From: Tetramitus jugosus
Taxonomy: Eukaryota > Protista > Heterolobosea
Assembly (NCBI GenBank): GCA_937625935.1
Contig: OW569358.1
Location: 475,434-539,433 of the forward strand
Direction: 5' to 3'
DNA: 64,000 nucleotides
Positions 1-64,000 of the stretch are shown here, piece by piece. Below the pieces are notes generated by a model. It was not told the origin of the DNA and did not search any database. It was given only the letters and a program-made list of their open reading frames with translations. Made by a program: the position numbers and the translations under genes. Every line of letters starts with the position of its first letter. The stretch's first letter is position 1.

Positions 1-428
1 AATTTTCTGCCTGATGCAATCACTGCATTCTTGAGCAGAGTACCAGCGACAAACTTGTCATTCTTTGAGGCTTCAGGGTCCTTCAAAATGTTGGATAATT
101 GTTGCAAGTGACCTGGACGCAACATGTACTGAATATCACTCATGGCAGCCTCAGTAAGCTTTTGAATACCCTCTGGATCGACTTTTAGCACTTGTCTTGT
201 CTCACCAGTGCTCTCATCCTTTAATGTCACAGTTTTTACGTGATCCTTGGTGACCAATCTGTATGGTGTTGGATTTGGACTGTTCTTGTGATTCAATTGG
301 AACAATTCTTCATAGCTATTGGTGTTACTGCTAGTGGTGCTGCCATGTCTGAGCTGATGACGTTGTTGTTGTTGTTGCAACAATTGGAACACAGTGTTGC
401 TTCTTCTTTGGACAGTGTGTCTGAACAT
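1..428 (-). CDS. fumA: Class I (Fe-S) fumarate hydratase, N-terminal part with mitochondrial presequence (runs off window start)
   Basis: Not in the ORF track; translated by hand from ATG at 428: MFRHTVQRRSNTVFQLL...TPYRLVTKDHVK...VLKVDPEGIQKLTEAAMSDIQYMLRPGHLQQLSNILKDPEASKNDKFVAGTLLKNAVIASGRK. This parallels the FumA/FumB N-terminus (LRPAH..Q...IL.DPEAS.ND..VA...L.N..IA). The leader is Arg/Ser-rich and lacks acidic residues. Confidence 0.9.
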   Translation of the reverse strand, partial: MFRHTVQRRSNTVFQLLQQQQQRHQLRHGSTTSSNTNSYEELFQLNHKNSPNPTPYRLVTKDHVKTVTLKDESTGETRQVLKVDPEGIQKLTEAAMSDIQYMLRPGHLQQLSNILKDPEASKNDKFVAGTLLKNAVIASGRK

Positions 429-669
429 TGTTCAACGATGCCTAAATCAATTCACAGAAATTGTTGTTGTTGGTTGTTGGTTGTTGTTTTGATTTTTCCC
501 TGTGAGTGGTTTATTATCCGACGATTGAAAAATTCCCGCGAACTTGCGGGCGGGTTTTGGTATCCTGCGAATTTACAATGCCAGTGGTGCATTCGCTCGC
601 AGCAGCACACGCACACAAATAGCCATGACGTTCCATGCTGGTTTTCATAGCATGTACGCTCAACACTCA

Positions 670-3210
670 ATGAATATTGAGAAGAGGTTGAAGGCTGCCA
701 TTGAGGACGATGAACTTGATGTTCTGTTCGGACAGAAGAAGGGAAACAGTGGTGCGAGTGCAGAATTACCAAAGAGAAGTCAATCTTCTTTGGGTCCTTC
801 TGTTCGAAGGCCTCTCTCTGCTTCTTCGATTGGTCGACTCCGGTATGACAACATTCGGGACCGATACAGGCGCTCGGTTCAGTCTAATTCTTCCTCCGAC
901 TTGAATCTGACGAATAGGAAGAGCACGGAAGAGAATATGAAGAAACTTAATCTTAATCAGCTAAGTAGCAGAGAAAATAGTGTTCCTAATACGGTGAGAA
1001 AGAGTGTTGATTCTTCTGTTGGTGTTCCAAAGAGTGACCGACCTCGGAGGGAGACCAAAATTAGAGATAACACTGATAAGGTTCACACTGACAACACACA
1101 GAATGGTAGTTCAGAAGAAGGTGATAAGACACAAAGATCAACTGTGAGATCAATATTTCAAAGCGATACGAGGGTAAATGTTGTCCCAGAAACCACCATA
1201 ACTACCGACACAATGTTGGAGTTTGATATATCCATACCTCGGAATGAGAATGAAATTCAGCTGAATCTTAAACTTCCTTTTGCCAAAGAGAAAAAGAATA
1301 TTTCAGCCCCTAGTTCTACAGATATCAGCGGGTTCGCTCGATCGGTGAATCTTGTTGTTAGTAATTGGACCAACGTACTAGAAACCGGAACCGTACCAGT
1401 GGAATACTTGCAACAAGTAGACATGAGACAACTTCAATCATCTGTTGAGAATTATCAACGAAACTCTAACTTAAAGTTATCTAAGTATCTTTCATCCGTA
1501 CAAAGTTCTATGACTCTACTCCAAAACTCTACAAACCACTTGCATGCTACAAACGCCCTCAAAGCTCAGAATAGTACCTATAATTTAATTTCTGATACAC
1601 TTGGGAAGTTTAGGACTTTGTATCGGGAGAGTAAAGAAGATCTTAGTGTTGGATCTCGATCATCCCCTGATTTCATGAAGAGTGGGGATATGGCAAAGCG
1701 ATCCTACGACAGCAATAAGAAACTATCCGAATTCCTACCAAGAACAGAGAACGATTTTCGAACAAAATTTGAAGAGATGAGAGTCTCCTCGTGGAAACAA
1801 AAGGAATTCGAGGATAAAATTCAAAGTTACAAGGATGAAGAGCGCAATCAAAAGAATGTGAATACAAGTCGTAAGTGTATCATAAAGAAGTATGTCGAGG
1901 ATGTTTCGCGAGAGAGTTACACGTCTGAATATCTATTAAATATACGGGAGAAGAAGAAGGAAATTCGAGCCTCTCACCATAACCTTGCTCTCGAAAGAAA
2001 GAAGTTAATCGATGCCGAAGATGAAATCAAAGGACAACAACTTCTTCTCTTGAAACAAATGAAGATTGAAAGAGCGGAAAGAGAAAGAGAGTTTCTACCA
2101 AAGAAGAAGAAGTTGCAAAAACAACAGACGGTTTTCCTCCCGGTCCTATTGTTAACGCAATTTCTTTCTTCTCTCGAGGATATTTGGATTGGGTCCTTAC
2201 AGCAACGAATTCAGGAAGAGAAAGAAATCAACGCAAAGACAATTTTACAAACCAAGTTATATCCTCTGTTGGTTAAGAAACGAGAGGAACGTTTAATGAA
2301 AGCTCGATCAGTTATCAACCGCCAGTTGATGAGATGGATTATTAATCATCGAATTAGACGGAAGAGGAGAGCAATTTCATTGTTGAAGCAGTTTTTCCAG
2401 GATGCGGCTGTTGCTTCATCAATTCCTCGCACCGTTTCAATGTTCTTCAACAGTCTAAGAATGATCCAGCACCGAACTAGATTGTACTTGATTCAGCGAC
2501 GGTGCCAATTGGTTTCGCTTTCGCATCAATGGAGCAACTTAGAGAGTAAGATGGCGATGGAATGTTTGGAATCTGATTTGGCCCTAATACGAACAAAATT
2601 AATTGAGAAACTGCAGAACTTAGCTGAGAAAGTGAAAGCCAATGCTCCAAAATCCAATCAACAAATTATTAGAGGTACTAAAGCGAGTCATATGCAAAAG
2701 CAATCAGCCAAAGGATTACTCGAATCAAAGAGATCTCTAAGGAGTCTAAGAGAATGCGTGATAACAGGCCTAGCCAAGATCAACTTATCCATTCCTGGGC
2801 AGAGAAAAAGCAAGACAATCGAAACTTCGAAACTAATCTCAATACTCAAAGATCCATCGTATTCGAACTTCCAATTGAAAGATATTTTGCTCCAGTCGTC
2901 CAAGTTACTCAGACTTGCACTTCCTGCAAGAGTAGAAAGAACGGATGAACATATCCAGTTGGCTATCATCAAAGAAGATCTGTTAGCTCGTATCCATCGA
3001 CACTATCAAGTAGCTTTCAAAGATTGGACACCTCACCGAGGCCAAAGCGACTCCACAGAACCCTCTGGAAGAGAACATGATCTAGTCCACAAATTCATTC
3101 GACTTCAGGTTCCCCGATATCGATTCCTCAATTCAGAGTCAAATCTGAGAACCCTTGTCCTGCGAGGACAGAAAGAAACACTCAAGTTGACAAATCCAAA
3201 CATACAATAA
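670..3210 (+). CDS. Uncharacterised coiled-coil/basic helical protein (IQ-like segments, possibly cytoskeletal or flagellar)
   Basis: Long open frame of about 850 aa; likely ATG at 670 (MNIEKRL) or 652. Low-complexity N-half and K/E/R-rich coiled coil. No family recognised. Confidence 0.75.
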   Translation: MNIEKRLKAAIEDDELDVLFGQKKGNSGASAELPKRSQSSLGPSVRRPLSASSIGRLRYDNIRDRYRRSVQSNSSSDLNLTNRKSTEENMKKLNLNQLSSRENSVPNTVRKSVDSSVGVPKSDRPRRETKIRDNTDKVHTDNTQNGSSEEGDKTQRSTVRSIFQSDTRVNVVPETTITTDTMLEFDISIPRNENEIQLNLKLPFAKEKKNISAPSSTDISGFARSVNLVVSNWTNVLETGTVPVEYLQQVDMRQLQSSVENYQRNSNLKLSKYLSSVQSSMTLLQNSTNHLHATNALKAQNSTYNLISDTLGKFRTLYRESKEDLSVGSRSSPDFMKSGDMAKRSYDSNKKLSEFLPRTENDFRTKFEEMRVSSWKQKEFEDKIQSYKDEERNQKNVNTSRKCIIKKYVEDVSRESYTSEYLLNIREKKKEIRASHHNLALERKKLIDAEDEIKGQQLLLLKQMKIERAEREREFLPKKKKLQKQQTVFLPVLLLTQFLSSLEDIWIGSLQQRIQEEKEINAKTILQTKLYPLLVKKREERLMKARSVINRQLMRWIINHRIRRKRRAISLLKQFFQDAAVASSIPRTVSMFFNSLRMIQHRTRLYLIQRRCQLVSLSHQWSNLESKMAMECLESDLALIRTKLIEKLQNLAEKVKANAPKSNQQIIRGTKASHMQKQSAKGLLESKRSLRSLRECVITGLAKINLSIPGQRKSKTIETSKLISILKDPSYSNFQLKDILLQSSKLLRLALPARVERTDEHIQLAIIKEDLLARIHRHYQVAFKDWTPHRGQSDSTEPSGREHDLVHKFIRLQVPRYRFLNSESNLRTLVLRGQKETLKLTNPNIQ

Positions 3211-3255
3211 TTTATTTACAATACAAGTAGTTTTTACCCGGTGGTACTACTAGTG

Positions 3256-4344
3256 TTAGAGCGCATAAACAAGAGCTCCAGACATTACTTCATAAGTTGA
3301 CAACTTTTCTCCATCGGCCATCTCCCTTTGATTGAACACTAGTCTCACATCGGTCAGACCTGTTCTTCTCATCACAACATGTTTGATATCTCTGATCAAC
3401 GTGTTGTGTGAAATGTTGTCGCTCATCGTTATCGTTGTCTTTCCACCTCTCATTTGTCTAATGTGAATCACCATGGGCTTCACAACCATAAACATTGTAA
3501 TGTGATGATTCACGTTTTCAACATCATCCTCATCATTCTTCTTATCCATCATATCGAACAAATCAATCAAGTGCTGATCCGTCTTTAGTGACTGTCCATT
3601 CTTGACCAGTGTAATATCGTCCACATGGCATCCACCCAACTTTTTTGACAACCACTTTTTCACACTCTTGACCTTGCGTCTTTCAGGGTTCTCTGTGATG
3701 AACAAATATTCATCATTGAGGGCAGAAGTGCTGTTTTTGGAGGTGGAGTTTAGTGTTTGAGAAGAGGACATCATTTCTTGAACACTCTTGATGTGAACAT
3801 GAAAGTGGTGCTGCTGAGCTTGCTTCTCATGTTGCTCTTCAGTCGTCGTGGCAGACGTTGACTCCAAAATCTTGTCTTGTTGCTGTTCATTTTTGTGTAA
3901 TGAATGAAGGCTCTCTAGTTGGGCAACTTGTTTTGTTTCTGCTGCCGTAGTTGTTGCTGTTGTGGGCACCACCACTCTTGGTTGAACAACAACAAGGGAT
4001 TGAGTGAGATCATCCAACAACGAGGGATTGACACATGAGGCGTCATTTGTACAAGAAAGATCATGATAAGGATGTGTGTAATTCAAAAAAGCTTCATTGG
4101 AGTGAGCAAGAAACAGCACATCGTCTTGTAACAACTCTCGCAGCTCTTCTAATCGACCGCCGCGGCTCGTGTAGGCCGTCAATTCCTCAAAAGACGAGAA
4201 TTGTAATTTTTTGGCGCAGGCGATTAAAAAGGCGCCAAAATCCAGTTGGAAGGAAGAAGTGTTGTCGGATCGTTCAAGGAGGATCACTCGGCCTCTTTGA
4301 CGTCTGGTATCACCATTTTTGAAGATATTAATGCGAAGTAACAT
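3256..4344 (-). CDS. Multi-ubiquitin-fold protein: N-terminal KHA/doublecortin-like domain plus C-terminal ubiquitin-like domain(s)
   Basis: The N-terminus (RINIFKNG..GRVI..FLIACAKKL..AYTSRGGRLEELRELLQDDVLF) resembles the KCTD9-type KHA/DCX-like fold. The C-terminus (IRDIKHVV..TG..VRLVFNQREMADGEKLSTYEVMSGALVYAL) is a UBL without a GG end. Confidence 0.7.
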   Translation of the reverse strand: MLLRINIFKNGDTRRQRGRVILLERSDNTSSFQLDFGAFLIACAKKLQFSSFEELTAYTSRGGRLEELRELLQDDVLFLAHSNEAFLNYTHPYHDLSCTNDASCVNPSLLDDLTQSLVVVQPRVVVPTTATTTAAETKQVAQLESLHSLHKNEQQQDKILESTSATTTEEQHEKQAQQHHFHVHIKSVQEMMSSSQTLNSTSKNSTSALNDEYLFITENPERRKVKSVKKWLSKKLGGCHVDDITLVKNGQSLKTDQHLIDLFDMMDKKNDEDDVENVNHHITMFMVVKPMVIHIRQMRGGKTTITMSDNISHNTLIRDIKHVVMRRTGLTDVRLVFNQREMADGEKLSTYEVMSGALVYAL

Positions 4345-4476
4345 GATTTTCGAGTTTTTTTCAAGTCTTGCTCTCGTTTCTATGAGCCGACAAAAACTCT
4401 TTTGTTGTTCGGTTCCTGGATTTGAACTTTCAAAGGAATCGCGAACACGGAATATTTTAATAGTCCTATCTCTAAC

Positions 4477-5352
4477 CTACGACAGATCATCTCTTTGTTG
4501 TTTCTTCCGCTCCCAAGGCTTGAGCTTTGACTTTGCTGTTTTGGTGGAGGTCCTAGTTGTTGTGGTAGGTGTGTTGTTGCTCTGTCTCGTGCTTGGAACA
4601 CGTGCTGTTGCTTCAGTTGAGGTTGACTCCTGAACAGCAACAGAGGGTCGAGCTTGTTTCGAAACCAAGTCTTGCTCGCTCTTCTTGGGACTGGAATCCA
4701 ACATATCCAAGAACGAATCTGATAGGTATTGCTTCCGTCGTTCTTTAAGCTTGGAGAGCATTTCAGACGGAGACGAAGAAGATGACAGCTCTGGTACTGG
4801 TTCTTCGTTTTGCACAGTATGTGATCCCAGCTCTTCATCTTGTTGTTGACTTGAGCTAAACCTCGGAGCTTTCTCTTCTGGTGGAGATATCGCAGCCTCT
4901 GTAAGAGCATGATCTTTGGCATCTGGATGAGAATTGGAGGACGTTTTAATCTCCAGTTGCTTCATGCTGTCTCCAGTCAGCTGCAGCTTCCAACCCCACT
5001 TGGAGAAGAGGTTGTTCGTAGCACTCAACCATGACCTCACTTGTTGCCAGATGGACATGGAACGAATGGATCTTGCAATGGGATGACCGGATCGAACAGT
5101 AATAGAACACACAGATATAAGAAGACCAACAAAAGAGGCAATGGTCAACCACTTGCTCACTGCATCACCAAATGTTTTTGTTTTTCTCCTTTTTGCCGTT
5201 CTTGTTGTTGATCCTGTTGTATTCTTATATTGAAGAGGGAAAGTGTGCAACAGTGATCGTTGCATCATGTGATACAATTCCTGATCATCACCGTAGAGAA
5301 GAGCCAGTGTCGTTGGATGATTGTTTGCATTGTAGCTGCCAAAATACTCCAT
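4477..5352 (-). CDS. Hypothetical single-pass membrane protein
   Basis: 291-aa ORF with one hydrophobic segment (WLTIASFVGLLISVCSITV) and an S/T/K-rich tail. Confidence 0.6.
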   Translation of the reverse strand: MEYFGSYNANNHPTTLALLYGDDQELYHMMQRSLLHTFPLQYKNTTGSTTRTAKRRKTKTFGDAVSKWLTIASFVGLLISVCSITVRSGHPIARSIRSMSIWQQVRSWLSATNNLFSKWGWKLQLTGDSMKQLEIKTSSNSHPDAKDHALTEAAISPPEEKAPRFSSSQQQDEELGSHTVQNEEPVPELSSSSSPSEMLSKLKERRKQYLSDSFLDMLDSSPKKSEQDLVSKQARPSVAVQESTSTEATARVPSTRQSNNTPTTTTRTSTKTAKSKLKPWERKKQQRDDLS

Positions 5353-5458
5353 TTTGCGCGGGAACTTTCTTTTTTTTCAGTCTTGTGTGGTGGGATTGCG
5401 TGAGAGCTGTTTTGATCAGCATGCTGTGGTTGAGTTTGACAACACTTTTTTTATTCTG

Positions 5459-5734
5459 TTACGATGGTCTTGTTCCGTTCTGAATCTGTCCTAGGTCTTC
5501 AGTCAGACTTTGTAGATAAGCAGCCATGAGATAATGCTCCATCGTAGCTTCATCATCATCACCCTGTGACTTCACACTCACAGCATACTGCAGCGTTTCC
5601 ATGTTGGCCCACATTGTTGTCACACTCTGATCTTGATTGGTCTTGTTGACCTGTAGTACCAAAATGCTGCATTGAAGATCACTTGTATATTGTGGTTGTT
5701 GCTGTTGTTGAGAGTACAATTGTTGTTGGTTCAT
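5459..5734 (-). CDS. Small hypothetical Q-rich protein
   Basis: 91-aa ATG-initiated ORF in a gene-sized gap; no recognisable domain. Confidence 0.3.
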   Translation of the reverse strand: MNQQQLYSQQQQQPQYTSDLQCSILVLQVNKTNQDQSVTTMWANMETLQYAVSVKSQGDDDEATMEHYLMAAYLQSLTEDLGQIQNGTRPS

Positions 5735-6044
5735 ACTGTTGTTGTTGCGGTGGTGGTCTTCACTGGTTGCTGGTTAAGGTGTTGTTGGATCAAGTGTCTC
5801 TCGAGATATTTGGTCAGGTTCAAAGCTTACTTTGAAGAGTTAGTTGCGGTAGTGGTGTTTTGTTGGTGTTGGATATCATGATGTTGCGCGTCGTGACAGC
5901 AACATTTGAAAGGCGTCATTCACGACGGTACCACGGTACTGATCATGAAGGTATTTTGTTTTTGGTTTCTGTTGGTATCCCAGATATTATTGGGACTACG
6001 AATTTGGCGGGAAATTTAGTGTGAATTTATTGGGAACTGTTCCT

Positions 6045-7268
6045 CTACTTTCGCACGAGTGACATCATCTTCGTTCTTCCCTTTTGTGTCAGTTTTTCAC
6101 CAGCTTCTCTACCGCTCAACTTGATCACCTTATGGTTACCTATGACTCCATCATATGGTCCCATTGTCAATGAATAGGATGACCTTACTGAATCGAAGGT
6201 CCTTTCTACTAGTAACTCATGGTTGTCGACACCTTCGGAGAGCAATACAATGTTTTTGGCTGCAATTTTTCCTTCTTCACTTCCGCCGCTCGCTAGTTTC
6301 TCGCAGGGTACACTGTTCGCATCCCCAACTGAGAATATACTGCTGTGGTTGATGGATTGTAGATGGGTGTTGACTTTGACAAGGCCAGATTCATCAAGAG
6401 CAACCCCACTGTCTTTCAACCACTCTGTAGCTGGTTTCATACCTCCACACCACAAGATCATGCTCACATTGTCGATAGATGCGCTATCCTTGTCCAGTGA
6501 GTACCCAGATGGTGTAAGTAAGACAGTTTTCTTCACTTGGCAGTTCATCTCATCTAAGGAGCATCCACTTTGTTCAACTCTGGCTCTTCTTCCGAGATGA
6601 ACTTCAACACCATTCTCTCTCATGAAATTCATCAGATATCCACGAAGAAGTTCTGTCTGGACCTTATCCTTCAATGACGATCTGCTATGCACAAGAGTAA
6701 TCTTAAATGGTTGTTCTCTTGACTTGTTCATTTCGACGAGTTCACCCACCATTTCAATGCCCAAGCTTCCTCCACCTACAATGACGACATGATTGTTATC
6801 TGGAGAGTTCAACTGCTGCTGGAATTTCTCAAAATCTTTCTTTCGCATGTCTGGATTCACAAACTCATTAAGATTGGGTTTGATGTAAGGAGTAGCATAG
6901 TAGCAACCGTTGGCCAGAACTAGGAAATCATATGGCAGTTCCTCATGTTCCTGCTGATCTCTTTTTCGGATAGTAATATGCTTCAATGAAGCGTTCAATG
7001 ACACAGCTTCAGAATGAGTAAGCATGTTCACAGTGTGCCCATTTCTCTCGTATATTGGTTTCAAATCTTTCAGTAACACGTGAGTTCCGGAGTTGAACTC
7101 TGATGGTTGGGCTAAAAATCTGAGCGAATAGATGGATGATTCTACGAAGTCCTTCTTTTCGATGACAGAAATGTTAAATGGTACAGCCGACTGGCTGGTG
7201 AGTCTAGATGCACATGTTAAGCCGGAAATTCCAGCTCCTACGATCACAATGTTCTTCTTTGGAGTCAT
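6045..7268 (-). CDS. FAD/NAD(P)-dependent oxidoreductase, AMID/FSP1 (AIFM2)-like
   Basis: Two Rossmann motifs (IVIVGAGISG; VVIVGGGSLGIEMVGEL), YDFLVLANG, and VKVNTHLQS...IFSVGD. Confidence 0.85.
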   Translation of the reverse strand: MTPKKNIVIVGAGISGLTCASRLTSQSAVPFNISVIEKKDFVESSIYSLRFLAQPSEFNSGTHVLLKDLKPIYERNGHTVNMLTHSEAVSLNASLKHITIRKRDQQEHEELPYDFLVLANGCYYATPYIKPNLNEFVNPDMRKKDFEKFQQQLNSPDNNHVVIVGGGSLGIEMVGELVEMNKSREQPFKITLVHSRSSLKDKVQTELLRGYLMNFMRENGVEVHLGRRARVEQSGCSLDEMNCQVKKTVLLTPSGYSLDKDSASIDNVSMILWCGGMKPATEWLKDSGVALDESGLVKVNTHLQSINHSSIFSVGDANSVPCEKLASGGSEEGKIAAKNIVLLSEGVDNHELLVERTFDSVRSSYSLTMGPYDGVIGNHKVIKLSGREAGEKLTQKGRTKMMSLVRK

Positions 7269-7658
7269 ATCTTGGTTGTGTTCCTTGTTGCATTTTCATC
7301 TCAAGGACAATAAACCTTTTAAATGGACGATACCACGAATATTGAAGGAATAGTGGGATTTCTAATGTTTACCCGTCGAAGGTTTTATTCCAAAAGCTCT
7401 GCGATTTTGGAAGGAGACAGGAGAAGTTCTTATTATGAGTAAGAGAAAGCCCAAATATGCTAACTATTACTTTTTGTCCTCCCGGAAGTCCGAAGGTCAT
7501 AAAGTGCGAAAAGGAATTGGAATTCGGCATTGGCGCAAATCGCTCGGATACAGTGTATTTCTTTATCTCATATGTTACTCCCATACAATGACCTGGGTTG
7601 TTCGATGATAGGGCAGTTTGTAAACAGGAAAATTTTACTTCCTTTCATCAAACTTTGT

Positions 7659-8861
7659 TTATTTGAAAACGGACTTCCAGGGATCTTCAACGACTTGAAC
7701 CTTCTTTAGTGCATTCTTTTGATTGACAATTGTGGTGTGTAGGTCACCTTTGAGATCAGCTGCAATGTTCTTGGCACTGTTCAACATCTTTGTTGGTGCA
7801 AGTTTCTTTGCAAACTTACTGACTCCTCCGAAAGACTTCTTTTCTGTGGTTTCCTCTTGATCTTCTACAAATTGTTGCTCCACCTCTTCCTCCTCCTCTT
7901 GTTGAATATGAGTATTGGTGTCCACTTGTTGAGCAGAATGAATAATTGCATCTCTATGCTTCTCATACACATCCTTTGACCATTCATTCTCTGCATAGTA
8001 ACTCTTGAGCTCATGAATTTGATCGACTTGTTCCTCAGACAACTCCAAAGAACTGAGATATTCATTGTCATACTCCAAATCATCAGCAGCATCATCAGCT
8101 GAGCTCTCTTGCTTGGTCACCACCACCTCTTCTTCCTCTTCATCATATTCTTCTTCTTCTTCTACTTGGAGATTCAAATCATCTTGTTCAATTACAACCT
8201 CTTGTTGTTCCGGTTCTTCTTCAACGACATTCGTGGAAATTACACTTAGCAAGTCCAATTTCATTTGTTGATACAATTCGATTGAAATTTCACCCTTGTT
8301 CACTTGTTCTACATATTGCAACAATAGAGTCAATTCTTCTAAACCAATGTCCAACTCTGCAATCTCTTCATCCATGAACAATGTTGCTACCGGTGCGGTT
8401 TTGGAAGTTTGTTCTTCTTCATTCAACAATTGTTCGCTCACCACCACCGCCACCTCTTCTTCTTCTTTTTCTTCTTGGTTTTTATCTTCTTCTTCTTCTA
8501 CAATTACACGAGAGTGTTCTTCTTCTTTTTGTTCAACACTACTCGGAACAACATGTGGTACAGCTTCAACTTGAACTTGTTTCGCTTGTTGTTCCACAAC
8601 AAGTGTGACAAATTGTGAATCCTCCTGTTGAGATTGTTGTTTGGTTGTGACAATTTTTGTTGTCTCATCATCATCATTATTGTTATGTACTACTACTACA
8701 GTGGAATGTTCTTGTTGTTGTTGTGGTGTCACAACCTTCTCATCATGATGATCTGGTTGTTCTTGCGTTGGAGAAGCAGAAGAAGAACCGAGTGAATTTT
8801 TAATGAAGGCACCCACGAGGACAATACCAACGATAAGTCCAGATATTACAGCAAATGACAT
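7659..8861 (-). CDS. Acidic low-complexity protein with N-terminal membrane anchor
   Basis: 400-aa ORF; hydrophobic N-terminus (AVISGLIVGIVLVGAFI) and E/Q-rich body. Confidence 0.75.
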   Translation of the reverse strand: MSFAVISGLIVGIVLVGAFIKNSLGSSSASPTQEQPDHHDEKVVTPQQQQEHSTVVVVHNNNDDDETTKIVTTKQQSQQEDSQFVTLVVEQQAKQVQVEAVPHVVPSSVEQKEEEHSRVIVEEEEDKNQEEKEEEEVAVVVSEQLLNEEEQTSKTAPVATLFMDEEIAELDIGLEELTLLLQYVEQVNKGEISIELYQQMKLDLLSVISTNVVEEEPEQQEVVIEQDDLNLQVEEEEEYDEEEEEVVVTKQESSADDAADDLEYDNEYLSSLELSEEQVDQIHELKSYYAENEWSKDVYEKHRDAIIHSAQQVDTNTHIQQEEEEEVEQQFVEDQEETTEKKSFGGVSKFAKKLAPTKMLNSAKNIAADLKGDLHTTIVNQKNALKKVQVVEDPWKSVFK

Positions 8862-9079
8862 TTCTTGAGGATTGCAAGTTACTTATTGAATAGGGACGGA
8901 CGTCTGGTGGTGTGCTTTCGGTTTTGTTGGTGTCAAACGTTGGGTCAATAGCCGTGAAGGGTTTTTGGTGCGAATCATGCACAGGTGACTTTGACATGAG
9001 ACTTCACCTGCCAAATTTTTTAAAACTCCGCGTACCCTATCTTCCGATTGTGATGTGAAACGAAAGCAAATCGTGTGTG

Positions 9080-10465
9080 ATGACCATTGAGACAACTTCG
9101 GTGGAAGATTTGTTGAAGATCGAATGTGATCCAAGCTCTAGAGCCACAACCTTCACTCGTGACTATCTCACACCTTTCCTGTTGAGCAAAGAGAGAGATG
9201 ACTTGTGTTTGATACGAAATATACCCTTGTCAAGGTCAAGTCCCATTCAATTGTCTGCCATTCAATTAAAATCTGAACTATCTCAGGCCACTTCTGGCAC
9301 GGATAAGGATAAAAATGCTGTTTGTAAACTGTTGCCGCTCGTGGTCAACCGGCAACCAAAATTCTGGATTGACAAGAATTTGGCTTACACGGTTTCTCCT
9401 TTCAATCATTTCATTACTTATGGATTGGACGAGTTGCACATGTACCCTATATTTTGGGTTGTTCAATGGTTACTAACAGGTTTATTGTGGGTGATGGCTC
9501 TCGTGCTTCAATTAGTCAAGATTGACCGTATTGTTATGCCTTGTAATTACATGTTGTCCACGAGTTTACACTCTGGAATGAATGGCAAGGAAATTGAGTC
9601 TATCACTCATTATTTGAAAGAAAAGTACTCTGACAGTGCAATTATGATACGAGGTGTCAACGACGCCATCACCGCTGATTTGAAAACTAGATTGGAGAAG
9701 CAAGGCTATAAAATGCTGATTAGTCGAGTCATTTATTGGTCTGATCCATCAAAACCTGAAACATGGAAAATGAGATCGTTGAATCAAGACCTCAAATTAT
9801 TTTACGATATTGTGGAACCTTTTGAACCATACCTCAAACTCCAACTGCCCAGGAAATCGAATCTGGTTCCCCACCAGCACCGCTACAAACTACTGGACAA
9901 CGAGTTGTTATCAACAAAATTACAGAATTCAAATCCGATAGAGAGACAGGAGATTCTTTTGCGATGCGAACAAATCTATAACATGTTGTATCTGGGCAAG
10001 TACTCGAAGTGCAACATACAATTTACCTGGCAATTATTGGACCAATTTTTGAAAAAGGACACATGGCAATTCAGAGCTCTTGAAAATATAGAAACTGGAG
10101 TCATTGATGGAATTATTGGCTTTTATCTTCTGGACTATGTGGGCTATGATACTGAGGGAATGCCATCCACTCAACAACGAATAATGACCGTTCCACTTTT
10201 AGGATATGACACATCAAAACAAGATGGATATCTCTATAGACTTTTATCTTGTGTCATTGCTATAGAAGGCAAACGAAACGGTGCCATTCTCAATCAATCT
10301 AGCGGGGCTTCAAAATTTAAGATGTTTCGAGGTTGTTCCAAAGCGTTTGAGTACTTTGCTATATATGATAAGCACTTGCCGTGGTACAGAAAATGCATTT
10401 GGTCCCTAATGTATTACTTGCTGGAATTCTGTGCAAAACCAGTTGTTCTAAAATATGAACTCTAG
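9080..10465 (+). CDS. Bacterial-like GNAT/FemAB-fold hypothetical protein
   Basis: Intronless 461-aa ORF. Motifs CNYMLSTSL, AIMIRGVN, ISRVIYW, YNMLYLGKYSKCNIQFT, PLLGYDT, LYRLL, LNQSSGASKFKMFRG recall a bacterial NNWLLSTNL/SRQVY/LYLxKYS/GAxxFKxxRG family. Confidence 0.65.
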   Translation: MTIETTSVEDLLKIECDPSSRATTFTRDYLTPFLLSKERDDLCLIRNIPLSRSSPIQLSAIQLKSELSQATSGTDKDKNAVCKLLPLVVNRQPKFWIDKNLAYTVSPFNHFITYGLDELHMYPIFWVVQWLLTGLLWVMALVLQLVKIDRIVMPCNYMLSTSLHSGMNGKEIESITHYLKEKYSDSAIMIRGVNDAITADLKTRLEKQGYKMLISRVIYWSDPSKPETWKMRSLNQDLKLFYDIVEPFEPYLKLQLPRKSNLVPHQHRYKLLDNELLSTKLQNSNPIERQEILLRCEQIYNMLYLGKYSKCNIQFTWQLLDQFLKKDTWQFRALENIETGVIDGIIGFYLLDYVGYDTEGMPSTQQRIMTVPLLGYDTSKQDGYLYRLLSCVIAIEGKRNGAILNQSSGASKFKMFRGCSKAFEYFAIYDKHLPWYRKCIWSLMYYLLEFCAKPVVLKYEL

Positions 10466-10492
10466 TATTTTAGCTACCCACTGGGTTTATTA

Positions 10493-12883
10493 TCAAATTA
10501 ACTTATAGAGGCGAGTAACAAGTTTGTAGCCATACTTTTCCACTTGAAAGCGAGCTGAACTGATGGAGTCACTTTCCGAGAAAATGTGATAGAAGTTGAT
10601 GAAATCCGGAGAGAAAGAGACTGAATTCTTATCTCCAGCGTAATAGTTTGCACTAGACCAATCATACAGTGTGATAGTGAAGTCTCTGGACCATTTTTCT
10701 TTGTGTAATGGTTGCCAAACAATGCTGGATAATTGACCAGGATAGTCCCACATCACTCCAATTTTGTCCTTTGACTTGGAAAGAATGTGCCAACACCTTC
10801 CAGTGGGTGTTCGGGTGTTTGGATTCTGAGAAACTGCAATGTCAAAACCAGATTGTATCACTCTTGTCAACAGATGATCGAAGTTTTCCGAGATATCAAT
10901 GTGCCTCAAGATGCTTTCACCAACGCAATCGTCATACTGCTTGAAGTTCAAAAATCTATGTTTCGAAACAGATCCATCTATCGTCATAATCCACCCTGGC
11001 TTGTCTTCTAAAAGAGCGACCAAGTTAGGTCCCGAGTAGATGTCAAATGATCGATAAGGTCGCCGATGAATCGCTCTCATTTCCACTGAGACAACACTGT
11101 CCTCGGAGGACAACAATCCAGACGAAACTGATTTGCTCTTTCGATTTGATGGGTCGGAAGATCTAACCATGTTCACCAAATGATCGATGGGATGAGCCTC
11201 GGGCTTATAATTCAGAATAAGCCATAGTATGCATCGAACAAACCCAATAAAGCTAATTTTTGTCTCAGTTCTGTCTGTCACAGAATAATTGAAAAACTCT
11301 TGATATCTGTTATCGACAACTCCCTTGAAATACTCTTCCCTAAATAACTTCAAACAAGACAGGTGAGGTCAGCAGTTCATTAACATAAACTTAACATTTA
11401 CACCTACCTTGTACTTCTCTAGTGTTAATAAGGTGGGATTGTATGGATTGTTGATCTTGCAGTATCGTGTAAAAATTGGATCCAGTCCAACCACAATCTC
11501 AGGCCCAATCTCAAACTTGGGAACATAATCCACATAGCTAAAAGACAATTTTTCTTTGGAGTACTTCGTAGCCTTGTCCACACAGTTTGTGGCATACACT
11601 CCCACAGAAACCACTCGACAAATCTCAACTTCAAGTGTCTGTTGATGTTCTGTTGGTATCACATCAACGTTCACTGAGTTTTGTTGCTCTGTTATTCCCA
11701 CTTCTTCACTCTTTGGAGTGATAAAGTTGATTTCAGATGAGGTATGACTATTTACTGGCACTAATTTTCCACCAAACTGGACCCATACTCCTCCTAAACG
11801 ATCATCGAAATCTTGTCCTGAAATTGTGACAACGCTTCCTCCATCGTGAGATCCTTTATCTGGATACAAGGATTTCAAGGAAGGTACCCGAACAGAATTC
11901 AGATCAAACATATCATTTTGCAAGGAAACACCGAAATATCGATCGTACGGCTCAGACCACGACTCTATGAACGCTATGATCTTTTCATGGTTGGTGGTGT
12001 AGAGTTTCGTGTATTGAGGTTTCGAGTAAATATAGAGAGCAATTCGAAGTACACAATCAGCAAACTGCTTAAGATCCAAGTACATTGAGTCCATGTCGCG
12101 TTCATTCTGCTCAAATAGTCTGAAGAATCGAACGACGTCCATAGGAGATATCTGACTCGGATAAAACTGAAACTTCTTAGCCCAAGTGTTGAATGATTCT
12201 ATCGACATTACATATCTCTTCTCGTTGTTTGTAATTTCGTCAGTATTATCATCAATATTCTCTGAGTATGTCTCAAATATCTTCGTCATGAATTAGCATT
12301 ATTCGAACTCTTGTAGAATCGAGGCTGATAGTTTCTCTACTTACTCTCTCAAAACACTTTTCATAAGTATAATAGAGCTTCATATACGAATAATCATCAC
12401 TGAATGAAATAGTGGGCGTCGCATTGAGGTACATTGGCAGAATACTATCATTCGAAAAAATATCACTGAGCATTTTCTCAAACGCCTCTATTCTTTTCTC
12501 GCTCTTCTGTTTCAGCTTACTTCTTAGGCAAGCAACCTCATATAGAGCAATGATAAAGTTCTCAAATCTCATATCATGATTGTTTCCTGATGTCGCTACA
12601 TAAATCAAATCAATATCCTTTTGACTAATACTTGAATCAATGAAGCCAAAGGTATCCAGGAATGCTCGAAACTTGGCAGAAGAAAGAAATTGAGGGAATG
12701 TTCTGCCTCCTCCATGAACGCAGGCACCTTTGAAAATCTCCCTTAATTTTGCTGCAATCAACAATGTCAGAACGGCGGCCTTCACATCCAGAGTACTAGG
12801 TTTTACATACCCTGAATTGCAGCATTTTCTCTGCTCCTGATAAAAGATAGGGCATCATGCATGTGATCATTGCTGCTCGGCAT
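10493..12883 (-). CDS. Four-exon gene: tandem p25-alpha/EF-hand-like helical repeats plus IPT/TIG domain
   Basis: ATG at 12883. GT-AG introns at 12752-12810, 12281-12344 and 11348-11407, each with a CTRAY-like branch site, join three track ORFs in frame. IPT motif SLYPDKGSHDGGSVVTISGQDF..VWVQFGG..EINFITP. Confidence 0.8.
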
Positions 12884-13015
12884 GTTTCCTTTGAATGTTT
12901 GCTGCGTTGTTATGTCTGTCAATCACGTGTCAAAAAAATTTTGTCCTTGATCTTCTAATCAATTGTTCTTTACATTGGTTTATCAAAAATTAAGTGTACA
13001 GGCCAAACTAGTAAC

Positions 13016-14525
13016 TTACTCATTAATAGCTTCTTGGTTCTTGTCAGTTTGAACGATAGAGTTCACACCAGTTGGATTGTTTGTCAAAGCAGGATCTGTG
13101 ATAATTTGAGGCTTGTAATCGTGCTTCACATAAGCGGACAACTTTTCAGCATACATGCTATATCTAGCAGTAGTGTGGAACATCCAACCATCACGAACTT
13201 GACGAATCATGTTCAAATCAACATCCGTGATCAAGAGTCCATCTCTCACACGACTCAACTCTGGAGTTCTGGAAGCATCTGGACCAGCGACATAACTAGA
13301 GCCATAGAAGTGACCAAAGTCCTTATGAGCCTTCTGTCCATTGCCAGATGTAAACTCATTAGGGAAGACTTCTGTTCCGATTCTGTTAATACCAACACTG
13401 TAGTAACCATTGGCAATTGCAGCATTTCTGGCTTCAATGCCCCACATTGGCTCAGACAGAGCACCGACAGTAGCAGATGGGTTGAACACAATCTCTGCAC
13501 CGTTCAATCCGTACATCATCCAGTTCAGAGGGTGATGTCTGCCATAGCAAATGTTCACAGCAATCTTACCAAAAGCAGTTTGGAACACTGGATGACCAGT
13601 GTTACCCTCCAAGTAGTAAGTAGATTCATTAAAATCACCAACACGAGGAATGTGGTTCTTTCTTGACTTGCCAATATAGTTACCATTGTTTCCAATGATC
13701 ACAGCAGTGTTCCAAATGGTTTCAGCATGCGTAGAGTCTCTCTCCAAGATGGAAGACACGATCACCATGTTGTATCTCTTTGCAATCTTCTTGAGATATT
13801 GTGTGGATGGACCTGTCTCGGCATCCTCAGCAAACTCCAACCACGGGTGCTTTTCTCTTGTCGCGAAGCTACGATTGAAAAACAAACAGACAAAAAAGAG
13901 AGTTAGTATCATTGGCGCCAAAAAAAAGTATCGTAAACTAGTGTGTCCGTGCATCAAAAAAGCCTAGCAAGAACCAAACAAAAAAATGAGCAAATGACTC
14001 AACAACATACGCAAATGGCATTGTCCAAGCTTCTTGCATGGCCAACACATTGACTCCCATCTCTCCTGCAACCTTTGCAATCTCACCAATTCTGTCTCTC
14101 AGTGCAATAAATTGTTCCTCCACTGGTCTATCCGTTGGAAGAACAATTTGATTCTGAATGACACCGATACGCACAAGTCTTCTTGTTCTTCTGCTCTCTT
14201 CCAACGAGTTCTTGACCATTGAGTAGTGCTTAATCTCAAAGTTGAGTGCATCAGCCTTGGATTGCACATCACTTGGTACCTTTATTTCTTCAATGCTCTT
14301 TCCATAGAGAATTCTTCTCACTTGTTCAAATTCTTCTTGAGGCAAGTGAGTCTTCAACACATCGTACACACTGTGAATCGATGTGAATGGGTCATTCTTG
14401 TTTACGCCTGGATGGACAGGCTTCTTTTGTGTTTCAGCAGTGGTAGCTACCACACTGAAGATGAAGCACAGTGCACAAAGTAAGAGTGCACAAACGAGTG
14501 TGCGTGATGAGGAATGCATCATCAT
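13016..14525 (-). CDS. UPB1: Beta-ureidopropionase (beta-alanine synthase, nitrilase superfamily), two exons
   Basis: Intron 13869-14010 (GTATGT...TAG) yields [23 protein letters not shown]. Catalytic motifs [14 protein letters not shown] and NICYGRHHP; C-terminal [11 protein letters not shown]. Confidence 0.95.
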
Positions 14526-14774
14526 GATTGATATATGTTACAAATAATGTGGAATCTTTTTTTTCAGTGGTGTTATCTCGTTGTGATCTAAAAAAAGTTT
14601 GCCTTTACAACCACCACGCACATTCAGAACCTGCGAACGAGTTTTTTTGACATGTTCAGAAGAAAACTCCGGAATCCGTTGTAAGGCTACAGCACTTTGT
14701 GGTCTTCTCACCAGTTACAGTGGTAAAACAGGAGATATTGGTGCAGTTTCTATTCTTTCTGGCACTACATTTAT

Positions 14775-17339
14775 TCAACATTGCGCTCTTTCCACTATTA
14801 GTAAATCAGATCGCAAGAGCTCAAGATCTTTATCGTTCTCTATCTCACAGTCCTCATTGTCTCGGATAACGATTTTGTCTTCCGCTTTCCAATCCATTAT
14901 TTCAAGTATTTGATGCTTCAGATCTTCGAAACAATGATACTTTATCCTCTTTTTCTTGTTGGCTATCTGAACACTAACAATGGGAAAGTTGAATCTTAGT
15001 TCCAGTTTTGTTGTCCTGATCAAATTTTCATTGTTACGTTGGGGATTCTTGTTTAGGACAATACTGGATGTTTCAGGAGATATCATGCCAACACTCTCTA
15101 ACACTTCACATACTATGGGGAACAAAGACTGTTGAATTGTACAGTGCTCAGCTATGTCTTTTAAGAGAGAAGTTGCTTGCTCTCCAAAGAATTGTTCAAA
15201 AGCGCTCTCACCCAAGATAATTACTTCCATGCCTCTTGGAATGGCAATTGTACCTGGACGATAATCTATCCGAGATCTTAATCTTTCTTTCATTTCTGTA
15301 AATTGAACATGAGTTGTATTTGCTTCATCCTTCTCAAATGTTGTGTTCCATACGAATCGTCCAGATCCCATTCTGAAAGTATCTTCCAAAGTAAACAGAC
15401 TTCCCAATACATCATGAGATCTACACAAAACAAATAAAGTGAATTTCTGAATGGGTGTACCGTTCATTGACAACGCTGCTTTGTCAATTTCATTTTGAAG
15501 CATCTTCACACTGAAGCTCGATCTTTGTCCATTTTTGATGGCAAATCCCACCATCGTATCATTGGTAGCTAAAAAGTACAAATCACAAGACATCGACATT
15601 GGCTTCGGCTTATGGAAATGCTTCACTTTGCACATATTTGTGATTACCCATTTCCAATCATTAACTGATACGTCGTGACTCCAGGAGAGCGTTTTCAGCT
15701 CCTCCTTCTCATCCTTAGTTAATTTTTGACTTTTCTTGCACGTAAATTTGGGAAGAAACACTATCTCTGACAGATTGACATCAACCAACAAATGGCCTAT
15801 ATTCTCAGAGTATGAAAAGCAGGGTGAAAGTTGGTTCCAAGTGATATCTCCTTTCACTCTTCTCATCATTTGAATACGAAGAACAAGAATGTTAGAAGTT
15901 AGATACTCTAGCAATTCACCAGCGTTTAACATGGCAGAGTATTGTTGCAGTCCCTTAAGAAGGCCACCATGTGAGGGATCTGGAAAAGGGATGTTAACCT
16001 TTAAGCACTCTGGGAAAATCATACGATAAACCAAGTACTTGGGATTGTCTTTGTCTTCGATATCCTCGATGTATAGTGGTAGGGCGTGGAGTAACTCTGT
16101 CATTGTCTGGTAACTTTCAATGGGAGTGTCATCCGGAAAAGTTACACCCAAAGCACTCAAAGAATAGATGAACGATAGTACTTGACTCAATGGTCCATCT
16201 ATCGATGATAATAAGTGTATCTCTGCCGAATTTTGGAGTGTGAAAAACAAGTGTGTGTTGTGCAAAAACAGATTGTCAATATCTCTCACGCCACTGAGCC
16301 TTATGGTAGTCTTGTTGAAAATACTCCAACAAACCCGATAGACGAATCGAGGAATTCCTCCCGTGTAAATGTACAACCTCTGACAAAAGTATGAAACATC
16401 TTCGTCCCGTAATCCACGTTGAGAATACAATTGGAGTAGACTTTGATCTCCAACAATCGTTTTGGTAACACTCTCCTCAATATGATGACTCGAAAGAGCT
16501 CGGAGAACAATATGGCGCGAAGGACTTGGTGCTGGAGGAAGATATCGTAATTCTGGGGCCCTCTTTTCTCTTCCCAGCAGCACTGGAGTTTGTGTTTTGC
16601 CAACAAAGACGAAAAGGGTCTTTCGTTTCTTTGATGCAACCAAAGATCCTATCAGAACATCCCATAGATTCAATAGATTCTGTGCAGAGCCTACTGTATC
16701 ATTCTTCCACTCTAGTGTCTGGATCTCATCTAGGCAAACCAGCAACGAAGGCAATATGTCATTTGAATTATACAGTTTTAAAAACAATCCCAAATCTCCT
16801 CTACTGTCATTTATCACTCCTTGTAAAACATCCATGACCTGATCCATTTTATGGTTCATGAAAGTTAACCGTATTTCCTGATAAAAGGTCTTCAAAATAT
16901 AATTCTTGTCCTTGGGGTTGGAAGACCCATCTAAGTGGATGTGAACTAGTATAGCTTTGTCGACGACACCGTATCTTACAAGAGAAGTATTCTTTCTCAA
17001 TATTCTTCTGAAGTTTCTCACCAGAGTGGTTTTTCCAGATCCATATAATTGTGATACTAATGGCATAAAAGATTTTGGATCCCTAAGTTGAGCTACAAGG
17101 GACTCGTACAATTCCATTGATTCTTTCAGTCTGTTTACAAAGTGCATCTCAGATAAACCATTAGGGTTGTTGTACCTCGGAGATAGTTTCGAGTTTTCGA
17201 GCTCGTCAGAAACTAATTTGTGTGCCACCTTTTCTTCCACCTGTGATAGCGTTGATTTCATTGTCATTTTCAATGAAAAGGTCTCGCCAGAGGAACCAGA
17301 TATCAGTTTGTTGCGAGTGCCTTGTGTGAATTCTTTCAT
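14775..17339 (-). CDS. P-loop NTPase + restriction-endonuclease-like domain + C-terminal PB1/ubiquitin-like domain (Crinkler/RHS-type effector-like)
   Basis: Walker A SQLYGSGKTT, Walker B LLVCLDE, TGGIPR motif, KPKPMSMSCDLYF...VGFAIKNG (PD-(D/E)xK-like), and a C-terminal FEDLKHQI..IVIRDNEDCEIENDKDLELL. Extra 5' exons may lie in 17386-17735. Confidence 0.65.
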   Translation of the reverse strand: MKEFTQGTRNKLISGSSGETFSLKMTMKSTLSQVEEKVAHKLVSDELENSKLSPRYNNPNGLSEMHFVNRLKESMELYESLVAQLRDPKSFMPLVSQLYGSGKTTLVRNFRRILRKNTSLVRYGVVDKAILVHIHLDGSSNPKDKNYILKTFYQEIRLTFMNHKMDQVMDVLQGVINDSRGDLGLFLKLYNSNDILPSLLVCLDEIQTLEWKNDTVGSAQNLLNLWDVLIGSLVASKKRKTLFVFVGKTQTPVLLGREKRAPELRYLPPAPSPSRHIVLRALSSHHIEESVTKTIVGDQSLLQLYSQRGLRDEDVSYFCQRLYIYTGGIPRFVYRVCWSIFNKTTIRLSGVRDIDNLFLHNTHLFFTLQNSAEIHLLSSIDGPLSQVLSFIYSLSALGVTFPDDTPIESYQTMTELLHALPLYIEDIEDKDNPKYLVYRMIFPECLKVNIPFPDPSHGGLLKGLQQYSAMLNAGELLEYLTSNILVLRIQMMRRVKGDITWNQLSPCFSYSENIGHLLVDVNLSEIVFLPKFTCKKSQKLTKDEKEELKTLSWSHDVSVNDWKWVITNMCKVKHFHKPKPMSMSCDLYFLATNDTMVGFAIKNGQRSSFSVKMLQNEIDKAALSMNGTPIQKFTLFVLCRSHDVLGSLFTLEDTFRMGSGRFVWNTTFEKDEANTTHVQFTEMKERLRSRIDYRPGTIAIPRGMEVIILGESAFEQFFGEQATSLLKDIAEHCTIQQSLFPIVCEVLESVGMISPETSSIVLNKNPQRNNENLIRTTKLELRFNFPIVSVQIANKKKRIKYHCFEDLKHQILEIMDWKAEDKIVIRDNEDCEIENDKDLELLRSDLLIVERAQC

Positions 17340-17838
17340 TTTAGTCCGACTCTTAGAGACCGTTTCACTCCTCTGCGCGACAGAGTTAATTTATCTTGAA
17401 TAGTCCTTGATTCACGTCGACTTCTTGACTGACCCACCTTATCTCTTTCTCTGCTTCACTTCTCTTCTTACCGGAGAACTTCATTTCGTCTAGGAGTACC
17501 TTCTTGAAGTTCCCTTTCTTTCCCATCAGTCCCTCCAGCATAACGACAGGAAGCGAACATTTCGTGGTTGTATCTTTCCACTTACGTACAAGACATCCTC
17601 GAATCAAATATGGACCTTGATAGAGTCTGGCAGACTAAATTTGCCTGTTGCTTCTCCTTCAGCTCTTCAACCAACTTGCTTCTTGCTACCCTTCTAGAAG
17701 TGCACTCTAAAATTTGTTTTTTTAATACAACCATTTCGGTTGCACTCTACAAAACAGAAATGTCTACTTTGTGATGCATTCCTGGAGAAAAGCGCCCGCA
17801 ACGCGGGGCGTTTTGTAAGCATGAATTGTTGTCAACAA

Positions 17839-17909
17839 GCATCTGTAGTGTAGGGGTATCATGCAGCGTTGCCATCGCTGCGACCCGGGTTCGAATCCCG
17901 GCAGATGCA
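17839..17909 (+). tRNA. trnG-GCC: tRNA-Gly (anticodon GCC)
   Basis: Acceptor stem GCATCTG/CAGATGC-A; anticodon arm CAGCG-TTGCCAT-CGCTG; T-arm CCGGG-TTCGAAT-CCCGG; followed by TTTTT. Confidence 0.97.
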
Positions 17910-17914
17910 TTTTT
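17910..17914 (+). terminator. RNA polymerase III oligo-T terminator of tRNA-Gly
   Basis: T5 run immediately after the tRNA discriminator base. Confidence 0.8.
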
Positions 17915-18059
17915 GGCATAGAGAGACAAAAGAAGTGACGCAACGCACAGCAAAGCGAAAACACGCGTCTCTTGTTAGAGTGTCCGTGTCCTCTTCTTAT
18001 GCGCAACACCAAAAACAAACAAGAGAAATCAAGATCAGAGGAACAACAGCCATACGATC

Positions 18060-19418
18060 ATGATGGCCTTCATTCAACACGACAGCAATAACATTGCCTA
18101 CTGCATGGGTGAATTCACTCACTCTCAATTCGGTGATCATTGGCTTCCACAATCCGATCTGCCAGATGAAAACACTCAAGTTCCCCTCCAGACGAACTTG
18201 CCAGACCATGGTGCTGATCATTCACCTACTGCGCAACAATTGTTGCGTCCCTTCCAGATGAACAACATTGGCACACAACCGGCAACAAGTACAAGCCATT
18301 CGATTCATACAACAACAACAACAACGACGAGCTCACGTCGCTTGATCCAATGCTCCTGCACTTCATTCGGTACTCTATATCTCACATCGGATCACAACAT
18401 TTTTGCCACTGGTCTCATTTTCAATCCACGTGTGCGTCGTCAATTTCATGACTATGGCCGTACGAATCCAACACTGAGAAACAATGTTCGTACGGTTGCA
18501 TCCGGTTCGAATCACGCTTGTCTCATCACATTGAACAATCAGGTGTACACGGTGGGAGATGGTTACTTTGGTCAGTTGGGATTGGTTGATATGAACTTTG
18601 TGGCATCGTTCAGAAGGGTTGACTGTGGTGCGGATGCTGTGTGGAACGGACTGCAGTTTTCTCAAGTGAGTTGTGGTCATACGCACACACTGTTGTTGAC
18701 AGAGTGTGGACAAGTGTTTGGATTTGGTAGTTCCAAGAATGGTCAGTTGTCTGTGGAGAAGAACAAGGTGACTACGCCAGTGTTGGTGTCCAACAGAGAC
18801 GAACACTATAGAATTCGTTTCATTGGAGCAGGCTACAACTATACAGTGATGATTGATGAGTCAAATACAGCGTATTTGATGGGTACGAGCATGGTGCCTG
18901 ATGTGGGAACTCCCACCATGAGCAACGCACTGTTGCGCAAGATTGATGCACTGGAGAATCGCGTAAAGGAAGTGTCGTGTGGCTATTCGACACTGGCATT
19001 CACTACGACTGACAATGAGATATACACTGTGGGAAAGGACTGTTCGAGCTCGACTCTCCTCCGTGATGTCTCATCAGACATTGGTACACTCCAAAAAATC
19101 GATCCAATGTCTTGTGGCATACCAGCCAACGTAACTCGAGTACTGTACAGTAATTTTGCTCTGAGTTGTGTGTGTGTCACAGACAGAAACGAGATCTACT
19201 ATTGTTCGGGAAAGGCAGGTGATACCTCATTCGTACTGTTGGATGGATGTCGATTCTCTGATGCTTCTTCGATTGAAGTAGCTTCTGGCGCTCGACATCT
19301 TATGATTTATCCCAAAGAGAAGGCAAAGAAGAATTCAATAACTGTATTCCATCATAACATGAGATCCTGTTTGAAGAACTCTCACTACTCGGATCTCATC
19401 ATCCAAACCCTCCAATAA
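18060..19418 (+). CDS. RCC1/BLIP-II repeat protein
   Basis: Repeats VASGSNHACLIT, VYTVGDGYFGQLG, VSCGHTHTLLLT..FGFGSSKNGQL, IGAGYNYT; ends in a HYSDLII stub. Confidence 0.88.
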   Translation: MMAFIQHDSNNIAYCMGEFTHSQFGDHWLPQSDLPDENTQVPLQTNLPDHGADHSPTAQQLLRPFQMNNIGTQPATSTSHSIHTTTTTTTSSRRLIQCSCTSFGTLYLTSDHNIFATGLIFNPRVRRQFHDYGRTNPTLRNNVRTVASGSNHACLITLNNQVYTVGDGYFGQLGLVDMNFVASFRRVDCGADAVWNGLQFSQVSCGHTHTLLLTECGQVFGFGSSKNGQLSVEKNKVTTPVLVSNRDEHYRIRFIGAGYNYTVMIDESNTAYLMGTSMVPDVGTPTMSNALLRKIDALENRVKEVSCGYSTLAFTTTDNEIYTVGKDCSSSTLLRDVSSDIGTLQKIDPMSCGIPANVTRVLYSNFALSCVCVTDRNEIYYCSGKAGDTSFVLLDGCRFSDASSIEVASGARHLMIYPKEKAKKNSITVFHHNMRSCLKNSHYSDLIIQTLQ

Positions 19419-19797
19419 AATCTCTCTATTGCTGAACCATATTTTTTTTGTGCCACGGCATTGATCAATTTTTGAAATGTTTCCTTCTCGCACGAACAAT
19501 TCTATGAGATGATTATAATTCAATTTACACACATGATGGTCTCTGTGATTACAAAACAATTGAACAAAACATGCATGGCTTTATGATCCAAACTATTTTG
19601 CATAAAATATCGATGTCCCTCCTGTGTGCAACATCCTTGTGAATCCAAGAGATCCTTGAAAGGAAGACTCAAGAAAAAATATCCTGTCTTGTTGTCAAAA
19701 ATAGGTGAACGACAGATCTTTTCATCTCATCACAACTGGAAAACTTATGTGAAGAAAAATACAACCAAGTGAAAAACATACAATACCAATCATCAAG

Positions 19798-20364
19798 ATG
19801 CCTACTCTAAGAGTCAGAGTTATTAGCGCAAACAATTTGCCTCGCATGGACACCTTCTCTCAAAGTGACGCCTACTGTCAATTGAGATGCGGAGGTCAAT
19901 TCTTCCAGACACAAGTCTTCAAAAGAAGTAACAACCCCCAGTGGAATGCAGAGTTCTCCTTTAATCTGATGAATCCAATGGCAGAAAGTCTTCAGGTCTC
20001 TGTTTGGGACAAGGACAGATTCTCGAGAGACGACCAGATAGGATATGCCATGTTTCCTCTGGGTCAGCTCTACGTTGGCAGGCCCACCCCTCAGACCATG
20101 CCTCTCCAAGGAGGAAAAGGAGGCACTGTGACAGTCGAGTTGACTGCTTTGGATTTTGGAATCGGTATGCCAGGAATGCAGCAACCTTATGGTGCTCCTG
20201 TTCCTCCCATGATGGGTCCATCATACTATCCTCCAAATCCATATCAACAACCCAATCCATACCATCAACCTCCAATGATGCCACCTCCAAATCCTTATCA
20301 ACAACCTTATGGCTACCCACAGGCCTATCCTGGAACTGGCTATCACCCTCCTGGATATTACTGA
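19798..20364 (+). CDS. C2-domain protein with proline/tyrosine-rich tail
   Basis: LRVRVISANNLPRMDTFSQSDAY...NPQWNAEF...VWDKDRFSRDDQIG (Ca2+-binding Asp residues present); PPNPYQQP repeats. Confidence 0.92.
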   Translation: MPTLRVRVISANNLPRMDTFSQSDAYCQLRCGGQFFQTQVFKRSNNPQWNAEFSFNLMNPMAESLQVSVWDKDRFSRDDQIGYAMFPLGQLYVGRPTPQTMPLQGGKGGTVTVELTALDFGIGMPGMQQPYGAPVPPMMGPSYYPPNPYQQPNPYHQPPMMPPPNPYQQPYGYPQAYPGTGYHPPGYY

Positions 20365-20563
20365 TTGATAGATCCATTCAGATTAAACCAATAAAATTGT
20401 AATGTTGTGAACTAACTTTAAATGTAACGATCAACCGAAACACCCTAAAAATAACTGACATCGTTATGATGGTTATTGTTGTGACGAACCCAGGCCATTC
20501 AGTCAGTGATAAATCAACCATCTCCTAACATATCCATAACCCTTTACACTACAATTCACTCAA

Positions 20564-22000
20564 ATGAAACTCGATCAACCCTTGAAGAGAAACGTGAAGG
20601 AATTGTTCAGTGAGACCGATTCAAAACAATCACATCAAAAAGTGACCAACTCTAGCAAGAGCTGGTTTGAAACAATGATGCGACAATTCAATCAATTCTT
20701 GAAACCATCACTATCCGACAAGCAGATAAACAAACTCAAGAACCATACGATGACCGAAGTATCGAGCAAGTCAATCATTGACAAGAAATTGATAATGCCC
20801 TATGTGTACGAACCTCTCTCCAAGCATGCTCCTCATTGGATGCTCTCCACAAAGCTCCTTCCTCTGGTCAGTTTCAGTTGTATTTGCATCTCTGCTTTGT
20901 TGTGTTATTGGTTTGCTTTGAAGTCAGAAACACCAGAACAAACTCTACCAATTGGTCAAAACAATGTGCCTCGTATTGTGTTTTTCATCACAGGACTGCT
21001 CATGCTTTGTTATCGAGTATTAGACGGTCTTGGATCCATGATGAAATTGAAAGAGAATGCTTTCTTCCGATTAACCGATCCTGGAATCAAAGCTCTGGGG
21101 TATTCACTAGTTATGATACCTTGGCTGATACAGTGTGGAAATGGTGTAGGTTCAACTGGAATGTTCTTCGTTTTCTTATCAGGTTGGTTGAGCTTCTTGT
21201 TTGATTCATTGAAGCAGGATGAAACAACAGATGAGAAAAACATAGTGGCAGGCTGGTGGTCTGAAGGATTGTGGCTCTATTCTCTCGGGTTTGTTATCTC
21301 CGGTTTGATTGACGGTAATTTGTGGAATAGACCATTGAAAAACTTCTCAGCAAAGCTCACTACTTTCTACTTGCCGTTTTTGGCCAACACGAGGATGAGT
21401 ACCGTGTTGAATGTGGCTGTGGTGTTGGCTGGAGTCGTTGCTTCGTTTCACAGCATCGTTCATGTCATTCAAGCAATGAGAGATCACTCCAGGAGAATTG
21501 AAAAGGATCATCCGAATAGAGGCTGGTTGTCCAGTCCAACATCAAAAGCATTGAACATCATAATTCTCATGTCCTTGATATCGACCTGGGTTGTTGCGTC
21601 TAGTGAGGAGTTATTCTCCCAACATCCTTACTTGATGATTGTGACTCTCGGGCTTCAAATGGGTTATTTGTTGTCGAATCACTCCCTGAGCTCTATCTTT
21701 GAGGATAATGATTTCTCCGTGGTGTCATTGATTAGCTGCATAGCCCCCGTTAGTTTATGCTTGCTCAATTGCTTCGCCTGGAGAATCATTGGAATTGGAA
21801 TCATAACAGAGAGTACCAGTCTGATCTTTCTCTCTATCTTCTCGTTGCTCAACTGTGGCCGGTTTGTGATAAGCCTGAGTCCAACACTGACAGAATCGTA
21901 CAAGGATACCTCTTCCACAGCTATCCACGCAACAAGCAAGGATCACGGAAGTCTGGACAACCAGACTTACGACGAGCATTTGACGACAAGCATACCATAA
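20564..22000 (+). CDS. Choline/ethanolamine phosphotransferase (CDP-alcohol phosphatidyltransferase)-like membrane protein with degenerate catalytic motif
   Basis: Polytopic, with a CEPT1-like layout (L..LKNH..S...D....P.W; VPRIVFFITGL..LCYRVLDG; FSQHPYL). The DxxDGxxAR...G...DxxxD signature is eroded. Confidence 0.7.
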   Translation: MKLDQPLKRNVKELFSETDSKQSHQKVTNSSKSWFETMMRQFNQFLKPSLSDKQINKLKNHTMTEVSSKSIIDKKLIMPYVYEPLSKHAPHWMLSTKLLPLVSFSCICISALLCYWFALKSETPEQTLPIGQNNVPRIVFFITGLLMLCYRVLDGLGSMMKLKENAFFRLTDPGIKALGYSLVMIPWLIQCGNGVGSTGMFFVFLSGWLSFLFDSLKQDETTDEKNIVAGWWSEGLWLYSLGFVISGLIDGNLWNRPLKNFSAKLTTFYLPFLANTRMSTVLNVAVVLAGVVASFHSIVHVIQAMRDHSRRIEKDHPNRGWLSSPTSKALNIIILMSLISTWVVASSEELFSQHPYLMIVTLGLQMGYLLSNHSLSSIFEDNDFSVVSLISCIAPVSLCLLNCFAWRIIGIGIITESTSLIFLSIFSLLNCGRFVISLSPTLTESYKDTSSTAIHATSKDHGSLDNQTYDEHLTTSIP

Positions 22001-22511
22001 TTATTCCCCGCGGACTTACGAATCCTTCGTTCAGCAGCGAATCATAAAAATAGCATGTCAAGTGTCAAAATTTAACCAATATTCCTTTGAAAAATGATGC
22101 AGACGGGACGAATCAGATACGAAAGCATGGTATCCTGCCCAGATGGAGGGTACACACTCCAGCATGGATGATTGTGTGTCCTCTGTGCATTCCTTTTTTT
22201 AAGTCATTGCCTACTGTACCATCCTCTCAGAAACAGAGAAACAACCCAACAAAACAGAATATTCCTTGCGAATCCCAAAAACACTCACCCACCACCAAAT
22301 TTTGTCCCATCTGGCTGTGTGAGCAAACAACACTTCTCTTACTCGTTGTACACTTCCTTTCTTTTTACCACAACCTAAAAATTCAGTTCACCAGCAGCTC
22401 GAAGAAAAACCATTGAAGAAACAACCAATAATAATAACAACAAAATAAATAGACAACACTTACCAGTGAACAACACAATAACTACCACTATAACTAACAA
22501 CATTAATAACC

Positions 22512-23420
22512 ATGGGAAGAAAGAGTCGCAGCAGCAGTCGCAAATCATCCAAATCCGCAGCAAGTCCAGCTGCCTCACCCTCAGACAATAATCGTGAATT
22601 GAATGAAGTTTCACTTGACAATACTAATAGCAACAATAACCACAGTGGTGACGGAGGTAACATCGAACCCATCGTCATGGGATTGATTGGAGGAATGGCT
22701 GATCTCTCCATTGTGGCCACTTATCCAACAACGGCCAACGTGCACGAAACCATCATCAACATGCTCCTTCCAAAACTGCCGTATGAGAACCATCAACGAA
22801 CCATTGCAAACGGCGATTACGAGTATCACATCCGAGTTCACAACCACAGTGCCTACATTTGTGTTTCGCCCACTGGAGCCAACCGAAAAATTATTTGGGC
22901 CTTCGTGGAAGCTGTGCTCAACAGCTATGAGCCATTGTCAAAAAAGGTGAACAGCAGTAAATCATTGAGTGAAATGATAAAGAAACACATGGTGACATAC
23001 AATGACCCATCAGCAGAAAAGCTTACACTGCTGAACGAGAAAATGAACACAATGACAAAGGAAGCAGTGACTAAGCTTGACCTAGCACGGACAAGAGTAG
23101 AGTGTCTTCAGGAGCGGATGGAGCACGAGGAAGATGAAGACGATGATGGCATTCTGTGGAAGAGAGGCTCAGCTACGAGCAGAAGTCATAAGCACATTGA
23201 TGATTCCCCTGAAGGCACACCGAGAGTTCAATCCGATGAAGACGGAGAACTTGCCGTAGAGAGCACAAAGCGCGCCAAATGGTTACGCTGCTTCAAGTGG
23301 TCACTGCTCATTTTTGTCTTGTTGGCGATTGCTTTGGGTGGTGCGACGGCTGGAATCTTGCTCGGTTGCGGTGTGCCTCACTTTGAACGATGCAAGTTCA
23401 CTCGTGTCAAAGCCAAGTAA
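22512..23420 (+). CDS. Longin-domain R-SNARE (VAMP7-like), divergent
   Basis: Longin pattern (LLPKLP..DYEYH..AYICVS..RKIIWAFVEAV), short coiled coil, C-terminal TM ending CGVPHFERC. Confidence 0.8.
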   Translation: MGRKSRSSSRKSSKSAASPAASPSDNNRELNEVSLDNTNSNNNHSGDGGNIEPIVMGLIGGMADLSIVATYPTTANVHETIINMLLPKLPYENHQRTIANGDYEYHIRVHNHSAYICVSPTGANRKIIWAFVEAVLNSYEPLSKKVNSSKSLSEMIKKHMVTYNDPSAEKLTLLNEKMNTMTKEAVTKLDLARTRVECLQERMEHEEDEDDDGILWKRGSATSRSHKHIDDSPEGTPRVQSDEDGELAVESTKRAKWLRCFKWSLLIFVLLAIALGGATAGILLGCGVPHFERCKFTRVKAK

Positions 23421-23792
23421 GTGCAATATGGCATTTCACTCGAAAGCTTTTTGCTCGGGCACCTCCACACACAACTCATATGACCTCCTCCATCCGAAAT
23501 CAAAGATTGCATTGTCCTTTGCTCCCTGTACAGCAGCAAGTACAACAATTATTCCTGCTCTTGCCTCCTATAATTTCATTGACACAAGTCAGCCAACGAT
23601 GCTCTCCCTGCCAGTCAAAGAAGCTCTCCTCCAATATTCAATTGAATTAAACTTCTTAGGAATGAATGTCCAAAGAACATTCCATTCACTTTAAAATTCT
23701 AAAAAGCTGCCCGATTTGATTATTTTTGCAATAATTATTATTCGTTGTTTATCTAGGATATTACAGTCGGGTTGATAGAATTAATAGGTCAC

Positions 23793-25445
23793 TTAGGGTT
23801 TGTAGTGTGTCACACTCGGGTCAGGATAGATGAAATATGGATATTGTTTGAACGAAGCAAACATGTACAGTGGCATCATTAGATTGGCACTCATTTGTTT
23901 TTTCATGTGCTCGACGGACACAAACTCACCCAAATCATCAGCACCACCCACGTAATGACCATCCTTTATCAATCCCCAGACATCATCTTCAGTTTCAATC
24001 GTTCTTCCCATGTGCTCTAAACTCTGCTTCATTTCCACATGGGCAAACGAGTTCATTTTCACGACATAGGATTTTGGATGTAAGCACCAAGAACAGTGCC
24101 ATCCAGCGAAACAACTCATGGATCCTACATTGACTTGCGGTTTGTTGGCACACGAGTATCGAACAGTGTTTGTGTTGAGCTTTGAAGATGCTTCTCTCAA
24201 TGCTCGGAAAGTGACAGTGTTACACTTGTTCCATGGTGATCCATTGTCTCTCGTATAGCCATAGTACATCCATCTCATTGAATAACTAACAGCTGCATCT
24301 ATCTTGTGGTGGTGCCACTTGAGCAGATAGAGTGCATCTGGATGCGGCATTTCATCCATATCTGAGATATTAATCAAATCATCGTCAGTAGGCGGATCAG
24401 CCTCGCCATACACCTTGTCAGTTGGATTCGAATCTATTCCCTGCTTACGATCAATGAGTTTTTGAAGACCAACCGATCCTATTGAGTTTCGAAACAGAGA
24501 CTCGTTCTCCCAATACTTGAAGTCACTCGTTTGAGTTTCCACAACAACATGCAAAATCTGTTTCTCAAATTTGGCAAATCTGGCCTTATTTTGCATAAAG
24601 TGAAGAGGTTTTGGCTTATTTTGCAGCGTCATTCTTGCCTCTACAATAATAAAGTAGTCAACAACTTTGTGCAGTTCGTTCAATCTCACTTCTAATAAAT
24701 CGAATTCATCATTAAACGTGAAACCATCAAAAATTCTGACTGGTTTCTCCCGGAGCTTTTCTTCGCCACGATTTCCAATTATTGAAGACACTTCATCTCT
24801 CAAGCACTCTTGTATCATACTGTCATTGAATTTCGTATGGTCATAATTTCGTTTCACTTCAAATTGACTCATTGGAATCTGTGATTGCGGAATGGCTTCT
24901 TGTTGCTTCTGTTGTGTTGTTTTCTGGTGGCGACACCTCGTGTTCGTAAATTTCAAATGGGTGGGAATTGCTTTCCAACCATTGTTCATCTTGCTTTCGT
25001 CATTCGCACCATGTTCAACGGCCTTATTTTCCTTTGTAGCTGCCGTATTGCTCGTACTTGTATTCACTTTTTTATGATTTTTGCTTCTCTGTTCATCTTT
25101 CTCTTCTCGAACAGCAGAGATGATAGTTACTTTATTCTTCTCTTCTTGTTGTTCGATATTGTTCTTGTTGTTCTTACTTTTCGTCGTTTCTTTTATCTTG
25201 TCCCCAATTGCATCAATGTTTTTAATCGTTGGGTTGTTATTCTCTTCACCACCAATAGTAGTAAATCGACTGTAGAGCCCTTGAGTCACTTGTTTTTGAG
25301 AGAGTGCATCTGCTGCAGTTTGAAGCTTTCGTTCATGTTGTTTCGTGCCATCGATACTCTTTTTGTAGAGACCAAGTGACATGATGAGCCATAGGATAGA
25401 GCACGATAGAATGAGGAACAATAGGCCCTTACCCCTGAGATTCAT
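23793..25445 (-). CDS. MGAT3: Glycosyltransferase family 17 (beta-1,4-GlcNAc-transferase III-like)
   Basis: Type II membrane anchor; IFDGFTFNDEFDLLEVRLNEL..VDYFIIVEA..T...KPKPLHF, DDLINISDMDEMP, AGWHCSWC. Confidence 0.85.
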   Translation of the reverse strand: MNLRGKGLLFLILSCSILWLIMSLGLYKKSIDGTKQHERKLQTAADALSQKQVTQGLYSRFTTIGGEENNNPTIKNIDAIGDKIKETTKSKNNKNNIEQQEEKNKVTIISAVREEKDEQRSKNHKKVNTSTSNTAATKENKAVEHGANDESKMNNGWKAIPTHLKFTNTRCRHQKTTQQKQQEAIPQSQIPMSQFEVKRNYDHTKFNDSMIQECLRDEVSSIIGNRGEEKLREKPVRIFDGFTFNDEFDLLEVRLNELHKVVDYFIIVEARMTLQNKPKPLHFMQNKARFAKFEKQILHVVVETQTSDFKYWENESLFRNSIGSVGLQKLIDRKQGIDSNPTDKVYGEADPPTDDDLINISDMDEMPHPDALYLLKWHHHKIDAAVSYSMRWMYYGYTRDNGSPWNKCNTVTFRALREASSKLNTNTVRYSCANKPQVNVGSMSCFAGWHCSWCLHPKSYVVKMNSFAHVEMKQSLEHMGRTIETEDDVWGLIKDGHYVGGADDLGEFVSVEHMKKQMSANLMMPLYMFASFKQYPYFIYPDPSVTHYKP

Positions 25446-25819
25446 CTTGTTTGTCGGTTGTGTTAACTTTTTGTGTTCGCTCTAGTGGCGGCGTGGAATC
25501 TTCGCTCTTTGAAGGTAGGTTCGAAATTGGACATTGCGTCAAGTTCAACTTAGCGCGACTTGCATATCTCCACACAAATTCCATTCTTTAAGGAGGTTGG
25601 AATCTCAAGTGCTTGTATCTGGTTTATCTCATCATATCGAGATGAGAGCTACTGCCACTACTTTCCCACTTGATTTCAGTTTCCCGCCATTCCCGCCCTA
25701 TCTATCTTTTTGGACCTTGCGAAAAACAGCAACAACAATTTTCCAAAAACAATAACAAAAACAATCGGAGCAAACATCAAAAACGCGCCTAATCGCTCGC
25801 TCACACACGCAACTACTCA

Positions 25820-28800
25820 ATGAAGAAAAGGAGAAGCAACATCTTGTATGACGATGACGACGACGACGATGATGATGATAACACTAGCAACAACAATAAC
25901 ATTAAAAAGCAACCATCCACATCAACATCCACTGAAGAATCAAGATTAGCAAGTAGTAAACGATCTATACTGACTGATAGTGATCTCCTGGTATTTTCAT
26001 CCGATGTAGGTGGTGTTCGATCAAGTAAACTACGTGCCATTCACAACAATTATGTCGAATCAAAACAAGATTTGAGAAAAAGGTTCAAGAATGATGTTCA
26101 ATCATCATCATCACCAGTGTCATCATCATCAAAAAAGACCATGGTAGAAAAAGAAACAAAAAATAAATCAAATAACAAGAGTAACAACAATATCGATAGT
26201 AATAAGAATAAAATTGGTCATGATGATGAAAAGAAAAAGAGGGAAAATGAAAATGAGAAGAAGAAGAAGAATAGCAATCAAGAAGAATTGACAATCAATA
26301 GGAGAAGGAGGAAACGAAGGTCCATTGTGCTCGATTCTCCATCATCATCATCTTCTGATGAATCAAACAATGATGAAAAAGAAGAACAAAAGAAGAATCG
26401 GACAGCAAAGAAGGAAATGCAAAACATGAAAATCAATGAACAGAAAAATGAAAAATCAAACAACAAAAGTAACAAGAAACAGAGTAATGGCGTCTCTACC
26501 ACTGTTGTTCGCACAAAAATCAATCATGAAAAATCAACAAAGAATGCTGAACGTACTATAGTCAAAAACAACAATGATAATGGTAATGACAAGAAGATGT
26601 CCATTCAGAAGAAGAATGAAGGAAAAACAAGTAACAAGAGAGGAGATGAGAAGAAGAATCACAAGAGAAGAAAGAGAGTAATTAGCAGTGATAGCAGTAG
26701 TAGTAGTGATAGTGATGATAGTGACAGTGATAGTAGTAGTGATGGTGAGAATAATGAGTTGATGCCAAGAGTCAAACGAAAAAGAAGTATCAGTCATGCA
26801 AAGGTCGATCGATCAGAGAGTGATCATGTGTCACAAGTTACGAAACGAAGGCGGAAATCCATCTCATCCAATCGATCAGAAGACGATACCAATGACGATC
26901 ATCATAAATCAACAAAAAGCACAAAGAGCACAAAGACGAAAACTAAGAGTAATGATGACGAAACGAGTGAAAAAACAAGGAAGAATAAGCAAAAAGCATC
27001 AATGGCAGAACTATCCAAATTTGAATACATTCCAAAGAGTATGTGGCAAATTGCATCAAGCACTTTCTATTCTTTCTTTGTTCGAATTGTTTACATGGTT
27101 GGAACTAACAATTATTCATTACTATGGTTAATGTGTTTGTCTCTTATTGATGTTGTTGCTATCATGATTCATAGATATTTATATCGGTGGTAGGAGGCCA
27201 AGTGTGGACGATGACGATGCGGATGATCATCAGTGCAATTGCGTGCTTCCATTTGGTAAGATACCTGATGATGCAGTCTTTTGTGGAAACAATTGTGTAA
27301 ATCGAATGTTAAATATCGAATGTAGTAAGAAATTGTGTCCATGTGGTGAAAGATGTAGCAATCAACGGTTTCAGAGAAGACAATGGGCCGATACAGAGAT
27401 ACGTGATGTTGGTCTAAAGGGCCGAGGTCTATTTACGAAGCAAAAGTTGAAGAAGGGAGAGTTTGTGATTGAGTATGTAGGCGAGGTGATTGACGAAGAT
27501 GCATACCACGATCGAAAGCACATGTATGACGGTGAAAGGCACTTTTATTTTTTGTCATTGGACTCACAGCATGTGATTGATGCATCTCGGCGGGGCAACA
27601 AGGGTCGCTTCATTAATCATTCGTGCAATCCAAACTGTGAACTACAGAAATGGAATGTGGGAGAAGAGGCCAGAATCGGAATATTTACAATCAAAGATAT
27701 TCCAGCAAACGCGGAACTAACGTTTGATTATGCAATGGAAGTGTATGGAATGAAGCGACAAAAGTGCTATTGTGGAGAGCCGAATTGTCGAGGATCCATT
27801 AAATCGAAAGAAAAGGAAGAAAAAGTTTTGACACAAAAGCAGTTGGAGAACATGGAGAAAGCGAAACGGAAGAAAAAGATGCGGCAAGTGTCAGAGTACA
27901 CATTGAAGCATCAAGATGATTTCAAAGTTACTGATATGATTGATGAGATGGCATATACGAATCGATTATTTTTGGTGCGGAATTGGAGACTAGGAAAGCG
28001 CCAGAGAATCATAGAGTTTATTAGAGCAGAGAGATTATATGCGAGTGAGAGTGAGGAGTCCGAGGATGACGTGGACGAATTTGGTTTAACTGCAAGAGAG
28101 CGTCGTAAGCAATTAGAGAGATATGAAGCGCTGCAGAAGATGCATCTACAACCAGCAGGACGTACTACACGTACGAATCGAAACATGAAACAAGACACCC
28201 AAACAACAGAAAAAACAAAAAACAGAGACAAGGAAGAGGAAAAATCCAAGAAGGTATCCAAGCCTCCTTCATCGAATCCATTAAGAAGAAGGAAACGAGC
28301 AGTCGAGAGCAATTCTGATAGTGAAAGTAGCGACAGTGATCGTGAAAACAATCACAATGCCAGAAGAAAGAGAAGAAGGGTGAGTACAAAATCAGAGGTG
28401 GATACGAAGGGTACTGAAACTTCCGATCGACCAGATAAGAAGAGAAACGACAAATTTGAAATTGCAAAGTTGAGTCTGCCTGATAAGCCTCCAACGTCGA
28501 AGAAGGATGTTAAGCGTGAGGTTACGACTCAACCGAAAAAGAAATCTGAAGAAAAAGAAGCAAAGAAAGAGGTAGATATCAGTCGTCGAACTAAGAGTAC
28601 AAAACGTAGATTGATCGACAGTAGTGATTCTAGTGATTCAGACTCTAGTAGCTTTGAGTTCCGATTGGATGACCCATTCAAGCCGAGCAAACCAAAACCA
28701 AAAACAAATACAGCGAAACCTTCACCGAAGACAAATGGTGTGCGAAAGGGTGTCGAAACGATTAGTCCAAAGACGAAGAAGACTTTGAACAGGAATAAGA

Positions 28801-29093
28801 AGGCAATATTTTCTTCCTCATCATCTGATGATGACCGGGAAACTGAAAAATACACGAAGAGGAAGCCGCAAGCGAAAACACTTGTTAAAGCTGTCACAGC
28901 ACCCCAAGAATCAAAGAGCAGCACAGCCAAGTCGAATATTGCCTCCAAGAGCACAACACCAGCTCCCACGAATAGCAAGGCAGCTGTACCAACAAAACCA
29001 AGCAGTTCCTCAAATTCAAACCCCAAACCGAACGGATTTGGTTTATTTTCTCTTCTGGATCAGCCAGCAGTCAAAAAACAGACTCAAAAGTAA
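25820..29093 (+). CDS. AWS-SET-postSET histone lysine methyltransferase (H3K36, SET2/ASH1/NSD class), two exons
   Basis: Intron 27039-27174 (GTATGT...TAG) joins EYIPK/NIYIGG in frame. AWS CGNNCVNRMLNIEC..CPCGERCSNQRFQ; SET RFINHSCNPNC, ELTFDY; post-SET CYCGEPNCRG. Confidence 0.92.
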
Positions 29094-29176
29094 ATGAGTT
29101 GAATTATTTATTGAACATGATTATTTATTTATTCACACATGATATAATGTGATGCATAAAATCCTAATGATGGTAC

Positions 29177-30568
29177 CTATTCCTGTAATATTTCATTTTC
29201 GAGAGCAATCTCACAGAACCGATGGAACGACAGTATCCTCTCTGCAATGTCCTTCGATATATCAAGAGGACTAAATCTCTCTTCGATTGCATCTTCCTCC
29301 AGATCACTCTCCAAGTTTGAATCACCTAATTCTTCAGTTTCTTCCTCCGATTCATACTCCTTCTCCATCTGCTTCAGGTATGGCATTTTCTGTTCTCTCT
29401 TTGCTCTCAATTCATCACTACCTGCACTCAATTGAATCACTTGTGCGTGAGATCCCGATTCTAATGTCTTACTACTGTTGATGGGAGATGGAAGATCCAA
29501 AGTATGAGGTTTCCTCCGAGTTCTACTCGTTGTCTGATGAGATTTGGTTTCAGTCCTTTTGGACGAACGATTTCTTGTCGTCTTGCTCTGTTGTGCCGAT
29601 TCTTCATTTTCTGTGCTCGACTCTGTTTCATCATTCAACTTTTTAGCTCTATTTGCTCGTGTGTTGTTGTGACTAGTAGTAGTAGTAGTATTACTATTAT
29701 TATTGCTATTGTAGCTATTGTTCCTTGCTCGTTTGGAAGCTCTAGCACGACTAGATGATCTAGATGAAGAACTTCTCTTATTGTTCTTCCTATTATTATT
29801 ATTGTTGTTGTTGTTGTTATTGCTGTCGTTTTCATTGTTGTTATTCCCTAGTTTTCTTTTGAAGGAAGAATTCTCCATTTCTTCACTCTCTTCTTCATAT
29901 TCTTCTCCTTCTTCATCATTTTCATCATTTTCATCATTTTCATCATTTTCATCACTGTGTCCCTCATGTTCATGTTCATGATGATGATGATAAAATACAT
30001 CATGAGCTTGTTGTCTTGCCCTTTTGAGAGTACGTGTCATTCTTCTACTCTTCCGAGATGAAACAAGCAACTTGTTTTCACTGTCATCATCTTCATCATC
30101 ATTATCATCAGTGTCTTCTGAAGATGTAGGTGGTCTGGATGGCCTCTGAGATTCAACTTCTCTTTTCAAAGTAAGAAGCTTCTTATTGTTGTTGTTATTA
30201 TGAGTGTTTACCTTGTTGTTCAGCTCTAATGGTAGTGTATTGTTCTCACTCTTTACATGTTCATTGTTTTCTTCCTTCTTCTTCTTCTTGTTACTGGTAG
30301 CAGACTTTTTTCGAGAACTTTGACTCAAATCAATATTTTCATGTTTTCTCTTGAACGAACGAAGATCACTACGGTAGTGACCTTCACACACACGTCCACT
30401 GTGATCCTTCTTGACGGGGTATTCGTTTCGGAGAGAAGACAGAAGACGAGTGCCCTTTCGAAAACAGTCCTTGATGGCACAATAGAGAATGGTATCATTG
30501 TTTTTGGGAGAAGGTGTGGTGTTTGGGTGCCTAGTGTCGTTTAGAGCTAAGATTGGTTGTGAGAACAT
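29177..30568 (-). CDS. Low-complexity nuclear protein with possible small Cys/His zinc-binding domain
   Basis: Open frame to 30799, likely start MFSQP at 30568. CAIKDC...VCEGH, basic NLS-like runs, N/E/H tracts. Confidence 0.65.
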   Translation of the reverse strand: MFSQPILALNDTRHPNTTPSPKNNDTILYCAIKDCFRKGTRLLSSLRNEYPVKKDHSGRVCEGHYRSDLRSFKRKHENIDLSQSSRKKSATSNKKKKKEENNEHVKSENNTLPLELNNKVNTHNNNNNKKLLTLKREVESQRPSRPPTSSEDTDDNDDEDDDSENKLLVSSRKSRRMTRTLKRARQQAHDVFYHHHHEHEHEGHSDENDENDENDENDEEGEEYEEESEEMENSSFKRKLGNNNNENDSNNNNNNNNNNRKNNKRSSSSRSSSRARASKRARNNSYNSNNNSNTTTTTSHNNTRANRAKKLNDETESSTENEESAQQSKTTRNRSSKRTETKSHQTTSRTRRKPHTLDLPSPINSSKTLESGSHAQVIQLSAGSDELRAKREQKMPYLKQMEKEYESEEETEELGDSNLESDLEEDAIEERFSPLDISKDIAERILSFHRFCEIALENEILQE

Positions 30569-31538
30569 GAATTGTGATGTGTTTGTTGTGTGTGTGCGTG
30601 TGTGTGTGTGGTGAGGTGTTTGAGTGTTTGGGAGTATATAGTGGATTGTTTTTTGTGGATAAAGTGTATGAATGGAAGAATTGTTGTTTGTGATTTTGGT
30701 GGTTGATGTGGTTTGTGGTTTGTGGTTTGTGGTTTGTGATACGGGTGAGTGGTTGAGTGGTTGAGTGAGTGACATACCTTCTAGTTCTTGTTGGATCATG
30801 ATGGTTGTTGGGTTATTGGGTTGTTGGTTTCTTGTTGTTTGTTGTTGTTGGAAGTGGAATTATGGGAAGAAGATTATAGTTTGTGTTTTGTCCCTGGATT
30901 GTCTTTGTGGAATCACCGGAGATTGTAGTTTTGTTGCTGGCTATTGGAAAACGGTCAGCTTTCCGACCTGGATTTTTTTTCTGTGGTTGGCTTTTTGACT
31001 CTGGGTTTTTAGAGCTCTAATATTGAGGATCGACTTTTTGGGGGTCACGACTCAGTGAGAGCTTTGTTGGTTTTGGTTGAGAGATGCTTAGATCCGAGAG
31101 GTGTTTTTTGGAAGAGTGAATTCACTTCGCAGTAAATGGAGCTTCCAAATTTTGTGTATTCTTGTTTGGTTTCAGTGAGTTGGAGAATGAGAGGATCTTG
31201 TGAGAATTGGCGTCCCTTGTTTCTTGCAGACACTGTTTTGTATTGTTGTTTTATTGGATGGTCTCTAAGGGGGAATGGATGAAAAGACACCTGTTTGAAT
31301 CGAAAGATTTTTTGAATGGGTTTTTTCAAAACAAGGTTGTGACACACACATTGTGTAGTCGGATAATCGCCCAACGCCGCCAAAATTTTCTCCGAGATCG
31401 GATTTGAATCTTCATTCAAAAAACGCAACACAAAATCATTTCTCCGAGGTTCAACAACGAACAAAAACAACGAAATACAACAATACACACAAACTAAACC
31501 AAACAACAACAACAACTCAATATATCTAACAAACTAAA

Positions 31539-33011
31539 ATGGGCGTTCCATCATTCTACCGATTCCTATTCGACACTTTTGGTGAAGGAATCATGTATCA
31601 CGTACAAGATGGCAAGCACAGCACCAATGATGATGCTGAAAATCGTCCTTCTCGATCATCCTCTCGTCATCGTAAAGCCGTTCTCAAACACCCTAAAATG
31701 GACCCCAAGCAACAACATTTTGACAACTTGTACTTGGACATGAACGGCATTATTCATCCATGTTGTCACCCAGAATCAGGAACACTACCAAAAGACGAAG
31801 ATGAAATGTTGTCTCGTGTGTTATCCTATGTCGATCGTATTGTTGATGTCATTCGACCAAAGTCTCTGTTGTATTTGAGTGTGGATGGAGTGGCTCCTCG
31901 TGCCAAATTGAATCAACAACGTGCGCGTAGATTTACATCTGGAATGGAAAGTACGATCAAGCAGCAATTGGAACAGAAACAGTTGGATTTGTTTGATGAT
32001 TTGCTAAAAAAGTTTTTTGATCAACAACAACTGAAGATCATGAGTAATGATGAAAATGAGAGTAATGATAATGATGATGATGATGATGAGAGTGAACAAA
32101 ATGCGGATCGATTGACCAATTATTTTGCATCATTCCGCAAATCAGCATCATGGGATCACAATGTCATCACACCAGGAACACCATTTATGCAAAAAGTGAC
32201 CATGGCACTTCATTTCTATGCAGTGTACAAGATTAATACGGACGCGGAGAGATTTGGTCACTTGAGAATCATTGTGGATGATGCATCGGTGCCCGGTGAA
32301 GGAGAACACAAGATTATTCAATATATTCGAAGTCAGAGACAAGATCCAGCGTGTGACGGAAACATTACACATGTGATTCATGGATTGGACGCTGATTTGG
32401 TGATGCTTTCACTGCTGTTGCACGAACCAAAGTTTTACATTTTGAGAGAAGATGTGTTTGATGAGAGTACAACTGCGCTCAATCATCCCATGTATCTGTT
32501 TGATGTAGGCAAGCTCAGAAAGTGCATTATTGCACTCTTTTCAAACTTATTGCCAGTCAATGATCGATTCACGTTTGATTTCGAGAGATTGATTGATGAT
32601 TTTGTCTTCTTGTGCTTGTTTGTCGGTAATGATTTTGTGCCTCATGTGCCCGGTTTGTCCATCAAGGAGAATGGTTTGCCATTCTTGCTCTCCCATTACA
32701 TTACGAGACACTGGGAACCGTGGATGGCCAAACAAAAGACCAACAACACGAACAAGAAGGAAAAGATTAGCACGGATAGTGGCTATTTCACAAGCAAGGG
32801 TGAATTGAACCTTGATAGCATTATTCCATTCTTGGCCAACATTTCCAACACTGTGGACGGTCATTGGTTCAACACCATCAGGGAATATACAAGAAAGGTG
32901 AAGCAAAACGATGCCGTACAAGAATCAAAATCCGCCGCATCATCAAACGATGAGAATGCAGCACAAGAAGATGAAGAAGATGAAGAAGCCGAGGAAGACA
33001 ATGAAGAAAGT

Positions 33012-33044
<33 letters not shown>

Positions 33045-34610
33045 AGTAATGAAGAAGAGAAGTCCCAAGTCTCGTCTCTCGTCACTGATGAGCCCCTCAC
33101 TCTTGTACATGCAAAGAAGAGACAATTCTTCTCCGAGTTGGCCTGGAAGGCATCCATGGATGCTGCGCCCGACCAAACAGTCAAAGAGTTCTACGACAAT
33201 CAATTGGGAAAGAATCTACAAAATCTGATCAGTAAGACCATTACTCATCTCGAATTTTCCTCAAATGTACTGAACCGATCTGGTCGAGAATGGAGAAACG
33301 AATACTATTCGATCAAGTTCAACGTGCCTGAATCAGAAGTACCAAAGCTCAGACAACAACTCGTTTCTGACTATATTCAAGCAATGGCATGGGTGTGGAG
33401 TTACTACACAACAGGTATCAAGTCCTGGGTTTGGTTCTTCCCTCATCATCATGCTCCACTATTGTCTGAATTCAAGAATTCATCGTTTGACTTTACATTG
33501 AAACCATTCAAACTGGGTGCTCCAGTGAGACCATTTGTGCAATTGATGGCTGTCATGCCAAAGACAAGTTTGCACTGTGTTCCTCCGCATCTACAAAAAT
33601 TGGTGGCCCAAGCGAATAATCCACTCGAAGTGTTTTATCCAGAATCATTCCAACGTGACTCAGATTGCATGGATGTCAATTGGAAGATGGTTCCTCTGCT
33701 TCCATTCATGGATATTGAACTTTTGAAGTCGGTTGTGAAACCTCTTGTTGCCCCTAGCAAGTTGAGTCCGGAAGAACAGAGAAGAAATTCATTTGGTCAT
33801 GCCATCATGTACTTCCACAAGAACAATACGACGCTCACGGACCATTACCAATCTCTCAAGAATCACATTAGCAACCATTCCTTCTCTGTGACGTTGCATC
33901 CTGAACACTTGATTCGCTTAGATTCAAGTTCAAGCGCAACAATCTCTGGTTACATCTATCCTATTGCAACTGGAAAGCATATCCTCTCATCGATACTGCC
34001 AGCTATTGAACAGCCATTTGAGAAACCAGCCAAGTTTAACTCTGAATACTTCAAGTCAATAACGACCAATCATGTCCACTCGGCCGTGTTCTATGCTCCA
34101 GCTTTCGAACTCAAGAATTTTTATTTACATTCTAACCTGGACTCGAAGGAGATGCACGACGTGTCAGGCATGGAACAACAATACAGTTTCGACCACCCAC
34201 AACTAGGCCATTGGGCAGCCATTAAACATTCGGACAGTTGTGCAAATCGAGCCCGAAAGGCAAGATCAGGACAGACCTCCAACTTTTCCAATGGCAGCAG
34301 GAGGAGTGAAACACAGGATAGTCGAGGTGGATACAATCAATACCACAGCCGAGGATATGAATACAACAGTGGATATAGTAACTACAATAGTTACAACAAT
34401 AACTACTCTGACAGATACAACAATGGCGGCTACAACAATTACAATAATGGATATGGTGGTGGCTACAATGACTATGGTGGTAGCTATGGTTACAATAATT
34501 ATGGTTATGAAAGTGGTCGAGGTGGCTACAATTCCAGTTCTAGATATCAAAGCCAGAAAAGAAAAGCAGAAACCAGCCGAGAGCCTGTGAAGAAGCAAAG
34601 AATTGAATAA
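31539..34610 (+). CDS. XRN2: 5'-3' exoribonuclease XRN2/Rat1-type
   Basis: MGVPSFYR, FDNLYLDMNGIIHPCCHP, DGVAPRAKLNQQRARRF, PGEGEHKI, GLDADL, GNDFVPH. About 1000 aa, lacking the XRN1 extra domains; C-terminal bipartite NLS-like KRK...KKQR. Confidence 0.9.
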
Positions 34611-34628
34611 ATATGAAGTATAATAATA

Positions 34629-37600
34629 TTAATTTTCATTAAGGTTTCGCGAATAATTCTGACTCACTCCCTGCACCAGTTGCTGCATTCCTAATATTTT
34701 CATTGGCTTAAACTGTGAGGGAAGTTTGTGAGATATAGCATTGCCGTGCTTCCTCAAGTTGCCCCGAGTTCTGTCCAAGGAACTGTGATTAGGAAACACA
34801 TGAAGAGGAAGTTGATGTTTAAACTTGAGACGCTCTGGTGATGCACCATGAGCCAACTCGATTACAACCTCTATTAATAGGTGGTAAGTCTTGAATGTTT
34901 CCTTGATTGGGTGTTGAATGTTGTTTTGAATAGGCATGTCGGTCATATCCTCTGTTTCACTTATTTCTACGAAGTCTGGTGCTGCGAAGGGTATTGTGAT
35001 GAGAATAGTTCCTCTCTCTTCTTCGCAGACAATCTGAAGTTTTTTAGTCAACAATCCCAACTCTTTGTTCATCTGCTGCTGGGAGATGGACTTCCCCTGC
35101 ACCTGTACATCTACGGACAGGATTGTTTCAAAAAATTCGATGGTTGGGAGAGAGTTCGTGATATGCATCTCAGCAGAGCAAACTTCCTCCGAAGCAACAC
35201 AAAATCCATTCTCATAAAAGATCAATCCTTCTCCCAGAGCATCTTTGCAGAATAATTCTATGAAGAGCTGATCTTTCGTGGTAGAGTGCGAGAGACATTG
35301 ACGCACATTTTCATTAAAATGTCTCACAGATGGTAGAGATTTCAGCAAGAGTGGATCCATAGCCACATAGTGCAGCAACAACTCTTGTATCCTTTCTCTC
35401 TCGAATGATTGAGTGTTAATACCAGATTGAAGAGAGTACAGAGCAGTTGATAATCGAATTCGCTGTTGAACTCCATCATTGATACTCATATGACTCTTGG
35501 AAAGCAGATGTTGCAACCCACTATTTCCATTATTCACTATAGTGGAATTCAACGCTTCTCTGACCTTGTATTCGCCGAATGAGTTTTCTATCTCATCAAT
35601 TGTCTCATCATTCTTCTCTGCTTTCAACTTATCGAAAAAACCGTTCAAATACCCCATAATTTGGTCTGTAATTAATTTTTCATAACTTTGAAGAACATGG
35701 GACTTCATTGAAGAAGAAACATTCTTCTCTTCTAGATTCTCTAATTGATTGCCATTCTCTTCGTAGGTATTCCCCATATTCGCTCTTGTGTTCCTCCGAA
35801 CAGGATCTGGAGTCTTCAACATACTCGAGGTCAAAAATTTTCCTTCTTCTTCCGAGTCGACGATATTGTTATCATTATTATTCATATTATGTATTTCTAG
35901 TCGATCGGATCTTCCTAAGTTGTCAGTGTTTCGTTGAATCTGAGTGTTTGGATAAGCTATATCTCTCGGTTGTTCTACGCCCTCTGAATTGTTCTCCTCC
36001 GATTCATAGCTGAATCTTCTAATAGCTTCGTACTGCTGCTCAAAAGGAAAACTTGCGCTCTCACTTGGAAATTGTAAGGCATACGCAATGTCAGGATTAA
36101 ATAAATGTCCAGGCCCTCTTCTCCATACATGTAAAGAAACTTTATGTTCTCCCTCATCCAAACCACCAGCGTTGCCTAATTCATGCGACTCAATGTGTGG
36201 AAGATTTTGAATTGATATCCGTCTGATCAATTCGGCACTTGGGCAGTCCTCAACAAACATGTTCGTACAAGTAAATTTTAACTCGAGATTTTCTTCATTC
36301 GGGATTAAAAGATCCCTCAACTCGCATACCCCTTGGGCCATTGGCTTCCAACTCCCTCTGTTTTGATCAAAGTGCATCAAGATAACATCTTGTTGATGAC
36401 ACTTAATTCTACCATTCTCCTCCTCACATGTTACAGTCACACCATCAATCAAGTTGTTGCTACTTCCTCTATTTCTCTCCACTCCTCGAGTAACCTGTCT
36501 GTTACCGCCCGAAGAATAGTTGATATCTGATTGTTCCACTGACGCTCTGTTTCTGTTGGAACTGAAATGACTATAATTCAATAACTGAGATCTATCAGAG
36601 CGATTTGATCTCTTAGAATTAGCGATTGCACTAGGATGAAAAGCAACATATTGTTGCAGTCTGCTCTTGTAGGAAACACCTGTGGCTTTTGAGGACAGAT
36701 TCGGAAACAATCTGCCACCTGTATCAGCTGCAAACCGCTTTCTTCCATCACTCATGTTCAAGTGTTCCATGAGAGCTTCAATCTTCGACTCCGGAGTTGT
36801 ATATATCTCGTGAAGCGGGGACTCCCCGAAACGCAACAAAGCAATTCTTCCAAGACAATCTAAAAACTCCCAAAAATCAATGCTGATGTTCTCTCCTGCT
36901 TTAACAATACCAATAATCCCCTGAAGAACATAGTTGCCTTGACAACAACTGTAAAATAGTGACGTTATTATATTCTTTGAGATGATATTCGGGAATATAC
37001 TAAAGTCTTTGGCGAATGAGAAAAACTCATCAATATTTAAAGTATACAATCCCCTTTGGTATGATTGCCAATTTTCTGCTTCCCTTTTGCTCTGCCTACT
37101 CGTACTATAGAATTGAAAGATCTTAAAAAGAACATCTTCAAAATGTGCCCAAGTACCAATGATACTCGAGCTTGATAGGATCGTCGGTGTAGGAGTGAGA
37201 GTGATTCTCTTTGCATTTGGTAGAATATAGCAATCCAATGCTTGATCGACATATCTATGAACTAATGTGTGGTGTTTAACCATTTCTGCTATCGTTTGTA
37301 GAGTAGACGAAACTCCTGATTCCTTACTGTCATGAAGCTTTCTACAAGCCAAAAGACATATTCCATGTATAAATTCATCAATATTCATTCTATGGGTAGG
37401 GGAGTGCTTGGTAGCCTCTGAGAATACAAGGAATACATTGTTCGAGCTCAGTTGCTTCTCATCGATCAACTTTGAATCTTTTACAAATTTGAGAAATCTT
37501 ACTCCTCCTAATTCAAGAGAAGCACTCGTTTCTGTACTCTTGTTCAAAACACTAGTGTAGTACAAGAATATATGAGTCAATGTTTGTTCATACTGAAATA

Positions 37601-39062
37601 TAGACTCATAGTAGCGTAATTGGTCAATGCTGTTCATGATAGTATTCATTATATCGTTGTTACTACTTCCATTAGAATTCAAATGTGCTAAAGATCTATT
37701 CAGTCTAATCGTTCTCGAATAGTATTTCATTCGATCCATGAACAACTTCTCATCTTTTGGTATTTTTTGGGGTGTGTGAAGCATACTTGCCATAAAGCTC
37801 ATCTCCTGTTTCTTTCTCTCTGGTGACGAGTGTTGGGGAGCTCTATTGGATTGTGTGCTCGTTGGAGTAGGAATTAAGCTATATGGTGATGGTGGCTCTG
37901 ATTCGTTCGTAAAGGGCTCAATTAATCTGATCATATTATTCCCAGAATCACTCACTAAGAAACGATCATTCCCTAAAGATAAAATATTATTGGGTGATGA
38001 GAGTGTTGCTTCTTTGCATCGACCGTTATGGTGACCTGAAACAGCCTTCCTACCGCATAATATCACTCCTGTTTGCTTCGTTCCTCTTAGTAGCTTTACA
38101 ATTCTGTGGTTGAGCGTGTCACAAATGATAACCCCATGATCAGAGGAACTACAAATTCCAGTAGGATTGTTGAAGTAACCTTTAGCTACCGTAACAATTT
38201 GATTGTCATTCAAAGATAATTTCCGTAGACAATCATTCCCAGAATCAGCTATGAAGATGACATTCGGGTTCATAGAATCAACGCATAACCCAACGGGAAA
38301 TCTAAACAAAGCCTCTTTCATGGCGTTTCCGTCGATACAACCCTCAATAATTGCGCCGCTACTCAACCCTCCCGCTACAGTAGATACTCTTCCAGATTGT
38401 ACATCAATCTTCCGTATCACATGGTTATTTGTGTCAGAAACATAGACAGCTTTTCGTTCATATTCATCCACTACACATATCACATCTGATGGAGAATCAA
38501 ATTGAGCTTCGGCTAACTTTCCATCTTTGTATCCCTTCTGTCCATTTCCTGCAAAAAATGAGAGCTTTCCATTTGATATATCAAATAACCGTATCCGGTG
38601 ATGTCCACTATCACACACAAGTATCTGATGATTGGTGTACATGCAGACTCCTTTGGGTTGTAACAAACCATTCCTACAAAGAGTCACCACTTTCTTCTCA
38701 TTTAAATTGATTAACTTTAAAGTGGAGTTCACAGTTTCTGACAGAACTACATTTTTGCTCTGGGGCATTTGAGTCATGCCACATATTCCATTAAACTTGC
38801 ACTTTGAGAAAGGACCGTCAGTGTTGCCTGAATATTCAGAGCCACACAAATCAGATATTACGAATGTTGAGCTTGTGGACACGAACTCCTTTGATAGAAG
38901 TGAAGAAGAGCTGAAACCAGGTGATAGCACAGCGGAGGGAGTTCTTCTAGGGATAGGACTTGTCATTCCGTTAAATGAAATGGAAGACATGGAAGAATTT
39001 CTTGATAACCTTAAAGGTGATGGACTTGCACCACGTCTCACGCTCGTGTTCGTGCTCTTCAT
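34629..39062 (-). CDS. NHL-repeat beta-propeller + p25-alpha/EF-hand-like tandem module protein
   Basis: NHL repeats (CDSGHHRIR, AGNGQKGYKDG..AQFDSP, SDTNNHVIRKID, IADSGNDCLR), then helical repeats RFLKFVKDSKLID and EFFSFAKDFSIFP; 1477-aa open frame. Confidence 0.85.
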   Translation of the reverse strand: MKSTNTSVRRGASPSPLRLSRNSSMSSISFNGMTSPIPRRTPSAVLSPGFSSSSLLSKEFVSTSSTFVISDLCGSEYSGNTDGPFSKCKFNGICGMTQMPQSKNVVLSETVNSTLKLINLNEKKVVTLCRNGLLQPKGVCMYTNHQILVCDSGHHRIRLFDISNGKLSFFAGNGQKGYKDGKLAEAQFDSPSDVICVVDEYERKAVYVSDTNNHVIRKIDVQSGRVSTVAGGLSSGAIIEGCIDGNAMKEALFRFPVGLCVDSMNPNVIFIADSGNDCLRKLSLNDNQIVTVAKGYFNNPTGICSSSDHGVIICDTLNHRIVKLLRGTKQTGVILCGRKAVSGHHNGRCKEATLSSPNNILSLGNDRFLVSDSGNNMIRLIEPFTNESEPPSPYSLIPTPTSTQSNRAPQHSSPERKKQEMSFMASMLHTPQKIPKDEKLFMDRMKYYSRTIRLNRSLAHLNSNGSSNNDIMNTIMNSIDQLRYYESIFQYEQTLTHIFLYYTSVLNKSTETSASLELGGVRFLKFVKDSKLIDEKQLSSNNVFLVFSEATKHSPTHRMNIDEFIHGICLLACRKLHDSKESGVSSTLQTIAEMVKHHTLVHRYVDQALDCYILPNAKRITLTPTPTILSSSSIIGTWAHFEDVLFKIFQFYSTSRQSKREAENWQSYQRGLYTLNIDEFFSFAKDFSIFPNIISKNIITSLFYSCCQGNYVLQGIIGIVKAGENISIDFWEFLDCLGRIALLRFGESPLHEIYTTPESKIEALMEHLNMSDGRKRFAADTGGRLFPNLSSKATGVSYKSRLQQYVAFHPSAIANSKRSNRSDRSQLLNYSHFSSNRNRASVEQSDINYSSGGNRQVTRGVERNRGSSNNLIDGVTVTCEEENGRIKCHQQDVILMHFDQNRGSWKPMAQGVCELRDLLIPNEENLELKFTCTNMFVEDCPSAELIRRISIQNLPHIESHELGNAGGLDEGEHKVSLHVWRRGPGHLFNPDIAYALQFPSESASFPFEQQYEAIRRFSYESEENNSEGVEQPRDIAYPNTQIQRNTDNLGRSDRLEIHNMNNNDNNIVDSEEEGKFLTSSMLKTPDPVRRNTRANMGNTYEENGNQLENLEEKNVSSSMKSHVLQSYEKLITDQIMGYLNGFFDKLKAEKNDETIDEIENSFGEYKVREALNSTIVNNGNSGLQHLLSKSHMSINDGVQQRIRLSTALYSLQSGINTQSFERERIQELLLHYVAMDPLLLKSLPSVRHFNENVRQCLSHSTTKDQLFIELFCKDALGEGLIFYENGFCVASEEVCSAEMHITNSLPTIEFFETILSVDVQVQGKSISQQQMNKELGLLTKKLQIVCEEERGTILITIPFAAPDFVEISETEDMTDMPIQNNIQHPIKETFKTYHLLIEVVIELAHGASPERLKFKHQLPLHVFPNHSSLDRTRGNLRKHGNAISHKLPSQFKPMKILGMQQLVQGVSQNYSRNLNEN

Positions 39063-39423
39063 CCTTTCGCTGATTGCAAATTATTTCACAGAGAAAAATG
39101 TAAAAAATGAAACGGTTTTTGGCGCGTCAAAATCCCCCGCAGTCTACCCACTGCGGGAAAGTAGTTGAAGAGGAAAGGCAACGAGCTATAGTATTGAGTT
39201 GAACTTTATAATGTTTCACATGGGTGGGTTGGTAGTTGATGATTGTTGTCAATGACAAGACGACAATCTGATTGCGGTTCTCGTTCGTTGTTGTCATCAA
39301 CATTCTCATTGACTGAGCTTCTTCTTCTTCTTCTTATTCTTGGGGATGGAGATGGGTATGTGTACATGTGTAATATGATGATGATTCATGGACGAAGTTG
39401 GAAAAATAAAAAAAGGACCTAGA

Positions 39424-40213
39424 TTACAAAACTTGACACTTTCCACCAGAGTCTGCCTTCTTCTTCGCTGGTCTACTGAAGAGAACCACTCTAATGCAGT
39501 CATCGAACACAGACTTGACACCTTCTTGGGTCTTTGCACTGCATTCAACATATTTGACAGCCTTAATCGTTTTTCTCAACTCTTCACCATCAATCATTGA
39601 CTTTGGCTTCAATCCCTTTTGTGCCAACTTTTGAATGACTTGTTGATCATTACGCAAATCCATCTTGGTACCAACAAGAATGACTGGCACACCAGCACAG
39701 TGATGGTACACTTCAGGGTGCCACTTGTTGGAAACGTTGGCATATGATGCTGGATTGTCAACAGAGAAACAAATTAAAAAGACTGATGTTCCAGGATAGG
39801 ACAATGGTCTCAATCGGTCATAATCCTCCTGACCTGCCGTATCCCACAATCCCAAATTAATGGTTCTTCCATCGACCATGACATTGGCAGAGTAGTTGTC
39901 AAACACGGTTGGTACGTAATCTTCAGGGAAACTGTTCTTTGCGTAGACCCAGAGCAAACATGTCTTACCGACAGCACCATCTACATTTCATTCATTCATT
40001 CAAAATGAATTGTTCAATGAATGAATTGATCACACAAGGATTTGTTGTCGTTGCCATATGATTTTGTCATATGATTGTTGGTGTTTTTTTTGTTGGTTGG
40101 TTGATGCAAGAGGAGAAGACGTTAGTTGAGCTCAAACAAAAAGTCACACCACAATCACATACATGATACATACCACCAACGATGACGCATTTAATGTGTT
40201 GAGAATTGGCCAT
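39424..40213 (-). CDS. RAC: Rac-family small GTPase, two exons
   Basis: Exon 1 (40174-40213, [13 protein letters not shown]), intron 39981-40173, then [37 protein letters not shown]; CAAX end KCQVL. Confidence 0.96.
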
Positions 40214-40480
40214 TATTTAAATATATTATTTTGTTCTTTTCGCTAGTTTGTTTTTTATGTGTGTTTGCCCCTTGAGTTTCTTGTCCCTTGTTGCTTCAAG
40301 ACATCATCGTGAGTATGGCGGGGGTTGTTCGCTCTCTGTTCCCGATGTGTCGGGATAGAGAATTTAGCTGTCCTGTCGAATCTTGTCTGACATATGATTT
40401 TGGTGCCTAGTTTACAAAATCAAACACAATTTTTTTGGCGGTGAAAATTCGGAGAAAGCAAAACAAAAGTTCTTGATTTG

Positions 40481-43450
40481 ATGATGGCTTCGACACCATT
40501 GACCAATAACAACACAAATGCTCCTTCCTCGAGTGTCTCCACTCAAATTAAATACACGTTTCCCAGTACTCTATTCCAATTGGAGCAATTTGAGGACTAC
40601 AATGAACGTGATTTTTTGGAGAGCTTAACCTATCGAATGCTCAATGAAGCTCAAAAGGGCAACGAGGAAACACAAGCCGAATATTGTAAAGTATTTGAAG
40701 AGATGTTTAGTCGGAGTATTGTTGAACTAGAGCGATTGATGGACACTGTGAACAAGAGAACAAGTGATTTGATTGAAGCAACGGAGCAGCACACTGCGAA
40801 TCATGAGAGTGCCATGAATGAGTTGAATAGTGAGCTAGAGGTGGTAACCGATGTGTTTAAGAACCTTGAGGAGTGCATTGGAAAGGTTGGAAACACAACG
40901 GTTCAAATCGGTAACACACTGGAGAGTGTGGACAGACAAAAGAAGAGAGCAATGGAGGCGAAAAAGTTGATGGAGTATTTTGAAGAGTTTAATCGTTATG
41001 AACCGGAGCAGTATGTCTCTACGATACTTCCAAAGAGAAAAATGAAGCATTCCATGTTTCATAATCGAAACCATCAGCATGCTGCTGCTCGTATCTTGCA
41101 ACAGTTGAATTCGATTGCAAAGGATCTGGACAAAATTAAACACTGCGAAAATGGTGTGATCAATATCGAATACTATAATTCAATTTTGTTGCGCGTGCTA
41201 TCTCGAAATTTGGTGCTTTCCATTGATCAATTGAGTGCGAATAGAAAGTTGGCAATATCGGACATGAAGATGAGAGCCAAGATACTGTTTGATATCAAAG
41301 AAAATCAACGCTGTATAGATTTGTATGTGAATGATAGATTCTATCGATTCCTGCAAATTTCGATTCAGTATGAGAAGGATGAAATATTTGAGCAAATGTA
41401 CTTTCCTGTGACCTCCATTGATAGTGATAGTGATTCCGATTCTGATTCGTTGGACTCTGACGATGATTCTGATTCTGATGACGACAGCAAGGACTCGGAT
41501 AAGTCGAGCGACGATGACAGTGATACTGGTTCGAGTTCAAAGAAGAACAAGAAAAAGGACAAGAAAGCAAAAGAGAAGAAATCAAAGAAGGCTGACGATG
41601 ATAGTGATTCAAATGAAGATGACTCTGAGAATAGTGACTCCCAGGCAACAGCCAAGCACTATAGCAGTTCGGAAGAAGGCTCAGACTCTGAAGGCACAAA
41701 AGACTCTGACAGTGATGGCGATGATGAGTCCGATAAAAGTCAAAAGAAGAAAAAGAAGAGCGGTAAGCATAAGAAGTCTGATTCAAAGGATCAAACAGGA
41801 AAGAAGGACGCAAATCTTGACGAGTCTTCTGACCAAGAAGATGAAAAGACTGGAGACGACGATAACGAGATGGAATCTCTATCTAAAGAGGAGAGAGAGC
41901 GAATTCGATTGGAATCAAATAAGGAAAAAGTTAGTAATGCCGTCTCGCAGATTGTTTCCTCGGTGAAACAGCTCAAGGAGTTTTCGACCCTGTTAACCAA
42001 GATTGAAAAGTTCTGTCGAGATGAGTACACCATTATCGAGCAAGTGTTCGACAGTCAAGCGAAAGAAGTTCTCACGAGGTTATTACAAAAGATAATTGAT
42101 GAAATTGTCAAAGCAGTTGTGGATCATATGTTGTTGGAAGCTGCCAAAGACGAACTGATTCAATATTTGACTACCTTTGAACAGATGTACTCTGACTGTT
42201 TAAAGTTTGTGGACCGTCTCTCAAGGCAGAGTGGAAGCAATGATCTCCCAGTGACCGATGTTCAAGTGATCAACCTGCTTGAGCCAGTTTTCAAGGGTAA
42301 CAAGGATGCTTATGCCCAGTTTGAAATCAAATATCTGGAGACGACGTACAGACAAATCATGCAAGAAGTGAAGGAGGAGGAGAATAGAAAGCTTGAAAAA
42401 CTTGCTGAAAAGAAACAACAAAAGGGTCTTTTCAGTGGTTGGCGTCAAAAGGCTGATTTAGGAGCACTACTCGCTACCTTACAAAATAATCCAGAAAAGA
42501 ATCAAAAGAATGTTCCGGATGAATTCCCTGACTTGAGTCTTCTGTCTGTTGTAGAATTAATCAAGGAGAATGATTGGGCCACGAATAGGTGCAAGAAGTT
42601 GTCAAACAAGAAAGATTTGCCATCTAACATTTATGAGATATTCAAGACCCTTGTGGAGAATGTCGAAGAATATGTTGATCGTGGATTGGACTTTGCTCTG
42701 TCAACTGTTGAGGTACACAATCCAAAGAATCCACCTATGCCATACTTTTACAAGACGTTGCAAATCGCAAACTCCGTGTTGCAGAACCTTCAGCGTCATT
42801 TGGAACAAAATATCATTCCGCTTGTGTCAGTGGATCTCAATATCCAACTCAATTGTCTGAAACGTAAGGACAGTATGTTTAGCAAGCTCGAAATCAAGGT
42901 TGCTCTGGGACTAGAGCTGAACTTGAAGAGTATATTGGATCACGTGAGCTTCCTATTAGAGACTGAGCAGAAGAGAACTGATTATAAGCCAAAGGAGACC
43001 AATTTGCTAAACATTTATGTGGACAATAATCCAACGATAGCGTGTGTGAAGGTGTGCCAATTCCTGGAGAGTCAACTCAATCTCATACAAGAGTCTCTGT
43101 ATGGAAGTAATCGAGAGTTCTTCTTGACTGAACTGGGACTACAGTTGTATCAAGTACTCACCAATTCGCTGAAGGACTATCATATCAGTCACACTGGTGC
43201 CATCAAATTTATGAGAGATCTTGCTGAGTATCAACGTATTGTTCGCAAGTTCGATGTTTCAATTGTGGATGACAAGTTCGACTTATTGAGAGAGGTTGCG
43301 AGCTTGTTCCTTGTGGCACCTCAAAACATCGAGAACGTGATCGAGCAAATGGATAGGAGAAAAATCAGTAGAGACGAGCTGTCAACATTTGTTAAAATGA
43401 GAGCAGACTACAAGACTGAACTAGCAAAGAAGAACCTCTTTGGTGAGTGA
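40481..43450 (+). CDS. SEC10: Exocyst complex component Sec10/EXOC5
   Basis: N-terminal coiled coil (TVQIGNTLES..QKKRA.EA..L..YF.EF); C-terminal EQKRTDYKP, PTIACVKV, GAIKFMRDLAEY, FVKMRADYK. Confidence 0.9.
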   Translation: MMASTPLTNNNTNAPSSSVSTQIKYTFPSTLFQLEQFEDYNERDFLESLTYRMLNEAQKGNEETQAEYCKVFEEMFSRSIVELERLMDTVNKRTSDLIEATEQHTANHESAMNELNSELEVVTDVFKNLEECIGKVGNTTVQIGNTLESVDRQKKRAMEAKKLMEYFEEFNRYEPEQYVSTILPKRKMKHSMFHNRNHQHAAARILQQLNSIAKDLDKIKHCENGVINIEYYNSILLRVLSRNLVLSIDQLSANRKLAISDMKMRAKILFDIKENQRCIDLYVNDRFYRFLQISIQYEKDEIFEQMYFPVTSIDSDSDSDSDSLDSDDDSDSDDDSKDSDKSSDDDSDTGSSSKKNKKKDKKAKEKKSKKADDDSDSNEDDSENSDSQATAKHYSSSEEGSDSEGTKDSDSDGDDESDKSQKKKKKSGKHKKSDSKDQTGKKDANLDESSDQEDEKTGDDDNEMESLSKEERERIRLESNKEKVSNAVSQIVSSVKQLKEFSTLLTKIEKFCRDEYTIIEQVFDSQAKEVLTRLLQKIIDEIVKAVVDHMLLEAAKDELIQYLTTFEQMYSDCLKFVDRLSRQSGSNDLPVTDVQVINLLEPVFKGNKDAYAQFEIKYLETTYRQIMQEVKEEENRKLEKLAEKKQQKGLFSGWRQKADLGALLATLQNNPEKNQKNVPDEFPDLSLLSVVELIKENDWATNRCKKLSNKKDLPSNIYEIFKTLVENVEEYVDRGLDFALSTVEVHNPKNPPMPYFYKTLQIANSVLQNLQRHLEQNIIPLVSVDLNIQLNCLKRKDSMFSKLEIKVALGLELNLKSILDHVSFLLETEQKRTDYKPKETNLLNIYVDNNPTIACVKVCQFLESQLNLIQESLYGSNREFFLTELGLQLYQVLTNSLKDYHISHTGAIKFMRDLAEYQRIVRKFDVSIVDDKFDLLREVASLFLVAPQNIENVIEQMDRRKISRDELSTFVKMRADYKTELAKKNLFGE

Positions 43451-43483
43451 ACTCAATTGTATAATCAGTATAAACATAACCAG

Positions 43484-45796
43484 TTATTTATTATGTCGCT
43501 CAAATTCCTTCAAGAAATAGCGAGGATCAGGCTCCTCACCTAGCAATTCTTGAATAAGTTTGCTTTCTTTCACTGTTCCTCCATACGATAGGGCTCGTTT
43601 TAGTGGCTCTGCTGCTGTTGAGTTAACTGGATCTTCTAATCCAGCAAAGAACTTGTACCACAAATGATCGCTCGATATCCTAGAATATAGATAAGAATAG
43701 TAGGATGCGCCATAATTGACCATGTGCATTAAGTTTCCATGATACGAAACAGGGAAATAAGAATCGAGTTCATTGCCTTCAGTGATTGATGCGCTGTGGT
43801 ATTGCTCGCGTACCTTGTACAACAGTTCGGATGTACTCTTCAATCCTTTGTGTTCGTTCAGATGGAGAGAGATGTCCACCATGGCAAACACAATTTGATC
43901 TTGAGTTTCAAGACCCCGAAACATATTTTCTCTCTCCAGATATGAATTGAATAATTCTTCTGGTAGTACCTCTTGTGTGTTCTTGTGTTTTGCAAATGTC
44001 TTGAGCACGCGATAATCATTTGCGAAATGTTCCATGAACTGAGAAGGTACCTCTGCCCAATCGATGCTGACTCTTGTGCCAGATAGGTTTTGGTAGGGTG
44101 TCTGGGCAAACATTACGTGCATTGCATGACCTAACTCGTGAAACAATGACTTGAGATCATTCATCGTATAATAATCGTCTCTGACATTCAATGACACTAC
44201 TGAGATTGGTTTTTGATTGATGGACGTCTTTGAACCTTGACATGAAAAGTTACCACTATCCACAACCTTGTATGGTGCGTACTTCAAATCAAGATAGATT
44301 CTACCAATATAATCGCCAGACTGTTCATCATATATCTCGAGCTTAGAGATTGGACGGTTCCATGATTCGTGAGGCTCCAACGGCGTATCACAAATCTTGA
44401 CTCTAAATAATCGCTCGCAAATGTCCAGTGCTCCTCTGACACATTGATCCGAGTGTAAATAATAACGAATCGTTGACAACTTTCCCAAACGATCCTGTTT
44501 TGATTGATAGTTATGAATGTACGTATCAACATCCCATGCGTAAATGTTCTTTCCCTGATTTGGTCCTTCAAGTGCCATCTTTTCTCTTCTCAAAACTTCA
44601 ATCTCCTCCTCCACTTTTGGTTTGATTTGCGCCGATAAATCATGCAAAAAGTGCTTCACCTTCTCTGGTGAACCAATGATGAAAGATTGGAGATTGTGAT
44701 GCGCAAAACTCGTCTGTTTCAACAACTCGGCCAATTGTTGTCTCGCCTCCAACAACTTATCCAACAGGGCCAACGCCTTTGAGTTTGCACTATGATTAAA
44801 AATATAACGCATTTTTCTGTCATTGGACAACAGATTCTTGCTCTTCAAATCATCCAACTTGTGTCTCGGAATGTGATCTAGTCCCCGTGCCTCTTCATTC
44901 CGATTATGTTTACTCTGATTGAGACAATGACCAAACTCGTACCCGTACTGATCAATCAATGCACTTGTTTCAATCAATTTTTGCTTAGTTTCCTCCAACA
45001 ATTCCTCTTCATTGATACTCAATTCGTCATCATCATCATCATCATCTTCACCATTCTTCTGCTTCTTCTTCTTACCTACACTGCCATACTTTTCCATATC
45101 TTTGGCCAACACTTCCAAACAATGTTTTTGTAAACTAGTTAAAACGATTCTTTGTTGGTCGTTTCTTGTCGTTTCTTGTTCCACCAATTTGAGCAGAGAA
45201 TGAATGGTAGTGTTATTGTTCAACTCGTGCAACAACAATCCAATTTGCATCTTTGATTCATGGGCAGCAGTCTTGAAATCGGAATTTTGATGCGAACAAA
45301 TAATAAATTCCAAGTAGTCTAAACAGAGACACAACTGATTGTCAATAATGAGAATTGCGTCATTGGACGTCATTTGATACTGTTGTTTTTCTTGTTGTTG
45401 ACTAAATTTTTGATAGAGAGATTCAATGTATTGCACGAGTAATTCAATGTTTTGTCTCGTTTGTTGAACCATGTGAGAAAAGTGACTTGGTTCATAAACG
45501 TTGATCATTCCTGCAATTCCAACAATAACGTTATTGTTAACATGATCGTTTGTTTTTGGTTGTAAGAGTGGATGCAAGTGAATCGATGGAATAAATGTGT
45601 TGTGTGATTTTTGTTGTTGTTGTTGTTGTTGTTGAAGTGAAGGTTTGATCAGTGAATGAAAGTGGTTGTTGTGATTGAGACATTGGATGTGATGATGATG
45701 ATGGTTGTTGTTGTTGTTGTTGATTCGATTGTGGATCAATGAAACTTGTCTCAAAGTTTGTCGTTGTCCATACACTCTTAGTATTTGTTTGTGCAT
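43484..45796 (-). CDS. MIPEP: Mitochondrial intermediate peptidase (M3A)
   Basis: LFHELGHAMH..T.YQNLSGTR..DWAEVPSQFMEHF, YGASYYSYL; presequence-like N-terminus. Confidence 0.9.
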   Translation of the reverse strand: MHKQILRVYGQRQTLRQVSLIHNRINNNNNNHHHHHIQCLNHNNHFHSLIKPSLQQQQQQQQKSHNTFIPSIHLHPLLQPKTNDHVNNNVIVGIAGMINVYEPSHFSHMVQQTRQNIELLVQYIESLYQKFSQQQEKQQYQMTSNDAILIIDNQLCLCLDYLEFIICSHQNSDFKTAAHESKMQIGLLLHELNNNTTIHSLLKLVEQETTRNDQQRIVLTSLQKHCLEVLAKDMEKYGSVGKKKKQKNGEDDDDDDDELSINEEELLEETKQKLIETSALIDQYGYEFGHCLNQSKHNRNEEARGLDHIPRHKLDDLKSKNLLSNDRKMRYIFNHSANSKALALLDKLLEARQQLAELLKQTSFAHHNLQSFIIGSPEKVKHFLHDLSAQIKPKVEEEIEVLRREKMALEGPNQGKNIYAWDVDTYIHNYQSKQDRLGKLSTIRYYLHSDQCVRGALDICERLFRVKICDTPLEPHESWNRPISKLEIYDEQSGDYIGRIYLDLKYAPYKVVDSGNFSCQGSKTSINQKPISVVSLNVRDDYYTMNDLKSLFHELGHAMHVMFAQTPYQNLSGTRVSIDWAEVPSQFMEHFANDYRVLKTFAKHKNTQEVLPEELFNSYLERENMFRGLETQDQIVFAMVDISLHLNEHKGLKSTSELLYKVREQYHSASITEGNELDSYFPVSYHGNLMHMVNYGASYYSYLYSRISSDHLWYKFFAGLEDPVNSTAAEPLKRALSYGGTVKESKLIQELLGEEPDPRYFLKEFERHNK

Positions 45797-45879
45797 TTTT
45801 TTTCGATTTTGGTTTGTTGGAGGGAAAGAGGAAAATCATTCCAAGATCATAACATGTTTTGTAATTCATTGATTTTTTA

Positions 45880-47520
45880 TTAATGTCTCCAGATCTTGAG
45901 GACACGATCCTTGCCACCACTGGCAACTCTTTGGCCATCAGGTGACCAATCCACAGCATACACCTCATCAAAGTGACCCGGTAGATCATTCATCAACTTT
46001 TTTGTTTGAACGTTCCAAACCTTGGCAGTGGAGTCCTTGCTGGCAGAGACCAACAGTCTGGAATCACCGGACCAACACACTTGATACACTGCTCCTACGT
46101 GACCACGCAGAGCAGACAAAAATTTTCCAGTTACAGCGTCCCACAATCGAACAGACTTGTCAAAGGAACAACTGGCAATCAGACGACCATCAGGTGAGAA
46201 ACTGACTTGACTCACGACACCTTGATGTCCTGTGAGTCTAGCAATTGGTTTCGTAGATTTCTCAGGCTCCCAAATAATGAGTGTGTTATCATCGCTACCA
46301 GTCACGAGACGCACAGGGTTCTGTCCAATGGTAGTATTGTATGTCTCTACTGCCTTCTTTTGTAATTTTGCACGGTACTTGACTTCCTCTTCTTCGTTTT
46401 CAAAAATGGGCAAAGCTTCACAATTCTCATCAAAACATCCTCTGCGCAACACGTACTCTGTACTCAAACTCATCGTATTGACCCAATGACCATGACCATG
46501 CAAAATCTGGTGACATTGTCTCTGTTGCATGTTCCACACACGCACAGTACAGTCTTGAGATGTGCTGTACAACAAGTCATTCAATCCCCATTTGACACCA
46601 GTGACGCCCTTTGCGTGACCAGACAGTGTAAACTCTAGAGTACATCGTGTCGTGTCCCAAACCTTGATCGTCTCATCCTTTGAAGCACTGGCCAATCGAT
46701 TGCACTTGGTGTTGGTGTGGAACGGCTCCCATGAGAGAGCAGTGATCCATTTGGAGTGTCCCTTGAGTGGCTTTCTCAGTTTCTTTCCACTGCCTCCTTG
46801 CCACAACTTGATCAAATTGTCGCGGCCTCCACTGGCAATCAGCTTGGCATCAGGTGACCATGCGACACAAAACACCCAATTCGTATGACCCTCCAATGTG
46901 TGCTGAGGCATCTCAGTGTTCAAATCCCAGACACGTACAGTGCAATCACCGGATCCACTGGCCAATTGTTGACCATCTGGACTAAAGTGAACAGACAATA
47001 CAGCTTCACTGTGACCGGGCAGTGTAGCTGTACAACGAGAAACAGCTCTCACTCGGAACAGTGCCTGAGGATGAAACACAATTTGAAGTGGAGCATCCTG
47101 TGTACTCACAAAATCAATCTTTTCCTTTTCAATCTTCTTGTCCAACACTTGCTTCGCCTCTGTTTTGGCCAATTGAGCCTTCAGTGTCTTCATTAGCGTG
47201 TCACGAATATTTCCTGTAATCTGTTCACCAGAATCCTTCAAATAAAACAAGTAGGGAACAGTGCTGTCATGATCATTGACTTGAAAGTGTTCACTGTTCA
47301 ATAGTTCATTCAGTTGTTGATGTGAGAAATTGGCGTCCACTTCGAGTGTGGGTCCCACTTTGGAGTTTGAGCCATCACCAGAGATGAGTTCAATAAAATA
47401 CTTTTTTTCTTGTGCAATGGGCATGGCTTCCTCTGTTTCACCATACTTTTCAGCTCGAATCTTCTTTAGTGCATCAGCCTTTTCAGCAGCTGAGCGCTTT
47501 CGTTTCATTTGACTCTTCAT
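45880..47520 (-). CDS. NLE1: Notchless/Rsa4 WD40 ribosome assembly factor
   Basis: PQALFRVRAVSRCTATLPGHSEAVL, GHGHWVNTMSLSTEYVLR, DLPGHFDEVYAVDWSPDG, ends LKIWRH. Confidence 0.96.
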   Translation of the reverse strand: MKSQMKRKRSAAEKADALKKIRAEKYGETEEAMPIAQEKKYFIELISGDGSNSKVGPTLEVDANFSHQQLNELLNSEHFQVNDHDSTVPYLFYLKDSGEQITGNIRDTLMKTLKAQLAKTEAKQVLDKKIEKEKIDFVSTQDAPLQIVFHPQALFRVRAVSRCTATLPGHSEAVLSVHFSPDGQQLASGSGDCTVRVWDLNTEMPQHTLEGHTNWVFCVAWSPDAKLIASGGRDNLIKLWQGGSGKKLRKPLKGHSKWITALSWEPFHTNTKCNRLASASKDETIKVWDTTRCTLEFTLSGHAKGVTGVKWGLNDLLYSTSQDCTVRVWNMQQRQCHQILHGHGHWVNTMSLSTEYVLRRGCFDENCEALPIFENEEEEVKYRAKLQKKAVETYNTTIGQNPVRLVTGSDDNTLIIWEPEKSTKPIARLTGHQGVVSQVSFSPDGRLIASCSFDKSVRLWDAVTGKFLSALRGHVGAVYQVCWSGDSRLLVSASKDSTAKVWNVQTKKLMNDLPGHFDEVYAVDWSPDGQRVASGGKDRVLKIWRH

Positions 47521-47679
47521 TTTGTTGGTTTGGTTGTTGTGGTTGGTGGGTGTTGTTGTGTGTTGGTGGTTGTGTTTGTCTAGGAGTCAATGTGTTGTGT
47601 GCTTTTTCACATGTGAAACTTGAAGAAAAAACCTTCTTGAATTTGATTGAACCTCAATATCGGAATAATGACTGTTGTT

Positions 47680-49662
47680 TTACGACGAAAATTGGTTCGA
47701 GTGGTAACTCTTGTGTATGGCCAGATCCCATCGCTTGAGCTCCAGTTCTCTCTGTTGCTGAGACATTTTACTCTCATAGATGGTTTCTTCTTCCATACTG
47801 ACTGGTGGAATTTGGTCAATGGATTGATAGATGCCTCTGCCGATCGCGGCACAGATTGCTGCACCCACAGCGGTTGTTTCAATGTAGCGTGGTCGAATGA
47901 CCGGCACACCGAGCAAGTCTGCTTGACTCTGCAAGACGATATTGTTATTGCTCATACCACCATCTACGTAGAGTTGAGAGAGCGATACACCAGAGTCCTT
48001 GTGCATTGCTTCAAGGACTTCTTGCGTTTGATGACTGACAGCTTCGAGCATTGCACGACAAATGTGAGCTCGTGTACTGTACTGTGTCAATCCAACAATT
48101 GTTCCACGTGCATCGGCTCTCCAATATGGAGCAAATAGACCAGAGAAAGCTGGAATAAAGTACACGCCGCCCGTGTTTTCAACCGTGCTTGCAAGCGCTT
48201 CGCTCTCAGCCAAGTCACGAATGATGCCCATTTTATCCTTGAGCCATTGAACACCGGATCCAGCAACAGCTACAGAACCCTCCAAAGCATACACGACGCG
48301 CTCGTCTGCTCCCAATTGATAACCAGCAGTCGTCAACAATCCATGAGTGGAATACACAGGTGTAGTTCCAGTGTTCATCAATACAAAGCAACCTGTTCCA
48401 TATGTACTCTTGGCTTCTCCTACCTTGAAGCATCTTTGACCAATAACGGCTGATTGTTGATCGCCTACACAACCTGAAATTACTGTATCAAACTTTTTTC
48501 CATTGCCCAGATCAATCGATATATTGCCAAATAATTCAGCATTGCTCTTGATGGTTGGTAGCTTGATGGAATCGTCCAATGGTATGTTAAACACATATTT
48601 CAACTTATCGTCCCATTCTAGTGTCTCCAAATTCATGAGCATTGTTCGGCTCGCATTGGTTACATCGGTGACATGCTTACCACCATTGACACCACCCGTG
48701 AGATTCCAAATCAGCCACGTATCAATCGTTCCGAACATGCATCTATGTTGTTTCATTGCCTCCTTCACACTATCTACATTCTCAATCATCCATCTCAACT
48801 TTGTGGCACTAAAATAGGTGGACACTGGCAAACCACATTGTTTCTGTAGAAAATTGTGTTCAGCCAATGATTTTTTAGCCATAATTTCATCCAAATCTTC
48901 ACAATCATTATCAGTAGCAACAGTATTTTCAGAGTCGGATTTTGATCCATTTCCCTGTGGTTGTTCTTCCTGACTGCTACTACTAGGTACATTTTCGTGT
49001 ATGATCCGATCGACCAAATCACTCGTTCTCATATCGTTCCAAACAATAGCCCTATACAGTGGTTCACCTGTTTCACTGTCCCACACAACTGTTGTTTCTC
49101 TCTGATTCGTAATACCAATCGCAGTCAACTCAAACTCTTTGTCAACAAAGATTTGTGATGCCTTCTCCAGTGCTCCCACCATACAAAGCTTTGATTTTTC
49201 CAAAATTTCCATCGGTTCATGCTCTGACCAACCAGGCTCCGGATGATACTGTTTGTGTTCCATTTGATGACTAGTGACTTCACGTAGAGTCTCTGCATCG
49301 AATAATATGAATCTAGTACTTGTAGTTCCTTGGTCCAGTGCACCAATGAGACGTATCGTACTATTTATTGTTGTTGGTGGTGTTGTCATTGTTGACATTC
49401 GCGATTTTGTTACTCTGTTGTGATTGTGGGTCGTTGTTGGTTTTTGAGGGGTGAATGTCCGCTCGAGCGGGCAACGAGAAAGGAAGAATCGATCAGCTTT
49501 GTTGTTGAATGTGAGGTTGAACGAACGCTTCTGCTGCTGAGTGATCGTGACCATGGATGACATCATTGTTTGTGCAAAACAATGGGTGTGCAATGCAGAT
49601 AATCTGCTGTTGTAAAGTGCCCTTGAGCTTTTGGATCTCTGCAGGAGGAAGGATGCCTTCAT
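47680..49662 (-). CDS. GK: Glycerol kinase (FGGY family) with long N-terminal presequence
   Basis: ALDQGTTSTR, GITNQRETTVVWD, FGTIDTWLIW, TDVTNASRT, GDQQSA, KSTYGTGCF, PAFSGLFAPYW. Confidence 0.96.
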   Translation of the reverse strand: MKASFLLQRSKSSRALYNSRLSALHTHCFAQTMMSSMVTITQQQKRSFNLTFNNKADRFFLSRCPLERTFTPQKPTTTHNHNRVTKSRMSTMTTPPTTINSTIRLIGALDQGTTSTRFILFDAETLREVTSHQMEHKQYHPEPGWSEHEPMEILEKSKLCMVGALEKASQIFVDKEFELTAIGITNQRETTVVWDSETGEPLYRAIVWNDMRTSDLVDRIIHENVPSSSSQEEQPQGNGSKSDSENTVATDNDCEDLDEIMAKKSLAEHNFLQKQCGLPVSTYFSATKLRWMIENVDSVKEAMKQHRCMFGTIDTWLIWNLTGGVNGGKHVTDVTNASRTMLMNLETLEWDDKLKYVFNIPLDDSIKLPTIKSNAELFGNISIDLGNGKKFDTVISGCVGDQQSAVIGQRCFKVGEAKSTYGTGCFVLMNTGTTPVYSTHGLLTTAGYQLGADERVVYALEGSVAVAGSGVQWLKDKMGIIRDLAESEALASTVENTGGVYFIPAFSGLFAPYWRADARGTIVGLTQYSTRAHICRAMLEAVSHQTQEVLEAMHKDSGVSLSQLYVDGGMSNNNIVLQSQADLLGVPVIRPRYIETTAVGAAICAAIGRGIYQSIDQIPPVSMEEETIYESKMSQQQRELELKRWDLAIHKSYHSNQFSS

Positions 49663-49766
49663 GATATGATTCTCTGTGGTTTTGTGCGGTCGGGATTTTT
49701 GAACTTTTTGACTGGTGCCATGCTCCTGTTGATGTTTTTAGTGGCCAACAAAGAAACGCAGCAACA

Positions 49767-51686
49767 ATGAAGGATGTATACCTTCCGCTTGAGCTACTGT
49801 TGGAGATATCCTCTTTCTGGGACATGAAATATTTTGTTCGATTTCTGTCAGAGCTCCAGAATAAGGAACTTATTGCCTACTTGTGCGAAGAGAGTGAATT
49901 GTTCAATGATATTGTCTTGGATCTCTATTCAGACTTGAATTCAAAGAATTGTCTTTTGTCTCAGATTGCTAATGTTGTTCTCTTCGTTGACAATTACTGT
50001 CAGCAACCCATGGAACGCACTCTCAAGAAATCATGTTCAATTACAGTGAGAAATATAGATCCGTATCGACTTGTGTATCTCATTCGGTTTAGCGAAACGT
50101 TGTGCAAGATTAGAAGAGTTTCGTCTCTCATGTTTGAGTATCCCTCGATAGAGAGTGCTCTCAAGATTGGCTACTGGTTGAAAGAACAACTTTCAAACTC
50201 TTCTCAACTGTCACCTAGCTTAGAGTCTGTCAGATATCGAACATCAAATTGTAGATATCAGTTTGCCAGTCCGTTAGAGTATCAGCAACCACTTGATGAA
50301 CAAACTCAGATTCCTACCTTGCTGACGGATAAAACCTTATGTATGAGTAATCTAAAACGCTGGGATTTTAGTTATGTGTACGGATACTTTAGTATTGACT
50401 ACCAACCAGTATTGATGCCTCGCTTAGAGTCAATTCAGTTAGCGGGACAACAATTTCTGAGGTTTATTAATCATGATCAGTTTCAATACCACAAATGGAT
50501 ACCAAATATTAGAGCACTTTCTCTATTGAATTTGAGAGCTCATACTATCATTCCAGCAATTTTGAGCTATGTTATTCCTGAGAAACTGAATGTTCTATCA
50601 TTGAAACAGATTGAATTCACACCCAAGCAACTTTCAGACATTTTATGCCTGTTTCCTAACCTGAGCTCCTTTGAGTATATTATGGCAACAGACGAAAGAT
50701 CCGGAGCCGTTTTTGATTGCCAATCATCATTCATCTTACATAATTTACGAAACTTGACTCTGGGTAGTCGCATGATTAGTAATTCTGATATCGAGTGTCT
50801 ACCTGATGTGTTTCCAAATGTTAAATCGCTGACGATACTAGATGCTTTACCAAAGGTTCATTCCGCGACTTTTTGTAAAATATCTCGTCTGAACAAACTG
50901 TCCAAGTTAGATCTATCAAGGTGTCCCACATTTGATACGGAGTCATTTTGCCATGTATTTAGTAATGCTTCCACTATGCTGAGGCAGCTCATAGAACTCT
51001 CTCTGTACGTCAAATCAGACGACTTATCAACTGGTGTTTTGTTAGGAGGGAGAATTGTTCCTATATTACTCTCATTACGTCGCATATCATTTAGAGGTCC
51101 TATCAAGAGATCCAGAAGAGAACTTGAAAAATTAGTCTCAAGGAATGATCTTTATATCAAATGTGTATCCACACATGTGACAACAACTAACATGTATATT
51201 GCTGAGGCAGTAGACGTGGAGCTCACAGAGCTGTGTTATATGAACTGTATTGACAAAATGTGTGAATGTCAAAGAAAACCTTGTACTTCTTGCAGTCTAT
51301 TAGTTCCTTCATGCTGCCAGTTAGATCACCAGTTCGTATGTACTCGGTTAACACATACAGATTATCTTGTTTCGTGCCCTACCTGTGGCGAGAGTCTAAC
51401 ACGCGATGCATACTATGAACATATGAACGAGTATCATCTTGAAAGCATAGGCGCACCTGGTAGACAAGGTAGAAATGATACCACTTTTTGGAGATGTCCA
51501 GTCCGAGGTTGCACGTGTTCTATATCAGTTCCCACTTTTCCACTTGGGTCCCTGTTACTTCGCTTGGGTAGAGCCAAGGTATCTCATCTATATCATGAAT
51601 GTCAATATAATCTGGTGTACGACACCACATGTGGAGCATTCAAAAGGATGGGTGAGATGGGAAACAATCGAAACGTCACAGCGTAG
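49767..51686 (+). CDS. F-box/leucine-rich-repeat protein with C-terminal Cys/His zinc fingers
   Basis: F-box-like start YLPLELLLEISSF; LRRs (FPNLSSF, LRNLTL, LSKLDLSRCP); CxxC...H clusters (CPTCGE..YYEHM..H; CPVRGC..H..HEC). Confidence 0.8.
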   Translation: MKDVYLPLELLLEISSFWDMKYFVRFLSELQNKELIAYLCEESELFNDIVLDLYSDLNSKNCLLSQIANVVLFVDNYCQQPMERTLKKSCSITVRNIDPYRLVYLIRFSETLCKIRRVSSLMFEYPSIESALKIGYWLKEQLSNSSQLSPSLESVRYRTSNCRYQFASPLEYQQPLDEQTQIPTLLTDKTLCMSNLKRWDFSYVYGYFSIDYQPVLMPRLESIQLAGQQFLRFINHDQFQYHKWIPNIRALSLLNLRAHTIIPAILSYVIPEKLNVLSLKQIEFTPKQLSDILCLFPNLSSFEYIMATDERSGAVFDCQSSFILHNLRNLTLGSRMISNSDIECLPDVFPNVKSLTILDALPKVHSATFCKISRLNKLSKLDLSRCPTFDTESFCHVFSNASTMLRQLIELSLYVKSDDLSTGVLLGGRIVPILLSLRRISFRGPIKRSRRELEKLVSRNDLYIKCVSTHVTTTNMYIAEAVDVELTELCYMNCIDKMCECQRKPCTSCSLLVPSCCQLDHQFVCTRLTHTDYLVSCPTCGESLTRDAYYEHMNEYHLESIGAPGRQGRNDTTFWRCPVRGCTCSISVPTFPLGSLLLRLGRAKVSHLYHECQYNLVYDTTCGAFKRMGEMGNNRNVTA

Positions 51687-51886
51687 ATTTTGAGCATATC
51701 AAGGGTCTACACAAATACCAACCACAGTTCGATGAACTGTTATCCAATTGTACTAATATCTTCGAACCCTTCCAGCACACCAGAGAGGTCAGAAAATCAG
51801 ACGGTGAATTCTCTCGCCGTCTGACGTTTGAAATGTTTTTGTCACACAAGAAAAAAGAACCACAGAAAACCAAACACAAAAAGACA

Positions 51887-52363
51887 ATGTCCACGACCAA
51901 TAAACCATCACGATTGAGACAACTATATGAATCTATCCAAGAGACAACACTGTACCAATTAGTCACACGAAACAAACTTTGGGTATTTGTCATCACACTC
52001 TGCGTACTTGCAATCATTATTCTCATATGGTCCTTCTTGTTGAGTTCGATTGACAAGAGCAAGAGAAAATGGCACTCTGATTTCTCACCGATTACTCACC
52101 CGGAGCGTTACTGCAGTGCACCTTATGCAACCAAACGAAAAAAGTCCCAGGCCACTGCGATGCTCTTCTCTGTTTTTATTGGATTTTTGGGTGCAGATCG
52201 ATTTTATTTGGGTTATACGATCACGGGAGTCATCAAACTGGTCACTTTGGGAGGATTCGGAGCATGGTGGATTATTGATGCCATACTTGTCATTGCAGGT
52301 CACTTGTTTGATGTCAATGGCTGTAAACTGTGGCATGATTGTTGTTGGGCAGGAAACAATTGA
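51887..52363 (+). CDS. TM2-domain protein
   Basis: KSQATAMLFSVFIGFLGADRFYLGY..GVIKLVTLGGFGAWWIIDAILV. Confidence 0.9.
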   Translation: MSTTNKPSRLRQLYESIQETTLYQLVTRNKLWVFVITLCVLAIIILIWSFLLSSIDKSKRKWHSDFSPITHPERYCSAPYATKRKKSQATAMLFSVFIGFLGADRFYLGYTITGVIKLVTLGGFGAWWIIDAILVIAGHLFDVNGCKLWHDCCWAGNN

Positions 52364-52845
52364 TTTGGAGAGAAATATCGTAAAGGATCGTACCACCAGC
52401 TTTGTCTAATGTCAAGCAAGCTAGGTTGTAGTAGTGTTGTTGATATTATATGTTGCATCGTGATTACACCTTCTGAATATTGTTGCAGATTGCAATCAAT
52501 CATAGGATACCGAGCGTGTATACACCTGGTTGAATTCGAACAGATACTTGCTTGGATGAACAGCCCGAAAGAGCAACTTCTTTCATTGTATTACAAATAA
52601 AACGCACCTTAACAAAGAGATCGCTTCGGATGATCGAAGATTGACTCTGGAGAAGTTGCAATTAGAACTGGAATTAGTAGAGATGGTTTTTTGTTATCGG
52701 ATGAATTTGACCCTCTCAATGAAGCAAACATCAACCACCAATAGGATGGAGGTCCAATTCATCCAAATCTCATAATCTTTTTAGAAGGTTTCGAATACCG
52801 TGCCGGGGAGAATTGTGCCCAAGAAACAAAACAAGTCCAGCACAA

Positions 52846-54439
52846 ATGATGTCATTTTTTAACACTTTCTTGCTTGTGCTCAGTTGTTGTCTGACACTCG
52901 CGCTGACAACAAGAGCAGCCACCGGCTCACAATTCACTCAAACCATCCATTGGAGTGAAGATCGGTTCGTGGACAATGAAACAGTGATAAACTCTGATAC
53001 ATTGCTCATAATTGACCCTGGTGTTAAAATTACTCTTCAGAATTACTCGACAATTCACATTCTTGGTGCACTCAAGGCTGTTGGTACTGCACAAAAGAGA
53101 ATTGTATTCCAAAGTGCTGATGAAACACGATCAACTTTGCTTGGTAATACGATTATCTTCTCGTCCACTGCAGATTTGGACCAATGTGAGCTGTCTTTTG
53201 TGGATCTGGTGGATATCAATTCTGTGGAAATTGATGAGCGTTTGCAAACGAAGGATGCCACTTTGAATGTGAACCTCTGCATCTTCATTTATCTCTACAA
53301 ATGAGTATGATATAGTCATTGAAGGTAACACTTTTTCAAATGTGACTGGTGCATTCATTTCTGCTCGGAACTGTCTGAGCGTATCTATCAAGAATAATTC
53401 CTTCTCAGAGTGCAGTGGAAACTGCCCTTCCTGTTTGGGCCAGTGTATCTCTATGATTGGAGATCAACAATCCATCTCAGTTGCCACCAAGGTGCACATT
53501 GTTGGTAACACCTTTGAGAAGTTTCATTTTCGTGCCATTGATCTCCCACACGGTAGAATTGAAGAAAACAAGTTTTTGAACAGTGATCAGCAAGCTATCC
53601 ATGTGAATGACCCCATTTTGGAGAATAGTGAGGTGATTGTTCTGAAGAATATCTTTTCTCGTGTCTCAGCAACAGCACTTGATCTCACTTACCCTCTTTT
53701 AATTTTATCACCCGATTATAACTACAAGAGACCTTTGACCTTCTCAGGAAATGTAGTCACTGGTTGTCAATTGAAGGCATCAGAGTCAATGTCTCTCCTC
53801 AATATCTGGGCTCCTCTGGGTTGTACTATCACTGGATCATTGGTGACGATTGAGGATAATGAGTTTTCCTCCAACACTGGTCAGGTAGTTAGCATGAACT
53901 TTGATGTCAATCTTCCCTCAAGAATCAAAATGCATAGGAACACCTTCTTGAACAACACTGCCAATCTTCAAATTGTTCAATACGTTGCTTCCTTCAAATC
54001 GGTAATTGTCACATCTCGGTTAGACATGACTCAAAACTCATTCGAGAGTAATACAGCGTCTTATTTGCTGAGTGTTTCAGATGCCAAAAGTGGTGAGAAG
54101 CCCGCTGTTGTGACAAATGCCACTTTGAATTATTGGCAAGGGTCAACAAAAGTGAAAGAACTCATTTTTGATTCCTACGGTGCTGCGCAAGTAGATTACA
54201 TTCCATGGCTGAAAACTTCCAACTTTGAAGACATGTCCAGCAAGAATCTAGCTTATCCTGAGAATGGAAAAAACAACTGGACTCCACTTCAAATTGGATT
54301 ATTGCTCGTATTGGGAGTGGGGCTTGGTGTCGTTATTCTCTTGATTATTGGTCTGGTTGGTGGCCTCTATATCATGAAGAAGAAGAAGCAAGAAACTCCA
54401 GACAATCAACACTGTTTGTTGCAAGAGACAGACATCTAA
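52846..54439 (+). pseudogene. Type I membrane protein with parallel beta-helix (pectin-lyase-like) repeats, interrupted by a frameshift near 53270-53304
   Basis: Signal peptide, then LIIDPGVKI..ILGALKAVGT...IVF. The second frame is open from about 53273 with I.GNTF/N.F repeats and a C-terminal TM plus KKKK. No plausible intron at the junction. Confidence 0.65.
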
Positions 54440-55481
54440 TTGATCTGATTGAAGAACAACCGACCTCATTGATGTTAGTCGAACATCGAACAAATTATTG
54501 TCGCTCTTTTCTTTGGAAATGACTAACTAGCCCTCAGTGAGAGCGAAAGCTTGAGTAAAACGGTTCATTTCACTAACATGCTGTGACTACAAAACTGTAT
54601 TATCTTCTGTATATTAAACTCTGTGTTTAAGAAACATAGGCATATGCTTGAGCTCAAACATGATATTTTTGTTGAGTTAGTTGACCAAACCAAGAACAAC
54701 CAGTCCTCAGGAGCATCATTTCCGTACGTAACCTGTTTTTGATTTTTGCTCACTGTCCCTGCGCTGGCCGCGTCGTATGAAAGTCTGTCAGAATAATTGA
54801 ACTTGTACTCGGTCACTGGAACTCAAGTTTCTCTCTTGTATGTTCTCTGCCTAATTTTCTGCAACAAACTGGTGAACCTTCTCATCATTAACTCATTCAA
54901 TAAATATCTTCCTCTCATGAATGTTCTGTTGATTGGTGAACATTGTTTTGCACTCAGAATTTTCAATCCAAATATATCAAAACCAAGACTTCTATCTTGT
55001 AAAGCAGGAAGCAGGAGAACTTCCGATTTCGATAGTGCAAAAGAGTTTCGTTACAGGGAAGATACTAAAAATTCCCACCAACAAATGGTGTGTTGGCGTG
55101 ATAGCTCTACCAAGATCTTCTCAGTTGGAAACATCAATTACTTGTATGGAGGTATAGTTGTGAATAGGGCATTGCCATTTGTGAGCACCCTATGTTGACT
55201 AGTCTACATTAACAGCCTCAGGTAGACAATTTTTTCAAAACTCCAAAAAGAACGATATATCAAAGGTCTCCACAACAAAGCTCTGCATCGTCTGCATTCC
55301 GCGTCATCAGTCCAACCATTCAAGAAGGCAAAGCTTTATACTTCTCCTTCTGGTGATGGCAGGACTGGTGATGATGATTCAGATCTGAGTGATATGGAGG
55401 ATGATTTAGATAGTGAGCTGTTTCAGCATGCTAACTAACATAATGTAACACACACGAGAGCAGTAAAGTAACATATATCTC

Positions 55482-56600
55482 TTATTGTCTGAATCTGAAA
55501 TCCACGTCCGAAAAAGTGCAATTCTTCAGTGGAGAATTGATCCAATTGGGCTTTCCCTTACTCCAATATGAAAACACTCCAATACAAGCTTTGTAATCTT
55601 TTTGAGGCTCCCTATATGCCGAATGATTGGTAAACAAAAGATGGAAACGACCCCAATCGTGAAGAACGGCAACATTGGAAGGCCCTCGCAGTCCATTGCT
55701 CCTACCAAATCTAGCAATAAAACCACCAGTGTAAGGATCCATTGTTGTCAACTGCTAAAATATTGGCACATTTAAACTGACCAGGTTTATCTCCCTTCTC
55801 ACCAAATGAAGTGACACCTGTGGCCAATTTTGAATCCAGTTTCACGATATTTGTTCCATTGCTTGGAGCAAACACATCTCCACTAGAATTCACAACACTT
55901 GGACCAATATGGCGCATCACTGTGGGACTGAAACGGAGCTCATCTGACAAGTATTCAATTACAGAATACTGTCCATGTTCGATTGCAGCTTCAACAAGAG
56001 TTGTATTGTTTCGTAATCGCTCAGAGGCGTAATGTAAAGCTGGACCACAATTTGTCACAGCCGTCCATATAACATCATAGTCATCTCTCCAGTATTCAGG
56101 AAGATGGTTTAAAGCCACCGTTGCTAATTCGTGTTTCATACAGCGCATTACAATGTCTCGATCATTTTTCAGTTCCTCTGACACTAATTCCACCACGACT
56201 GGATTCTCTCGAATCGCTTTTATCACAATCCTTTTGGTATTCCTTGCGATCAACGGCAAGTATTCCAGACAGTATGGTTCAACAGGAACTAAAAGCTGCA
56301 TCCACTTCTACTGCAGATGATATCATTGCTTCGTCATCTGAATACAACTTTGGATCAACATATTAAAGGAGAAAGTCATCTGTTGGGATCAGATCAGACT
56401 CTAGTGCTGCACAGAGTACATCTCGGTCCTTTTGAAGTTCCTCGTTTAATTCATAGAAATGAGAATGGTCATGCTTCAAGGCTGCAATAACAATATCTCT
56501 ATCCTTTAGCAGCTCTTTATCATCAATATGTTCAAATATGTCTCTGGTCTTCATTGCAATAAGAATCATTGCTTTGTCATGTGCAAACGATTCATCAACA
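55482..56600 (-). pseudogene. DUF4116-repeat + NHL-repeat gene remnant
   Basis: LLKDRDIVIAAL, ELQKDRDVLCAA, ELKNDRDIV, ALHYASERLRNN (DUF4116) and SFGEKGDKPGQF (NHL), split by an in-frame TAA at 56363-56365 and by frameshifts. Confidence 0.75.
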
Positions 56601-57127
56601 TAAATGTAAGCATATCCATCGTTCTGTACGCTTTGCAGGAATGCTTAAAGCGATGGAGAAAAAAGTATTTTATTTTGTATCAGAATCCAAAAGACCCAAA
56701 GAGTGTGCGCGAACATATCCACGGAGAAACGTTGCGATTGTTCATTAACACTGTCATACAAAATACTGAAGAAAAACTCGTTTTTGATCTCTCCAATTAG
56801 TCGTTTGATACTCAAACGACGTTTTGAGTCGTATGTAGCTGAACATGTTATTAAAACTATTGAGTTGAAGAGAAAGGAAGAGTGCGAAAGCCGCGCAGGG
56901 GAGTGTGATGAAGCATTATCCATCGAGCATCAGAGAGATTGCAAAGAGTTATGTGGATCACACAATTGACAAGAAAACAGCTATGGAACAGTTTGAAGCA
57001 AAGCTCGCTCGAGATTAACATATGTACTCTGCTTTTTCAACGAAGGAATGGTAAACAATCACATGGCGGTGTCAGTGGATAATACTAATGTCTCGGGCCC
57101 GAATGATTTCGTTTTCCCGAAAGCAGC

Positions 57128-58083
57128 TCAAAGCTCGTCATGTTCAACGTTAGGTCTTTTTATGGTTGCTAGATCATCAAGAAACAATTTAGTTTCCGTA
57201 AAACGTGTGCAATCATAAAAGAATTGGTCAAAAACGGCTGTACTTATATCCTTCTTCATTGGATTCCAGATATGGAGATACCCCTTAAATGTTGTAAATA
57301 GATCCTGCCAGTGATCGAATCGAGTGACGAAGCGGTTCAAGTCAAAGGTAACAGCTGTAACATTTGTTAAATGTGAATCGCGAACACCCCCAATAGTACA
57401 TTGGTGTATGACGATGGTAAAATATAGATATGTCTCTTATACTTTGAGCACCACTCAATTGCTTTGGAAAACCAACTGTTAAGGCCTGAATAATAACAAG
57501 AACTACATATCTATACGGTGTGAGAAAGATTTGGGCATTTCTTGTTCAGCCAAAACATCCTGGAAGTTTGTCTTGAACCTTGATCATAATCAGACAGGGG
57601 TCTAAAAACTCATACTTCAACAGAATTGCCATAACCAGAGAAGGAGACAACTTATGCTTTTGTACAAACTTGATTGTTACCGACTCAATGATTCTTGATG
57701 AGAGAGTTCAACTTCACCAGTCTACCCAGAAAACTTGTACGTCTCCATCATATCCTCAAAATTCTTGAAACTCTCGGTGCCGTAGTAGAGGTATCTCAAT
57801 GTCTCTGTAATTGAAACAATCGAGTAATTCTCAAACTTTTACACGCCCACACTATGATCCCCTTCGTTATTCAAAGGAACATAGTACAGTGAGTCAAGTT
57901 CTGGTCTTTAGGAGTGTTGCCATTGAACAATGACTGAAAGTAGGTAGATGTTGTAGCAAGAATAGCTTTGTGTGCTTTAATTCGATTGCCGTCCATTGAC
58001 TCCAACACAACATCTGTGTAGAGTTGCTGTCTGAAGATCTGAGATAAGGTTAACACTGATGGAGTCTTCACAATATTGATCAA
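57128..58083 (-). pseudogene. BTB/POZ-domain gene remnant
   Basis: YTDVVLESMDGNRIKAHKAILATTSTYFQSLFNG, followed by stops and short fragments. Confidence 0.65.
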
Positions 58084-58669
58084 CAGAGAGTTCTCAACTG
58101 TCGGTCAATGCTGACACCCTGAGGTTCACATCTGTGATCAAGGAATCGACAACCTCGGAAGAGAAAATGGTTGACAACAGCGACAAAGGGGACGTTGTTG
58201 GGGCTAGGATTGATGCGTACAATACCTCGAATCTCACTGAAGGATTTGATCAAACCACAAACAGAACGTTGCCACCAACCATCCCATTCCCGCCGGAATA
58301 CGAGGATCACACAGATATTCTTCCACAAGTTCAGCAACTCAAAGGAGTAACAATTCCCTATATTGATCTTTTGGTGTTTCTCCTTGATCCAAGAAAGAGC
58401 AATGTGCTCAATGATTGGAGTGAGAGAGTTCAAATCAAAATCTCGCGCATGAAGGCCAATAATCTCACAATATTATGGGAAGGATGTATGCGCCAGAGCG
58501 GTAGACACCAGATAGATTCGTTACAATAATCCACCAGATAGATTCAATATCGGAATGGAGTTGCTGGAAAGTGTGTTAAAAATGATCAATATCAAGATTG
58601 AATCATTTTCACCTTATAAAGTCTTCCTCCGCTTCATCAAACACACAAAAGAAACAATAATCACTCAGC

Positions 58670-60058
58670 ATGATCATCACATTCATCATTGCGCTCACTA
58701 CAACCATTTTCATTGGGAGAAGAGTATCACTATGGTTCGACGTTCAATGCTTCTACTTTCAAAAACTGTTTCAATCATTGTTCATGTATTCAGTTACTCA
58801 AGTGATACAAAGAGTAGTTGGAAATCGCTTTTCTCCCTTCTCTTTTCCTGACATTAATAATGGACATTCATCTAAAGAATGGTTACGTTCCGTTATACAA
58901 CACAAGATGAGTGAGAAGAATGTGACGGTTCCAAAGATTGAGAAAGTGGAATTCTCCTCAGAGAGTATTCATGGTGGGTTGACTGGTGATCTGAAAAAGT
59001 TAATTATTACTTGGTCAGATAACTCTGATGAGAGGCTGCCAAAATCTCTGATCGTAAAGTCAACATATCCTACATTAGTTAGTTTCATTGGATGTGCATT
59101 CACTGAAAGCTCTAGAGAAGTATGGTTCTCAAAACAATTTGCACAAGATGAGATATTTGGAACGCCAATTGTCTATTATGCTGAGACATCAGAATTCACT
59201 AGACAATATTTAATTGTAATGGAGGATTTGTCAGATCGTGCTGTACTGGTTGGGCATCTGTTGGGAAATCAGTGTTGGGGGAAGAAGAAAATTCCTAGCA
59301 ACGTTGAACAAGATCCAGTTCGTATAATAGAAGTTCTTTACAAGCAAGCAGCTAAAATGCATGCGAAGTTTTGGAGAGATGAATCACTATTGAGAAATTC
59401 ATGGATGAAATCTGCTGAATATCTGAAAGGTCAAAATCGAGTGAAATGGGAATTTTCCATGGAATCAATCAGACACAAGTGGAACAGAGTCAAGAGCAGA
59501 ATCAATAAGAATCAGACTGGAGTGAAATGGTCTGACAAGTTGATAAAAGAGGCAGATGCAACCTTGAGAAACACCAGCTGGGAAAACTTTCAGAGAGCTT
59601 TTGATGTTAAAGATAAGAACACTGCTTTCACACTATGTCATGGAGATTACCATGGAGGAAATGTGTTATGGTCACAAGATCAGAAAAACAGTAGAATTCC
59701 TGCTTACAATGTAGATTGGAGTGAGGCCGGTGTATTCTGTCCATTCACTGATCTTGCACAATTTGTGATCAGTCATCTCCCAATTGAAACGAGAAGAAAA
59801 CACGAGTACAATCTATTCAAAACCTACTATGTTCATCTGATCAAAAACGGTGTATCAGCTGAGACATTCCCATTGGATGCTTGCTGGGAAAGATACAAAA
59901 GTGGTGGAATCGAACGTTGGATTCAAATGTTAATCTTGTTGGATACACTGGATCTTCCAGAATTCTCCATCCAATGGTTCCATGATCAAGTAGCTGCATT
60001 CATTGAAGATCACGGCTCTCATCGTGCCATGCTCTGTACGGCTTATTGTTTCCCGTAA
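58670..60058 (+). CDS. Ecdysteroid-kinase-like / APH-choline-kinase superfamily protein
   Basis: LPKSLIVK, RE.WF, LIVMEDLS, AKMHAKFW, TLCHGDYHGGNVL, VDWSE...DLAQF; N-terminal hydrophobic anchor. Confidence 0.85.
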   Translation: MIITFIIALTTTIFIGRRVSLWFDVQCFYFQKLFQSLFMYSVTQVIQRVVGNRFSPFSFPDINNGHSSKEWLRSVIQHKMSEKNVTVPKIEKVEFSSESIHGGLTGDLKKLIITWSDNSDERLPKSLIVKSTYPTLVSFIGCAFTESSREVWFSKQFAQDEIFGTPIVYYAETSEFTRQYLIVMEDLSDRAVLVGHLLGNQCWGKKKIPSNVEQDPVRIIEVLYKQAAKMHAKFWRDESLLRNSWMKSAEYLKGQNRVKWEFSMESIRHKWNRVKSRINKNQTGVKWSDKLIKEADATLRNTSWENFQRAFDVKDKNTAFTLCHGDYHGGNVLWSQDQKNSRIPAYNVDWSEAGVFCPFTDLAQFVISHLPIETRRKHEYNLFKTYYVHLIKNGVSAETFPLDACWERYKSGGIERWIQMLILLDTLDLPEFSIQWFHDQVAAFIEDHGSHRAMLCTAYCFP

Positions 60059-60116
60059 ACACAATGAATTCACGTTCAAGAGTCCAATTACAATGACAAC
60101 TAATCACACTGTCTCA

Positions 60117-61744
60117 TCATTCAGTTTCCAGGATCATCATTCGCTGAAGAGTCAGTTGCATGTATGGTCCCAAATAACAATGAACTGCAAATAGAAGACA
60201 TTTCCAAGAAGCGATGCAATCAGCCATTGCATCGTGAGCATTATAGTCACCAAAGCCAAAAGTCTTGTGCAATTCTTCCAGAGCATATGAGTTCAGACCT
60301 GGTACTAAAAATCGAACCAATTTCATTGCGTTGCAGTAAGTAACAAAAGGAGGATTCATCGTACCAGTCTCTGCAAGGGCATTGTCCAACATGTTGATAT
60401 CGAAATAGTTGTTGGCCCAATAGAATATCAATATGTTTCCATAGACATTCAATTCCTCATCAAATCTGGCCCAAACGGTCATGACCTCGGATGGAGTCTT
60501 CGCGGTTCTAATCTCCTCAGACTCAGCTGTCTTATTGAACTTGTCTTTGTTCTTTGCTGATCTGGGTAGTGGCTCAATATATTCTCTCTTCGCGTACGAT
60601 CCCATTCCCTTCTGATCGAATACACTCACCTTTGCAGTCTGATAGAATAGCTTACCTCCAGGTCTCTTACAATTAGATTTCCAGTAATTCTCGCTCCTGT
60701 AACAAGACTCCCAATCCATAAAATAACTTCTGAGATTCGCTTCTGGTATGTATGAAGGCTTTCGATCCAAGTTGAGATCAGATAAAATCCTGGAAAAGGT
60801 GTTCTCAGGAGATCCCACAATCTGCAGCACGTTGTTCCTGACTATCTCCTTCTCATGTTCATTCAATTCGAGATAGTGTAGAAATGACTTGAGCTTAAAC
60901 CTCATGTCCTCTACACATAGATTGCTGTAGGCAATTCGATGCACCTTAAGGTAATCCTTAAGCTTCTCTCCCTTCAATAAATCTGCCTCATCGCTTGTAA
61001 TCGGTTCCAGATAGATAACATTTTTTCCCCTAGCATCAGTTTCGCTAGCAACTTCAGTGTATTCAGCAGATTGACTGAATGACTGCCCATTAGTTTCTAC
61101 CGATGGTGGCAATAGTACATAAACCTTTTGCTTGGCTTTCTTCTTGGCTTTCTTCTCCTCATACTGTGCGACGAGATCAATAGCGTTGTTATATTCGTTC
61201 ATCAGGTCGTCTCTGTCCAGTTTCTTCTGTGACTTACCTTTCTTCATATCCAGAACCATAGCATTGATCTTCTCGCGATCACTAGAAGATATGCTTCGAA
61301 TGAAATCCAGTGGAGGAAACTCGTTTCGAATTTATTTGACTCGGCTTGAATGAAACCAAGCACTACCTCCGGGGACCTGCTTCATTGACATACTGCAGCT
61401 ACCCACAATAGATTCTGCCAGACAACTAGTGGAGGCCACATATCCCGGCTTAGATTTGTCATGATCTGTGTATTGTGCGTACCGTCCCCCTGATCGGAAA
61501 TCAATGAGGAATTTCTAATACCTCAATCCATGCACCAAGAGTTACCTTTGTCTGGGAAATAGCAAATTCACGGTACGTCTCGACGCATTTGCGCATGATT
61601 GGCATCTTATCTTTCACACACGCAGAATCATATATCTGGTAGTCTGGATCAAACACAAAATTCGGTAGTAGCTCCGGAGAGTTAACCAATGTGTTCATGG
61701 AATCAACGTACGTAATCAATGATGGATAAAACTCAAATGCATTC
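60117..61744 (-). mobile_element. 5'-truncated transposase-like + SAP-like + DEDDh 3'-5' exonuclease fusion remnant
   Basis: Track ORF 60117-61259 has ExoI FMDWES, ExoII NNYFD and ExoIII AHDAMAD, plus SAP-like LKGEKLKDYLKVHRI. The frame extends upstream through one TAA (61332-61334) and a possible 31-nt intron or frameshift (61515-61545) to the telomeric tract at 61745. Confidence 0.6.
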
Positions 61745-61767
61745 TTGGGTTGGGTTTGGGTTTGGGT
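61745..61767 (+). repeat. Interstitial telomeric tract 1
   Basis: TTGGGTTGGGTTTGGGTTTGGGT, same orientation as the terminal array. Confidence 0.9.
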
Positions 61768-62199
61768 CTGTCTTGTTGTTAAGGAAAACCCGAGAATTTT
61801 GCTGTATTTGGTATCAGAGCGTTGAAATTTACAGTTTAGTGTAAAAAAAAAAAATTGAGTTCGGTTGAGTTGTGGCTTACAGGTTGAGGGAGTAAAAAGA
61901 AGACATATAGGACAAGAGCTGCATGACTTTTGGAGTCTATGATCAGATCGGAGATATTGAGGTTCAACGAACAGGGAGGTTCACGGTCCAGGACCGTGAA
62001 ATGATTTCCTGAATTTCATCTCAGGTCATTTGTCAGTGGAGCTTTTTGGGATCCAGCAAAGAATTTCGACCAATGGGCGAAGTGATTGTAACGGATTAAG
62101 AAGGAATACAACGCACCAACATGAATATGACAGAAGACTTGTGAAGGAGTTCAACCTGAAATACAATGACAGTCAATAGTTAGCTATTTGTCTTGATCA

Positions 62200-62217
62200 T
62201 GGGTTTGGGTTTGGGTT
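62200..62217 (+). repeat. Interstitial telomeric tract 2
   Basis: TGGGTTTGGGTTTGGGTT, same orientation as the terminal array. Confidence 0.9.
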
Positions 62218-62435
62218 GTCACATATCGGCTAGCCAAGACTGGCTGAATACAGTCAACTGTACGTTGTAAAGGTTGTTTTTGTATTCTTTATGGTCTGAA
62301 ATGTTCAACTTAAGCTTTGTGTGGAAAAACTCACTATAGATTGTGAACTAGCCCCCAAACTGTGATATGGAGTTGGGTTTTGAACTCAGAAAACCCAAAT
62401 CTCTATGAGCTATTGACTGATGAGTCGATAAAAAA

Positions 62436-62750
62436 TAGGCGGAACCAGCCATTTCGGCCTAGAAAAGCCTTTTTACAGAGGAACTCTCTGGTTCCGCCTA
62501 AAAGTTGGACTCACAAGCGGAACCAGCTGGTTCCGCCTAAAAGAGCTTTTTTTCAGAGGAACTATCTGGTTCCGCCTAAATTATCGACTTTACAGAGGAA
62601 CCAGCTGGTTCCGCCTAAAACTTGCTTTGTCAGTGGAACTATCTGGTTCCGCCTGTAATATGACTTTTTCAGTGGAACCAGCTGGTTCCGCCTAAACGCA
62701 CACATGTCTAAGAGGAACCAGATAGTTCCGCATAAAAAGATTTCTACAGA
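62436..62750. repeat. Subtelomeric ~39-bp array: 8 palindromic cores GGAAC(CAG/TAT)CTGGTTCC-GCCTAAA with variable 13-16 nt linkers
   Basis: Cores start at 62441, 62480, 62519, 62558, 62597, 62635, 62674 and 62714 (spacing 39,39,39,39,38,39,40). Confidence 0.95.
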
Positions 62751-63208
62751 GAAACTTGTAACTGAGATCAGAAAGGTTCGGACATCTGAAGGAAGATACA
62801 TTGTGACAGAGACGGTTGAACTGCAAGATTGAAGTCCTTCATAAATTGTTTGTAATGCTTAGTCGGTGAATACAATAGCCTGATGAATGCATTCTCGACT
62901 GGGAATGACATTGTCCAGTAACCGAAACGTGGGAAAAGGAAAAGACGAAGGACACGGCAGGAAATATTTTGTAACAAAGAATGATGAAGGAAGGTTCAAC
63001 ATGGATGAAGGAGTGTTGTTAGAATTACAATGAGAGTTTTGACATCGAGTGCAGAGATGCATGGAGCAAATTGAGAGGAAGTTGTAACAAGTGTTAGGAA
63101 GAAGTATCAAGGAAGTGAGAACAAGATTACAATGGTGGACATTGTATTCCTGCATAAAAATTGATTTTGAGATGGTTTTGTGATTTTGGTGAGAAAATAG
63201 ATTTTGAC

Positions 63209-64000
63209 TTGGGTTTGGGTTTGGGTTTGGGTTTGGGTTTGGGTTTGGGTTTGGGTTTGGGTTTGGGTTTGGGTTTGGGTTTGGGTTTGGGTTTGGGTTT
63301 GGGTTTGGGTTTGGGTTTGGGTTTGGGTTTGGGTTTGGGTTTGGGTTTGGGTTTGGGTTTGGGTTTGGGTTTGGGTTTGGGTTTGGGTTTGGGTTTGGGT
63401 TTGGGTTTGGGTTTGGGTTTGGGTTTGGGTTTGGGTTTGGGTTTGGGTTTGGGTTTGGGTTTGGGTTTGGGTTTGGGTTTGGGTTTGGGTTTGGGTTTGG
63501 GTTTGGGTTTGGGTTTGGGTTTGGGTTTGGGTTTGGGTTTGGGTTTGGGTTTGGGTTTGGGTTTGGGTTTGGGTTTGGGTTTGGGTTTGGGTTTGGGTTT
63601 GGGTTTGGGTTTGGGTTTGGGTTTGGGTTTGGGTTTGGGTTTGGGTTTGGGTTTGGGTTTGGGTTTGGGTTTGGGTTTGGGTTTGGGTTTGGGTTTGGGT
63701 TTGGGTTTGGGTTTGGGTTTGGGTTTGGGTTTGGGTTTGGGTTTGGGTTTGGGTTTGGGTTTGGGTTTGGGTTTGGGTTTGGGTTTGGGTTTGGGTTTGG
63801 GTTTGGGTTTGGGTTTGGGTTTGGGTTTGGGTTTGGGTTTGGGTTTGGGTTTGGGTTTGGGTTTGGGTTTGGGTTTGGGTTTGGGTTTGGGTTTGGGTTT
63901 GGGTTTGGGTTTGGGTTTGGGGTTTGGGTTTGGGTTTGGGTTTGGGTTTGGGTTTGGGTTTGGGTTTGGGTTGGGTTGGGTGTTGGGTGTGGGGTTGTGG
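63209..64000 (+). repeat. Telomere, (TTTGGG)n
   Basis: About 790 bp of near-perfect TTTGGG, G-rich strand running 5'->3' to the sequence end; irregular only in the last ~85 nt. Confidence 0.98.

What the first reader, a model, noticed from the sequence alone, without database searches (positions are those of the whole stretch)
62436..62750. Repeat-spacer array of palindromic cores about 460 bp from the telomere (CRISPR-like layout in a eukaryote)
Seen: eight units at near-constant 39-bp spacing, each with a conserved ~23-nt core followed by a variable linker (AAGCCTTTTTACAGA, GTTGGACTCACAAGC, GAGCTTTTTTTCAGA, TATCGACTTTACAGA, CTTGCTTTGTCAGT, TATGACTTTTTCAGT, GCACACATGTCTAAGA, AGATTTCTACAGA). 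Units 3, 5 and 7 carry the perfect 16-bp palindrome GGAACCAGCTGGTTCC. Units 4 and 6 carry GGAACTATCTGGTTCC, and unit 2 a one-base variant of it. Unit 8 carries the exact reverse complement of that variant (GGAACCAGATAGTTCC) inside unflipped flanks. Unit 1 is degenerate but shows a longer dyad (TAGGCGGAAC...GCCTA). Inference: conserved cores and spacing with diverged linkers suggest selection on phased dyad sites rather than neutral satellite decay. Candidates are binding sites for a dimeric protein (telomere/origin factor or transposase) or a transcript processed at hairpins into ~39-nt RNAs. The linkers are short and related to each other, so true spacer acquisition is doubtful, and no cas genes are present.
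Basis: partly seen in the sequence, partly recalled or inferred. Interest (0 to 1): 0.85.

Follow-up and report, generated by a model that had tools for sequence, protein, structure and literature searches.

The report
Recombinase-site array in telomere-capping element
The 39-bp palindrome array is real but is not CRISPR-like: it is the binding-site domain of a gene-less miniature copy of a mobile element, encoding a Cre-like recombinase, that lives inside the telomeres of this protist and caps many of its chromosome ends.

Summary
In detail: eight units at 39-bp spacing with the cores described, 459 bp from a TTTGGG telomere.

The linkers are not spacers. All 20 copies of the array, on 18 chromosome ends, carry the same eight linkers in the same order. 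They differ only by whole-unit loss or gain.

The palindrome arms are conserved. They show 2 changes in 80 columns, against 0.34 changes per column in linkers and 0.41-0.56 in flanks.

The array sits in a roughly 1-kb ORF-less module (window 62200-63208) that begins right after an 18-bp telomere seed and ends at a conserved terminus where the telomere starts. Sister modules cap about 24 of 112 ends. They keep the same start, terminus and 38-39-bp period (66 bp in one family), but carry different palindromes with mirrored changes.

Full-length relatives, one at C43 left and four in other assemblies, carry such arrays next to a coiled-coil ORF and a 710-800-aa protein with a Cre-like tyrosine-recombinase fold (Foldseek E 4.8e-9). 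Each recombinase lineage has its own palindrome.

Best reading: tandem binding or recombination sites of an element-encoded recombinase, kept in a non-autonomous derivative. Binding itself was not tested.

First readers noted similar arrays on other pieces of this genome.

The parts
61745..61767 (+). Interstitial telomere seed 1 (TTGGGT-type, 23 bp). It marks the start of module A.
   Evidence: TRF 61745-61767; row C15R 2745-2766.
61768..62199 (+). Module A: a roughly 430-bp seed-bounded block shared by more than 20 chromosome ends. It holds a degenerate dyad of the sister-family type (CAGTGGAGCTTTTTGGGATCCAGC, near 62034) and a perfect 22-bp dyad near 61980.
   Evidence: query 746-1202 matches many ends at 85-100%; D4; B1 list.
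62200..62217 (+). Interstitial telomere seed 2 (18 bp). Module B always starts exactly after such a seed.
   Evidence: 18 different upstream contexts, with seeds of 12-24 bp.
62218..62435 (+). Module B leader. The conserved start is (TT)GTCACATATCGG. A stem of telomere-like sequence lies at 62365-62406.
   Evidence: (I14). The same start motif is found in the autonomous elements L069 and L067.
62436..62750 (+). The array: 8 units of 38-40 bp. Each unit is a 16-bp dyad (arms GGAAC/GTTCC, variable 6-bp centre), a tail GCCTAAA and a unit-specific T-rich linker ending in CAG.
   Evidence: Conservation. Pair counts.
62751..63186 (+). Module B tail (non-coding).
   Evidence: 84-100% identity to other ends; no ORF with a family match.
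63187..63208 (+). Conserved distal terminus (TGGTGAGAAAATAGATTTTGAC), shared by all sister families and joined directly to the telomere.
   Evidence: 24 subtelomeric matches with up to 3 mismatches, all oriented toward the contig end.
63209..64000 (+). Telomere, (TTTGGG)n.
   Evidence: 131.5 copies, 98% matches.

Best explanation
The array is the dyad-site domain of a roughly 1-kb, ORF-less, telomere-embedded module (window 62200-63208). The module is a miniature, internally deleted relative of a family of mobile elements that sit between telomere-repeat tracts. Those elements encode a coiled-coil ORF1 and a Cre-fold, Crypton-like tyrosine recombinase. Autonomous members carry 38-40-bp arrays of 16-22-bp palindromes just upstream of the genes, and in two cases also downstream. 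Each recombinase lineage has its own palindrome.

The most likely role of the units is as tandem binding or recombination sites for dimers of the element-encoded recombinase. The inverted arms would be the monomer sites and the variable 4-6-bp centre the crossover or spacer region. Recombination between arrays flanking the genes would delete the genes and leave modules like this one.

Shown: the anatomy, the copy census, the fixed linkers, the slower evolution of the arms, the mirrored changes between families, the physical linkage to the recombinase gene, and the recombinase fold.

Inferred: that the recombinase, rather than ORF1 or a host factor, binds the dyads; that recombination occurs there; and how the modules reach the telomere.
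For: (1) There are 20 arrays on 18 ends. All lie within 8 kb of a contig end and all point toward the telomere; 43 of 43 exact 18-mers are subtelomeric with end-specific strand.

(2) The same eight linkers occur in the same order, and the only differences are in-register unit loss or gain.

(3) Fitch events per column among 16 distinct copies: core 0.094, tail 0.22, linker 0.34, flanks 0.41 and 0.56. Core versus linker gives p=2e-5. The arms show 2 events in 80 columns.

(4) Sister modules with homologous start, leader and terminus carry other palindromes: GGAGCTCATGAGCTCC, GGTGGAGC..GCTCCACC and GGCCCGT..ACGGGCC. Period is 38-39 bp, 66 bp in the GGTGGAGC family. Over 93 units, 93.7% of cells pair, against 31-55% when the partner is slid. 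Three pairs changed on both sides.

(5) At C43 left, 7 units precede and 3-4 units follow a cluster of three ORFs with no seed in between.

(6) Homologues of its 761-aa ORF at 59-64% identity lie on seed-bounded contigs of other assemblies. Each has its own 38-40-bp dyad array upstream (L067, L069, L070), or on both sides followed by a sister-family tail (L071).

(7) An AF2 model of residues 150-520 has pLDDT 87.6. Foldseek finds Cre at E 4.8e-9 and TM 0.57/0.64, then XerH, XerA and Tn1549 Int. R311, K344/K346, R441, R444, W476 and Y485 are invariant in 7 sequences.

(8) The recombinase family has about 20 copies in this genome, all near contig ends.
Against: No binding or recombination was tested, and no RNA or circle data are available. 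ORF1 or a host factor could be the binder.

One recombinase element (C15 left) has no array. Distant relatives carry 159-bp repeats instead.

The dyads (5-9-bp arms) are shorter than lox or FRT arms. The module tail shows no similarity to the C43 gene cluster, so the deletion origin is shown only for the sister family (L071 versus C1R and C46R).

Short-tract gene conversion between identical cores could mimic purifying selection. The units used for pair counting were collected with near-palindromic patterns, which inflates the percentage paired. The number of independent compensatory events is small, about 6-7.

Everything involved is subtelomeric, so mere proximity is weak evidence.
Confidence: 0.55

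Rival explanations
1. Stem-loop array. The dyads act as hairpins in a transcript or a single-stranded DNA intermediate of the element. Possible roles are a 5' leader of ORF1, a structured part of an RNA copied onto chromosome ends by the Penelope-like reverse transcriptase that also lives at these telomeres, or a Xist A-repeat-like protein-recruiting RNA.
For: Base pairing is the property conserved across families with different arm sequences. The central 4 nt vary freely (AGCT, ATCT, CATG, TTTT, AAAA, TGAA), as tetraloops would. Several variants are G-T wobbles on the + strand, namely units 2, 4 and 6 here and GGCTCTGCC in the sister family. The linkers are T-rich. Reverse-transcriptase elements with the same seed-bounded layout exist at the ends. 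Both strands fold far better than shuffles, with z about -10.
Against: Within one array all units keep the same arm sequence while the linkers have diverged to about 55-85% identity. That points to sequence-specific recognition or homogenisation, not to structure alone. G-T and A-C mismatches show no clear strand bias. No transcript evidence exists. No Rfam family reaches threshold and no hammerhead is found. Stems of 5-6 bp are weak.
Confidence: 0.2
2. Promoter or operator array. The dyads are regulatory sites just upstream of ORF1 and the recombinase gene, bound by ORF1 or a host transcription factor. In ORF-less modules they are left over, or they drive telomere-directed (TERRA-like) transcription.
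For: In L069, L070 and L071 the arrays end 120-200 bp before the ORF1 start codon. The window's array lies 459 bp upstream of the telomere, much as the tandem repeats of human TERRA promoters do (this comparison rests on my own knowledge).
Against: Arrays also occur downstream of the recombinase gene (C43 left and L071). Lineage-specific palindromes argue against a single host factor. ORF1 has no recognisable DNA-binding domain, only weak coiled-coil matches.
Confidence: 0.12
3. Ordinary subtelomeric minisatellite. It spread with its flanks by ectopic recombination or break-induced replication between chromosome ends. The palindromes have no function and are kept uniform by gene conversion.
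For: Linkers are identical at all ends. Copies 100% identical exist on different chromosomes: C15R equals C44R, and C5L equals C38R and C32R. Unit number varies from 6 to 9 among complete arrays; truncated copies hold fewer. There is a 78-bp higher-order repeat.
Against: The arms evolve 4-20 times more slowly than linkers and flanks. Dyad symmetry is kept through mirrored changes in at least seven palindrome types with the same 38-40-bp period, including elements from other assemblies. Conversion that spares the linkers would need very short tracts.
Confidence: 0.1
4. CRISPR-like repeat-spacer system, or hairpin-processed 39-nt guide RNAs with acquired spacers.
For: Only the layout: a conserved palindromic core followed by a variable linker at constant spacing.
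Against: No locus-specific spacers exist. The same eight related 14-16-nt linkers occur in the same order in 20 arrays and in groundwater and soil contigs. Linker 1 is even shared with sister families. The sister family has a 38-bp period. No Rfam match reaches threshold.
Confidence: 0.01

Closest known systems
Crypton DNA transposons and their non-autonomous derivatives (tyrosine-recombinase elements of eukaryotes; Kojima and Jurka 2011, PMC3212892)
   Same: The element encodes a tyrosine recombinase and has no transposase or reverse transcriptase of its own. ORF-less derivatives keep only the two ends. The language-model neighbours of the protein are the Crypton-derived families NDC10_II, DUF3504 and DUF3435.
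   Different: The protein is not detected by Pfam Phage_integrase or by PDB sequence search. The elements are confined to telomere tracts with a fixed orientation. They carry tandem arrays of palindromes, whereas the Cryptons described have at most 4-6-bp terminal direct repeats. They also carry an extra coiled-coil ORF1.
Telomere-repeat-specific tyrosine-recombinase elements: TATE of Leishmania braziliensis (PMC6681497) and endogenous nimaviruses of crustaceans (PMC10871703)
   Same: These are recombinase-encoding elements flanked on both sides by telomeric repeats. [quoted passage not shown] Here every module starts right after GGG.
   Different: TATE is a retrotransposon with a reverse transcriptase, and the nimaviruses are 200-360-kb viral genomes. 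Neither paper describes palindrome arrays or miniature derivatives capping chromosome ends, as far as I read them.
Core sites of Cre/loxP, FLP/FRT and XerCD/dif
   Same: Inverted arms flank a short, variable and sometimes asymmetric centre. A dimer binds each site, and site and enzyme diverge together. The fold of the associated protein is closest to Cre.
   Different: The arms here are 5-9 bp (16-22 bp in all, about 28 bp with the conserved flanks), against 11-13 bp in those sites. Here 4-9 sites stand in tandem at 38-40 bp. No cleavage or exchange has been shown.
Tandem palindromic protein-binding arrays of episomes: sopC of plasmid F (43-bp repeats, each with a dyad) and the family of repeats of EBV oriP (30-bp repeats, each with an 18-bp EBNA1 dyad). 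This comparison rests on my own knowledge.
   Same: The layout is the same: a conserved dyad plus an AT-rich linker, repeated 8-20 times and bound by dimers of an element-encoded protein.
   Different: Those arrays serve partition or tethering of episomes. No such role is shown here, and the proteins are unrelated.
Seed-separated subtelomeric modules: yeast X and Y' elements, and the endonuclease-deficient Penelope-like elements Athena and Coprina (PMC8557442)
   Same: Modules are stacked head to tail at chromosome ends and separated by short telomeric tracts. Distal truncations are capped by telomere. A Penelope-like reverse-transcriptase element with this layout coexists in this genome.
   Different: Module B shares no sequence with the reverse-transcriptase element and has no hammerhead motif. 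Its full-length relatives encode a recombinase, not a reverse transcriptase.

Membership tests
CRISPR array | Spacers are unique to each locus and acquired from foreign DNA. | tested here: not met
   The same eight related linkers occur in the same order in 20 arrays. Environmental contigs show only variants that are also seen among the paralogous copies.
CRISPR array | Spacers of about 26-72 nt and associated cas genes. | tested here: not met
   The linkers are 14-16 nt. The neighbouring ORFs are a kinase-like and an exonuclease-like gene. The genome is eukaryotic with telomeres. No dedicated cas search was run.
Tyrosine-recombinase (Crypton-like) element, non-autonomous member | Autonomous relatives encode a protein with the tyrosine-recombinase fold and catalytic residues. 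| tested here: met
   The AF2 model has pLDDT 87.6. Foldseek finds Cre at E 4.8e-9, then XerH, XerA and Tn1549 Int. R311, K344/K346, R441, R444, W476 and Y485 are invariant. Assigning these residues to catalytic roles is my inference.
Tyrosine-recombinase (Crypton-like) element, non-autonomous member | The ORF-less copy shares both ends with an autonomous element. | tested here: inconclusive
   Met for the sister family: L071 against C1R and C46R is 98% identical over the array and 92-93% over the tail. For the window's own family only the leader and array are shared with the C43-left element. That element is truncated before the tail, and no tail similarity was found.
Tyrosine-recombinase (Crypton-like) element, non-autonomous member | Sequence-level membership in Pfam Phage_integrase, NDC10_II or DUF3435. 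| tested here: not met
   No Pfam hit for the proteins of this genome. Relatives give only sub-threshold hits: NDC10_II at 23.9 bits against a cutoff of 26.3, and Phage_integrase at E 0.005. The Atlas neighbours belong to that clan.
Recombinase core site (lox/FRT/dif type) | Inverted arms around a short central region. | tested here: met
   The arms are 5-9 bp and the centre is 4-6 bp and variable.
Recombinase core site (lox/FRT/dif type) | Bound and cut by the cognate recombinase. | not testable with these tools
   This needs EMSA or a recombination assay.
Neutral subtelomeric minisatellite | Uniform substitution rate along the unit. | tested here: not met
   Core 0.094 against linker 0.34 events per column, p=2e-5.
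Non-autonomous partner of an endonuclease-deficient Penelope-like element (Athena type) | Shares a 3' end with the reverse-transcriptase element, or carries a hammerhead motif next to reverse-complement telomeric repeats. | tested here: not met
   No similarity to the reverse-transcriptase element. No hammerhead at E up to 1 in the window, or up to 0.1 in six ends.
Structured RNA family (Rfam) | A match at the family's gathering score. | tested here: not met
   Only mir-580 at 29 bits, against a gathering score of 83.

The most novel reading that the evidence does not exclude
The dyad arrays are the att-like sites of a previously undescribed class of telomere-dwelling Crypton-like elements. 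A Cre-fold recombinase moves gene cassettes on and off chromosome ends, excising and integrating between arrays. Each recombinase lineage owns a private palindrome, in the manner of incompatibility groups. The left-over miniature modules have become the standard cap structure of about a fifth of the chromosome ends, so chromosome-end architecture in this protist is largely built and remodelled by site-specific recombination.
Probability: 0.3. Interest if true: 0.8.

Novelty: new variant of a known kind. Interest (0 to 1): 0.62.

Why it matters
If the dyads are the recombinase's sites, this is a compact, testable case of a eukaryotic site-specific recombination system with several natural enzyme-site pairs. 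At least five recombinase lineages at 59-66% identity each have a different 16-22-bp palindrome. That is useful for studying how recombinase specificity evolves, and possibly as a source of orthogonal recombinase and site pairs.

It also shows that the terminal kilobase of many chromosomes in this organism is made of mobile-element derivatives stacked between short telomere tracts. Three kinds coexist: recombinase elements, their miniatures, and Penelope-like reverse-transcriptase elements. This bears on how subtelomeres are built and exchanged.

For the scan, it settles a motif that several first readers flagged as CRISPR-like on different pieces of this genome.

Tried and rejected
- **CRISPR-like reading:** rejected by the census.
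- **Coding repeat:** a 98-aa ORF crosses the array because 39 is 13 codons, but it has no family match, and the sister arrays have 38-bp periods.
- **Rfam:** only a sub-threshold mir-580 match and no hammerhead.
- **Strand of a putative hairpin RNA:** G-T versus A-C mismatch counts show no clear bias, and both strands fold equally well.
- **Similarity of modules A and B to the reverse-transcriptase element:** none.
- **Pfam PF00589 over the whole genome:** no hit.
- **PDB sequence and profile searches of the recombinase and of the reverse transcriptase:** nothing.
- **First AF2 model, built from 7 sequences:** too poor to use, pLDDT 44.
- **Read laying back-joints 63195 to 62200:** at first these looked like circle or tandem junctions. 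They arise because I left the telomere out of the laid stretch, so the telomere letters of contigs align to the internal seed. They are not evidence for circles.
- **RNA evidence:** no RNA run holds the stretch.
- **Metagenome pattern scans** for the core plus tail, and for the terminus plus telomere: 0 matches.
- **Organism identity:** not determined. Paper searches on TTTGGG telomeres gave no candidate, and Lemnamoeba was excluded. Holders of the sequence are one coded organism plus groundwater, soil, freshwater and hot-spring metagenomes.

Full report
**1. Observation**

The sequence at 62436-62750 is as described. TRF reports a 39-bp period (6.6 copies) and a better-scoring 78-bp period with 82% matches. 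The 23-nt core plus tail has 7 matches with up to 3 mismatches in the window, against 0 in shuffles. In register there are eight units with spacing 39,39,39,39,38,39,40. The telomere (TTTGGG, 131 copies) begins at 63209, 459 bp downstream.

**2. Genome-wide census**

The window is the right end of contig 15 of a 26.35-Mb, 56-contig assembly.
- The degenerate first unit occurs 20 times, always within 8 kb of a contig end.
- All 43 exact copies of an 18-mer spanning core and tail are subtelomeric. They lie on the minus strand at left ends and the plus strand at right ends.
- After fetching the ends, every array printed in register shows the same eight linkers in the same order.
- Arrays differ by loss or duplication of whole units (6 to 9 units in complete arrays) or by truncation.
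- Contigs from groundwater and soil metagenomes carry the array with only the variants also seen among the paralogous copies.

So nothing like spacer acquisition occurs.

**3. Constraint**

I aligned the 16 distinct copies of the roughly 1-kb block that contains the array and counted Fitch changes on their tree.

| Region | Columns | Events | Events per column |
|---|---|---|---|
| 16-bp cores | 128 | 12 | 0.094 |
| Tails | 64 | 14 | 0.22 |
| Linkers | 121 | 41 | 0.34 |
| Flank before the array | 223 | 91 | 0.41 |
| Flank after the array | 483 | 271 | 0.56 |

Core against linker gives p=2e-5. The ten arm positions show 2 events in 80 columns. The last four linker bases (CAG plus one) are also nearly fixed. 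Linkers evolve like the flanks.

**4. The module**

The array lies in a block (window 62200-63208) that always starts immediately after a short interstitial telomere tract of 12-24 bp. It does so in 18 different upstream contexts. When complete, it ends at the same terminus, joined directly to the telomere. Copies truncated distally are followed by a new seed plus another module, or by the telomere (C51 left, C7 right, C10 left). This agrees with an earlier first-reader note on nested seed-bounded modules.

The ends I fetched hold several other seed-bounded modules.
- Module A lies at window 61768-62199.
- A second module type without dyads caps about 40 ends.
- A 5.6-kb element encodes a reverse transcriptase. 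Its relatives include GIY-YIG-bearing and bdelloid-rotifer proteins, so it is Penelope-like. It is found only at ends, with its 3' side toward the centromere. Endonuclease-deficient Penelope-like elements are known telomere dwellers (PMC8557442).
- Module B shares no sequence with the reverse-transcriptase element and has no hammerhead.

**5. A superfamily with different palindromes**

One seed-adjacent start resembled that of module B. Searching with that leader and with the conserved terminus found sister modules at other ends. All have a related start, a leader with a stem of telomere-like sequence, an array of dyads and the same terminus. That terminus occurs at 24 ends. The dyads differ between families:
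- GGAGCTCATGAGCTCC, as seven strict 38-bp units at C14 left, and also at C1 right and C46 right;
- GGTGGAGC, 6 nt, GCTCCACC, at nine ends;
- GGCCCGT, 2 nt, ACGGGCC, at C20 left and C11 left.

The flanks (a T-run, then CWG before the dyad, and GCCTA plus A/T after it) are shared. The first linker is 78% identical between families, above all shuffles.

Compared with the window's half-site GGAACCAG, the half-site GGAGCTCA differs at 4 of 8 positions, and each change is mirrored in the other arm. I aligned 93 distinct units without gaps. The 7-pair helix is paired in 93.7% of cells, against 86.7% in shuffles (0 of 500 reach it) and 31-55% when the partner is slid. Three pairs changed on both sides.

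Two caveats apply. The units were collected with near-palindromic patterns, and the independent events are few. The families themselves, however, were found through their starts and termini, not through palindromy.

**6. Link to a recombinase**

At C43 left an array of 7 units runs, without a seed, into three ORFs (144, 564 and 761 aa). Twenty bases after the stop of the last ORF, 3-4 further units follow, then a seed.

The 761-aa ORF is 66% identical to a 778-aa ORF at C15 left. It belongs to a family of about 20 copies, all near contig ends. It has no Pfam or PDB sequence match. Its language-model neighbours are NDC10_II, Phage_integrase, DUF3504 and DUF3435 clusters.

The family is rare, with 67 hits among 1.84 billion representatives. 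With 34 of these sequences aligned, AlphaFold gives a confident model of residues 150-520 (pLDDT 87.6, pTM 0.70). Foldseek then finds Cre (E 4.8e-9, TM 0.57/0.64 over about 370 columns), followed by XerH, XerA, Tn1549 integrase and IntI.

R311, K344/K346, R441, R444, W476 and Y485 are invariant in seven sequences. The nine-residue distance from W to Y equals that of Cre W315-Y324. The Cre numbering comes from my own knowledge.

**7. Independent elements**

Five homologues at 59-64% identity lie on short contigs of other assemblies.

| Locus | Layout | Dyad and array |
|---|---|---|
| L069 | seed, start TTGTCACATAACG, array, ORF1 (399 aa), recombinase (760 aa), telomere tract | four 38-bp units of GGCCGTCC, 6 nt, GGACGGCC |
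| L070 | seed, array, ORF1, recombinase, tail, telomere | four 39-40-bp units of GGCCCACGTGTGGGCC plus GCCTAAAA |
| L067 | seed, start TTGTAACATATG, arrays, an ORF, recombinase, seed | two 39-bp arrays of GGTGGCACC, 4 nt, GGTGCCACC, with an alternation of two unit types like the window's |
| L071 | arrays on both sides of ORF1 and recombinase, then a sister-family tail | GGAGCTCATGAGCTCC |

L071 matches the ORF-less modules of C1 right and C46 right at 98% over the array and 92-93% over the tail.

So for that sister family the ORF-less modules are internal-deletion derivatives of recombinase elements; for the window's own family only the leader and array are shared with the C43-left element. 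The arrays are a constant feature of this subfamily, and each recombinase lineage has its own palindrome. Two qualifications remain: one recombinase element (C15 left) has no array, and distant relatives, which also abut TTTGGG tracts, carry 159-bp repeats instead.

**8. Mechanism**

The pattern has five parts: sequence-specific conservation of the arms within a family, mirrored divergence between families, a variable 4-6-bp centre, physical linkage to a Cre-fold enzyme, and enzyme-site covariation. Together this is the pattern of recombinase or operator sites.

I therefore read the units as tandem binding or recombination sites for dimers of the element's recombinase (confidence 0.55). Recombination between direct arrays flanking the genes would give the miniature modules.

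The rivals are hairpins acting in RNA or single-stranded DNA (0.2), a promoter or operator array (0.12), a neutral minisatellite homogenised by conversion (0.1), and a CRISPR-like system (0.01).

How the elements enter telomeres is open. Tyrosine-recombinase elements that integrate into telomeric repeats are known: TATE (PMC6681497) and the endogenous nimaviruses (PMC10871703). Every module type here starts after GGG, which would also fit addition onto a chromosome end.

**9. Limits**

No binding, recombination, RNA or circle data exist. The back-joints arise from my choice of reference stretch and are not evidence. The organism is not identified.

Noticed in passing
L050 (C10:601000-610999) 3661-9263; also C3 left, C17 left, C48 right, C9 both ends: A roughly 5.6-kb seed-bounded element with ORFs of 1232 and 322 aa. 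The large ORF has a weak RVT_1 match. Its relatives include a GIY-YIG-bearing protein and bdelloid-rotifer proteins, so it is Penelope-like. Copies occur only at chromosome ends, with the 3' side toward the centromere. No hammerhead motif was found.
   Followed up: partly
about 40 contig ends, e.g. L033 (C43 left) oriented 8297-9284: A second terminal module type of about 1 kb. It starts GTACGCAGTATTTAAATAACC, ends ...GATTTTTGAGAAGAAAGTGAA, has no dyad array, and caps more ends than the dyad-bearing superfamily (42 matches to its terminus).
   Followed up: partly
L044 (C8 right) 2043-2060; L046/L051 (C48 right) 1895-1911; L061 (C47 right) 2550-2568: Some interstitial seeds are phased variants of the telomere repeat: TTAGGG three times at C8 right, and TTGGGG-type at C48 right and C47 right. 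The terminal telomeres are almost pure TTTGGG.
   Followed up: no
C7 right (L048 about 2572), C47 right (L061 about 2549), C51 left, C43 left oriented about 7360, C10 left oriented about 4216: Of about 10 distally truncated modules, 4 break inside or within 2 nt of a dyad core, and one breaks in linker 7. Each break is followed at once by telomere repeats. This hints that the dyads are preferred break, healing or crossover points, but the numbers are small.
   Followed up: partly
L031 (C5:1775-3104, minus strand): A recombinase gene fragment is cut at about residue 430 and followed directly by a seed and a complete module B. The module was therefore added onto a truncated recombinase element.
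   Followed up: no
window 60117-61259 (minus strand) and 58670-60058 (plus strand): The last genes before the modules are a 380-aa ORF with an RNase_T exonuclease match, lying about 490 bp before the first seed, and an intact 462-aa ecdysteroid-kinase-like (EcKL/APH) ORF.
   Followed up: no
P0054 (921 aa): A distant relative of the telomeric recombinase carries a C-terminal chromodomain (E 4.7e-10), which suggests chromatin targeting in some lineages.
   Followed up: no
L064 (C46 right) 2335-2450; L063 (C14 left) 2825-2865: Just before the dyad array, the leaders of the sister modules hold 3 to 10 tandem copies of a 12-bp unit, CTCAAAACCCAA. This is telomere-like sequence in the reverse orientation. 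In the window it is reduced to one stem, at 62365-62406.
   Followed up: no
L075 and L076 (metagenome contigs), 184-644: Recombinases at 27-30% identity from environmental assemblies also sit within about 2 kb of TTTGGG tracts, but are preceded by 159-bp tandem repeats instead of 39-bp dyads.
   Followed up: no
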